A stretch of DNA of 64,000 nucleotides. Origin: Octopus vulgaris. Taxonomy: Eukaryota. The position numbers were made by a program, and so were the translations under genes. This document shows positions 1-64,000 of the stretch, in pieces (position 1 is the stretch's first letter; each line of letters starts with the position of its first letter). The DNA lies in the NCBI GenBank assembly GCA_951406725.2, contig OX597824.1, forward strand, positions 56,172,001-56,236,000, in the 5' to 3' direction. The notes beneath the pieces are model-generated. The model was not told where the DNA came from, did not search any database, and worked only from the letters and a program-made list of their open reading frames with translations.

Positions 1-1296
1 ACGAGAAAACTGGTGAGAGTGACGATTGAAGAAATAGAGAAATGTCTGGGGGACATCATGAAAAAAGCGACTTTTGTAGACAGAGGAAAGAAATATGGTA
101 CGGTGGAGGTGAGATGCGCAACAAAGGAAGTGGCGGCCTCATTGGCTTCCACTGTCCTGAAAGCGGAAAATTTCACCATGTGGCCGACGTATAAAGGAAG
201 ACGAGGGGTACGGGTAAGAGTCCCAAAGGTGCCCCCAGATATTAAAACAGAAATGCTGGTAACAGCCATTATTGGGGCAACAAAAGAGGAAGTAGAAATA
301 GGGTCAATCAAGGAGACCAACGTTGTAAATTGGAAGGGATTCGGAGTAGAGTTGTGGCTGATGGCCACAATGGAAGACATCGAAAGATTTCCCTTCCAAA
401 TAGAAATAGAAAACGAGAAAACAATTAGTGTAATAGTGGAAGGCAGAAAACCGAATTGCTACCTGTGCGGATCAAGAGGGCACATAAAAAAGGAATGTCC
501 GCCCTATGAATTCACAGCGGAGCAAAAAGAGACACAAAGTGGAGAGAAGGAAAACGAACACGAAGGAAAGAACAGCGAAAACAAGGAAAAGGAAATAACG
601 GAGAAACAACAAGAGAAGGGAAGTAACAGCGCACTGAAGGAAAATGAAAACAAAGGGAAGAAGATAGTAGAAAAGGAGCAAAATTCACAGGGTGCAGAAG
701 TAGTGGAGAAGGAGCCAAGGCAGAAGCAAGAGAAAGAAAAGGAAAGTACATTAAAGGAAAGAGAAAAAGCAGGAAAAGAACAAGAGAAGGAACAGAACCA
801 AGAGAAAGGAAAAGATGGTATGCAAAAAGGAAAAGAAACAACAGGAAAGGAACTCAAGGCACAGGGTAGAGAGACGGCAGACAAAGAGCCAAAAAGACAA
901 GAGAAGGAAAAAGAAAGAAGAGAAAGCAAAAAGAGAGAAAGAGAGAAACCGAGGGAGGAGAAAAAAGAGGAAGTAAGTCCTAAGAGAAAAACTAGAGAAA
1001 ACGTAGGTACGAATAGAAAATTCAAATACTATGGAACGTTGATCCATCACAGGCACTGTGAGGAGATGGAAGATTTAATAAACGTAACAAACGGATATAC
1101 GTGGGTCAGGATGGGCACCGAATGGAAAGAAACAGGTGCACTCGTCCACGAGAACGACGCCGAGGCGTTCATCGAGGCAGCTGGCAAGAACGTGTCAAAA
1201 CATGAAATGCCGACTTACAAGGTGGCCACGAACGATGGAAGTTTACTCAGATTTGGTAGAGATAATGGAGTATATATAAAAGAAAAGGTATTGTGA
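1..1296 (+). CDS. LINE ORF1 (gag-like) protein with CCHC zinc knuckle and long E/K-rich linker; 5' part lies outside the window
   Basis: Frame 1 is open from base 1 to TGA at 1294-1296 (ORF track 13..1296, 427 aa). It contains VIVEGRKPNCYLCGSRGHIKKEC (C-x2-C-x4-H-x4-C, 457-498), a context typical of L1/Tx1-group ORF1. Confidence 0.75.
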   Translation, partial: TRKLVRVTIEEIEKCLGDIMKKATFVDRGKKYGTVEVRCATKEVAASLASTVLKAENFTMWPTYKGRRGVRVRVPKVPPDIKTEMLVTAIIGATKEEVEIGSIKETNVVNWKGFGVELWLMATMEDIERFPFQIEIENEKTISVIVEGRKPNCYLCGSRGHIKKECPPYEFTAEQKETQSGEKENEHEGKNSENKEKEITEKQQEKGSNSALKENENKGKKIVEKEQNSQGAEVVEKEPRQKQEKEKESTLKEREKAGKEQEKEQNQEKGKDGMQKGKETTGKELKAQGRETADKEPKRQEKEKERRESKKREREKPREEKKEEVSPKRKTRENVGTNRKFKYYGTLIHHRHCEEMEDLINVTNGYTWVRMGTEWKETGALVHENDAEAFIEAAGKNVSKHEMPTYKVATNDGSLLRFGRDNGVYIKEKVL

Positions 1297-1570
1297 AAAC
1301 TTTAATTTGGAAATGATAAAAAGAACTTTAAATTCTGGAAAAAAAAAAATGTTGAACTTTGTAAAATTTTTGAAATGTATGTTGAAAATGTATAAAATGT
1401 TTTATTTGGAAAATATTGTTGACGAATAAAAAACAAATGACGAAATGTAACCGCTCGATTTCGGGGATCGAGTGGGCATTACACCACATTGTACAAACTT
1501 CATAATTCATTATTCATTTTACCTATTGTATTGTCCCATCTATGTTCGCCCCTTGTGGGTAATAATAAAA
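1..1570 (+). mobile_element. ORF1-only (HAL1-like) non-autonomous retroelement
   Basis: ORF1 is followed by ~270 nt of non-coding sequence ending TGTCCCATCTATGTTCGCCCCTTGTGGGTAATAATAAAA. No endonuclease/RT ORF follows. Confidence 0.55.
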
Positions 1571-1574
1571 CAAC

Positions 1575-1775
1575 ATGGAGGAAAGCACCCTCGAAAAGTG
1601 TCTTGGTGCGACTTATGAAAGATATCTAATCAGAGGCGGTAAATTCGCCACAATAGAAGCAAGGTTCGAATCAACGGAGCGTGCAAGGGAGTACTCGACT
1701 CAAACTTGCAAAGTGGAAATATTTTATTTTTACCATTATATCTGGGACGTAGGATGTCCCGGAAAAAAATTTTAA
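1575..1775 (+). pseudogene. Degenerate fragment of a related ORF1 N-terminal region
   Basis: EESTLEKCLG..IRGGKFATIEARF, then after a frameshift LQSGNILFLPLYLGRR. These align by eye to IEEIEKCLG..DRGKKYGTVEVRC..LKAENFTMWPTYKGRR of the upstream ORF. Confidence 0.6.
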
Positions 1776-2090
1776 ATGAGGTAGGCCACACTTCTATACA
1801 AAAGAGAGGACAAGATACAATTGAGCAAAATTACAAGAGACGGGCTAACAATTCCAGTCTGTTATATATTTTGAGAATTGTTATCACTAGCGATATCAAG
1901 ATATAACTTTGTATTTTGCATTTTATGTGTAGATGTATATATATAAATGTACATGTAATATCTACACATATATATACACATATATATATGCACTAGCACT
2001 ATGACCCAGCAACGACGGGTCTTTAATGCTAGTCTATATATAAATATGTATATATAATGTATATATACAAAGTGTATATATCTGTATTTA

Positions 2091-2095
<5 letters not shown>

Positions 2096-2174
<79 letters not shown>

Positions 2175-2209
2175 GTATATACAATGCGTACACACACATA
2201 TAAAGCGTG

Positions 2210-2253
<44 letters not shown>

Positions 2254-3085
2254 ACCTGACACACATCTCCACGTTCACACACACATATACACACGCAAGC
2301 ACATACACACATGCACATACATATGCACATAATACTCGCACACACACATATACACACATACATACACACACTAGCACAGGTTCGCACATATACCTACAAC
2401 AAACAATACACATACAGACACGCACACAATTATACTCACATGGGCACAAACACACACGCACACACACACAAGCACACGCATGCACATTACGCCTACACAA
2501 ACCCTCACACACACAACCCGCACACACACACACATACACAAATTCACATACACACATATACATACACACACAATATATGCTTACACGCGCACACACACGT
2601 ATACACATATAGACACAGACACACACGCACACAAACATGCGCACACGAATAACACACAACCCCACAGATACACGTATATACAGCCACATACGCATACACA
2701 CATACACACAACACGCACATACAGACTCACACAAATGAACCCACACATACCTCCTATACACACAGCACACACTCATACATACATGTATACGCACATACAA
2801 GCACACACGCACACATACATAAAGTAAAGCACAATTATTCCCCACACACACAACCTTTATGCATACACACACAAACACATACATACACACACACACACTA
2901 CAAACAAAACACACACACAATACATATGCATACACGCACACGCACATACTTCAAACTACCAGTACCTTCCACTGACCATTCTTCTACGCACATGGGTAGG
3001 TAGACACAAGAACCACACACAGATTAACAGCCACAACCACACACACACACACACGTGCTATCATTACACACATACACACACACAT
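2096..3085. repeat. (TA)n plus long degenerate (CA)n microsatellite
   Basis: Dinucleotide runs are directly visible. They explain the HT/CV/IY-repeat ORFs in the track. Confidence 0.95.
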
Positions 3086-3089
3086 ACCT

Positions 3090-3282
3090 CCTTCTCTTGC
3101 ACTCTCCCGTCTTTGAAAGCACTTTTTCTTCACCCATTCCTTTCCGGTCATTCAAAATGTGACCGCGTGTGTACTGTTGGCGATTTTTTTCCTCCGTCTT
3201 CCCTTCCTTGAATCTTTCCTTTTCCTATATTTCTGACGAAGAGCTCCACTTGAAACGTTGAATTCTCCTTCTTTCTTTCCTT
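3090..3282 (+). mobile_element. Penelope-like pseudo-LTR fragment with hammerhead-like core
   Basis: CTGACGA-AGAGCTCCACTT-GAAACGTT at 3233-3259 in a pyrimidine-rich context. The same motif recurs at 5771, 6003, ~18525 and ~58635. Confidence 0.5.
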
Positions 3283-3283
3283 A

Positions 3284-4043
3284 AGGACAAAATACCTCAT
3301 CTTTTAAAATATGGCCCAAGTAGACCCAAATGAAATCGGGTTATATTAACCAAAATGTGAAAAGGGGTCTAAATGGGGCTGGAAGGGGATTAAAATTGAA
3401 AGGAGCGGGTGTTTAGGAATTCTCTGTTACATCAAGCTAAAAAATTTGCGCCAGCCTTCAAATTGTCAATGTGTTGTCGTCCGTCATGAAGAAGTTTTGA
3501 ATGCCTGCCATAGTGTGTCTACTGTTGTGAGAAAGAATCACTTCAAAACTTGGTGTTTAGGAATTTTCTTTTACATAAAGTTCAGCCAGCCGTTAAACTG
3601 TCAATACGTTGCTGTCCATCGTTAAGAAATGCCAGCCATGGCAAGTCTATTATCCTCAGATTCTATCCCTTCAAACTTTGGTTTCCAATATTTTTTAAAG
3701 TTTTATTCAGCTTGCAAGTTCGTCTGTCCCTTTTAAATGTTAGTGTTTTGCTGTCCACCTTGAAACAGACCTTTCTGTTGTCACTGCCTGATATTTATGA
3801 TTGATCTTTCAAAATATTTCCTTTCTCAACTTACTTAAGATCTTTTGTTCTTTATAAATGGGCGAGAGATAGATAGTGAAAGATAGAGAGTAAGAGAAAG
3901 CGAAGAAGAGTCCAAGAGAAAGGAAGAGTAAGAGAGTGGAAATTGAGAAAGGAGAGACAAACAAGAGGGAGAATGTGGTGATAAGAAATAGAAAGGAAGC
4001 AACTGAAAGTAATAACCACACACTCACCTTCAGCTAGTGTTAT
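3284..4043 (+). mobile_element. Unclassified ~760 bp interspersed repeat, copy 1
   Basis: High-similarity reverse-complement match to 32651-33419 (AGGACAAAATACCTCATC vs GATGAGGAATTTTGTCCT). Has an internal ~140 bp sub-repeat. Confidence 0.85.
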
Positions 4044-4194
4044 AAATATAATGAAATTGTTTCATTGTTAGTTTTTACTAACCTACAAACAAATATTTTA
4101 TTTCAAAAATTTGCATGTGTATATATGGGGTCCACAGATGATAAGATTGCTCTCAAGGGGTCCACAAACAAAATAGAGCATTTCAGAAAATCTA

Positions 4195-4850
4195 TTTTCC
4201 ATATTTTCGTAGTGTTTGTTGTTTCTGCACATTTTCCACATACAAAGGCTATTTTCTCTGTAAGCCTTCCTTTGATTCCACTACATCTCTTGTGTGTCCA
4301 TAGCTTGCACTTTGTACACTGTATAAAATTTATCACTGAACTTATAGCTAACTCTTATCTTACTAGCTGAACCCCTGTATATGCCTTGTATGGCTTTTAC
4401 AAGCTATTTGTCTACTCCTAGCTTCCTCAGAGACCACCATAACACAGAGCAAGGGACTCTGTTGAAGGCTTTCTCCATGTCAACAAATGCTAAATACAAA
4501 GGTTTACACATCTAAATACTTCTGTAGTTGTCTAAGAATATGTCAGTTGTACTTTCCAGCATGAAACCAAGATCTAGTTTAAATGTGTTTTTAATTAATT
4601 GGGCTATAACTTCCATAACCTGTTTCAGTAATTTGATACCTTCATAATTACGTCTATCTAAAGTATCCCTTTTGCCTTTGTAAACAGTTGACTATAATGC
4701 TTCTGCACCAGTCACTATGACATCTTATATAACCTGATTAGCTATACAGGCGACTTGATCAGGACCCTTCTCTGTCTTCATATCCTTAATTGCCTTATCT
4801 ATAATGCTGCTGTCAACTAGGATAACAGATCCCTCTGTTGGTCAACATTC
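4195..4850 (-). mobile_element. Degenerate RTE-clade LINE ORF2 fragments
   Basis: Minus-strand translation IQCTKCKLWTHKRCSGIKGRLTEKIAFVCGKC, plus RT-region remnants, matches the 58898-59809 ORF. Confidence 0.8.
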
Positions 4851-5393
4851 CTGATATCCCATTTCCAGTTCTTTCAGACATTTTGCATTGCATTACTTCT
4901 ACATACATTGTCTTGTCTCAGATCACATGGCTGTTTTTTCTTCTGCTCATTGTATATTTATTTTATTTTTTTTTGTATATTTACATTTATATTTGCACCC
5001 ACTACCTGTATTGTGTTTGTTTTTATCACTGTTTTTAACATTTGCTCACTATTCCCAGCAGCTGGTTACTTTTGACACTACCAAAAAATGAACAATTTTA
5101 TTGTTACAGGCATGAAATTGTAATGATTTTTTGAATGCTAATCTTGTTAAAGATTCCACTATGAGAGCAAGATCATCAGCATACAGTAACCCAGGAACCA
5201 CTCTATAGAGTTTACTGGTTGCCCTTTTGTACCACCAGCACTAGTGAGGTTGCCAAGAAGAACAGGAAGGATAAAAAGACTAAATGGTGGGATGGGGTTA
5301 GTATTTGAGAGGGAGAGGAGGAGCAGTGGTTCTATGTCTTGTGTGTAAATCTTTTGTTTATTCCTTTGATGTGCTCCTGTTTAATTTTTGAAA

Positions 5394-5449
<56 letters not shown>

Positions 5450-5469
5450 TAAGAGAACAAAGTATATAT

Positions 5470-5655
5470 ATATATATAAAATACAAAATGGGACAAGAAC
5501 GCAAAACATCCGGACAACTAGGTGATACAAAAAGGGACAACAAAACATCCTGTTTTCTTTGTATTGTCTATCTGGATGTTTTGATGTCCCTTTTTGTATC
5601 ACCTAGTTGTCCGGATGTTTTGCGTTCTTGTCCTATTTTGTATTTTATATATATA
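5470..5655. repeat. Near-perfect hairpin (~80 bp arms, ~23 nt loop), probably inverted Penelope pseudo-LTR ends
   Basis: AAAATACAAAATGGGACAAGAACGCAAAACATCCGGACAACTAGGTG is followed by its reverse complement CACCTAGTTGTCCGGATGTTTTGCGTTCTTGTCCTATTTTGTATTTT. It is embedded in (TA)n. Confidence 0.85.
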
Positions 5656-5675
5656 TGTATATATATATATATATA

Positions 5676-5868
5676 TAGGGAGAGTTTACAAAAAAAAAAC
5701 AAAAGACGAAGACAGGTGGTGTACAAAAACAAATAGATGTATTAGTATAACGCTCAGGAATAGAAAAAGTCTTTTACATTTCGAGCCTATGCTCTTCTAC
5801 AGAAAGGGACACAGAAGAAGCAAGGAGAGAAAAAAAAATGTGTGTAATGGCTAACGAGCTATCATGGC

Positions 5869-5904
<36 letters not shown>

Positions 5905-6250
5905 CGGGAAGCTTTATGAAAATAGACAAAAGACGAAGGCAGGTGGAAAACAAACAAACAATTGTATTAGTATGGCGCTCAGGAAATATAAATAAAACAA
6001 GTCTTTAACGTTTCGAGCCTACGCTCTTCAACAGAAAGATACACAGAGAGAAAAAAAACACAGAAAGAAGGAGAGAAAAAAATGTGTGCAGTAACTAACG
6101 AATCAACATGGCGATCTGATTTCGGCCAGAGGTCAAAGATCAAACATGAGACGCGAGAGCGAAATAAGGGGAGATAATAGGGTTGATAATAGGGTTGAAT
6201 GACCCTAGGATAGTTCTGGACAGGCGTATGTATGGGGTTGGTGTATGTAT
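5676..6250 (-). mobile_element. Two tandem Penelope-like pseudo-LTR units separated by (TA)n
   Basis: 5676-5868 and 5903-6110 are similar (AAAAGACGAAG.CAGGTGG...CGCTCAGGAA...TTTCGAGCCTA.GCTCTTC). Each carries a hammerhead-like motif on the minus strand. Confidence 0.65.
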
Positions 6251-6351
6251 TAGTATGTATTAGTATGTATTAGTACGTATTAGTATGTATAAGTGTGTGT
6301 GTATGAGAGAGTATAAGTGCGTATGAGGGGTCTGGACGTGTGTATATATAT

Positions 6352-6725
6352 AGGCACAGGAGTGGCTGTGTGGTAAGAAGTTTGCTTCCCAACCACATGA
6401 TTCTAGGTTCAGTCCCACTGTGTGGCACCTTGGGCGAGTATCTCCTACTATAGCCTTGGGCCAACCAAAGCCTTGTGAGTGAATTTGGTAGAAAAAACTG
6501 AAAGAAGCCCGTCAAATATATATATATGTATTTGTGTGTTTGTGCCCCCACCATTGCTTGACAACCAATGTTGGTGTGTTTATGTCCCCATAACTTAGCG
6601 ATTCAACAAAAGAGTCTAATAGAATAAGTACTAGGCTTACAAAGAATAAGTCCTGGGGTCGATTTGTTCAACTAATGGTGGTGCTCCAGCATGGCTACAG
6701 TCAAATGACTGAAACAAGTAAAGGA
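6352..6725 (+). mobile_element. tRNA-derived SINE
   Basis: Pol III A-box-like TGGCTGTGTGG and B-box-like GGTTCAGTCCC. The body is shared with fragments at ~39712-39860 and ~60730-60840. Confidence 0.8.
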
Positions 6726-6744
6726 ATATTATATATATATATAT

Positions 6745-7115
6745 TATATAAAAGCTATTCTGTCTTCTAGGATCTTGGACATCCTCCATCCGATTGCGCT
6801 CAAATTTGATATGTAGATACCGACGGTATCAGGGCGTGTATAAGTCTTGAAAAAATTACAGAAATCAATTCCAGGTGAGAATGCAATCAATAAAGCCATG
6901 GGAACGTGCATTTTTATGTGCAAGTACATCAGCTGTTGCAATCGATACTACGAGTATGCGAGAAAAATGCACGGTGTCTCAAATTTAGGTTAAATCAGTG
7001 TTTCTCAAAAGGGTGGCCTATGGGACGGTCAGACAAGTTGTTTTGAGAAAATTTGGTTTAAAATGTTTGACAACTCAGCACCGTCCATTGGACGGGGTGG
7101 GGAGAGTTTTGCTCA
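6745..7115 (+). mobile_element. Probable non-autonomous Helitron-type remnant
   Basis: Starts TATATAAAAGCT inside TA-rich DNA. Contains CCGATTGCGCTCAAATTTG, a motif I recognise from invertebrate Helitron-type repeats. No 3' CTAG end was found. Confidence 0.35.
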
Positions 7116-7203
7116 TATATATATATGTGTGTGTGTGTGTGTCCTGTCAAGCAGTTCAGCATAGAAAATGATCATTAAATGGTGATGATGATATATATGT
7201 ATA

Positions 7204-8870
7204 TCATCATCACCGTTAATGTCCATTTTCTATGCTGGCATGTGTTGAACTGCTTGACAGGATCTAGCAAGCCATTGGGCTGCATCAAGATCCAATGTCA
7301 CCTTTTGCATTATTTTTACAGTCGTATGCCCTTCCTAATATCAACCACTCTACAGAGTTTACTGGGTGCATTTTTTTGTACAACCAGCACTGGTGAGGTT
7401 ACCTAGTAACTTGTAAAACAGAAAGAATACAAAGAAGGAAAAGCCTCCTTGGCTAAATGGCAGTGGGGGTCGGTAGTATTTGAAAGGGAAAGGAGGAGAA
7501 GTGATTCTATTCCAAGTGTTCAGAGGCTAGAGTGTGATGGAAGGACAAGCTCAGGTATCTTGCTATAGAGATACATGACAACCCAACATTATACAAGAAT
7601 AGAAATAGCTGGAAAGATGATAAAAATGGCTGTGGTGGGATGCCAGAGCATCTCAATGTGGATACGAAAGAGGATGCAGACAATGGATGGAGAGGGTAGA
7701 GGGAGCAGTTTGATAAGCATGTGAGGGGAAATGGTTAGAGATGGGGGTTGAGGGGAATATATATGATGGTGAGGGAAGTGTGGTGAGTGATGCCTATAGT
7801 AAATGGGGCATAATAATAGATATGTAAGGGCAGATAAAAGATGTGCTAAGAATGGAATATAGCAGAAGAGAAAGAGAGATGATTGATGGAAATAATGTGG
7901 GTAAGGATGATAATGAGAAATGGAAGTGGTTCCAGGTGGAGAGAGAAGGAGGAAGGGAACTGGAAAGAAGGGAATGTATAATATGTACCTACTGTAAAAG
8001 GTGATTACAGTAGCTGTGGGGTTCCATAGGTAGAGAGGTGAAGGCTGTTAGGGGATAAGATGTAGGGAAAATGGAGGGAATGCTTGACATGGCAGAGTGG
8101 GTTAGGAGATGGGCAAGGCTCCACATGTACAAAGATAACTAAAGTGGTTTTAGGATACCATTTCTTGTGTAATGGATGCATCTTCTCAAGCACAGCAAAT
8201 TGCAGGTCATCTTGATCCTTTGTCATCTTCTCCGCAAGGTTTGACATCTTGAGATCAGCTTTCAATACCTTGTCCCATATCATCCTGGATTTCCCTGTTC
8301 CACAAGTTCCATCAACTTTAAGCAACTAGTTCTTCTTTCTTCAGTTGTCCTCATCCATATGCATTACATGACCAAACCAGTGCAGTTTTCTCTCTTGCAC
8401 ACTACAGCTGTTTCTTCTTATTCCTAATTTTTCTCTCAATACATTAGCACTTTGCCATAAATTCACACTGACATTGCACATCTAGTGAAGCACACTAGCA
8501 TCATTCCTCTCTAGTCTTTGTATGTTCTTTCTATTCAGGGCCCATACCTCACAACCATGTAGCATTGCTGTCTGTACACAAGCATCAAACAATCTTCCTA
8601 GATAGATAGATAGACAGAGAGAGAGAGAGAGAAGGAGAGAGCTTTTGTTATGTAATAATATTTGAGAAAATATATTTCTTGTGTATCTTTAGTCTTTATG
8701 GCTCCTTTGTATCTTCTACATACCAGCCTTTCTCCATTAACCTTTCTGTCACTCCATTGCACTTCTTGTATGTCTTTAACCTGCACTGGATACACCATAT
8801 GGAATTTGTGTATGTGTGCATGCATGCATAAAGGTTCAAGAGAAACATTAATAGCATCAATTTCATTGAT
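7204..8870 (-). mobile_element. Degenerate RTE LINE 3' part (ORF2 end, 3' UTR, (GAT)n tail)
   Basis: Minus strand gives LKVDGTCGTGKSRMIWDKVLKADL. A tail-like CATCATCACCGTTAATGTCCATTTTC lies at 7204. Confidence 0.7.
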
Positions 8871-8904
8871 TTAGGTGGACCTGTAAATACCATGCCCAAC
8901 TGTT

Positions 8905-9035
8905 CATCATCATTGTTTAACGTCCGTTTTCCGCGCTAGCACGGGTTGGAAGGTTCGACCGGGGTCTGGGAAGCCAGTGGCTGCACTAGGCTCCAGTCTG
9001 ATCAGGCAGTGTTTCTACAGCTGGATGCCCTTCCT
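8905..9035 (-). mobile_element. 5'-truncated RTE 3' tail
   Basis: CATCATCATTGTTTAACGTCCGTTTTCC...GCTGGATGCCCTTCC is the reverse complement of the 60320-60456 tail. Confidence 0.8.
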
Positions 9036-9692
9036 TGATGCATATTCATCAAGTGAAAAGAAAAGGAAAATGCGAAAAGTTTGTAATGGGCTCCAATTGT
9101 TCCTTCAGCCCACTGTCTTGGACTAGTGCTCTAGTTTATCAAGCCCTAAAGGAATAAAGGCATAGTGGGATTTGCACACAGAGCACAGACATTCAGAACA
9201 AATACCAGAAAGTATTTTATCTAGCACTGTAACAACTCTGCCAAACTACTACAATTTAGTGTATATCATTTTCATCAACATTATCATTTTACATCCAGTT
9301 TCTATACCGGCATGGAGTGTACAGTTCATTATTATCTGAGCCAAGTTCTTATTCAGAGTTACTACTCTCATAGATGGGTCAGAGAACCACATCTTACTTG
9401 GCTATCTAGGTTTTAGCACAGTTTCTATGGCTGGATGTCCTTCCTAACATTAACCATTCTCACAAATTTATCATATCCTCAAAAAGACTAGAGATATTCC
9501 ACCTTACACTGTCTGAACTGATATACCAGTCACTTTACAATGTGTATTAGGCTCAAGTTATCATGGTATCATGAGGTCATCTTGTATGTTTCAAGACTAC
9601 AGAGTGCTCTCAACTTGGAGAGTGAGAATAGAAAAGTGGGTGATGTTTAATTTGCAGTGTTAAGAGGAATTTTCTTTTTGCTTTTTATCTAG

Positions 9693-9747
9693 GTAAGAAG
9701 CCTGGAGAATTTATTATTGTGAATAAAGAAAAATATGCAGTTGTTGG
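9693..9747 (+). CDS. VPS54: Vacuolar protein sorting 54 (GARP subunit), internal exon A
   Basis: Pyrimidine tract and tag| acceptor; 55 nt encoding xKKPGEFIIVNKEKYAVV(G); |gtaggt donor. Matches vertebrate VPS54 KPAEVLIVEGQQYAVVG as recalled. The phase-2 end GG joins T of the next exon to make Gly. Confidence 0.85.
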
Positions 9748-9870
9748 GTAGGTGAAGAATTCTTTTAATTTATTGCATATTATTTTATTGGGCTTTTGTT
9801 AAATGTTATTTATATTGATTGTACATGCTACTGTATCTATTAAGCAACTTATCTATTAAGCCTTACAGTT

Positions 9871-10250
9871 TCATCATCATCATCATTGTTTAGAGTCCGC
9901 TTTCCATGCTAGCATGGATTGGACGGTTCAACTGGGGTCTGGGAAGCCAGAAGGCTGCACCAGGCCCAGTCTGATCTGGCAATGTTTCTACGGCTGGATG
10001 CCCTTCCTAACGCCAAACACTCCATGAGTGTAGTGGGTGCTTTTTACGTGCCGCCGGCACAGGTGCCAGACGAGGCTGGCAATGGCCACGATTGGATGGT
10101 GCTTTTTACATGCCTCCGACATGGAAGCCAGTTGGGGCGGCGCTGGCAACGGCCACGTCCGGATGGTTCTCTTATGTGCCACTGGCACTGGTATCCCAGC
10201 TACAATTTCCATTGATGTTGATCGATTTTGATTTTGATTTTGATTTAATT
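9871..10250 (-). mobile_element. RTE 3' UTR/tail copy with ~3 of the 60-bp tandem units
   Basis: Reverse complement of the 59860-60456 region, starting from (CAT)n. Confidence 0.85.
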
Positions 10251-10944
10251 TTCTAAGTTTATTTTGAAATTTCAAGACATAGGAGGTGCAGGCATGACTG
10301 TGTGGTAACAAAAACTACCAACTACTAATATAGAGCATTCCAAGCAATGAAGAGAATTTATTTTACTACTGTTCTGATTACCAGTTGCTCAAGGACATCT
10401 GCTACATACAATGTCCTTATTTACTTAGGCATTTACCTAAAACTAAAATACACAATACACCAACATGATTTTTTAGTGAAATTAAAATTTTAACATCTTA
10501 GTGTTATTGTTAGGAGCCGAAGTTAGGATCAGTTTTATAAGCATATTTCAAAATTTCATGGTAGATTTTTAACAAAATACTAATTTCATCATTATATTAA
10601 AAAAAAAACAAGCTGCTAATCTGGAAGCATTTACCTAAAACTTAAATACATGTAAATGTTCTTTTTAGCTGTTACCCATAATCAAGAATGACTTGGTAGT
10701 AAGAGATTTTTAAAATATATAGCGAAGGAATGTTATCTAATGTTTTTTGCTTTTTCATAAGTTGTTTTGTTCATTAATATATGCAGGATCTGCTCTGTAA
10801 AATGAACATAATTTGTTAACATGCAGTGCTAAATTCAGTCCTTTTCACTGCAATGAACTGGCTTATCTTTTTGGTTGTGCATTCTTCTTATCCATTTAAT
10901 GTCCAAAGAAACTAGAGATAACCAGATGAATGTGCATATAGAAA

Positions 10945-12200
10945 GCATGATTATTTTTAAAGTATCAGAGAAGTACTTAGCTAAGAATAAACAATTATAC
11001 ATGGCATGCATTGATCTAGAGAAAGCCTTTAATAGAGTGCCCCACTGTGTGATATGGTGGGCTCTGACGAAGCTAGGGATAGATGAGTGGCTGGTGAAAG
11101 TTGTACAGGCTATGCACAGAGATGCTGTCTGTAAGGTAAGAGTTAATCACAAGTACAGCAAATAATTTGGTGTACAGGTAGGGGTTCATAAAAGGCTCAG
11201 TTCTTAGTCCCCTCCTTTTCATCATCTTCCAGAGGAATTCAAGAACAGCAGCCCCTGGGAACTATTATATGCTGATGATCTTGCCCCCATAGTGGATTCC
11301 ATATCAGAGTTAGGTGAGATAGTCCAGGCATGGAAAAAAAACCTGGAATCCAAAAGCCTTAAGGTTAACTTAGCAAAGACTATGGCCTTAGTAAACAAGA
11401 AAACTGATGGAAACATACTCCACTCAGGTAGGTGGCCCTGTTCAATTTGTAGGAAAGATGTAGGCAGAAACTCCATACAATGTAGCAAGTGAAAGCTGTG
11501 GATGCACAAGAGGTGCAGTGGATTAATAGGAGGTTTATCAGAGCAGCTACATTTTGTATGTGGAAGATGCACAGGATCCATAAAAACTTTAGAGACTCAA
11601 GAAATTGATTCTCTCAAATTCCCTGGTGGCTCATTAGAGGTAGTACATAATTTCTACTACCTAGGAAACCAAATCAGTAGTGGGAGAGGATACACATAGA
11701 GTGTAATGGCTAGAATAAGAATAGGATGGAGGAAATTCAGAGAAGAGAGCTGTTAGCTGCAAAAGGTTTCTCTTTCTGAGTAAAATGAAGATTGTATGAT
11801 GCATATTTACTGACAGCAATTCTACATGGTAGTGAGACTTGGGCTCTAAATGCAGAGGGCATGCAAAGGTTAGAAAACAATGAGACTAGTATGCTCTGCT
11901 AGATGTGTAATATAAGTGTACATGTTCAACAGAGTGCTAGTGTTTTGAGAGATAAGTTAAGCATAAGAGGAATTAGTTGCTGTGTGCAAGAGAGAAGACT
12001 GCACTGGTTTGGTTATGTGATGTGGATGGATGCTGACAACTCCATAAAGAAGTGCCAATCTCTCAAAATAGATGGAACACATGAAAGTGGAAGACATGGG
12101 ATGAAGTACTGAAGAACAACCTCAGGATGCTGAACCTTTCAGATGAGATGACAAAGGACTGAGATGCCTGGCACCTTGCTGTACTCAAGAAGACCTATAC
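10945..12200 (+). mobile_element. Degenerate RTE LINE RT and C-terminal region
   Basis: DLEKAFNRVPH, PWELLYADDL, KVNLAKT, WPCSICRKDVGRNSIQC and VQERRLHWFGYV, with stops and frameshifts. Confidence 0.9.
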
Positions 12201-12639
12201 TCTACAGCAGAAGTGTTAAGACCAGTCCCTTTTGATGTCCTGTTTTTTTTAATATAAAGAGTAATTTATCTCTCAACTGAGTTGCCAGTGTTAAGTAGTG
12301 TATTTGCAACCAAAAATGCTACTTGCTTCCTGAAACCTTGTTGAGAAATAGATCTCTAATTTATAACATTTAAAGCAGACCTAACAATATCAAGAATGTA
12401 AATTCATGCCAACAAACTTATACTGCCTTTATTCATATGTCAAAATATGTGGTTGGCATCAGGAAAGGTATAGAAAGCATACTGGAGCTGATATTGAAGC
12501 TAGATGCAGTCTTATGGCTCACAAGATTCTGTCAAACCATACAATTTATACCAGCATGAAAAACAGACATTAAATGATGATGACAATACATACAACAGGC
12601 TTCTTCCTTGTTCCCATCTTCCAAAGCTAAATGATAGGC

Positions 12640-13620
12640 ATGGTTTCAAAGTGGGTCATGGCTCAGCTAATTAGGAAGAGAGTTAGCCTGGATGAGATGT
12701 AGTTTGGTTCTGTGCCAAGGAGAAGCACTACTGATGTTATTTTCCTTGTAAGGTAACTGCAGGAGAAGTATTGAGCAAAAAATAAACCTCTGTACATGTC
12801 TTTTATCAACATGGAGAAAGCCCTCATCTGGAGGTAGATGAATAGTTCATGAGAGCCATCCAAGCTATGTACAAGGATGCTGTCAGTAAGGTGAAAGTTA
12901 GCAATGAGTAATACAATGAATTTAATGTGCAGATAGAAGTTCACTAAGGATCAGTTCACAGTCCCCTCCTCTTTGTCCTACTTCTTCAGGCTATAACAGA
13001 AGAATTTTGGTCTTGGGAGCTTCTCTATGATGATGACCTTGTTCTTAGAGCTGAATCTCTACAAGAATTAGAAAAGAAATTTCAGGTGTGGAAGAAAGGA
13101 CTAGAGTCAAAGGGCCTAGTAAGTAGGAAAGCAGAAACATTACTAATCCCTTTTGGGAGATGACCCTTCTCAATTCCATATAGTGTATGCAATGCAAATT
13201 ATATATACATAAGAGGTGCAGCAGTATCATACGAAGGTTAACAAAAATTGTAGTCTTTGTATGTGGCATGTACAATAAACACTAAGAATGAATATAAGGA
13301 AATAGACTTCTTCAAATGTTTGGGTAGGAGGTCCTTAGAGGTAGGGGATAGCTTTCATTACCTAAGCAACCAAATTAGCAATGGAGGAGGATGCTTTGAA
13401 AGCATAGTTTTTAGAATAAGAATCATCTGGGCCAAGTTCAGAGAACTATTACCTTTATTAGTTACAAAAGGGTCTATCTCTCTCTCTCTCAGTGAAAAGC
13501 AACCTTTATGATGCCTGTGTATGGACAACTATGCTACATGGTAGTGAAACATGGGTTGTGACTGCAGAGGTCATGCAAAAACTTGAAAGAAATGAAGCCA
13601 ACATGTTCCACTGGACAGGT
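12640..13620 (+). mobile_element. Degenerate RTE LINE RT fragment
   Basis: Remnants include GSVPRRSTTDVIF, WELLYDDDL and RIRIIWAKFRELLPLLVTKG. Confidence 0.85.
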
Positions 13621-14207
13621 AGATGAATAGCACAACCAGTCATTGAATGATGATATGAGAGAGGGAGACTGTATCTTGTGCCAGCTCACAGTACCTCTCT
13701 GTCTGGTTTCTGTGGTTGAAGAGAAGATAACCACTCCAAAATACATACATCCCAGTTTGGTCAGGTGCTGCTGTGAGCTGATTTGGTGTATTTACATTCA
13801 TTTGTCTATAGTGAGAAATTTTCTCTATAACAAAACACAGTAAATGACTTTCTTACAGGTTTGAATATGCCTCAAGATATAATATAGATATAATGTTTAC
13901 CTTTGTTGTTACATTAAGTGTTGACTAGAAATTCTATGGATATATTTTGTTGTAGATTACAGCAATAAAATGGGGCACTATTAACACAGAAGTAATTTAA
14001 TATCTTTCTCAAGATATACTGAAAATGGAAGATAGGTATTAATTCATTTCCTCTAACACCTTTGAGAGAGCAAATTGCAAAATGTTAACTACTACCTAAT
14101 AAGTATGTGCTAGCTTTGTATTCAAATTTAGCTAGTTCTATAATTTATTGTATTATGTGGGTTTTTTACTCTTTCTATAATTTGTATTTAATTTTTTTAA
14201 ATATTAG

Positions 14208-14313
14208 TACTGTCTTGATGTTATTGAAAATGATGGTTGAGTACTGTGAATGTGTTAAAGATATCCCAGCTGCTGCACAAGACATTGTCACAAGATTGAT
14301 TGACTTGCTCAAG
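14208..14313 (+). CDS. VPS54: VPS54 internal exon B
   Basis: tattag| acceptor; 106 nt encoding (G)TVLMLLKMMVEYCECVKDIPAAAQDIVTRLIDLLK; |gtatat donor. Matches recalled VPS54 TVLLLIRIILEYCQCVDNIPSVTTDMLTRLSDLLK. Confidence 0.93.
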
Positions 14314-15268
14314 GTATATACATATATTTTCAATAAATTCATATTTAACTTATTTCTGTGTTTATATATATATGTGTGTGTGTGTGCATGTGTAAAGTTC
14401 AAGGAGGGTGAGAAGACAGATTAGTTTATCATCCTCCTCGTCCAGCCAATACATATTGGGAATACAATCAAATATATACATATATATTTTTTATTATAAT
14501 CCCAAGGTTGGGCAATCACGATATATATACAGAAAATTACATGAGATAAAAGAAATTGAATTAAAATCATGAGCAGGTGAGATGTTTAAAAGATTTACAA
14601 TAGTCCTCAAATGAAGTAAAATTAAATAGAGCAAGGTAGTTTTAAACTGTCTTCAAATGAAATAAAAATAAAGTAGTTCATGAATGAAATAAAAATATAA
14701 TGAAGCGAGATATCTTATCGTTTCTACTTTGGTAGCCGCATTTCCTTCATCAGAGATAAAAAATTTTAAAGTTTAGGTTTTGTTTTAAAAGTTTGTTTTT
14801 TTTTAAAAAAGAGTTTATCACACAACTGTGTGATCTAGGTAATAAATATAGAAATGGCGAGAAAGTTGTAAATGAGTATAAAGGAAAAAATAAAAATGAA
14901 AATTCCAAGCAGTCCGGTGTGTATAAAATAAATTTTCATGTCTTATGATTACTAGAAATACAAGATTATATTTATACCTATACTAAATTATATACCTAAA
15001 TAAGGATGAGTGATCTATATTGAGAAACTCAGTTAGCATTTTAAGAAGCTTTTTTCTTTTCTTTTTTTTCTAAACTTTTGGAAGTTGATAGCAACTTGTG
15101 CCAACATGAGGTCAAAACCTTGGATATCTTATTCAACAATAATTTTTTATCTGTTCTTCATATATTTATGGCTTCTTTCAAACAAAGGCTACAGGTTTTT
15201 ATATGGTGCACCCCCCACCCCATCGTTATAGACCATTTTAGGGAGTATATTCTGTTACTAGTTTTTAA

Positions 15269-17485
15269 CCCTTTCATTACTATATTTCTGACCAAAATAG
15301 TGAGTTTCAATTAAATTCTAAAATAATCATGAATTTAGGCTTGTTTCATTAAATAACTAACTTTTTTACTTATCAACATATTAATGTGATATTTGGAACA
15401 TAATTAAAGAAAGGGTTCTTAATCAATTCTATTGCATAACTTTTGTGTCAAAGTGACTTTAATTACAGGTAAATTGAGCAAAAGGTAAAAATATTAAAAT
15501 TTTGTTTAAACATCACCATAGAAAATGAATCATCAGCTAATATTCAATTGGGTATGCAACAAAATTTTGATAAAGAAGAATTGTGCACATCACTATATCA
15601 TCAGTTGAATTTAATGCACAACAGAACAGGTGTACCATAAAGGTGGAATAAACTGAAATACTGGAATCCACCTAAATCCACCGCAAGTTTGACCGAACCA
15701 AGGAAATCGGTCAAAAAATAATATACGGCCCTGGTTATGGTATCATCATCATCATCATCATCATCATCGTTTAACGTCCGTTTTCCGCGCTAGCACGGGT
15801 TGGACGGTTTCGACCGGGGTCTGGGGAGCTAGGGACTGCCCCAGGCTCCAGTCTAGTCTGGCAGTGTTTCTACAGCTGGATGCCCTTCCTAACGCCAACC
15901 ACTCCGCGAGTGTAGTGGGTGTTTTTTACGTGCCACCTGCACAGGTGCCAGAGGGGTCTGGCATCGGCCACGTTCGGATGGTGCTTTTTATGTGGGGGGG
16001 AGGTGCAGAAATATAGGGGAGCACCAGTGGGGAGGGGTGGTTCAGGGAAATGATGGCAGGTTCTAGGCAAGTAGAACATAGGATATCAAGAGAGGGGTAA
16101 TGCATGGTGAAATAGCGTATTGAAGAGGGGTTCGAAGAGTAGACACCTATAATGGTGGTGGGAGAAGCGACATCCGGTATAGATGGAGCAAAAATATAGA
16201 AATATCCGGTATTGGTGGTGGGGGTGGGGTGGGCAGGGCGGGTGCACCGCGAATACACGATGGTTGATTATAGTCGAGAGGAGAAATGGATAAATTAGTT
16301 AAATAATTAGATAGATAGAAAAATTAGATAAAAATAGTTAGATAGATAAGAAAGCATGTATGATCGATCGAGAAGTGAAAATAAATAAGCATTCAAACTT
16401 ATCTGCGCTCGGGTGCTAGATGAATAAATGAGAGAGCAATGTTGGGGCTGCCTTTTTAAGTAAAAATTGTCCGGAAGAGGAATTTTTGGACAAGGCGGAA
16501 GTGTATTAAAGGAACAGGCTTCAAGATGGCGGATTATAGTCGAGAGGAGAAATGGATAAATTCCAGACCACATCGTTCCCGAGGCCATGCTGACTAACAT
16601 TATTTTCCCTGTATAAAAACTAAATCCACAGCAGTACCCAGTATTTGCTTCACAAATTTTCCGAACTTTGATCCCCCATTTTGTGTTTGTTTACATTCTG
16701 TGTAAATTTGTTTCCGCAATGATCATTTCAATCAATAACTTTCAAACCACATCGTACCCTAAGCCATGCTGACTAATACTATTTTCCCTGTGTAAAAACT
16801 AAATCCACAGCAGTATCCAGTATTTTGCTTCACAAATTTTCCAAACTTTGATCCCCCATTTCGTGTTTGTTTACATTCTGCGAAACAGTTTGTTTCCGAA
16901 GTGATCGCTTCAAACAAGCATACTGAAAAAAATAAAAGTCTAATGGTTTCGCTTCCTAAGAAAGACTATAGATAAACTCTATCTATCTCCTCAGAAAAAT
17001 TGCTAATAAAAGCATTTTTAAAGTTTTTACTTCATTTCGATGTAAAATCGTCTTTGCTGTCGTTATCGCTGCTTTGTTTCTTCGGAATCACTGCTTTCGG
17101 AGAAAGAAATATCCTATTCATTATTGTACACCACGTGCTTCTGTACCTCATTCATTTTTTCTCTCGATATCTCCCTATTTTCCATTGAAAAAGCTTTAAA
17201 TTCGGAATCAATGCTTGATAGCATGAAACTTCTATCCATTTTCACAGTTGAAGAAAAATCGATGCTGAAAAAAATCTCCCAAAATTCACTGAGTTGAGAT
17301 ATCACATCAAGCAATGTCGGATACTATAACCCAACTATTTACAAAGTGAAATCACGTGTTTTAACGAATGTACCGAGATTTGGGTTCAAATTTACATTTA
17401 AATAACAATAGGTTCTCTCAGCCGGGTTGGTATTATGAACCAAAAAATTTTTCGCCTGGCTACAGCCAGATTAGTAACAAAAGGG
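15269..17485 (+). mobile_element. Non-autonomous piggyBac-type element, copy 1, with nested insertion
   Basis: TTAA|CCCTTTCATTAC ... GTAACAAAAGGG|TTAA. Internal ~183 bp tandem duplication (16563-16910). Inverted homolog at 28991-30097. Confidence 0.88.
15743..15990 (-). mobile_element. RTE 3' tail nested in the piggyBac-type element
   Basis: (CAT)n then GTTTAACGTCCGTTTTCC...GCCCTTCCTAACGCCAACCACTCCGCGAG. Absent from copy 2. Confidence 0.85.
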
Positions 17486-18690
17486 TTAATTTATTTCTGT
17501 ATATGACCAAACCAGTTGAATTTTTCGTATTCTTCTTAACAAACAAATTCATATGTGCCCTATATCTAATCTTGAAATTTGTAGTGCTTCCAATGTATAC
17601 TCTATTAACTTCGTTTAAAGTATTCACTTCACATTTATATACTACATTGTTGCATAGACACTGACCATCTAGTGCACAATTATTTTGGGAGGGACAATTG
17701 CGACTTTTTCCTACAGGACCATCCAGTTCTTTATTATTATTTCCTTTGTTACTATTAGTATTTGTCAAATTTCATATTTTAAGCCTATTATTTGTGGCAA
17801 TAATTGATCCGAGGTTCGATGTTGTGGAGTAAGGAAGTTTCAGAATCAATTTGTTAAAAATAGAGTGGTGCGTATGAGTTAAAGGAAAATTATTCTCAGT
17901 TAATTTAAAGAATAACTGGGGGAGGTTTTTAACCTGTAAGGAAAACAGTGGGTAAACCAAATAATATCCTGTTTTTTTTTAAAGAATTTCCTATTTACAT
18001 TAATATTCTGTTCCATTATTACAATTTAAATTCTTATTTTTCATATATCTACATTGTTGTCCTAGTTCAAGAGGGTCAATATTAGATGGGATATCTATAT
18101 CTATATTCCCAAATTTGGGATCATTCTAGCCAGTTTAATTCTAAATACAGTATTTTTTTATGTATATTATTTTCATGTTAAAGCCACTATTCATAAGGGC
18201 CAGATTATACATGTGTGCATGATTATTATGTATATGTATGTATATATTTGATTGTATTCCCAATTTGAATATGTATTGGCCAGACTAGGAGGATAATAAA
18301 TTAATCTGTCTTCTCTCCATCCTTGAACTTTGATATTTGCTCAATATATTGAGCCCTTCCATGTTATTTCAGGAAAAGAGTTACACTCTTTTATTATTTG
18401 ATGTGTGTGTGTATACACACACACACATACATGTAGTTCAAATTTACAGAAAACAAAATATGAAGACAGGTGAGAGATCAACAAGTGGCTGTATTAGTTT
18501 AATGCTCAAGAAGAATGGAAAAGTTTTTTGATGTTTTGAGCCTATATTCTTTGACAGAAAGGATTAAGATGAAAAAAATAGAGAGAGAATGATAAAAAGC
18601 AGAGAGAAAAAAATGTGTAGGGACTAACAGTTCAACATTTTATATATATATAAGAGAGAGGGTACATACGCCGCTATATATATATATATA

Positions 18691-19501
18691 TGTATAAAAA
18701 ATACAAACTGGGACAAGAACGCAAAACATTTTGATGACGACACAAAAAACACAGACGGGACATTCGAAGCCTTCAATCTTCAGTCAAGAACCAGATCATC
18801 CTCGCAATTTCGGCTAATTAATCTTGAGATTGCTCCAATCTGGCCAGCTCCAGGGAAAAACTAAGATAAGCACATTAGATTCCTTGGAAGAAAGCTTCGA
18901 ATGCATACAAAACAAGGACAGAAAAACTGACGATGTTACATGAATATGAATACAAAAATAATACGTAAAAACAATAATAATAATATTAATAACAATAACA
19001 GGACATCACGAACAGGCGTCTTTCGACTAGGACGAATTAAGCTTAGCTGGTGGGTTAGGAATGTACCTTGGGGCAGAGAAAAAAAATGTTGGTGTTACCA
19101 CGACGGCTCCTAGACTCAAAAGGCCAGCAGCCGGTCAGTCAGTCACGTGTGAAGAGAAGAGAGAGGAATCAAGGAAGGGGAGAAGAGAGAGAAAAAGAGG
19201 AACAAGGAATTAAGGAGGAGGACAAGAGAGAGTGAGAAAAAGGGACAGAGACAAAGTGAAGTGCAAAGAAATGTAGGAGAGGGGGGGAGAGACAGTGTTG
19301 AGTCATACCAAGTTTAGAGAAATGTGTAATTACATATAAGAGAGAGGGTAGATTGGAGCAATCTTAAGATTAGTCAGCTGAAATTGCGAGGATGATCCGG
19401 TTCTTGACTGAAGATTGAAGGCTTCGAATGTCCCATCCGTGTTTTTTGTGTCGTCATCAAAATGTTTTGCGTTCTTGTCCCAGTTTGTATTTTTTTATAC
19501 A
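18691..19501. mobile_element. Probable Penelope-like remnant with ~150 bp inverted arms
   Basis: 18691-18841 is the reverse complement of 19350-19501. The terminus AAAATACAAA.TGGGACAAGAACGCAAAACAT is shared with the 5470 hairpin. Flanked by (TA)n. Confidence 0.75.
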
Positions 19502-19629
19502 TATATATATACTGTCTGTCCATCCATCTATCTATCTGTCTGTCTGTCTATCTCTCTCACTCTCTATCTATCTATCTATCTATCTATCAACCAATCAATC
19601 AATCAATCAGAAATAGAATAAATGACAAG

Positions 19630-22600
19630 GCAATAATATTTAGCAGGATTGAAGGAAAGTATATTTCATGGAGCAATAAATACTTGTTTCACTGATTCAC
19701 TATCTCCTAGCTGGTGTTGGCAAACATCTTTTCAGAAACTTACCAAACAATCTAGTGGATACATAATGCAAATGGACTGTATTCTCATTGGTAAATGGGA
19801 GAGGCAGATACTTGTGAATGTAAAGTCCTTTCCTGATGAAAAATGTACTATCCAACAAAGGCTAGTAGTTAGTGTCTTTAGACTTAGTGCTAAGAAGAAC
19901 TTAGAGACTCAAACCAATTTGGTAAAGAAAGATATGGAAGCTTAAGTATCCTTCAAACAGTCAGAGGTTGAGAGATGTTCTAATTGAAGAATTTGGCATA
20001 AAGAACAATTGGAAATTTTTTATGAGACAACTTACTGAGGTCTAAAGACCAAATTTATGGCTGGTGCAAAGTTCCAACCTGGCCAAGGGTTATATGGTGA
20101 AAGAACAGTGAAGTAGTAGAGAACTATACCAAGTAGCTAGAAGATGAACTAGGAAACTGGTGTATTTAGTAAGAAAAGGATAAAAAAAGGAAGAACTTTG
20201 CCAGTGTTCTACAAGATAAGGACCAAAGGCATGTATTTCAGATTGCAAGACAGTATATCAGAGAAATTCAAGAGGTGGGAGAAATGTGTGTACAGAAAGA
20301 TAATGGTACACTTGCACTTAGTGGTTCTGAAAAGAAAGAGGCATGGAAGTACTACTATGACAGGCTACTAAATGTGGAAAATGAATAGGAGAATGAGTTT
20401 TCCTAATGTGAATCGAGTGGAAGTAACAGCCATTTTTGTTGACAGCAGTGAGATAGACAATGCAATTAATGATATGAAGACTGGGAAAGCCCCTAGTACA
20501 TCAGGAGTTAACACTGTGATGCTTAAATTATCTGTTGGAATGAGATATAGCCTAGTTACATGTGAAGTAAATGAGATTGTCCAGGTGGGTATCATGCCCA
20601 ATGACTAGCGTAGCAGCAGCATAGATAACTGTTACAAAAGTAAAGGAGACGCCCTAGAGAGAAGTAATCACAGAGGTTAGATTGGGTCATGAAAATCACT
20701 GAAAGAATTATAGCTCAATTAATTAGGGAGAAAGTTAGGCTAATCATTGGAGTTTGATACCCACCTGGACAATCTATTGATGCTCTCTTTATAGTACAGC
20801 AACTGCTAGAGAAGTATTTAGCGAAGAGTAAACCATTGTACTTGGCATTTATTGACCTGAAGAACGCCTTTAACAGTGTTCCTCACTCTGTGATCTGGTG
20901 GTTGCTGTGGAAACTAGTGGATGAAAGGCTGATGAGAACCATATAAGTCATGTAAGACACTTAAGGTGTCTAGGATTGCAAGACAGTATATCAGAAAGAA
21001 GTAAAATGTCATTGGGAAGAAGTGTATTTGAAATTACGTAAAAGTACACCTGCTGTTACTACTGATGACAAGAGGTATGAAAGTAGTAGTATGAGAGGTT
21101 GTTGAATGTGGAGAGTGCATAGGATAAAGAGGGGTTACTACATGCTGAACCTACAGAGGAACCAGCAGTTCAAGTTGACATCTATGTGATAGGCAAAGTA
21201 TTAAGGATATGAAGGCAGGGAAAGCTGCTGGCCCATTTGAGATAATAGCTGAGATGATCAAAATATTGACTGCTACAAGTTTAAAGGAAATCCTTTAGAA
21301 GAAATGGATCTTTACCTTTTGACCGACTGATTTAAAAAATAATTTTTTGAAACTAAACACTTTCAAACTTCGGATACTTGTAGCATGTGTCATATAAAAC
21401 ATCTTTTACTCTTAGAATTTTTGAGAAAAGCTTATATTTAAGAAGTTATTTCACATTAAAGTTGAAGTATTTCGGTAATTTCAACCAGTCAATGACGTGT
21501 ATTCAGCTGAATAAAATTACTGCTGTTGTTTGTCAACAAGAACTTCCGGCGGTGTATATTTTGTTTGTCACTGTTATTTATGACAACCCTAACTCTAAAA
21601 CCTTAATCCTAACCCTAACACCCTAACTCTAAAACCCTAACCCTAAAACCTTAAAGCTAAAACCAGTACAAACATGCGAACAATGTCATAAATAACAGTG
21701 ACAAATGAAAAATACACCGCCGATTGTTGTTGTTGACAAACAATGGCAGTAATTTTATTCAGCTGAATACATGTCATTGATTTGGTTGAAATTACCGAAA
21801 TACAACTACTTTAACATGAAATAACTTCCTAAATATAAGCATTTTTTCAAAAACGCTAAGAGTAAAAGATGTTTTATATGACACATTCTACCAGTGTCCG
21901 AAGTTTGAAAGTGTTTAGTTTCAAAAAATTATTTTTTAAATCTGTCGGTCAAAAGGTAAAGATCCAAAGAAATCATTGAGGCATCAATGTGGACTAGGTT
22001 ATGCAGAGAGTTGTACAATTAACTGGAACACAATTAGCTTAGATGAAAAGGAGTTTGGCTTTATGCCTAGAGGAGGTAACACAGATGCCATCTTCCTAGT
22101 GAGACAACTTCTGGAGAAATACTTACCTAATCCATTTTACCTGGCATTTGTTGACTTGGAAAAGGCCTTTGATAGGGTGCCATGCTCTATGGTCACTAAG
22201 GGAACTAGATGTAGATGAATGTCTTGATGGGCTCTACAAGTTATGTACAAGGTGAGGATCAACAATGAGTCCAGCTAAAAATTAAGAGTGAAGGCAGGGG
22301 TCCTTCAAATCTCAGTTCTCAGTCCTCTCCTATTTGTCATAGTCCTATAGGCCATCATAGAAAAGTTTAACACTGGCTGTCCATGGAAAATCCTATATGC
22401 TGATGATCTAGTTCTTATTGTTGAATCTATAGTGGAATTGGAGAAATTATGAGTATGGAAGCAAAATCTAGAATTGAGAGATCTCAAAGTAAACTTAGTA
22501 TAGATTAATGTGTTAATAAGTAAAGAAGAAAGGCCCTGGTATCTTCTGGGAAATGGCCTTACTTAATATGTAGGAAGGTGTAGATAGGGACTCTTTATGC

Positions 22601-23260
22601 AGTATAAGTTATGGACATACAAGGTATAGTGGAGTAGCAGGCAGGCTAACAGAGAAGGCAAGCTTTGTATGTAGGAGATGCACTGGAGCATACTAAGAGC
22701 ATGCTGATAGACTTTCTAAAATGCCCAGCTAGAAATAGTTGATAGCTTCAATTACCTAAGTGACATAATTACCAAAGGAGATGGCTGTTGAAAAGGCATA
22801 GGATCAAGGGTAAGAACAAGCTGCAAAAATTTTCTGGGAGCTTTTGCTGGCAGCAAAGACCTTCTTCCTCAAAGTCAAGGACATATGTATGATGCGTGTG
22901 TTAGAACTCCAATGTTGCATGCTAGTGAAATGTGGACCTGGAATGTAGAAGACTTGAAAGAAATCAGACGAGCATAGTCTGACAGTCAAGAGAAAAACTA
23001 CATATGAAAGAGAAAATTGCAAAAAGAATCAGGTGTAATTACATGAAAGAATACTGCACTGGTATGGGTATGTGATGAATATGGAAGATGAATGCTGCAT
23101 AAAGAAGTACTGAGCACTCTTAGTGGAACCTGTGCAAGAGGGAAGCCAAAGAAGACTTAGGTGAAAACTGACTTGAATATGCTATTTCTCATGGAGGAGA
23201 TAATGAAGGATCATACTGATTAATGATATGTGGTATTGCAGAAGACATCACCACCCAGGG
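19630..23260 (+). mobile_element. Two heavily degenerate RTE LINE ORF2 segments, interrupted by a foldback element
   Basis: DMKTGKAP, FGFMPRGGNTDAIFLVRQLLEKY, LAFVDLEKAFDRVP and PWKILYADDL. Confidence 0.85.
21306..21965. mobile_element. Foldback/MITE with ~280 bp inverted arms and a telomere-like (CCCTAA) loop
   Basis: GGATCTTTACCTTTTGACCGAC ... GTCGGTCAAAAGGTAAAGATCC. Flanks GAAGAAAT / AAAGAAAT match at 7 of 8 positions (candidate 8-bp TSD). Confidence 0.92.
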
Positions 23261-23839
23261 CAAAACATACTCTGACACAAGGATTTTAGAAGCTGAAAGA
23301 TATTTTGTCTCTTGTCAAGCCTGTATATGCTGCCTTCTCACTTTTATCCCCCCCCCTCTATCTATTGTTCACCCATCCTTTCACTCATAACTCTTCATTT
23401 GTCATCTTCCCATCACCTGTGCATAATCTTCATCACTATGATTTCCTTACACTTCACTAAGCATTACAGACTGCATTAGTGTATTTTCATCATCTTTTTC
23501 TATACACCCTACCATCTACTCTTGCCTTTGTTCACTACTACCAGTCACTCTTTCCTGATCATACTTTTCAATCATACTTCTTTTCATCCATCCATTTTGA
23601 TCCTTCTGATCTCCTCACTCTCTCTTCTTAGTCACCTGAACAAATGTACGTACCTGAGGTGATTGAGTACTCCCTACATTTACACTCTTCCCCTTCCCCA
23701 ACCGTTTCTGGCCTTTATGCTGTCATCACACTCTTACTCTCCTCCTCAGTCTATATGTCTTACGTTATTGTGTATTTTCTGCCCTTACTGTAAACTGGGA
23801 CAGTAGAAACCTTGATGTCATGTTCTTTTTTAGCTAAGA

Positions 23840-26800
23840 TTTTGCAGTCTGCCAGAAGAGAATCAATATTTTCCTCTTACTGATTCATATGCAGCACTTA
23901 TTCATTGAATCAATGGAATAAATACCCTTGCTCACAATTCCTTCAATTAAATCCAGACTTCATTATTAGCTTTAATCTGTTCAAGTATAGTGTTTTTGCT
24001 TTTTCCTTCATTTCCTCATGCATAATATCAAGTTCCGGTATGTCTAAATACTTGTATTGATAGTGTTATATCCTTATGCCTCCAATATTATAGTACAGTT
24101 GATACTGTCAACAATAGATAAAGAATACACTGTAACAGTGTAATACCAAAACAAAATAGAAACAATGGCAGTAACAAGTATGCAACAGACCAACAATCAA
24201 TATTTCCAACACAGTAACTTGGACTGTCAACTGTACCTGGATTTCAAACACCAAACTATGAAAGTTGTCTACGTCAGACCACTAGTATTTATAGGGTGTC
24301 ATACTCTTGCCACAACATATCTCCTTTTGAGATTTTGAGTTCCAAAGGAATAAAGAAATTTTATTTATTATTATTATTTTTAGTATCTTTTTCACTCGGG
24401 TCTTATCTCAAAGTGTTTGGTCTGCTTCAGTTTTCTCATGCTGGTTCTATGGGACTCCATTACTTTTGGTGCTGGTACATCGAATACATCAAAAAATACT
24501 TCCATAGGAATTTCTCTCCATTCTTCAGTATGTCTCTTCTTTAGCTGATTTATGTGTCTCCTATGTTCCTAGCATGGTCTTTTAATTTGATACATCATAG
24601 TTCCTTTTTTTTTTTTTAACAAGGCCATCCTCCCAGCCTTCTTTACCATTTTTGTAGGTTTTGAAATGCACTTTTTCTCCTACTTTGAAATATTTCATTG
24701 CATCTTTCATGTTTCGTTTACATCTTTTTTTTTCTGGCAATAACTTATCAAAAATCGATTTGTTCTTCTCGCGAACATCAACACTGTGGGTGACTTTCCT
24801 GAAATTGTACTTGGATTGGAGATTGCTCTCTATACCCTTAAGAATTTTGTTAGTGCTTTGTCATTACTTAATTTGTTATTTAATTCTTAATGCTCTTTTG
24901 AATGTGTCCATGAATCTTTCTACCTGCCCATTTGATCTTGAATGGTAGGGTGAAATGAAAATATGCTTTATCACATACATTTTACAGAAGTTCTTGAAAT
25001 CATACCCTAAGAATTGCATTCCATTATCAGAAACTAACATGTCTGGAACACTGTATCATGTAAACAGTTCATATCGGAACTTTATAGTTGTCTTAGCGGT
25101 TGGTTTATTGCACCTGCATATCTCTGGCTACTTTGCACAGCTGTCTACCACGATTAGATAGTAAGTGTCGTTTACCAGTTTGGCACAGTTGATATGTAAC
25201 CTAGACCATAGCTTCTCAGTCTCAGGCCATGATTGATATTTTACCGGCAGTAACTTCTCACCAAATTTTCAATATCCTGGTCAATAGTCAGCCAATAGAT
25301 GTAGTTTCTCATCAGAGCTTTCATCTTCAACATTCCTGGGTATGCACTGTGGAATTGCTGCAATACACGTTTTTGTAATATAGTTGGTGCAGCAACTCTT
25401 TGCACATACATCGTAATATTGTCATATATTGAGAAAGTACTTGAATTTGTATTTTTATTCTGCTTATTTTTTAAAGCTTCTTACATTTTTGTAATATACT
25501 CATCGCCTACAAATTTCATTCTTATATGCTGTGTAGTCAGTAGCAGTTCTTGGATAACATTAGTCATAATACTTCTTGTTTCATTTTCTGCCTGCACTGT
25601 GGCTATCATGGTATTTTCTAGTGGTTCCATATTTTTGGGAATTAGTTTCAATAGACAGTCTGCATGACCAATTTTTTAGATGGAATATACTGCATTTTGA
25701 AATTGTAATTTTGTAACATTATACCCTAACATTGTAGTCAGTTTGCTGTATGGGTAGGTAACATTTTCTTTGACCCATAAATTGATAGCAATGTTTACTG
25801 ATCTGTTTGTAACAGAAATCTTCTACTACGTAGAAACCTATAACATTTTTTCGCAGCAAAGATAATCAATAAGGCTTTTTCTGACTGTAATTTTTCTCTG
25901 CCACTATCAGCGACCATGATACATGAATTACTAGTTTCATACTTTCATCTTTATACTTGTGTAGCATAACTGCTCCTATTCAGTACTCCGGAGCATCAGA
26001 CACCACAACAATATTCATTTCAAGATCGAAATGCACAAGAGACAAATAGGTGATTAGAATCTTCTTCAAACAACTTCTTCAAACAACATTTTGGCATTTA
26101 ACCAACCAATTCCAGTTTGAGCTCTTAATTTGTACATGTTAGGAATGTAGTTTGCATAGTAGTTTGCCAGCCCAAGAAACACTTGTAATGTTGGTATATT
26201 TGTCGGAGTAGATATATTCTTTATTGCGTCTGCCCTCAATGGGTCAGGCTGTCTACCATTTTTATCAATTATTTGCCCTAAGTACTTAATTTGAGACAAA
26301 AAGAATTTGCATTTTTCTTCACTCAAAGTGAATCCATACTCTTTAATTTTCTTGAATACAGCTTTTATATGCTCCATATGCTGTTCACATGAATTATTCT
26401 TAATACATCATCCAAATAAAGGATTGCAAATTCACAATCAGATAACATAGTGTTCATGATTTGCTGAAATATTACCGGTGCAATCTTTAATCCAAAAGGT
26501 AACTGGGTATATCTGTACAATCGTCTGTGTGCATTTATTGTCAGATACTTGAGCATTTGTCATCTACTTTAATCTGTAAATAAGCATCAGACAGATCCAA
26601 TTTGGAGAAAAATTTTCCACCATTTAATTTTGTGAAAATGTTCTCTGGAGTTGGAAGTGGATGGTGGCACGTCTTTAAACAGTCATTTAATCCTGTAGAG
26701 AAATCAGCACACAGCCTAATCTTATTATTTTTCTTTTTAATGCATACTGTGGGCACTGCCCACTTAGAGTAATCCACCTTTTTGATGATTCCACTCTTTT

Positions 26801-27790
26801 CCAGTCAGTCCATTTACGATTTCAATTGCTGTGAATGGTACGTTTCTCTTAGATTTAAATACAGGCACAGCATTTTCATTTACTTGAAAGTAAGCTTCAG
26901 TCTTTTTGCATAGACCTAAGTCCTCCAATAGTACTTGAGGAAACATCTTTTTCAATTTTCTATTCTTGTCAGAGGGTGTCATACTTTCGCCACAACAGAT
27001 TGTCATCAGGTTAAAACATCCTTCTGATAGTCTATCTTGTTAAAATGGGTGCATTTTGATATACTAAATGCTATTCCAATATCTCTGCAATATACCTTGA
27101 CTGTATTAACGTATATTAACAAGTGAATTTACCTTTTTCAAACATTGCAAGTATCTTTAAGTCATTCATGAAGACTTGATGATTTAGGGACAATGCATTT
27201 CTTCCTAATTTCTCACCCATGTTGGCTTTTCTTAAGTGTCATTCAGATGGGAATTAGTATAGTAACAAATAACAAAGAAGTGAAAGGGTCTCTTTTAATG
27301 GCTACACTTCTCAATGATTTCATGTTCACCATCAAGTTTATTTTCCATTGTGTCATGCTAGCATTGAGGACCATCTTTCCAGCTGTGCCAAATATTCTAA
27401 GTGACTCCACAATTTAAAAATGATGCACCATATTTAAGCTTTTCTGAAATTGATCCATTTCATGCATAGCATAGTCTGTCTTTGCTTGCAGTTCTTTGCT
27501 ACCATTTTGTTAGTGATTAGATGGTCCTTGATACCTTTTGAGTATTTCCTGCACTATTCCTGTTCAGTAGGTAATAATTTATTGCGCATCAAATGATTGT
27601 ATTTGCCTGTCTGTAACTTCCACAGCAGACTGAAGCAGTGACTGGTCAATAATTTCCTACCGCTTTTCCTTTCATTGGAACTTTCATTATCGAAGTTGTT
27701 CGCCCCTCAACCATCCATTCCAGTACACTTTGTGTTACACATTCATTTAGATAATTCCCAATATGATTGTATAAGGATTCCAGTTTATCT
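23840..27790 (-). mobile_element. Degenerate R4/NeSL-type non-LTR retrotransposon RT region, split by a Gypsy insertion
   Basis: WMVEGRTTSIMK..GNY at 27650-27790 and LLFVTILIP at ~27255-27285. A YKYL..ELDIM..MKEK-type segment resumes below 24063. Confidence 0.6.
24064..26997 (-). mobile_element. Internally deleted Gypsy LTR retrotransposon (RT, RNase H, integrase remnants)
   Basis: RLCADFSTGLN, FSKLDLSDAYLQI, LPFGLK, YLDD and IKYLG motifs. 3' LTR at 24064-24317 is preceded by a PPT. The first ~25 bp of the 5' LTR survive at 26973-26997. Flanks GATAG / GATTG. Confidence 0.9.
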
Positions 27791-28249
27791 GAAAGTTCTA
27801 CCAGCACAGACATTGCCACTACCATATTCACTGTAGCCCCTGGAAAATTCACAACCACCATCAATAACAACTAAAACGCTAACGATAATGCAATCATTTC
27901 CACCACAGCAGCTATAAAAGCAGGCTCCTCTGCTGAAATGATGAGGTTGTATGAGCAAGTTTTCATAAAAGACAAATATAGGAGCCTGAAAAACTCCTGA
28001 GCAGAGGGAACAGGAGAGTTCAGCTTGCAGTCCCTTCACAATTGATGAAAATAACTGCCAGAAAAATGGTTATATAGTGGGGTGTGTCTATTAAAAACTG
28101 ATGGTGTAAGGGAAATATGGGGTGATGTAGATTTTGTAACTTGAACCAGGTAATAACTTGAGTTACAAAGACTGTACAGAAGATTACACACCAAAACCTT
28201 ACCTCAGAAACTTTCTGTCATCCAATGTAAATACAAAGACTTTTTGCTC

Positions 28250-28986
28250 TTTCTCACAATGTCTTGGTTGGTAAAAGTTAAAATATCAAATGCAGTATCA
28301 GATATTTATAGGGAAATGGCATGGTCTTGTAATCTTGCTTGATATTAAAAAATATTGTAAAAAAATTGGTCTATAATATCAAAAAATATTGTAAAAAATT
28401 GGTCTATGACTGGGTTGGATATTTTGATCCAGTTAAAGGAAGAACCCCTGGATAAGATTTCCAAATTTATTGAATTGCTGATCATAGTGAAAGGTAGAAA
28501 ACCTAGATATCATACATGCAAGAGCAGCACACACTTTAAGGCCCTCAACAACAAAGTGGAAATGCAAGAAGTTCTATGCTGCAGCCAACATCATAGCTAC
28601 AGCAACAACTACACCAACAAGAACAGCAACATCCCCAGCAGCTCCAACAAGAAAAGCAACTGCAATTGTGGAGACCAGAAATCAGTAATTCTACAACAGC
28701 TACTCATACAAGCATGGGAGGTCTTTTTATCCACTGGTCAACCAATACAGAGAAACAATCACGCACACATGCATATCCATCTCTTCCTAATACAAATTTA
28801 GTAGATATAGAAGTATTATACTCTAATGCGAACAAGATGAGACCATTGCGAAAAGCAAGTATTGCAGCAAAGAACAACTCAAAAAGCAAGAAACACAAAA
28901 ACTGTCTTAAAACCATCCAACAACATCAACACCAAAATTCCAACAACAGCATAACCAATGACCACAACTACAAAAAACAAAAGCAC
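28250..28986 (+). pseudogene. Degenerate ORF1-like remnant related to the 1-1296 ORF
   Basis: LIIVKGRKPRYHTCKSSTHF resembles VIVEGRKPNCYLCGSRGHI. A low-complexity tail continues after the 28991-30097 insertion. Confidence 0.5.
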
Positions 28987-28990
28987 TTAA

Positions 28991-30097
28991 CCCTTTCGTT
29001 ACCAAACCGCCCAAAGCCGCCTGAAAAAAATTTTGGTTAATGTGACCAAGCCGCCCGAATTTACCTATTCATATTTAAATGAGAATATCAGAGCAAATCT
29101 CTTTAGTACATTCGTGAAAACACGTGATTATGCTTCGTAAACAGTTCATCTACAGTTTTGTACAACGATCGATGTGTAATTTTAATTCCCTGAATTTTGG
29201 GAGATTTTTTTCCACATTTTTTTCGGCATCGATTTTTCTTCAACTTTGAAAATGGATAGGGGTTTCATGTTATCAAGCATTGATTCCGAATTGGAAAATT
29301 TGTGAAACAAATACTGGGTACTGTTGTGGATTCAGTTTTTATACAAGGAAACTAATGTTAGTCAGCATGGCTTAGGGTATGATGTGGTCTGGAAGTTATT
29401 GTTTGAAGCGATCAGTGCGGAAACAAACTGACACAGAATGTAAACAAACACAAAATGGGGGTTCAAATTTCGGAAAATTTGTGAAGCAAATACTGGGTAC
29501 TGCGTGGATTTAGTTTTTATACAGGGAAAATAATGTTAGTCAGCATGGCCTAGGGAACGATGTGGTCTGGAATTTATCACTTCCATACCATAACCAGGGC
29601 CGTATATTATTTTTTGACCGATTTCTTTAGTTCGGTCAAACTTACGGTGGATTCCAGTATTTCAGTTTATTCCACCTTTATGGTACACCTGTTGTGCATT
29701 AAATTCAACTGATGATATAGTGATGTGCACAATTCTTCTTTATCAAAATTTTGTTGCATACCCATTTGAATATTAGCTGGTGATTCATTTTCTATGGTGA
29801 TGTTTAAACAAAATTTTAATATTTTTACCTTTTGCTCAATTTAAAATTTTAATATTTTTACCTTTTGCTCAATTTACCTGGATTTACCTGTAATTAAAGT
29901 CACTTTGAGACAAAAGTTATGCAATAGAATTGATTAAGAACCCTTTCTTTAATTATGTTCCAAATATCACATTAATATGTTGATAAGTAAAAAAGTTACA
30001 GTTATTTAATGAAACAAGCCTAGATTCATGATTATTTTAGAATTTAATTGAAACTCATGAGGGGTGTATTTTGGTCAGAAATATAGTAACGAAAGGG
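28991..30097 (-). mobile_element. Non-autonomous piggyBac-type element, copy 2 (1.1 kb)
   Basis: TTAA|CCCTTTCGTTAC ... GTAACGAAAGGG|TTAA, a perfect 12-bp TIR with TTAA TSD. 29585-30097 is nearly identical to the reverse complement of 15269-15742. Confidence 0.93.
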
Positions 30098-30497
30098 TTA
30101 AAGGAAAAGAAAATACAAACTCAACAGCAACAGCTAAACATACAATCAAGTACACAGGCTGAACCCTCATCATCTTTACAGGTTATTCAAATAAGCAACA
30201 GCAATTTAATGCAGGAAATCATGGAAAACAAAAACATTCTCATAAATTGGGATTGATTTCAACAAATTCTTGTTGAAGACTCCTTAAGATGAACTATTAC
30301 TTCAATTTGACACAAATATCACTCCTAAAAAAATTCCCTGTGAACATTGAGCTTTTTAGGTTAAACCTGAAGATGGCCTTTCACAAATTCTTCCTAAACC
30401 AGTGAGAGGACAGGACCACTAGCCCTTCGCAAAGACTAAGTTGGGTAACCTCTCCATATACTTTTCTAACAGACATGGTTACGCTGAAAGTGAGTTT

Positions 30498-31830
30498 ATC
30501 ATCATCAGTTAACACCTGTTTTCCATACTTACATGGGTTGAATAGTTTGACAGGAGCTGGCTAGGATAGAAGCCATAGCAGGCTCCATTGTCTGTTTTAG
30601 TATGGCTCCTACAGCTGGATGTCTTTCCTAATGCCAACCACTTTACAGAGTGTACTAGGTGCTTTTTTATGTGGCACTATCATTGACAGAGTCACTAAGT
30701 TCCTTGCAAGATGAAAAGAGCAAAAACCCTTCAACTGGGAGTGGGGAGTAGTATGGCAGGAGACACTTTTGCCAGTTGAGAGATTAAAAGTATAAAGGGA
30801 CAGAGATAGGTGCCTTGCTGTACATATATGGACATCATAGTTGGAAAGGAAGAGTTAGAGAGTAGGATAAGGAGAGTGATAGTGGAGATGTGTTGGGACA
30901 TACCCTCAAGGGACATTGTGGGTGGTGAGAATAGGTGAAGTGATACAAATGTTTGAATTGGGTGAGTGAGCAGGATAGAGTTCACTCTATTCTCACCACC
31001 CACAATGTCCCTTGGGGGTATGTCCCAACACATCTCCACTATCATCTTTCTCACTATCACTCTCCTTATCCTACTCTCTAACTCCTCCTTTCCAACTATG
31101 ATATCCATATATGTACAGCAAGACACCTATCTCTGAGAGAAACCGAGGAGAGGCTTGAAGGCAGGGGATTGCAGTAAATATAAGAGGGCATTGAAAATAA
31201 AAATAGATAAGCAAGTTGTTTATAGTGGAGAACAGCACAGTGGGGAGAAAGTGCAAAAAGGAGTTGATTAGGTGGAGAAAAACAATGAAAAATGGAAGCA
31301 GTTTAGGATGAGGAAGAAAGGTAACTGAGAAAGCCAGGGGAATGTAGTATGTGCCTATTCTGCTCTCAGGTGATAGAGAAGTGATGGGTGTTAGGGGATG
31401 TATGGGGGGAGGCAGAGAGGATGTGTGATTGAGGCAGAACCCTTCACAGACAAGCATTACCAAGGTGGTTTTAGGATTTCAATTCTGTGGTGGGTTGGTT
31501 TTCTTTAGCACAGCAAGGTGCCAGATATCTCAGTCCTTTGTCATCTCCTTCCTAAGGCTCAGTGTCTTGAGACTAGCCTTCAATACTTCATCACATATCT
31601 TCCTGGGTCTCCCACTTTTACAAGTTCCATTCATTTTAAGTGATCAGCACTTGTTTATGCAACTATTCTCATCCATATACATCACATGATCAAACCAGTG
31701 CAGTTTTCTCTCTTGCACACTGCATCTAATTCCTCTCATGCCTAACTTTTCTCTCAATACTGTAGTGCTCTGTTGCACTTACACTCTGACATTGCACATC
31801 CAGGAAAGCATACTAGCTTCATTCCTCTCT
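30498..31830 (-). mobile_element. Degenerate RTE LINE 3' part containing a local inverted duplication
   Basis: (CAT)n tail at ~30498. ORF2 end at 31500-31830 (VQERKLHWF-like on the minus strand). Confidence 0.7.
30801..31135. repeat. Local inverted duplication (~140 bp arms, ~41 nt loop)
   Basis: 30801-30939 pairs with 30981-31135. The right arm carries about 15 extra nt. Confidence 0.9.
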
Positions 31831-32330
31831 CTTGTATTTATGTATGTGACCTGGGGTCAGCTTGGTTCAAAGTCAATTGTTCGATGACCTCAGGTCCCAA
31901 GATAGAGACATATCAACTATCTATGAAACCAGGATCTATAAAAAGCATGTGCTCTCGTCAACTTTTCACATGACGTAAAAGCAACATCATGAACAAATCA
32001 TGGAGATTGTTGGTCTTAAAACAAAACCAGACACAACTCGTGTATCGGTAAGTAAAGCTACCCCATCTTCATTATCAGGAATATATCATGAGACCCTTAA
32101 ACCCGTGCCTCAGCCACACCTAACAAAGACAAAGCAACAACATCTAGTTCTAAATGATCAGTAAGTACTATGTATTAAATAACCTGTTACAGCTATGAAT
32201 ATCTTTGTATTTTTGTTGTAGTTTTTCAAGACCATGTGGTTAATAAAGATATCATCATTATTATTATTATTATTATTTATTGACATCCAACATAATAAAT
32301 TGATCCACATAATTTTCTTGCATTCTTCAG

Positions 32331-32418
32331 ACTTTCAATTCCCGTACCTGCCAGTTGGTTCTTGGTGCTGGAGCCCTTCAGTTAGTTGGTCTAAAAACAA
32401 TTTCTACAAAGAATTTAG
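32331..32418 (+). CDS. VPS54: VPS54 internal exon C
   Basis: ttcag| acceptor; 88 nt encoding TFNSRTCQLVLGAGALQLVGLKTISTKNL(A); |gtgagt donor. FNSRxCQLVLGAGA is the signature VPS54 motif. Confidence 0.96.
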
Positions 32419-32650
32419 GTGAGTAATGTGTGTGTGTGTGTAATGCTGTCATCATTTTACATTCACTTTCCAAGCTGTCATAGGTAGAAAACCTAGATAT
32501 CATATCATACAGGTCATCACAGTCCAAGTCATTCTTATTGGGAGCTCAAATTTATTGTTTGGTTTGGTTTCTATGATTGGATGCATTTTTTATTGTCAAC
32601 TTTGCGGAATGTATTGGCACCAACACTAGAGTGCTGAGTAACTTAAGATG

Positions 32651-33419
32651 TATAGACTGACTGCGGGTAAGAGTGTGGTTGTTGCTTTCTGTTGTTTCCT
32701 TCCTGTTGTTTATCACCACATTCTCCCTCTTTGTTTTTCTCTCTCCTTTCTCTCTCACTTTCCCACTCTCTTACTCTTCTTTTCTCTCGGACTCTCCCTC
32801 ACTTTCTCTTACTCTCTATCTGTCTCTATCTATCTCTCTCCTATTTATAAACAACAAAAGATCTTGAGTAAGTTGAGAAATAAAATATTTTGAAAGATCG
32901 ATCATAAATATCAGGCAGTGACAACGGAAAGCTCTGCTTCAAGGCAGACAGCAAGACACTAACATTTAAAAGGGACAGATGAACTTGCGAGCTGAATAAA
33001 AATAAAAAAAATATTGGAAACCAAAGTTTGAAGGGATAGAATCTGAGGATAGTAGGCTCACCATGGCTGGCATTTCTCAATGACGGACGTAGTGGCAGTT
33101 TAACGGCTGGCGTAAAATTTTGAACTTGATGTAAAAGAAAATTCGTAAACACTAAGTTTTGAAGTGTTTCTTTCTCACAACAGTAGGCTCACCATGGCAA
33201 GCATTCAAAACTTCATCATGGACGGCAACACATTGACGATTTAAAGGCAGGCACAAATTTTTTAGCTTGCTGTAACAGAGAATTCCTAAACACCCTCTCC
33301 TATAAATTTTAATCCCCTTCCAGCCCCATTTAGACCCCTTTTCACATTTTGGTTAATATAACCCGATTTCATTCGGGTCTACTCAGACCACATTTTATAA
33401 GATGAGGAATTTTGTCCTA
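32651..33419 (-). mobile_element. Unclassified ~770 bp interspersed repeat, copy 2 (inverted relative to 3284-4043)
   Basis: Direct sequence match. The spurious ORFs 32841..33152(-) and 3550..3804(+) are nearly identical. Confidence 0.85.
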
Positions 33420-33515
33420 GGTCATTTGAGGAAAAAAATAGTTGCCATGCAAACTCACCAGCACTTTTAACATAGGTGTGCATATTTTCAGCTTAACCGA
33501 CCACATAATGCACAC

Positions 33516-33810
<295 letters not shown>

Positions 33811-33829
33811 TTAACCCAATAATTATCGC

Positions 33830-34243
33830 CACCACCACCACACAATCATGTGAACAAATATTTGTTCTCATGATTGTGGCGATAATAATTCTCTCTATGA
33901 ATGCAGACAGACGTAGAGAGAGAGAGGGGGGGGATGTGAGAGAAAGAGTGAGAGCGCTGGCGAAGGCGGCGGGGGAAAGATAGTTGATCTGTCACACGTC
34001 GTTATAGAGAGAAATTGAAGGGAAGGGAAGAAAGAGAGAGAAACGGAGGAAGACAGGCAAGACTTGTCAAAGTGTGGGTTTTTTGCCCTAGTAACCACAC
34101 TTTACATGTGCCCTAGTAACCTCATTTTACATGTGCCTGTAAATTTCAGAGCAAATCCGACGGGATCTAGTGGCCTTTAACCCGTTCTCAATGCCAAAAC
34201 CAGACAAACAAACTTTTTGCATTTCAGAATTATAATATAGAGA
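33830..34243 (-). mobile_element. Partial non-autonomous Helitron (5' end), head-to-tail with the next copy
   Basis: Minus strand begins TCTCTATATTATAATTCTGAAATGCAAAAAGTTTG, identical to the start at 36447. Confidence 0.7.
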
Positions 34244-36447
34244 CTAGCTTAAGGTGACCTGCTCTACGCGCGGGTGATGTTTTGGTTGTTGGACCAATGT
34301 ATTAATGTAGCATTGTTTTAAAACAAAAGAGGCAATGCGTTTATTTCTAAAAAAAAAAAAAAGACAAACGTCCGCCAATGGGAAGACAGTTCATATTCAA
34401 TTAGAGCACTCTGGGTATAATCATAAAATTGAAAAATGGAATTTCGGTGGCGTATATTGTTGAGGACTCTAAAAAATAAAGGTTTTTTAACCTGCAGGAA
34501 GATAGTTTAAACCAAAAAAGGCAGACTGTAAACTCACATCTGCAATAGTGTATGAAATTAGAATTCACACCCAGCTCAGTTTGTAGAAAGAATATCATGA
34601 CGTGAACGCATGAGTTGGGAGTTTGACTGATAGAGGTTATATGGTGGCATATGCCAGTCCTTTCGACACCACCTAAACAATGGAACAGTGTATAAAATGT
34701 AATTAACAACTCATTCACTTTATGAATGTCTTATGTTGGCGAAGAAACAATAACTTGACAAAACCGTTCAATGGAGATGTAGAAGGAATCGGAAAATGAG
34801 GAATAAAGAGACGAATGAGTTGGATCAAATGTTTGCAAACATTTTAACCCAATCTTCTTTATGAACCATGTTCTTTTTAATGTCTTTATTTTCAAGAATG
34901 AAGAGATAAGACATGCAGAAGAAACGACAATCATACAGTGAGAGGGTTGGTTGAAGAAAGAGTAACAGACGCTATCAAACAACGTTATAGAGAGAATGTG
35001 AAAGGAAGGGAGGAAAGAGACAGAGAGGTGAGGAAGAAAAGGTCATATATGAAAGAAAGAAGTGTGCGATTTTTGCCCTAGTAACCACACCTTTTAAGAT
35101 AGGGATTTCTAAGCTAGCCCACTCACATCCTCACCTCATTTTACATGTCCCTGTAAATTTTGGAAGAAAGAGTAACAGAGAGACGGCGGAGGTGTCAAAC
35201 GTCGTTATCTAGAGAGAAAATGGAGGGAAGGTGGAAAACAGAGAGATCGAGGAAGAAAAGGTGATATATGAAAGAGAAGACTGAAAAATAAAATATTTTG
35301 AACCCTAAAAATGATTTTGTTTACAATGAGAAAATGAATGAAATAGTTAAGAAGTAAATATTTCAAAACTGGAAAATTTTTCAAATTTACTGACAAATTA
35401 TTGTTAACGACGTTCGCCTTGAGCATACAAATAAATTCTTTAAAAGGGTATAATGTTTCTTAGCACAGCAAATCTTGTATCCACACAAAATAATAACATA
35501 TCTTCTGATAAATAATATCTGTTATAATTGTGCGGTGGTAGTGGGAGATAATAAATCACCTTTCCGAAAACCTGTGATGGGAATATTTAAACTTTTGCGG
35601 CTGTCACGTTTCGTCTTTATAGATACAAACAGAAATACATTGAGAGACGTGTTGGAGAAGAAAGAGAGATGGCGGAGGTGTCAAATGTCGTTATAGAGAG
35701 AGAATGTGGAGGAAAGGGGGAAAAGAGAGAAATCGAGGAAGAAAAGATGATATATGAAAGAGGACTGAAAAATGAAATATTTTGAAACCTAAAGATGATT
35801 TGTTTTAAGAGAAAGATTCTCATGATTTTGTGGTGGTGGTGGCGATGATAATTCTCTCTATGAATGCAGACAGACGTAGAGAGAGAGAGAGTGACAGCGC
35901 TGGCGAAGGTGGCAGAGGAAAGATAGTAGACGCTATCAAACGACATTATAGAGAGAAAGTGAAAGGAAGGGAGGAAAGCGAGAGATGGAGGAAGCCAGGC
36001 AGATAATAGAAACCGATGGTGGCGAGGGAAAGATAATAGACGCTGTGAAACGACGTTATAGAGAGAACGTGAAAGGAAGGGAGGAAAGAGAGAGATGGAG
36101 GAAGCCAGGCAGATAATAGAAACCGATGGCGGCGGGGGAAAGATAATAGACGTTGTGAAACGACGTTATAGAGAGAAGGTGAAAGGAAGGGAAGAGAGTG
36201 AGAGATGGAGAAAGACAGACACATAAAAGAATGAGAGTAGACTTGTCAAAGTATGCGTTTTTGACCCTAGCAACGACACCTTTTAAAATGGGGATTTCTA
36301 ACCTAGCCCACTCACATCCTCACCTCATTTTACATGTCCCTGTAAATTTTGGAGTCAATCCGACGGGATATAGTGGCCTTTAACTCGTTCTCAATGCCCA
36401 AAACCAGAAAAACAAACTTTTTGCATTTCAGAATTATAATATAGAGA
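34244..36447 (-). mobile_element. Non-autonomous Helitron with internal minisatellite
   Basis: Minus strand has 5' A|TC at 36447 and a 3' hairpin (ACCCGC..GCAGGT) followed by CTAG ending at 34244. ~112 bp tandem units lie at 35946-36200. Confidence 0.78.
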
Positions 36448-36739
36448 TAATGGGAATAGGAGATGGAACAATGATAACAGAAAGGTCAGAAATAAATAGT
36501 TGAGAGTATTGGTGGGGATAGAAGTGTAAGTATAGAACATACTCAATAGACTAGGTTCTTTACATTTGCTCAGGTGTCTCTGGATGGATCAGAGAGAAAG
36601 AGGGATCAAGACAACAGAAGTGCCAGAACAGGTGATTGGAAGATAGGGATATTTTAGGGTGAAGTCAGTAGGGCAGTGTTTAGAAATAGTAGAGGTAGAG
36701 AACGATAAGGTTGGGTGACGAGATAAAGGCAAGAGTAGC

Positions 36740-37895
36740 TGTTTCACCTTACTGACAGCATCCCTGTACATGGCATGTACAGCTCTCACCAACCACTCGT
36801 CTTTTTCTTGTTTCCACATTGCCCATCAGATAAGGGGGTGGGGTACTCTATCAAAAGCCTTCTCCTTGTCAACAAAAGCTAAGTACAGAAGTTCATTTTT
36901 GGCTCAATACTTCTCCTTCAGTTGCCTCGCCAGGAAGATAGCATCAGTAGTGCTTATTCCTGGCATCTTATCTAGTCTAACTACCTAATTAGTCACCAGT
37001 ATGGGTGCTCCTTATGTGTTACCAATACGAGTGCATTTTACATGTCACTAGCCATTTGCATAGGATCAGCACAAGTGCCATTTATGAGGCACCAGTGCCA
37101 TTCACGTGTCACCAGCACTTGTCATGATCACACTTTCACTTGGCTTGACATGTCTTCTCAGGCACAGCAATTCGGCTGAAGTCCCAGTCTCTTGCCATTG
37201 CCTCTGTGAGATTCAACATCTGAAGATTACATTTCACCATCCCATCTCATGTCTTTCTGGATCTACCTCTTTCACAGGTTCGTTTAACATTTAGAGATTA
37301 GTACTTCTTTATGCTGCTGTCCCCATCCATACACATCACATGACCATACCAGCACAGTTTTCTCTCTAGCATGCTACATCTGATGTCTCTTATACCCTAT
37401 TTTTCTTTTAAGACACTTACACTCTATCATACATGCATACTAACATTGTAACATTGCATATCCAGCAAAGCATGCTAACTTCATTTCTTTCAAACCTTCA
37501 AATGTCCTCTGCAGTCACAGCTCATGTTTCATTGCCATGCAACAGAGCTGTTCATACACAAGCATCATAACCCCTTTGTTGTCAACAAAGGTAGAAGTTC
37601 TCTGAACCTTGCCCAGCCTGTTTTACTCTAGCAACTATGCTCTAAGAGCATCCTCTTCCACTGCTGACTTGGTCACATAGTAATGAAACTGTTTGCTACT
37701 TCTAAGAATCCCCCAAGCATTTGATGAATGTACATTCCTAGTATTTATTGTACATGCACATCTGCCATACACAAAGACTACTTTCTCTGTTAACCTTCCT
37801 TTGATACTACTGCACCTCTTATGTGTTCATAGCTTGCACTGGGTACACCTTATGGAATTTCTACTTACTTCTTTTCTACATATCATGCAGGGCCT
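36740..37895 (-). mobile_element. Degenerate RTE LINE fragments
   Basis: EWLVRAVHAMYRDAVSKV at ~36745-36800. Cys-rich CTQCKL.THKRC segment at ~37750-37890. Confidence 0.8.
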
Positions 37896-38369
37896 CTCAA
37901 TGCATCTAAAGCACACTCATTGCCCTCAAACTGCTAAAGTCTGAATTCCATTATAGCCAGTTGATTTATAACCTTATACTTCTATTTTCTCTTATTCCTT
38001 TTATATCTTCCCCGCTCTTCCTAACCTAACTCTTTCTTCCATACAGACATTGCATTGACCAACCTACACACAGCTAGAAATTGCCAAGTAGATTTTATCT
38101 TGTATCTTATCCTCCACTCTGAAATCTAGGCCTCCTGCCACCACACAATGGCTAGTGGTTGCTAGTTCAAGAACCACAGGGCTTCTGAAACGTGATCAAT
38201 AAAAAAGTGTCGCCCTCATCTGCTGGGTTTGGGCAGCTGACACTTTCCATCAAACCCAGCAATATAAACTTAGAGTTTTCATGAAGTAATAAAAGTAATG
38301 TAATGAGAAAGAGGAATCTATAATGTACATAATTTACTGTAGTCCTTTGGCATTGAAGGAGTATAAACA

Positions 38370-38950
38370 CAGACACGGTTGTGTGGCCAAGGCACTACAT
38401 TGGGACATATTACAGCAAAGAGAATTTAAAGTAGGATGAAACTGGTATGAACATCAACTAGAAAGTGTAATAGCAAATGACCAGTCTTATGAGATTTTAA
38501 TGTACAGACTGATCACAAACTTCATGCAAGGTGACCAAATATTATTGTTCTGGACAAGAGGTAAAAAAAGTGTCTTCATAGATGTAGCTATATCTCAGAT
38601 ATGAATGCAGTGATCAAAGAACAAGAGAAAATAAGAAATTACCAGGATTTGGCTTGGAAAATACTAAGGCTGGTGGGTGGGATTCTACAATAGTAATCCC
38701 AGTTGTTATAGGCACCTTCGTTACCGTCATCAACAGACTCAGCAGTTTTCTTATTGAGATTGATGCAACTATGAGAGTTGCATTAATTCAGAAATCTGCT
38801 CTATTAGGTACAGCAAGGATTGTAAGGAAGATCCTCCATATCTAAGAAAACTGGTTGTGACCTGGTATCAAGGACACTGATTCCAAATATAAGACATTTG
38901 TGCACATCATGAATAATAATAATAATAATAATAATAGTAATAATAATGGT
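38370..38950 (+). mobile_element. 3' end of an R4/Dong-type retrotransposon (restriction-like endonuclease domain) with (AAT)n tail
   Basis: VAKALHWDI, WYEH, QTD, DVA, KEQEK..YQDL, IPVVIG and IQKSALLGTARIVRKIL, followed by (AAT)n. Confidence 0.75.
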
Positions 38951-40059
38951 GATGACGACGACAACCTGATGCAGTACTTGGCACTGGCTTTCATGGCTTC
39001 TGATCTTAACTGATTGGAAGTGTTATCATGCACATGTTTTGTCTTGGTATAAAAGATGGGCTACAGCAAATAATCTGCTCAATATCAGAGAGTTGCTTGT
39101 CAGTTGTTTGATTTTAACCAGTTCTGCATGTCCCTTGGTGGCTGACGATATGTGCATTTCTGATCATGAGCAGAAGTAGTGGGGGATCATCATAGCCGTG
39201 TGTTGAGAGGAATTCTTTAGGGTTTGATTAATTTACCTTTGGAAACATGGGTATTTCGTTCAACATCCTTAAACAACCCTCATTCAGGGACCTTTTGGGT
39301 GGGATGGGCTACTTGACCTGAAGAAATTCTAACTTGGCCCCACCTACAAGGTCATGCACTGTTTATATTGATATGAGATCACCATGTCACATACATATGG
39401 TTGTGATGCATGTGCCTGCTGTACCCTTATCAGACAGGTAGTCATGATGGGTATACTGGGCTTTGTGTATTTTGCCTCAGTGTCACTTTGATGGCATGCA
39501 CTGCTCTCACTCAATAATAATAATAATAGCACATATAACAGTGAAAGTACTCTGGAATATAGCAAATATGAGGGAGATATATCAGATACAATTATTTTAA
39601 ACCCAGATAGGTCATCATCATCATCATCATTTAACATCTTTTCCATGCTGGCATGGGTTGGATGGTTTGATAGCTGGAGCTCAGGCTGTTATGTCTGTTT
39701 TGGCATGGTTTCACCTTGGGCAAGTGTCTTCTACTTTAGTCTTGGCCAACCAAAGCTCAGTGGATGGATTTGGTAGACAGAAACTGAAAAAAGCCCATCA
39801 TGTGTGTGTGTGTGCATTTCCCTCACCACCACTTAACAACCAGTGTTGGTGTGTTTGTGTCATTATTTCATTGAAGTTGGTTGTTATATTGTCATTAATT
39901 TCATCTCCTTGTCACTGCAGCCATCTTGCCACATTCTCAACTTTATTTCCTTGCTATGCAACTCAGCACTTTCTTCAGTGATAGTTTATCATTTTCTCTG
40001 TCTCTATATTTTTCACTTAAACAATAAATAGAAAACACACCACCTGCAGTGGATTTTCT

Positions 40060-40812
40060 TTTTAGTAAGTCTTAGTAAGTAGGAGGCAGACAAATCATAA
40101 ATCCCTTCAGGTAGATGGGCCTGCTCAATCTGTAGGAAAGGCATTGGTAGAAACTCCATAAGATGTACCCGGTATAAGCTATGGACACATAAGAGGTGCT
40201 GCAATATCAGAGGAAGGTTAATTGGGAAAATAGTTTTGTGTGTGAAAGGTGCACAGGTACAATAACCACCGAAAATTTATGGAATATAGACCCCATCAAC
40301 TGCCATGTGGGTAAGCTAGAGGTAGTAAATAGCTTCTGTTATCTAGGTGACCAAGTTAGTTGTGGAGGTGGATGCTCCAAGAGCAGAGCTGTGAAAATAA
40401 GAATAAGCTGGGCAAAGTTCAGAGAGCTCCTACCTCTGCTGACAACAAAGGGTCTCTCCCTCAGAGTGAAAGGTAGATTGTATGATGCCTGTGTGCAAAA
40501 AGCTATGCTACTTGGCAGTGAAACATGGACTGTGACATCCGAGGACAAGCGTAGGCTTGAAAGAAATGAAGCTAATATTTTTCACTGGATGTGCAATGTC
40601 AGTGTGCATGCATGACAGAGTGTAAGCATCTTGAGAGAAAAGTTGAACAAAAGAAGCATCAGATGTGGTGTGCAAGAAAAATGACTGCGCTGGCTTGGTC
40701 ATGTGATGTGTATAGATGAGGACAGCTGTGTAAAAAAGCACCAATCTCTAACTGTGGAGGGAACCTGTGGTTGACGTAGACTTGGGACAATGTGATAAAA
40801 ACATGATCTTCA
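40060..40812 (+). mobile_element. Degenerate RTE LINE C-terminal region
   Basis: KLEVVNSFCYLGDQVSCGGGCS..WAKFRELLPLLTTKGLSLRVKGRLYDAC. Confidence 0.9.
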
Positions 40813-42010
40813 AGTTTCTGCTTTTCCCTGGAAATACACCTATTTAATACTTCACCTATAATCCTTTCTTTCATTTGGTTCATTCATAAAGCAATATTTC
40901 ATTACAGATTTGTTCACTTCTTTCATTCAGGTGGTTTTATCTGGCTTCTTTCAGTTAGATCTGGTGCACATTTTTGATATATTTTTTTTTTACCTAAACT
41001 AGGGGTCTTTTTTATAATATTAAGAGGAAGATTGATATGGATTGACCCTGCATCACCTGCCTGCCACTCCTGATAGCTTCAGTCCTACAACCTCCAATTC
41101 CAGTTTTGAGGTTATCTGTAATGAGGTTAGTGTTTTAAGGTGACACTAATATTGGTGATTTTATTGAGACACCATGTCTGAGGATTGCTAACCAACCAAA
41201 GCTAAAGAGAGTCTGCCTCTTCATGTATCAGACTTGACCCTGCTGGAGGCCAACTCAGTATTTGTGGTCTCAGTGTAAGTTGTAAGGTGATACCACCACC
41301 AATATTTTATTGAGATACCATGTCTAACAGGAGTACAGAAGTGCCAACCAAGACTAACAGGGCCTTCTTCCCTATGTGAGAGGTGCAACCCTGGCAGGAG
41401 CCAACAAGATCCTTCTGGTTTCAAGGTAATTATTGTTATTATCATTACCAACCTTGAACTACCATGTAGCATTAGTAATAACATAGGTCATAACTGGATG
41501 GCCATTGACTCTCCTGAATCCATCTGGCCTCTGCTAGGTTTTGCCCTTTGCCCTGCAGGATGTCCAGTTACCAAAAACACCAGTCTCACAAGCATGCCCA
41601 GTGAGGTAACCAATTTAGTTGCTGATGGCTTAATTATATTCTGAATGATGTCCTAACATATCACATCACAATATTGTGATTTCTACCCTAATGTCAGAAA
41701 ATGTGTATGAGAATGTTGAGAGTTAAAGATGGTCATTAATGATGTCATAGTCCAACTCGGTGTTTTCCCATACATGATCTATAAAAAGAATTTTTCTTCT
41801 GAGAATAGTTACCACTGCAAAGGTCTTTCCACATTTAAGTATGCACAAATGTGTTAAATATAAATGTACACAGCTTTATTTTATAAAAAGATAACTCTTG
41901 TGACTCCTCTTCTTCGTCTTTTTTTTCTTATCATCATCATCATCATCATCATCATCATTATTATTATTATGATTATTATTATTATTATTATTATTATATT
42001 TTAATTTCAG

Positions 42011-42129
42011 CTCTTGCATCTCGCTGTCTGCAACTTGTTGTCTTTTATGTACCATTTGTTAAAAACCATTTTAAAACAAGATTATATGATAAAAAACATA
42101 TGTTAAAGCACTTGGATCAGATAACGAAG
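42011..42129 (+). CDS. VPS54: VPS54 internal exon D
   Basis: tttcag| acceptor; 119 nt encoding (A)LASRCLQLVVFYVPFVKNHFKTRLYDKKHMLKHLDQITK; |gtaaga donor. Matches recalled ALSSRCLQLIVHYIP..HFDHITK. Phase agrees with exon C. Confidence 0.94.
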
Positions 42130-42289
42130 GTAAGAAAATATAGTTGCAAGATTTTTACTTAAAAATATGTGCAAATGTGTTGTTATTTAGCCTTAGATCG
42201 CTCTTGTTTCAGCAAATATATGATCAAGCATGTTCCAGCTGTAACCATCCTGTCTTTTATTCAGATAGCGTGTATTCCAGACTATAATA

Positions 42290-43519
42290 TCTCTCTATAT
42301 ATAAAATTCTTGGTCTGTCTATTCCCTGTGCATTCTCTAACAGCTCCAAATCAAATCAAATTTTACGAGGTAATAGTATTACACCCTGTGAATGTCAATA
42401 TGTAATTTTTATTTTCATTTGGATTGAAACAATATCACATTTTCTTGAAAATAATCTTTCTATAGTCAACTACAGTGACAGACATTTTATACTATGATGA
42501 CAATGATGGCAAAGTCACATTTTGTATATTAGTGTGTATGTGTCTTTGAGTGTGTGTGTGTTTGTGCTTTTGTTATGTATAAGATATTAAAGGACATTTT
42601 ATACCACAATGATATCACATCTCTATCATTCTCTCTTCATTCTGTCTTCCATTCTATCTAGTGTTTACCATTGTAACAATGTCTGGTATCAAAAAAAATA
42701 TTACAGCTACTTTCATTGTTTACAATCTTCTGTACCGATGTATTTGTGTACACTAACACAAAAACAAAATATTAGAAAGGCTGAAAGGTCAAACAAAAAC
42801 GCTGTACTGGTGTATTTGTGTGTCAGTAAATAACCATGTTGAAATGATTTGTGGTGCCAAAAAAATTATTACAGCTACTTTCATTATTTGCAATCTTCTG
42901 TATAGGTGTATTTGTGTATCAGTAAATAACAATGGGTAAATATTTTGTAAAAGACCTGTTTGTACCTTGGTGTAAAATAGTTTTTTTACACAGGTTTTTG
43001 TGAGTGCATTCAATATATCTGACCTCCAAACCTGCTGCAAGCCACTTTTTTCTGGAAAAGAAAGTGAGGGAAGGGTCAAAAAATTATTTCACAGCAAAAT
43101 ATTGGAGGGTCCTTTATCACAAATAGCTGCTCCATGATAGTTAGGCATACTAGAAATAGCAGCTAAATCTTTCCTTTCCTGGGGAAAGGAGCCATTCACG
43201 CATGATTTCGATGTCACATTCATTAAAAGTCTGTGAAATAATCTGGAAAAGAAAAACAAAAACACACAAAACAAAGCTCCATTGGTGCCTTTCTTTTCCA
43301 GAAAAGGTGGCTTGTGGTGGGTTTAAAGGTAAGATACATTGAATGCATTCAAAAAAATTTGTGGCGAAATATTATTTCACACTGCAGTATGAACAGGTCC
43401 TTTACGAAATATTTACTTGATTGTGCCTAGAAGGAAGGTGTCAAATTACACAACAAACAAAGAGAACTGTGTTAAGGCTATGAGTTTATAACCCAAGTGA
43501 AACAGGGTCCTTCTGCATG
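42290..43519 (+). mobile_element. Probable non-autonomous Helitron
   Basis: A|TCTCTCTATATATAAAA start; 3' ACCC..GGGT hairpin followed by CATG|T (a degenerate CTAG). Interrupts another repeat unit. Confidence 0.5.
42934..43418. mobile_element. Degenerate MITE with ~130 bp inverted arms
   Basis: GTAAATATTTTGTAAAAGACCTGTT...TCTGGAAAAGAAAG pairs with CTTTCTTTTCCAGA...AACAGGTCCTTTACGAAATATTTAC. Confidence 0.75.
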
Positions 43520-43634
43520 TATATAATATATCTTTACTTGTTACTATTTTGTCCAAAGTCATCATTGATCCAACTGATCAAGGATGTTCTTTCTGTGACC
43601 ATCTATCATTTATTCAGATATAGTTTATCTACAA

Positions 43635-44318
43635 CAGAGGTTCTCAAAGTGGGTGCTGGACATCTTAAAGAGGATGTTAGGCTTTAGAGGACAGTGAGGG
43701 GGTGGTAAGGTTACATAATTAACTTACTAAATTTTACTGATCTTAAAGCACCTGATTGGTTCATAAATCCATTTCTTTCTGATGTCACTTCTGCTCAACC
43801 AAATTTACACAAAGAAACTATTGACTTAAAAAATAATTTCAAAGTCTAATATATTTTCAACAGTTCGGTTATGAATCATTCTAGCCCAAAATGCAAAGCA
43901 AGTATTCTCAACTTTGGCAAGAAATTAAATTGTTGTTCATTGCTTTTCCTTCTTCATATTTAATAGAGAAAGGATTCACTGACTAAGCAACAAAATAAAT
44001 TTGCAATAAGTCAAAGAGGAGACTTATGACCTCTTTTGATTAACATTGAATCTAATATAGAAAATTTAGCTAGATTTCATCTGGCACAGGGAAGTCATTT
44101 ACTTGCTATGTATAAAGTAAACTTTTGTCTTTATTAGTTTTTTTATCATTTCGCTGTTAAAAGCTTATGCAATCCATTTTTGTGTGAAATTTATAAATTA
44201 ACATCCATGTTAAGATAGTTTAGTCATGAGATATCATTCACCACTTAGGTTGGTACTAGGTATAACAATTACTTAAAAAGGGGCTTTGCAAAAAACAAAG
44301 AATGGTTAAGGACCACTG
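43635..44318 (+). mobile_element. Internally deleted hAT (Charlie/Buster-like) transposon
   Basis: CAGAGGTTCTCAA ... TTAAGGACCACTG termini. 8-bp flanks ATCTACAA / ATCTAGGA with central TA. Remnant of the C-terminal motif FPSSYLIEKGF..RGDL..H..Q.SH. Confidence 0.75.
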
Positions 44319-44792
44319 ATCTAGGACTACATTACTTAATGTGTTCTTCCTTGATGCTGTTTAACCCCAAATGAGTCCTGATCTGGCAAACTTTTGATCA
44401 AAAATGTTCCAACAGTAACCATCCCATCATTTATTCAGGCATCATGTATCTAGGAGTATATGTTAAATAATGTATATTATCTGATGTATAAGTGGCTGCA
44501 GTTGTTGTTTAGCTCCAGGCCAGGCTTGACCCTTTAGACAAATAATCACAGACGTTTCTGCTACAACCACCTCCTTTTTGTTAAGACATAGTTTATCTAA
44601 GATTATAGGATCTAATGTATCTTTTCACTTTTTGACTTACCCCCTCTATTTCTCATTTTTCTATTACCCTCCCTCCTACTTTTCTCAACATGAAACCTAT
44701 AGTAACCTTAATTCACAAATAAATCCACCAAAGCAGTGTTGAGCACTCATTTTTGTCATTCAACATTTACATATGTATATATATATATATAT

Positions 44793-45177
44793 CAGGGACA
44801 TGCTGCCTAGGTAGGCAGTGCCTACCATGAATAAAATTGAGCGATAGCAAGTTTCCTGTCATGGCAAAATAAGCACCTAATTCTATAAAATTATGAAGGT
44901 TAGTCTGATTACTGTACATAGAATGTTAAATGCTTTATTTTTTTGTAGATTAGGTAGGTATAATTTGTGCATGATTTTCAATCTCAGTTTTTAAGCTATG
45001 CATAGTACTGCTGTAGTACACGTGCTGTGTACATTTCTACAACACCGTTTTCATTACATGCTATTAAGGTAGAAATAGATCTGCCTTCAACTCGGTCACA
45101 TGCCTGTGTTTCACTTATTTGTTGTTCACTAATTCGCCAACTGCCTACCCTGAGTAATTACTGATGGCACATGCTTG
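44793..45177. mobile_element. Possible small hAT-like MITE in (TA)n
   Basis: Begins CAGGG and ends CTTG between TA runs, with repeated subterminal TGCCTACC/GGTAGGCA. The TIR is imperfect. Confidence 0.4.
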
Positions 45178-45740
45178 ATATATATATGTAACAGTTTTAA
45201 ATTGATTGGTAAATATTATTATCCAAAAGCATGCAAAAGTTAGATGCGGTAGAATGTTTGAGTTGGGTTCTCTTCATTGTTTAGTAGTAATTGTGGAGAC
45301 AGATAGAATGATGTTGTAAGAGAACCGAATTAGAGCTAGAGAGAAGTGTTGTCTGACAGTAAACTTCATTTCTCCCTCTGACCAAGGTTAGTCAGCCAGA
45401 CCACGTTGAGTCATCACGATGTGACTGACTGATTTTTGCTTGGGTGTGCTTGCTTATATAAAGATCCAGAAGGATAAATGTACCATTGAGAACAATAGAT
45501 TTAGTTGGTGGTCTTGTTATCTATTCTAGCTTTTGGTGAAGTAGAAGAGGTTAGAAAGGGTCAAGTGGTGAAGACATTATTTCGGCCTAGCTAATGGCAT
45601 CTGGAAAATGTAAAACTGCTGTCAGAGAAAAACCATTGTTCCACCATGGGAAAAGTTCTGTAACAGTGTTGATTTAAATTTGGCTATGGTGGATCAAATC
45701 CACTTCATGCATGCAAGATTCGCTACATATATATATATAA

Positions 45741-46340
45741 TCATCATCATCATTTAATGTCTGTTATCCATGCTGGCATGGGTTGGATGGTTTGACCAGG
45801 CCTGGCAAGCTGGAAGGCTGCACCAGACTCCAGCCTGATTTGGTATGGTTTCTATGGCTGGATGCCCTTCCTAACGCTAACCACTCTGAGAGTGTAATGG
45901 GTGCTTTTACATGTCACCAGCATGGGTGCCATTTGTGTGACACCAATATCTACCATGACTGTAATTTTACTTGGCTTGATGGGTCTTCTTCTCAAGCACG
46001 ACATATTGCCAGGGTCTTGGTCATTTGACATTGCCTCTCTGAGGCCCAGAAAGGAGCTTTTCATGTGCCATCAGCATCAGCCACTTTGCCTCGATGAGGC
46101 CCAACACTCAAAAGGTGTTTTTTATGTGTCAGTTATGTGACTCCAGCATTGGCCATGACAATACTTTCACTTGGCTTGATGGGTCTTCTCAAGCACAGCA
46201 TATCACCAAAGGGCTCGGTCACTAGTCATTGCCTCTGTGAGGCCCAATGTTTGATGATCATGCTTCACCACCTCATTCCATGTCTTCCTGGGTCTACCTC
46301 TTCCTCAGCTTCTTTCCACTGGTAGAGATTGGCACTTCAA
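45741..46340 (-). mobile_element. RTE LINE 3' end
   Basis: (CAT)n tail and GCTGGATGCCCTTCCTAACGCTAACC. The ORF2 end (GRPRKTWNEVVKHD) is on the minus strand at ~46255-46300. Confidence 0.8.
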
Positions 46341-46439
46341 TTTTAGAAAAATAAATAAGTAAATGAGTGGAAACTTTACTTGTGAGTGTGTTAAATTATA
46401 AGACACCAAAAGAGAATGACTCTCCCCAGACACAACAGC

Positions 46440-46472
<33 letters not shown>

Positions 46473-46524
46473 TATATACAAACAAATATATATGTGTGTG
46501 TGTATATACACATATATAGCTGAT

Positions 46525-46850
46525 TTGAGCAGTCTGCTAATCTAAGGAGCATCTTCATAACAAGCACAAACCAAATGACCGATATTGTGCAATCTGCAGC
46601 AATTTCAGTTTCTTGACAATACCAGTCTATTGTGAACCTCATTTTGAAATTGTTATAGTAGCTTCTCATCAGATCTTTAATCTTTTCTGGTATATAAAAG
46701 AAGTCCATTGCTTTCAACAGTTTGTGTTGTACAGAACCATATCCAAATTGAAAGCCATACAACATTCCCTTTTATTCTTCTTTGTGTCTTGCGTCACAGC
46801 CCAGATTAAAAATGCATGTTCCTCACGCACAAGAATTCCAACCTTCTAGT
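46525..46850 (-). mobile_element. RT fragment of an early-branching (R2/Hero-type) non-LTR retrotransposon
   Basis: YGSVQHKLLKAMDFFYIPEKIKDLMRSYY..FT..W..IAADCTISVIWFVLVM resembles RT domains 3-4. Confidence 0.65.
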
Positions 46851-46939
46851 CACACAGCCACTATTTTGTAGATACATACACCCACACTCCTATGCCTGCA
46901 CATATATATAAATATATTATACATCTGTCTGCATCACTG

Positions 46940-47780
46940 CCACCATTCTTGTGATTTTCAATTCATCATGGTGGAACAACTGGATATGTCCTCTGTGGTC
47001 AAGTCTTCTCCAATACTCTGTATTACCAGTCAGCATGATTGTTGTCTCTTATATGAGGTAATAGTTCCCTGCCCATTCTTTCTGTGGCTATTATACTTTG
47101 AGACTATCCATCTAATTAGATCATCTAAATAGTAGAAATTATCTAAAGAGCTTTCCAGTCATTTGTTTCCCATTAGTTCTTATTGCTAATTGTCCCTGTG
47201 TACCTGTAGCATATGAAGTTTACCTTCTTCATTAATCTGCCTGTGACACCACTGCATCTCTAGTGTGTTCATAGTTTACACTGGGTACACCATGTGGAAT
47301 TCCTACCTACTCCTTTTCTGCATACTGAAATGACCAGTTCTTAGATGGTAGCAGGGTACTATCTTATCTCCTATTTACTAATACTTTAATCTTCACTAAG
47401 TTAACTTTGAGTTCTCTCAGTTCTAGGTTTTGCTTCCACATCTGGACTTTTTTATCTGGCTCCACTGCTGATTCAGCTATAAGAGCTATACCATCAGTTT
47501 ATATGAGTTCCCATAGACATCTGGTCATTAACTCCTTGGTTATAATCTAGACAACTAGAATGGCCAGAAGAAAGCTGAGGATAGACTGATAAACCCCTAT
47601 TTGAACACTAAATTCATTGTTGAGCTCATTGCTAACTCACTTTATTAACAACACCTTTATACTTACATACATGTTATTTCATCTAATCCTAGTTTCCATA
47701 GTGATCCCAAAATTACACTGTAGGGAATCATGTGAAAGGCCCTTTTTAGGTGAATGAATGCTAGATATAATGGCCTCTTG
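46940..47780 (-). mobile_element. Degenerate RTE LINE RT fragment
   Basis: RPLYLAFIHLKRAF..LWKLGLDE and a Cys-rich segment at ~47200-47330. Confidence 0.75.
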
Positions 47781-48625
47781 ACTGACCTAAAGATGTGTAG
47801 TAGTCCTGGGTAAACAGAAACTGTAAGAAGCCTGCAGCGTGTGTGTGTGCACATTTTACTATTATGTACTATAAGAACATATCTATAGATGTTTAGCTAA
47901 CAATGTTATTAATGCACACATTCTGTCAATATACACAATATGCTCATAGACAGAAAAAGAAGGAACAACAGCATATGTCCCATTTTCCAAATCCAGAGTT
48001 TGGTCTACAGCTGTGCGCCTTATTCAACAATTTATTTTACATGGTATTCATTATATCTTTATTTGCCTTTGTTGTCCAAATTCTTGCTAGTTGTCTCCTT
48101 GAGTTATTTCTCTTAGCTATTTTTGTTTTGTACACATGCATGCACTGGATGGTCAAGGGCTACAGTAGGAGATAGTTGCACTAGGTGCCACACTGTGAGA
48201 CTAAATCTGAAACAAACTTCTTTCTGAACCATACAACCATGTATGCACCTATATAAACAAAAATTAGCCAAGTATTATGGTGTATGAAATACCATACAAG
48301 ATAAATTCTTGATTTGTCAAACTTATCTTTACTTTTGAGATAGGGTATACAAATACCTGGTGACAATTGCCACTAGGCAATTTGTTAACCTTCTCTTGAA
48401 GTGAAGATGAGGAGAGATAATCTCAAGAATTAAGAAATCTGCAGAATTGACTCACTACTAAGGAAATGAAAGTCCTTTCTTATCTGGTGGTAAGAGGACA
48501 ATTGTGGACACACGTGTGTATATATAAACACTTTGAAAGGTTTATTGTAAAGCTCAAAATGTTTAACACCCTTTAGAACTGAATTTTAAGCTTCTAATAA
48601 TTCTTTTGTGCTTTTTTTTTTAAAG

Positions 48626-48706
48626 GATTACACAGACCACATAGATGAAATATCAAATAAATTAGTTGCAATTATGGATGTATCAACAGAATCTTATATT
48701 TTGAAG
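48626..48706 (+). CDS. VPS54: VPS54 internal exon E
   Basis: Poly-T and aag| acceptor; 81 nt encoding DYTDHIDEISNKLVAIMDVSTESYILK; |gttagt donor. Matches recalled DYHDHIAEISAKLVAIMD. Confidence 0.94.
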
Positions 48707-49648
48707 GTTAGTTTTACCAGTTTTTTTATACTTTTAAATCATTACTAATTTAGCCATAGTTTATCTAAGACTATATTATTTAATGTAAGGCATAGTAGTT
48801 AGTATTAGTGGCTACCATAGTTTTATAAGTGTCATTCTTTATTTCCTTTACATTGTTTTACTTTATAATGTTTTGATAAAAACAGCTTCTTTTTTAAATT
48901 TTGTATGTTTTGTGTTATCTTTGTAACTTCTTAAATAATGTTACAAGAAAGGGGATTAGTTGATTGCATCAACCTCAGTACTAGACTGATACATTATTTT
49001 ATCAGCCCCTGAGGGAGGAAAGCAATGCCATCACAAGGATTTGAATTCAGAATGTAAAGTGCCAGAAGACATAGCACAAAGCAATTTTTTCAGCTCTAAT
49101 TTTTTTGTTAGCTTACTACCTTTATAATTTCTTCAATGATTTATAAAAACAGCCATAATGACATAAGTAAAGCCTTTAAACCCAAACTTTAATAGATTAG
49201 GGTGCTCAAATTGTGCATGTATGTTGTGTGTTTTCAATCAATATAAGAAATATGTAATTAGTCTAATTACAAACAGAAGGCTCAAAGTAAGTTTTATGTA
49301 CCAGCTCCACAGCCTTGAACTAATCGTTTAATGTTTGATTGTTAATAACATAATCAAATCATCTGTTGCTTCCTATTTCACACTTTTACAAATTTCTTAT
49401 GCAGAACATTACCTGATATTGCCAGCATTAACAAAGATGTTCCCAACATCAACTGTCTTATGACAGGTAACATTCTAATCTGTAAATAAGGCCATAAGGA
49501 GATAATTTTAATAGAATCAGGGTTATCTTCTCTTGGGAGATGAATGCAGAAAGAACCACTACCAGTTATATTAACAGATGGTCATAGAAGAGTTATGAAA
49601 ATTATCAATCATCAAAATAAATTCTCACCATTTTATAATATTTTTCAG

Positions 49649-49756
49649 TGGGATGCTAAGCCTCCAATGCCATCTCAGCATTTTAGGAATATTTGTAAAC
49701 AAATGACAAAGTTCTATGAAGTTACAATAGACGTCTTACCTGAACACCAAGTAAAG
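49649..49756 (+). CDS. VPS54: VPS54 internal exon F
   Basis: tttcag| acceptor; 108 nt encoding WDAKPPMPSQHFRNICKQMTKFYEVTIDVLPEHQVK; |gtatgt donor. Matches recalled YEVKAPVPSACFRNICKQMTKMHEAIFDLLP. Confidence 0.94.
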
Positions 49757-50024
49757 GTATGTTACATTTAATAATTTACACAGTACCATATATTTATACT
49801 CATTCATTTGCTTTCTCCAAGCTAGGAGTGACTTATTATTCTACAAGATACCCTTTCTGTTACTAAATCTTGTTATAAAAGTAAAATATTTCTATTTTAC
49901 AGCTCACCTCACAAATCTGCTAAACTACATGATATATTATCTACAGGAGCTGTAAACAACTTCACAGTTACCTGCTCAGTGTCAGTAGGAAGACATGTGG
50001 AAAGAGACATTCACACACACATGC

Positions 50025-51560
50025 GTACATCTAAGGCATCTTCTTTATCCTCGTAACAGCTGACTATAATGTTGCTACATCAGTTATTGGGTACAAGACC
50101 TACTTTTCTGTAAACATGATTAACTCTATGGGTGACTAGTCCATATCCTACATTGCCAGATATTTCAAGCATCTCAGTGGTAATTTGTAATTGATCAGGG
50201 GCTTTCTTTGTCTTTATATCCATCATTGTTTTATCTATGATACTGCTATCTACTAGAATAGCTAGTCCTTCTGTTGGGATCACATTGGGAAGACATCCTT
50301 TCCCTTGTGCATTCTCTGTGTTTAATATACTTGCATGGTAACATTTCCATGCTACTTTCTTTTAGAATCACAAAGTACAAGTATACCATTGTCCATTTGC
50401 TCACACTTCTCACCCACAACATTTCAATTCTCTCTGATATATTTGTCTTGCAATCTGGAATTCCTCACATTTCTGATTCTCACATGGTAAAACATTGGCA
50501 AATTTCTTACTTTCTGCTTCTGCTTTTACTAAGTAAACCTGTTTCTTAGTTTCCTTTCTGGCTCCCTGCCAACTTTTTTTTTCTAGGCTTGTCTTTTAAA
50601 GCTCTGCTTACCTCAGTTCCACTAGCATGTCACCTTTTGGCTGTCCAAGACTTTGCACCAGCCACAGATTTGGTGTGCAGCCCTCAGTAGATTGTCCTTT
50701 AGGAACTTCCAGCGTTCTCTAAGTTATATGTTTCCTCCTACATTTTGTCAACTGCTTCAACCAGAATTTCTCTAAAATCTCTCTGCCAGGTCTTTGAGCT
50801 TCTATATCTTCCCTTTTTCAGACTGGTTTGCTTCTCTCTGCTCTTCTAGCTTTAAGTTGTAAGTAAGTAACCACTAACTTATGTTTGGTGGTACATTCTT
50901 TGCCTAGGAGCAACATTGCACTTACAAGCGTCTGTCTATCTTGTTTTCTTGTGAGAATGTAGTCAATCTGACTTGTGTGTCTCCTAAATTGACAGATTGG
51001 CTGGTTTCCTGAAGCTAATGTTGCAAATCATCAGATAATTTGCATTTAGAACTCCAGCAACTTTGTTAGCTCCTTTGTAGAACCAAAGCCTAATCTCCCA
51101 TGCACACCATGAAATCCTTTGGAATGTTGTCCAACAAGTTTGTTGAAGTCACCAGCCACAATAATCAAGTCTCTGTCATTTGTCATCAATGTAGTCTGCA
51201 AAAGGTGTCTCATAAAATTGATCTTTCTGATCTTCTGCCATCCCAGATTGTCAAGATAAATGTAAATTGTTGATTTAGCTAAGACTAGTTTCAGCTTAAC
51301 TATCCCATCACACATTGTAACTCCCTTAATTACCTTATTTCCTTATTTTTCTGCCAAAAGTATGCCTACACTACCTACCCTGTCACTGCTGCTTACCCAA
51401 AAGAATTTGAACCTCTGTTTCTTACCCATGAGGAATCTGGTGAAAGCTCCCTTCCATCTAACCTCTTGCACACAGCACATGTCTATATGCTGCCTCTCTG
51501 TCATTTCAATTATCTCATTAGGCTTTCCTTTCATTGTGCCAACATTGGTAGTGAACTTAG
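50025..51560 (-). mobile_element. Degenerate RTE LINE 5' half (APE endonuclease and linker)
   Basis: NVGTMKGK..IDMCCVQEVRWKG, GVGI-like GSVGILL, IIVAGDFN and QIDYIL motifs. Confidence 0.85.
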
Positions 51561-52148
51561 AAGGAAGAGTGAGAAGACAGTTTAGTAACTGTTACCAGAG
51601 CCTGAAAAGAAAAATATCTTTGTGAACACTTTCCAGCTGGCAGAGAGCACTTGTACATAGTTTATTTACTCCATAAATTACAATTTCTTCAATCTCATAC
51701 TCCATCTAGAGCATCAACAAGGTGAGGGGGAAAGGGGTTTCATGTCAGCCAGAAGAGATGATGGGTACATAGCAAGGCTTAAATATCTATATACATAATG
51801 ATATACATATTATATACATTACCCATAGATATACACTCATGTATGCCTACATGTATACAACTCACATACCCAAGTATGCATACATACATATATGTGGTGC
51901 CAGGAGGGACTACACATATATTTATACATAAAGAAAGAGGAAATGGGGTTGCATAATGAAATGACAGGTAAGAAAATTCAGGTATGTTTCAATCAAAGAT
52001 GGTGGCAGTGGGGTAAGGAAAAGTGGATTAGAAAGATGTGAGCTGCCTTTAAACTCTACAAGAATCTGTTGCAGTGCACTAATTATTATATGGACTTCAT
52101 AAAACAATTCTATAATATCTCAGTTATTAATACTATTAGAGGTATATA

Positions 52149-54331
52149 CAGTAGTCCCCCGGTATTCGCAGGGGATTACATTCCTTGAGCACCCACGAAT
52201 ATTGGATGTAGTCCATAAAAATGCCTATAAATGTCAAAATATATTATAAAATATTATAAATATATATATATATAATATTTAACAATAATTTAATAAAAAA
52301 TAAAATAAAATGTACTGGTGCTCACAAATAATGAATGATATTGATGTAAGACGATGATGATGAAAGAAATGAAGGTAATGACTGCACAGCAAAGAAGATT
52401 TCAAGCTCTTCATATGATGCCTCTTTCTCAGATGTTTTAGCGGGTGTTGTATCTTTGTGCAAGGCTTTGTTGGTGGGCTTGAGGAACATTGTGATGGGAA
52501 GTTGTTGTCGTTTTTTCTTCATAATGGTGAAGAGAGTTTTATATGTCTGCATGGCAGCATTAACGACATTTTTAAGTTGGAGAGACCAAACTATCTAGGG
52601 TTCCCATGCTTCCGCCTTCCCTTGCAATTCCTTTGCTGCCCTTAAATGGTCAGACAGATGTCCAGTTGCCAGGCTCACCTCATCCTTTTCTTCCTCTGGA
52701 TCTGGTGCTTCCTCCTCTTCACTGGTAGACTTCGTCTGTCAGGGTTTCAGAGTGGGCATCAATGAGGTCATTGACCTCATTTTGTGTGATATCATCAAAA
52801 CCTTCGTCACCAAGTACCCTTGCCAGTTTCACTGCATTGTTGACAGCTCCGTGCTGAATATCTTCAGGTGAGAAACCTTCGTAATCCTGGACACACTCTA
52901 GCCACACCTTCTTCCTGCATACGATGAGGGTTTGTTTTTTCATGTCTTTAAGTGCAGCGTGGATGTCTGACAGGCACGTTGTGATCATGAAGATATGCCA
53001 GTACTCCTTTAACTTGAAATTCTCATCAAAATCTATTGTGTCCACAAGGTGTTGGAGAGAGTTCTGAGTGTGAAGTGCTTTGAAGGCATGGATCACACCT
53101 TGATCTACAGGATGGATGAGGGAGGTGGTGTTGGCAGGGAAGAACTTGAATTCCCTCATGATTCAAATCCAAAGTGATCACCAGCATTATCCATAACAAG
53201 CAACACCTTGAATTCTATGTAAACATTTTGGGAGTATTCCTTGGCTTGAGGGATGAAGCATTGGTGGAATCAATTCAAAGTTAAACTTTTGGTAATCCAG
53301 GCCTTGGGGTTGTGCATTCAGTGGATGATCAGTAGGTTTTTATTCTTATTTTTGAAGGCCCTTAGATTCATGAACTTGTAGATAAGTCTTGGTTTCATCA
53401 TGAAGAGCCAGCATCACTCTGTCCTTCTGTGCCTTAAACACTGGGGCTCTGGTTTCATCCTTCATGATGTACATTCTGGAAGGGATCTTCTTCCAGAGCA
53501 AGCCAGTCTCATCCATACTGAAAACCTGTTTTGGTTTGTATCCCTTATCTTTGATGATCTACCTGGAGGTCTCGAGGTACTTCCCAGTGACATTTTTCTT
53601 GGCTGATGCTGTCTTTCCATGCAGGGAAACACACTTTCTTTTAAGTCAGTTCTGGAAATGGTCAAACCATCCTTTGCTGGTTTGAAAATCTTCAGGTTCC
53701 GGTGTTGTCAATGGTCTTGGTTGTGGTTCTTCGGTGCCTTTTGCTCTGTCTCCTCTGTTGAACTGCTGATATAATTTCCACACTTTCTCGCAGATGATGT
53801 TACCGCTCTAGGGGATGTTTTTCTTCTTGCAGTCACTGATCCACAATGCCAAGGCAGATTCCATCTAGACAAAGTGCTTATTTCTCATTATCATTATCTT
53901 TTTGGCACTTTCACAGAAACTTACTGCCAAGATAGTCCTGCCCGCCACCTCGTTCTCCTTTATGTAGCGTATGGTGCTTTCGTTGACAACATAATAGTGA
54001 CCAACTGCAGCATAACTTTTACCTTCCTGGAACATATCCAGCAGTTGTACTTTCTTATGGGGCATCATAACCTTTTTCTGGCACTTAGGTTCACTGCCAG
54101 AAGCCTGTAGGGTATTTGGGCAGCATCTTGGGCATTAATACACTGCGAAAAAAACAGCACTCAACAAAATACTGGAGATAGCTACTGGATGTAGTTTTTC
54201 CAACAAAAAACCTACAAAAAAATCTTTACTGCATCTAATATGCACATACCACCAATGGGAGATTGAAGAGAGATTAAAAATAATCATGGTTTTGAAAAAT
54301 TTAGTTTGTATTACCACTAGATACAGTAATC

Positions 54332-54385
<54 letters not shown>

Positions 54386-54773
54386 AGAGAGAGAGGTGGG
54401 GGGGGGGGACAGCAAGTAACCTAATTTCAATGAGGCTAAAGAGTGTGTATATGTGATAGATGTTGCTATACTAATTAGCAAGCTTTGATTGAAAGCAGGA
54501 ATAAGAGAAAAAAGATACAGCATACTTGTATAAAAAAAAAGTTAAGCAGCATGATGCACGGCTATTCTAATCAGAGTGACCTTCAGCTGCAAAGGAGTAT
54601 CCAGTAAACAGGCAAATACAGTATATTATTAATAATAATTTAGCCTTAAAAATTGTGAAAAAGTATATATTGCCATGAAAAATGCCAAAAAAATTGCGGA
54701 CGATATTTACAATTCCACAAATATGCAGTGGTTTCTGTAAATAACCAGGACTATGAATAAGTGGGATACATTG
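52149..54773 (-). mobile_element. pogo/Tigger DNA transposon with disrupted transposase
   Basis: TA|CAGTAGTCCCCC terminus; the other end is degenerate. Minus-strand remnants: HTH (VNESTIRYIK), ASKG, MDETGL.WK, LLVMDNA and PANTTSLIHPVDQGVI..FKA. Confidence 0.88.
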
Positions 54774-55194
54774 TACTGATAATTTTAGTGATTACACACA
54801 CACATACTCACATACACATATGAAATAAGGTTAATTTATATACTATTTCATCACATAAACATTTAAAGCAACAGAAAAGAAATCTATTTCCACATGAGTC
54901 CTGTCTACTAGTCAGTGATGAATGAGAGAAAATGTAAAGCCATTGATGAAGAAGTCACATATTTTAAGATAAAACATTGACTTAGCAGATTTATGATTTC
55001 AACAAGCTCACTTATATATGCACACACACACAACCACATTTATTTAGTGTATTTTGGGTAAAAGCCCCATAACTTGTGTTTAAGAGCTCCTCTGCTTTTG
55101 TCCAGCTATCACATATCTCAGATATCTCTGGCTATGGGTATACATGCAGAACTCCTTTCTGCTTAGGATTTATATGATAACAATAATAACAATA

Positions 55195-56084
55195 ATTCAT
55201 TCTTTTATTGGCCACAAGGGCTAATATAAAAATATATTAAAGGACATGACACTCACATAAACAACAACACAAAACAATACAATGGGTTTTAATGCATGTA
55301 AACAGTAAAAACAATAAAAAATTAAGCAAGTAAAACTCCCAATAGGGAGAGGTGCTTTAAAGGTCCTTGTGGAAAAACCCACAAAAGCCACGAGTGCCTG
55401 ATCAACAGGGCAAGAGCTCTTCTCCTTTTATTTCTTCACAGGTGTACACTCAGAATTGGTCCTTTCACACTGCCCATTCTTCCAACATTCACCTATCTTT
55501 CAACAAACTTGCTAGAAGGCAACACTTCCCTCTGCACCCTCACTTTCCTCTTCAAGTGAAACTTGAAAAAGTTGATGAGGGCTTGGCCAAAGAAGAAAGT
55601 GTCTGACTTCAGCCCTTTCAGATGAGTCACCCACACTACCTCTTTTGCTTCAGCCACCAGGCAAATAAAAACTGCCTGCCCCTCCTGGCCAAAGGAGGGT
55701 GGCAGGGCAATCTTCACTATGGATTCAAGTGATAGCCGGATCTGTCCTACACATGACAGCTGGTGTTTGACATAACCCACATGTCAGTAATGCTCATGCT
55801 CTGGATGAGGGCATCAGTTTCGTCACTCTGCATGCACCTTGGGCAAGCCCGGCTATAGCACTTCTGTACCTGTAAAGTTTATCCTGAATGGGCAGCACCC
55901 TTCGGTAGCACTGCCAGGTAAGGGATTTCTGGAAATCATCCATAGGACCAGGCCCGAAAGTTCTCTGAAACAGACCAGATAGTTGATTTTCGTCAACACC
56001 CAAAGCTTCAATAATAACAACCAACTGCAGAACATATGAGAAGGGATAACAACATGAACTGTCATCTTGTAGTGATGGAATCAA
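55195..56084 (-). mobile_element. 3' end of a Tx1/L1-group LINE (ORF2 C-terminus and 3' UTR)
   Basis: FGPGPMDDFQKSLTWQCYRRVLPIQDKLYR and FICLVAEAKEVVW..LINFFKFHLKRK. The 3' end reads TATTAGCCCTTGTGGCCAATAAAAGA on the minus strand. Confidence 0.7.
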
Positions 56085-56087
56085 TTA

Positions 56088-58050
56088 TGTATCCTTGTTT
56101 ATTTTAACTGCGATATATAGGAGAAAAAACAAGACAAGTTCACATAAAACTCATGCATGCCACATGACTGGCAGTTTTTAATTTATTTAAACAAACGTGC
56201 AACAACATTTGTTATATATTCATTAGGAGTTAATACACAACACTCGCTACCTCAATAAGAAAGTTGATTTGGTAGGTTTCTTTTTCTGATGAATCGCCAG
56301 TTTACTCCAATCATCATCTTGTCGACTTCATGTGCTTGAGGTTCGTGTTTCATGCAGTTCTCATTGCCTAACCTCGAGTCAATTCCTACCCGAGGAGGTT
56401 GACAACTGTCCACTGACAGTAGCAATCGGTCGAAACTAGCTATCCAGCTTTTGTTTGCGTTTGTGACAATTGCAGTATTTGCACCTTTCTGTGCCAGAGA
56501 TATGACGAGACTTGCTTTCTTAATGCATTTGTTGTGGTACCAGAAGTTAATAAACCATATAAATCATGGATTGCAGCTGGTACATAACGGTCTTGTGAAT
56601 GACCTTTCCTCAGGATGAAGAACGATATTTGAGTAGAACTTGCTGTTAATAGAGATGCCAATCATCAACAACAGGATTGATGGTTTGGACAGCTCACTCA
56701 GCTTGCCCATTTGACTGGATGATAAGTAGGTGTATATATGCCCTTTATGCCAAGGGTCAATAATCAACCTTTCAATGCTGTAAATTCAAATGCATTGTCT
56801 GATACAGTAACTTTTGGCTGTCCAAACAGAGCAAAGAGACACATCAAGCACTTTTGTACCTTTTCCATTTTTGCATGAGGTGCAAGAGATGGCATTGTAG
56901 TTGGAATATGAATCAACAATAAGGAATAGATTGCCAACTTCAGTCAGTCATAACAGCCCGATCCATGTGAAAATGTTCCCAAAGACCATCCTTATTCCAA
57001 GTCACTGTCAAATCATCTTTCATACTTTGATTCTGCTGACAAGCAGTGCAGTTAGAAATGAAGGTAGTCACATCTCAAGACATGTTTGGCCACCAGAATC
57101 CAAGAGAGATTTTATTGAGAATTTGTTGAATACTCAAATGTGTATCATGACTGGCATGTAATTGGTAGGGAACAAATATTTTCATTCGCAAATATAGAAT
57201 TCCATCTTCTATTGTTAGTTGATCACGCATGCATTTGAAAGGGAGATCGCACTTGTTTCGCGAAGTCCATTTTCCAGATTTGACCATGCATTTGATTCGC
57301 TATATGTCTGTCATATTCAGTAATATTTTTCACATGATCAATGTACATGGCTCCAAATGGAATATCATTCACTTGTTTAACAGCAAGGACAATTCCCTTG
57401 TCTGCTACTTGCAATCTTGACATTGCGTCAACATAAGGAATTTTAGAGTCAGAGATACGCGATATATCAAAATCAAATGTCATCACTTGAATAGTCCATC
57501 ACCCGATTCTAGCAGAAACATTCATAGGGATTGGCTTTTTTGGGTGGAAGTTATATTTTAAAGGTTTATGATCTGTATTGAGTTTAAACCTTTTACTTAG
57601 CAGGAATTGCTTGAGAGTAGTAATGGCCATATGATGACAAATGTTTCGCTTTGATAGTTGATCAATTAGGTTTAGCAGGTATCAATTTTCTTGATACATA
57701 TAGAATAGGGTGACCATTTTATGAAAGTATTGCTGCAACACTGTTCATTGATGCATCTGTCATCAGCTCAGCAGGTAATTTAGGATCAGATGGCTTCAAC
57801 ACTGGTTCTTTGCATAGCTCATCTTTAATATTCTCAAATTCAAGTTGGCACTTGTCTGTCCACTGAAAACAATTGGCAGTAGTTAGTTTCTACATTGTTT
57901 TGTCACTGAAATTTGAAATGAATTGCCCAAAGTATCCAATTAGCCCAAGAAAGGATTGCAGTTCCTCAGTGTTTTTTGGCTGATTTAATGCCATGATTTT
58001 GCGAGTTCTTTTGCAGGTTTAATTCCTTCTGCCAATATCACATAGTCTAA
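56088..58050 (-). mobile_element. Degenerate Gypsy LTR retrotransposon 3' half (RNase H, integrase, probable LTR 56088-56242)
   Basis: FLGLIGY, TDAS, TDHKPL, DAMSRL, GFWWP, IVDS, VSDNA and NG.AE motifs on the minus strand. Confidence 0.8.
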
Positions 58051-58742
58051 AAATGTATATATTTTTTTATAATATATTATTTTTAATATCAGGAAATCAA
58101 TATTAGAAAATTCTTCAGAAAGATATATACGTGTGTAAAATAATTGTTGTATTAAAAATATCAGTATGTATAAAAATATATGTAAATATGTATAAGTATA
58201 AATATATAATGTATATGACAGTTTAAAAGTTTTTAAAGTTTTAAAGCATCTTACGATTGTTTCACAGAAGTGCTGTCCCTATAATGAAATCCTATATTGA
58301 TAAGCATTTATAGACAACTCTTCTGCTTTTCAGCAATATAAAATTTGAATTTTGTATAACATATCGAATGGTAGTTTTTTAAAAATTTGAAGTAATACTA
58401 CAAAATGGTGTTTGTTTGAAATATAAATTAAAAATTACTGCTTTTGATGAGAGTCTTTAAATCCATATATACTTCCTTGGTTAGTCTTACAAAATTCAAA
58501 TTCGCAGTATTCATTGGCGTGTCACAGATTTGAAAGAACTTAAGAAACTGATTCATTGGATTGTTGAATAGTGGAGATGAATTTTGTTCTTTCAGCTAAT
58601 ATCAGTTTCTTTAATGTGGCGAATTGGCAGAATCGTTAGAAGAGCATAAGCTCGAAATGTCAAAGACACTTCCATTTTCCTGAGCATCAAGCTAATACAC
58701 TTTGTTTGTTGTTCCCTCACCTTACATCTGTTTTTTTGTACA

Positions 58743-58776
<34 letters not shown>

Positions 58777-58897
58777 TGTACAGTTAGATGTACAACCACT
58801 ACTGTATGAGTTCGAACTCCATGTAGAAAATGCAGTTACCTTCTGGTATAATAGTTGGCCACTGTACATTGCAGTGTTGCTAGTTATGATATATAAA

Positions 58898-59809
58898 GAG
58901 AAGAAGTTTCAGGTGTGGAAGCATGGTTTAGAATCGAAGGGCCTTAGAGTCAACCTAGCTAAAACCAAAGTCATAATAAGTAGGAAGGTAGACAAATCAC
59001 AAACGCCTTCAGGTAGATGGCCCTGCTCGATCTGTAGAAAAGGTGTAGGTAGAAACTCTATAAGATGCACCAAATGTAAGCTATGGACACATAAGAGGTG
59101 CAGCAATGTCATAGGAAGGCTAACTAGGAAGATGGTTTTTGTATGTGGCAGATGCTCGGGAGCATTAACCTCTGAAAATCTGCAGAAAACAACTTCCGTC
59201 ACTTTCCAGGGGGAAAAACTAGAAGTAGTTGATAGCTTCCGTTATCTTGGTGACCAAGTCAGTAGTGGGGGTGGGTGTGCTGAAAGTGTAACGGCTAGAG
59301 TAAGAATAGCCTGGGCAAAGTTTCGGGAGCTCTTACCTCTGTTGGTGACTAAAGGCCTCTCGCTCAGAGTAAAAGGCAGACTGTATGATGCATGTGTACG
59401 AACAGCCATGCTACATGGCAGTGAAACATGGGCCGTGACTGCTGAGGACATGCGTAAGCTCGCGAGAAATGAAGCTAGTATGCTCCGTTGGATGTGTAAT
59501 GTCAGTGTTCATAGTCGACAGAGTGTAAGTACCTTGAGAGAAAAGTTGGACCTAAGAGGCATCAGATGTTGTGTGCAAGAGAGACGATTGCGCTGGTATG
59601 GTCATGTGGTGAGAATGGATGAAGATAGGTGTGTGAAAAAGTGCCACACCCTGGCAGTTGAGGGGACCTGTGGAAGAGGTAGACCCAGGAAAACCTGGGT
59701 CGAGGTGGTGAAGCACGACCTTCGAACTATAGGTCTCACCAAGGAAATGACCAGAGACCGAGACCTATGGAAGTATGCTGTGCGTGAGAAGACCCGGCAA
59801 GACCAGTGA
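58898..59809 (+). CDS. Uninterrupted C-terminal ~300 aa of RTE LINE ORF2 (end of RT with PHD-finger insert); 5'-truncated, so not a complete gene
   Basis: GLRVNLAKTKV, a C4HC3 motif, FRYLG, LHGSETW, RRLRWYGHV.RM and RGRPRKTW. No stops until TGA at 59809. Confidence 0.85.
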   Translation, partial: EKKFQVWKHGLESKGLRVNLAKTKVIISRKVDKSQTPSGRWPCSICRKGVGRNSIRCTKCKLWTHKRCSNVIGRLTRKMVFVCGRCSGALTSENLQKTTSVTFQGEKLEVVDSFRYLGDQVSSGGGCAESVTARVRIAWAKFRELLPLLVTKGLSLRVKGRLYDACVRTAMLHGSETWAVTAEDMRKLARNEASMLRWMCNVSVHSRQSVSTLREKLDLRGIRCCVQERRLRWYGHVVRMDEDRCVKKCHTLAVEGTCGRGRPRKTWVEVVKHDLRTIGLTKEMTRDRDLWKYAVREKTRQDQ

Positions 59810-59856
59810 GAACAATCAAAATTAAATCATATATCAGAAAGCAGGGGTTAAGTGAC

Positions 59857-60290
59857 CCATCCGTTCGTGTCCGCTGTCAGCCTCGTCTGGCACCCGTGCC
59901 GGTGATACGTAAAAGCACCATTCGCTCGTGGCCATTTGCCAGCTCTGCCTGGCCCCCATGTCGGTGGCACGTAAAAGCACCATCCGTTCGTGTTCGTTGC
60001 CAGCCTCGCCTCTGGCCCCGTGCCGGTGACACGTAAAAGCACCGTCCGTTCGTGGCCATTTGCCAGCTCTGTCTGGCCCCGTGTCGGTGGCACGTAAAAG
60101 CACCGTCCGTTCGTGGCCGTTTGCCAGCTCTGTCTGGCCCCGTGTCGGTGGCACGTAAAAGCACCATCCGTTCGTGTCCGTTGCCAGCATCGCCTGGCCC
60201 CGTGCCGGTGACACGTAAAAGCACCAACCGTTCGTGGCCGTTCGCCAGCTCTGTCTGGCACCTGTGCAAGGTGGCACGTAAAAAACACCC
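59857..60290 (+). repeat. Seven ~60-62 bp tandem units of two subtypes (order A-B-A-B-B-A-B)
   Basis: Units end in ACGTAAAAGCACC (the last is a variant). Subtype A has GTGTCCG..GCCGGTGA; subtype B has GTGGCC..GTCGGTGG. Confidence 0.92.
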
Positions 60291-60840
60291 ACTACACTCG
60301 CGGAGTGGTTGGCGTTAGGAAGGGCATCCAGCCGTAGAAACACTGCCAGATCTGACTGGGCCTGACGAAGCCTTCCAGCTTCACAGACCCCAGTTGACCC
60401 GTCCAACCCATGCTAGCATGGAAAGCGGACGCTAAATGATGATGATGATGATGATGAAAGCATACATAGTGGAAATTCTTACATATGTTTCACTGTTACT
60501 GTTAACTGGAACTCAGCATTGGATGTTTCAAGTTCATCCGGATGCCTAACTGTAATGGATCATCTGAGGAACACTTTATTGCATTCTGTTACAGATATTG
60601 AAATATCTGAAGTTAGATTCATGGTGAGGTAATTTCCAAGTATTTAGAGATGGAAGTAGAAAGCGAACAAGTTAGTGATGAAGAGAAAAAAGGAAGAGAG
60701 AGCATGTGATGGAGTGGAAAAAGAGGAATCCCAACCACGTTGTTCTGCATGCAATCTCACTGCATGGCATCTTGGGCAAGTATCTTCTACTATAGCATTA
60801 TGAGTGGCCGACCAAAGTCTTGTGAGTTGATTTGGTAGAC

Positions 60841-63800
60841 TGTTGTGGAAGGATTCCAATCACCCCCAAGTGACTTAAAGTGGACTAACTCATTGTTATA
60901 AAACAAAGAACTGAGCAATTGACAGTTCGTGTTGGGAGCAGCTCACTGTGAGCCTTTAATATAGTGTTGTGTAATAGTAATAATAGTGCGTCATGTATAT
61001 ACTTTCTTCCCCCCTGCTTTGTTATATTATATATCCAATACAAGGATACAAAAAGTGGCAATGAGTTGTTTGAAGCTTGCATTGGACATTTTTTTTTTTG
61101 GTACAAAAGCAAAGTAAAAATCGTTTTAACAATAAAGGCTTATTGGCTTCCATGGTGCAGTTGCAACAGCAACTACAGCAACAACAAAACCAACAGTTGC
61201 TGAAATTAATGTTGAAAAAGTCTGAAAATACTTCAAGTTTGTACTCACCAGACAGCATAGAAAACTCAGTTGAAGAATTCAGCTATAATCCAGAAGAACA
61301 ATTACCTTCTCTGCATATTTTCGTAGATACTAAGAAATCTTCAAAGAAGAGTGTAAAAGTTGGTCTGACAAGAAAAAAGTATGACTACTTTTAAGAAAGT
61401 TATCCCCTACCAAACACAAAAAATATATTAACTACATTCCGCTGAAAAAGTCAGGTGAAACAATATTTTATTGAAAATTTTCAGTGAAAGAAGTTCCCTG
61501 GCAATGTTTAAATTTGGTCAAAAAAGATGAAGAAAATTTTGTTATCTATGCTGGAGTGGTTAACAGAGAGTATGAGAAATTCAAATTGAATGAGTTGACT
61601 AAGTCTTTAATTGAAGGTGTGCCGAGTGATACAGCAGATCACTGTGATGAACCAGGATCATTAAAAACAGTTCCTCATCTATTAAGTTCACTTGAGTTAA
61701 ATGTTTTAGTTAGAGACATGGATTCAACAAAAAGGTCAGAACTACTGGGCTTCAGGTTGAAACAATAGAATCATTTCCATGATGGTGTAAAATGCATACA
61801 GAATTACATAAATTTTTTACAGAGAAAGATTGTATTTGTTTTTTTGTAATGTTGAAGGACTCCAACGTGAGATGGGGTATGGCCATAATCCTGAAGAATG
61901 GAGACTCTTCATAGATTCCAGCAGCAAAGCAAGCCTAAAAGCTGTTTTGCTGCATAATGGCAATCAAAAACCTTCAATACTACCAGCACATGCTGTAGGA
62001 TTAAAGGAAACTTATGAATCAATGGATAAAATTTTGTACTTGATTAAATATTCTGAGCACAAGTGGAATATATGCGGGGACTTGAAAGTTATTGGTTTGC
62101 TTCTTGGGTTGCAAATGGGGTATATCAGTGCTTTTTGTGCTTTTGGAACAGCAGAGAAGACAAGCATCACTATGATCAGAAAGAATGTCCAAAGAGAAGT
62201 GGTTTCACTCCAGGGAGATACAATGTTAAATATATCCCTTTAGTTGACCCTCAGAAAATTTATCTTCCTCCCTTACACATTAAACTTGGTTTGTTTAAGA
62301 ATTTTGTTAAGGCCATGAATGAAGATTGTGAAGGATTTAAATATCTCAGTGAAAAATTTGTTTCTAGCAAGAGTGAAGCTAAGATCAAAGCTGGTGTTTT
62401 TAATGGACCAGAAATTTGCACACTAATTTGTGATGAGCTTTTTCAAGAAAAATTGAGCCCAATAGAGAAAACTGCCTGGGAAAAGTTTGTTTCTATTGTA
62501 AAAAATTTTGGAGGAAATGAAAAGTCATCTAACTACATTGCAATTGTGAATGACTTTTTGAAAGCTTGTAAGCAACTTGGGGCAAGAATGTCTCTAAAAA
62601 TTCATTTTCTCCACTCTCATCTTGACTTTTTTCCACCCAATAGGGTGGTGTAAGTGATGAGCATAGTGAACAATTTCATCAAGAAATCAAAGAGCTAGAA
62701 AGCCGCTACAGAGGCAGACTTACACCAAACATACTGATGGACTACTGCTGGTTTTTAAAACGAGAAACAGACATGCAACATAAGTGTAAAAGAAGACGCC
62801 AAAGCTATTTTTGAAAAACATAAAATTAATGATATTCACTTCACACTTTTGTTTCATGTTTTATTGGTTTTAGAGCTACTTGTCCACCTAGTTATAATTG
62901 TTCTTATACCAAATAACAGTAATTTATCCTTAACATAACATTCATGGATTTTCACATTATTGTAATTTTGATAGCAGTATAATAATGATAGCACAAAGAC
63001 ATGACACGCTAGAGCAAAAATGATTGCAGATTCTGAATCAGTGCTTTCAATTTACCTATAAGCACTAGTTTGTCTAATAGTAGCAAAAATTTTTTCACCA
63101 ATAATTATCGGTGACAAAAAATATGAATGAGCCTCAAAGAAAACTTGTGTATGTAAAAATTAATAACAAACGGAAAGTTATAATTGGATACAGACAACAA
63201 CATCTCAATAATTAACACAGATACATGGAAAAGGATCAGGAGGCCTAAATTAAATGAAACCCTGAAAATTGCCCATGGTGTTGCAGGAAAAAATTATATT
63301 TAAGGGTGAATTAATTAATAACATTACATTTTGTGAAAAAAATCTTAAAAGCTAAAGCTTTTGCATTAAATAATACAACAAACTTACTGGGTACTGACTG
63401 GATGGAATTGTTTGATTTATGGGACCTCCCCATAAATCTGTTTTGTAAAAATGTGTATGGTTTTTCTTGCTGTACAAATAAGTTATCAGACGAATTGAAA
63501 AAAAATTTTTTGATATTATTTCTAAAGTTCTGTCTGATAAATTAGACAATAAACTGCAGCAAGACAAAGGTGCAGTTTCAAATAAAAGAAAACACCAATA
63601 TTTAAAGAAAAAATTAACTGTACTGTTCGCAGTGTTAAAACAGGTTAACTTAGAGTTAGAGAGACTAGAAAAATATTGGAGTTATCCAAAAAGTGGAATA
63701 TAGTGATTGGGCATCACCAACTGTGTTTGTTAAGAAAAAGAATTAAAAAATCAGTGTGCTGATTTTTTTCACTGGAATTGAACACTAAGCGTAAGAGACA

Positions 63801-64000
63801 TTAAAACTCAGAGCGGAGTTCAATTCATAAAAGAGAAGATAGGGGAGACTAATTCTAAAAAGGGGAGATGTTGTGGAAGGATTCCAACCCCTCCCCAAGT
63901 GACTAAATGTGAACTGACTCGTTATAAAACAAGAACTGTGAGCAACTGGCAGTTCACTGTGAGCCTTTGATATAGAGTGTTGAGTCTCATGTAATAGTAG
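60841..64000 (+). mobile_element. Internally deleted Gypsy LTR retrotransposon (gag, protease and RT-start remnants); 3' LTR runs off the window
   Basis: LTRs start TGTTGTGGAAGGATTCCAA at 60841 and 63869. PBS-like AGTGGC at ~61054; PPT AAAAAGGGGAGA at 63857-63868. Gag-like EEFSYNPEE and RT start YSDWASPTVFVKKK. Confidence 0.9.
61605..63100 (+). mobile_element. Chapaev-type (CMC superfamily) DNA transposase remnant inside the Gypsy element
   Basis: EWRLFIDSS..SLKAVLLHNGN, ICGDLKV, CFLCFW, LPPLHIKLGL, MSLKIHFLHSHLDFFP and SDEH.E.FHQ. This is the DDE plus CxxC / LH / Hx4H signature. Several frameshifts and stops. Confidence 0.75.

Follow-up and report, generated by a model that had tools for sequence, protein, structure and literature searches.

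The window analysed here, 64,000 nucleotides of Octopus vulgaris DNA (contig OX597824.1, positions 56,172,001 to 56,236,000 of the forward strand), opens with a copy of a non-autonomous, ORF1-only LINE of 1.93 kb (family A), whose protein is predicted to bind RNA and which is, with high probability, reverse-transcribed in trans by the autonomous LINE T1 at a fixed site of a Helitron-like repeat or at the copy of that site carried at an element's head. Direct support comes from the copy number, the absence of ORF2, the common tail and target, the TSDs, the arrays and the selection on ORF1. Family A is a non-autonomous LINE of the ORF1-present class: it encodes only ORF1p, is amplified by retrotransposition and has its 3' end in common with an autonomous LINE. 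An earlier note on the window had proposed a multicopy, protein-coding family without RT, and about 40 dispersed copies with ORF1 kept and no ORF2 in cis bear this out; the specificity for a Helitron-like repeat and the head-to-tail arrays had been missed. The element in the window has the following parts.

1..1572, + strand: in-window part of the ORF1-only family A element, which measures 1925 nt (1.93 kb) in all
1..1279, + strand: ORF1 in the family frame, 493 aa; its Met lies 201 nt ahead of the window and window position 1 is residue 68
1201..1202, + strand: 2-nt deletion private to the window copy; the shifted frame runs on to a stop at 1294-1296
1451..1475, + strand: 3' UTR hairpin with a G-rich loop
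1525..1571, + strand: 47-nt 3' tail, identical to the tail of T1, without poly(A)

The head of the element is found 353 nt ahead of the window (L021:9648), right after the tail of a sister ORF1-only element, A2. The bounds first assigned to the element held in part, the end being at 1572, with host repeat from 1573 to 2032, and the start about 350 nt outside the window. The frame of more than 427 aa reported from the letters corresponds to 1-1293, where 431 aa are encoded without a stop and the 5' end is open, no ORF2 follows it, and the tail then quoted is confirmed at 1533-1565. The description of the copy as intact has to be withdrawn: two nucleotides are missing after position 1201, so that its last ~30 aa are off-frame with respect to the family, whose ORF1 stop codon corresponds to 1277-1279. 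This deletion is unique to the window copy among 32 near-full-length family A copies, and the two missing letters are present in contigs of three of four public runs. An intact 493-aa ORF is preserved in only 7 of the 32 copies; some of the breaks may be assembly errors. In most family A copies a C-rich box just 5' of the tail is complementary to the G-rich loop of the hairpin, and the box of the window copy (1517-1525) has two changes.

ORF1 encodes a protein with these regions, most of them defined on an AlphaFold model.

1..201, + strand: C-terminal part of predicted RRM-like domain 1 (the domain spans residues 46-134), from the model
202..444, + strand: predicted RRM/ferredoxin-like domain 2 (residues 135-215), from the model, Z 7-8
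457..498, + strand: CCHC zinc knuckle, Pfam PF00098 zf-CCHC, E 7.5e-05, above the cut-off
538..1014, + strand: E/K-rich linker, predicted disordered, pLDDT under 50
1021..1279, + strand: C-terminal domain, predicted beta-alpha-beta-beta-alpha-beta plus helix (ferredoxin-like), from the model

The model has a mean pLDDT of 63, with 80-88 in the N-terminal domains. In structure comparison the modelled domain 1 resembles the La RRM (Z 9.4, rmsd 2.5, 82 aligned), Foldseek returns tandem-RRM matches down to E 6.6e-06, and for domain 2 the Atlas leads to ZCCHC3 RNA-binding domains (score 0.90). Pfam recognises nothing in the window ORF1 beyond the CCHC knuckle, which, like the disordered E/K-rich linker, had been correctly read from the translation. 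The structure prediction that had been suggested for the last segment gives a ferredoxin-like fold, comparable to a YebC-family domain (Z 7.8, rmsd 2.0, 63 aligned); this is a widespread fold and implies no function; the domain was modelled within the full-length protein only, which makes the fold search thin, and it has no Pfam family and no usable Atlas match. That this domain is peculiar to the element is not supported, since the model of T1 ORF1 ends in the same order of secondary elements (pLDDT 86). Taken alone, the T1 domain gives ferredoxin-like matches with Z up to 6.6 and no Foldseek match at E 0.001. Profile comparison of the C-termini is not significant for A versus the T families (score 9.8, shuffled maximum 13.2), modest for C versus T (27.6 versus 20.3) and weak for A versus C; position and predicted fold suggest that the C-terminal domains of A and T1 ORF1 may be homologous. 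Capture of the domain from a foreign source, also considered, is not supported, Pfam having given no family and the Atlas no usable match for it.

The comparison of substitution rates between copies, another of the checks proposed at the outset, gives dN/dS far below 1 with two exceptions. Between A-clade subfamilies the ratio is 0.07-0.18 for the N-terminal domains and 0.13-0.32 for the C-terminal domain; the two values near 1 both concern the C-terminal domain, namely young versus old A (0.86, at dS 0.07) and B1 versus B2 (1.01). As judged by sequence comparison, purifying selection on the ORF1 of an ORF1-only family, acting over saturated dS, is supported.

The best candidate for the reverse transcriptase is T1, a 5.2-kb LINE with ORF1 and ORF2, whose ORF2 contains an APE endonuclease (PF03372), a reverse transcriptase (PF00078) and a zf-RVT (PF13966) according to Pfam and has L1 ORF2p as its nearest solved sequences. 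No named Tx1 reference is among the 120 RT homologues listed, and the label Tx1 for this LINE is a provisional one, given from its architecture. The tails of family A and T1 are identical at 47 of 47 nt. A 38-nt piece of the tail has 59 exact matches in the genome, 12 of which coincide with family A ends, and the 37 other fetched loci with this piece all end in T1 sequence. Upstream of the tail the 3' UTRs of A and T1 do not align; both contain a hairpin whose loop, rich in G, is complementary to a C-rich box that precedes the tail. T3, another autonomous family with a tail similar to that of A and nearer to those of the ORF1-only families B and C, could also contribute to the mobilisation of family A. 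Mobilisation in trans by T1 is likely, and we infer it from these common features.

Behind the element lies the repeat into which it is inserted.

1573..2032, + strand: 3' half of the host repeat, non-autonomous and Helitron-like, with a decayed L1/Tx1-type ORF1 fragment
1573..1586, + strand: target site 1 / TSD; the same 14 nt stand 5' of the two-element array (L021:7869-7882)
1851..1860, + strand: target site 2, the site of older copies, empty here
2003..2032, + strand: Helitron-type 3' end, with a hairpin, CTAG and then T

The 5' half of the same host is located 2.1-2.7 kb ahead of the window (L021:7328-7868), and the A2 element and the window element sit between the two halves with the 14-bp direct repeat on both sides; 12 nt of target site 1 recur at the window element's own head. 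The host repeat is abundant (1563 candidates) and is marked by a 5' TC, a (CTGT)n microsatellite near the 5' end, a 3' hairpin followed by CTAG, and insertion between A and T; the 3' end is present in 27 of 30 loci and the 5' end in 22 of 30. These features are given as the criteria for non-autonomous Helitrons in the available text of PMC4344730, and the host conforms to them. Site 1 lies within the decayed ORF1 fragment of the host. Among the long-variant hosts fetched, 23 of 30 are empty and 7 are filled at the same base.

The 3' ends of both LINEs are concentrated at this repeat. For T1 (n=37), 31 ends adjoin the host site, 2 a T1 head and 4 are off target; for A-type copies (n=42), 32 adjoin one of the two sites or its copy in an element's head (31 counted by script plus one row that the script had mis-parsed), 1 lies within an array next to the head of a different LINE family, and the remaining 9 copies represent 6 independent off-target events. 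In the part of PMC4494074 available, a LINE is taken as target-specific when more than 20% of its flanks are one multicopy target; with 33 of 37 ends for T1 and 32 of 42 for family A, both are target-specific. The two sites are used by copies of different age. Site 1 is occupied by copies 96-100% identical to the reference, those closest to the window copy; site 2 by distant A copies (82-96%) and older T1 variants, in a host variant without ~280 bp. The short host variant has 106 exact junction matches, and all 30 of its fetched copies are empty.

These data can be arranged in a scheme in which the RNA of family A would be packaged by its own ORF1p, and the ORF2p of T1 would bind the tail, probably together with the loop-box fold in the 3' UTR, nick the target and prime reverse transcription there (TPRT). 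Each insertion would duplicate 12-18 bp of target, and full-length elements would also bring a copy of the target in their 5' end; through the duplication and the head copy together each insertion would leave a fresh site, and arrays would grow unit by unit, often at the resident's head. Most off-target 3' junctions retain, behind the tail, the first 4-5 target bases of their era, from which it follows that the transcript likely extends by a few bases of target sequence. In the least sure step, the bases read past the tail would pair with the primer; such pairing has been proposed for SART1 and R1Bm, as reported in the available text of PMC7265360.

How far the RNA takes part in choosing the site is the point on which the main competing explanation differs. 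It accepts the same element and assigns the landing site to the endonuclease alone, the target copies at the element ends being by-products; this is a strong contender, with a probability somewhat short of even. An endonuclease that chooses the target is the textbook view, expressed also in PMC4494074 as far as that text is available, and about a dozen of 245 residues distinguish the endonuclease of old-site T1 from that of new-site T1, which makes a change in the protein a possible cause of the site switch; the old-site T1 tails are a small sample (2). Two observations run against it. The site-1 T1 copies L033 and L118 retain the old-type segment before the SDH motif of the endonuclease, a loop that presumably sets the specificity, and in off-target full-length copies the 5' end contains, after an unrelated TSD, the target of their own era. 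On the side of the RNA, a bolder and rather doubtful proposal is that the old ORF1-only lineages, with one or two complete LINEs, form a self-renewing landing system remembered in RNA. With a target copy in the head of every element and a few target bases read behind its tail, the RNA would pass the site on, and the site could move to another spot of the Helitron with the endonuclease specificity unchanged; the ORF1 proteins, maintained by selection over saturated synonymous distances, would act as HeT-A Gag-like helpers or targeting factors away from telomeres. If true, a target set by RNA would be of interest for gene insertion with site-specific LINEs.

Retrotransposition in trans by T1, whichever molecule sets the site, also accounts for the organisation of the loci better than passive spread. 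The arrays are same-strand and head-to-tail, with T1 usually beside the host 3' half and the ORF1-only units upstream. The first 11 nt of the head are the same in 11 of 21 neighbouring pairs; between arrays this is so for 142 of 1192 pairs (12%). With a non-host variant as the downstream head, the figure for neighbours is 9 of 14. Duplication of the resident's head by each new unit would have this effect. In the other 10 of the 21 pairs the heads are unlike, and 13 of 23 last heads are identical to the host site, so that growth is not solely at the 5' head; incoming heads may also contribute, and some arrays may have moved as blocks. The loci L002, L004 and L005 have 1.4 kb of flank in common, and L041 and L045 occupy the same off-target site. 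Such duplicated blocks, and the similar orders of units that recur across arrays, are what favours an explanation in which most of the spread would be due to the Helitron-like host carrying the copies along, or to segmental duplication, the ORF1-only units being old passive deletion products. This explanation has little chance of being right, because the elements are more alike than their host flanks and most fetched hosts are empty. In particular, five host-adjacent copies are 97.2-98.4% alike and their host flanks 92.5-95.2%, which suggests, from divergence, that the elements are younger than the hosts and were inserted after the host had spread. Moreover, off-target copies have TSDs of their own (18, 17, 17 and at least 16 bp), one of them on a copy 5'-truncated at nt 1458, and TSDs with 5' truncation are marks of TPRT; passive spread is also at odds with dN/dS far below 1 over saturated dS and with hyper-edited copies of sister families, whose private changes are A-to-G in 44 of 45, 13 of 14 and 31 of 53 cases and which require an RNA step. 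In family A itself there is no A-to-G excess (p 0.52).

The size of the family was estimated from both ends of the element. The 3' part gives 40 scored matches of 89-100% identity (718 candidates) and the 5' part 37 matches of at least 90%, the next ones being at only 83-84%, which places family A at about 40 copies. They occupy 35 loci distributed over 18 contigs, and even the locus nearest to a contig end is 1.15 Mb away from it. The 5' ends of 42 A-type copies comprise 35 full-length ends, 3 plain 5' truncations and 4 chimeras or internal deletions; the truncations and TSDs that had been predicted for a retroelement are thus both present, as 3 of 42 and as off-target duplications of 16-18 bp. 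ORF2 was sought behind 137 ORF1 sites of A, A2, A3, B1, B2 and C, taken from fetched 10-kb stretches, and follows none of them; the tail comes within 1.5 kb in 122, neither is found in 6, and 9 reach the locus edge. ORF1 followed by the tail, as the earlier note expected of other copies, is seen at 122 of 137 A/B/C sites. T-type ORF1 sites are followed by ORF2 in 58 of 66 cases. Another 20 divergent A-like loci, new to the survey and drawn from the 150 highest-ranking protein matches (lowest identity 61%), have no ORF2 behind the A-like ORF1; 10 of them have a recognisable tail, and the other 10 are decayed. A single-copy locus and a one-off deletion are ruled out by the ~40 copies and by the counts of 0/137 and 0/20 with ORF2, and none of the three contrary findings named in advance (an ORF2 downstream in other copies, a single-copy locus, a tail similarity lost in a family-level alignment) was encountered at the family level.

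An RNA spliced or processed from an unsampled complete LINE with an A-type ORF1 would give the same appearance. The genome searches leave it some room, since their counts are lower bounds and the ORF2 survey is accordingly a sample, not a census. Its chance is nonetheless slimmer still: the sampled loci include no autonomous LINE with an A-type ORF1 from which family A could have arisen by internal deletion, the sites without ORF2 in cis (0/137 and 0/20) in part cover the best 150 protein matches down to 61%, and family A has a 3' UTR of its own, unrelated to that of T1 upstream of the tail. The ORF1 proteins of A and T1 are 34% identical, the closest named proteins among the matches listed are from Octopus and Argonauta, and the A-type ORF1 groups with a protein named from O. 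bimaculoides; this identity and this grouping indicate an old lineage. A single clade for all ORF1-only families was tried and set aside, having 95/90 support without outgroups and no resolution once outgroups are added.

The earlier note had assigned the mobilisation to a LINE remnant inside the window.

55204..56084, - strand: decayed 3' fragment of a different L1/Tx1-type family, with 66% DNA identity to T2 and 68% over 125 nt to T1

The Tx1-type nature then given to this remnant is sustained, as its 55.2-56.0 kb part is the 3' end of an L1/Tx1-type ORF2 (43-62% to T1 ORF2). The idea of a shared 3' tail is also retained, with 47 of 47 nt identical in T1; what fails is the remnant as the sharer. 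The window tail and the remnant tail agree at 20 of 25 aligned positions, with a score of 23 (p ~0.03, 2000 doublet shuffles), a near-chance match; among 3191 other 80-nt segments of the window the top ten all outscore it (24-30), a SINE-like repeat matches the family A tail better still (score 43), and the tail that is identical is that of T1, a family located elsewhere in the genome. Sequence comparison indicates that the similarity is a generic tail motif at the level of the clade. That the family of the 55.2-56.1 kb remnant mobilises the element is the least credible of the explanations weighed, for although the two are of the same LINE type and both tails carry a similar GCCC(C)TTGTGG..AATAA motif at the same position, the score of 23 is to be compared with 92 for T1, ten other segments of the window score higher, and the remnant is decayed, nearer to T2 and has no host-site sequence behind its tail.

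With T1 as the probable partner, the octopus system can be placed among those described. The literature search found no description of ORF1-only Tx1 partners, of a Helitron-targeting Tx1 or of such arrays in octopus. The repeat annotation of Octopus vulgaris lists 13 recently active L1-Tx1 families (PMC13282606), and the words 'ORF1', 'non-autonomous' and 'nested' do not occur in its main text as available; consensus sequences of the families described here may exist in its supplements, Repbase or Dfam. Three clades are known to contain ORF1-only LINEs, and HeT-A has supplied most of the arguments on why the protein is kept. The octopus case is young, comprises several families and comes from the L1/Tx1 side. 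Its partner can be identified, its tail (47 nt) and target (14 bp) are defined, and a past switch of target has left a fossil trace; partner, tail, target and switch record together make two questions testable, namely of what use an ORF1p is to a parasite able to borrow one, and how the aim is divided between RNA and endonuclease. In addition, telomere-like retroelement arrays form here at dispersed interstitial sites.

The mammalian half-L1 HAL1 and the CR1-derived Ag-Sponge are ORF1-present non-autonomous LINEs (PMC5753468, PMC5786205) and, like family A, encode only ORF1p, are multicopy, rely on an autonomous LINE and exist in several lineages. Family A differs from them in its L1/Tx1-type ORF1 with two predicted RRM-like domains and a CCHC knuckle, in its occurrence in an octopus genome, and in having a specific 47-nt tail without poly(A), a specific target and an arrangement in arrays. 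It is not HAL1 proper, its ORF1 showing a CCHC knuckle in place of any match to the L1 ORF1 of Pfam or of solved structures; the ORF1-present non-autonomous LINEs listed in the available parts of the same two papers are derived from Jockey, L1 and CR1, with no Tx1-derived one among them. HeT-A of Drosophila, with its partners TART and TAHRE, is also ORF1-only, under purifying selection and organised in same-direction head-to-tail arrays with RT-encoding elements, according to the available text of PMC5537684. In contrast, the arrays of family A are interstitial, none of the 35 loci coming closer than 1.15 Mb to a contig end; they are short, have TSDs on their flanks and a DNA transposon as their anchor, and no host function is indicated for them.

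For the targeting, the parallels are Tx1L in Tx1D of Xenopus, Tx1-Mar and SINEU-3 in Mariner-N4_AMi, and Tx1-9_AMi in Harbingers, as presented in the available part of PMC4494074. There too one target, situated in a non-autonomous DNA transposon, serves both a Tx1-type LINE and its non-autonomous partner, and tandem insertions sandwich a TSD; in octopus, in contrast, the host has Helitron-type ends, the target is in a captured ORF1 fragment, the partners are protein-coding, and LINE and partner both bear the record of a change from one target site to another. In the tandem R1 arrays of Drosophila a new element enters the 14-bp TSD at the resident's 5' end, as proposed here, and R1 transcripts can include flanking target sequence (both from the available text of PMC2718515). 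However, R1 arrays consist of autonomous elements in the 28S rDNA, whereas those of octopus combine several ORF1-only families and a LINE at dispersed transposon copies. By analogy, the octopus system would work like HAL1 or HeT-A combined with a Tx1-style targeting of transposons.

The 3' UTRs of the ORF1-only families A, A2, B and C and of the autonomous L1/Tx1-type LINEs T1 and T3 have a G-rich hairpin loop that is complementary to a C-rich box located 5' of the tail, and this complementarity is kept with different letters between A, A2 and T1/T3. The commonest loop-box pair of each family is present in 29 copies in A and in 22 copies in A2; loop and box match less closely in families B and C, and some individual copies, among them the family-A copy of the window, have lost the match. 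The autonomous families other than T1 comprise T3 and at least one more, at L163, L175, L043, and L119; the ORF2 of T3 is about 70% identical to that of T1 and its tail is nearer to the tails of the B and C families. An abundant SINE-like repeat (L041, L045, L057, L122, and other loci) also carries at its end the generic tail motif of these LINEs.

Chimeric units occur as well; at L016 / L036-L037 (G000:C10, 43.60 Mb) the 5' part of T1 is joined to the final 570 nt of family A, and at L007 / L040 (G000:C17, 57.28 Mb) an A body lies behind an A2 head. These T1/A and A2/A units are possibly due to template switches between the partners. A 982-nt unit found in two arrays (L034-L035 and L037), with T1-type head and tail and devoid of a long ORF, is a T1 derivative with an internal deletion. 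Among the best 150 protein matches, A2-type ORF1 matches form a long run of more than a dozen on G000:C7 (100.087-100.120 Mb) and a run of at least eight on G000:C22 (41.947-41.961 Mb), both with a spacing of about 1.78 kb.

In single copies of the sister families, the private changes are rich in sense-strand A-to-G substitutions, which account for 44 of 45 in L178 (an A2 copy), 13 of 14 in L169 and 31 of 53 in L126 (both B1 copies); changes of this density would be expected if edited RNA had been written back into DNA. The comparison of the private changes of copies showed an A-to-G excess at the family level for A2, with p 1e-6, and for B1, with p 0.002; A and B2 showed none.

The window contains other features, detected by tblastn or by a frame scan:
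28361-28801 (+): decayed fragment weakly similar to ORF1 of the window's family-A copy (tblastn, E 0.001)
52719-53162 (-): open frame, possibly a DNA-transposase remnant (frame scan)
58640-59809 (+): 389-aa frame, which we take to resemble the 3'-terminal part of an RTE-type LINE (frame scan)
59834-60412: internally repetitive stretch adjoining the 389-aa frame; its minus strand contains long frames (frame scan)
61812-62653 (+): open frame, again possibly a DNA-transposase remnant (frame scan)

Related ORF1 proteins are found under the source name Octopus bimaculoides; in the tree, P0011 clusters with family A (support 99/99) and P0015 with family C.
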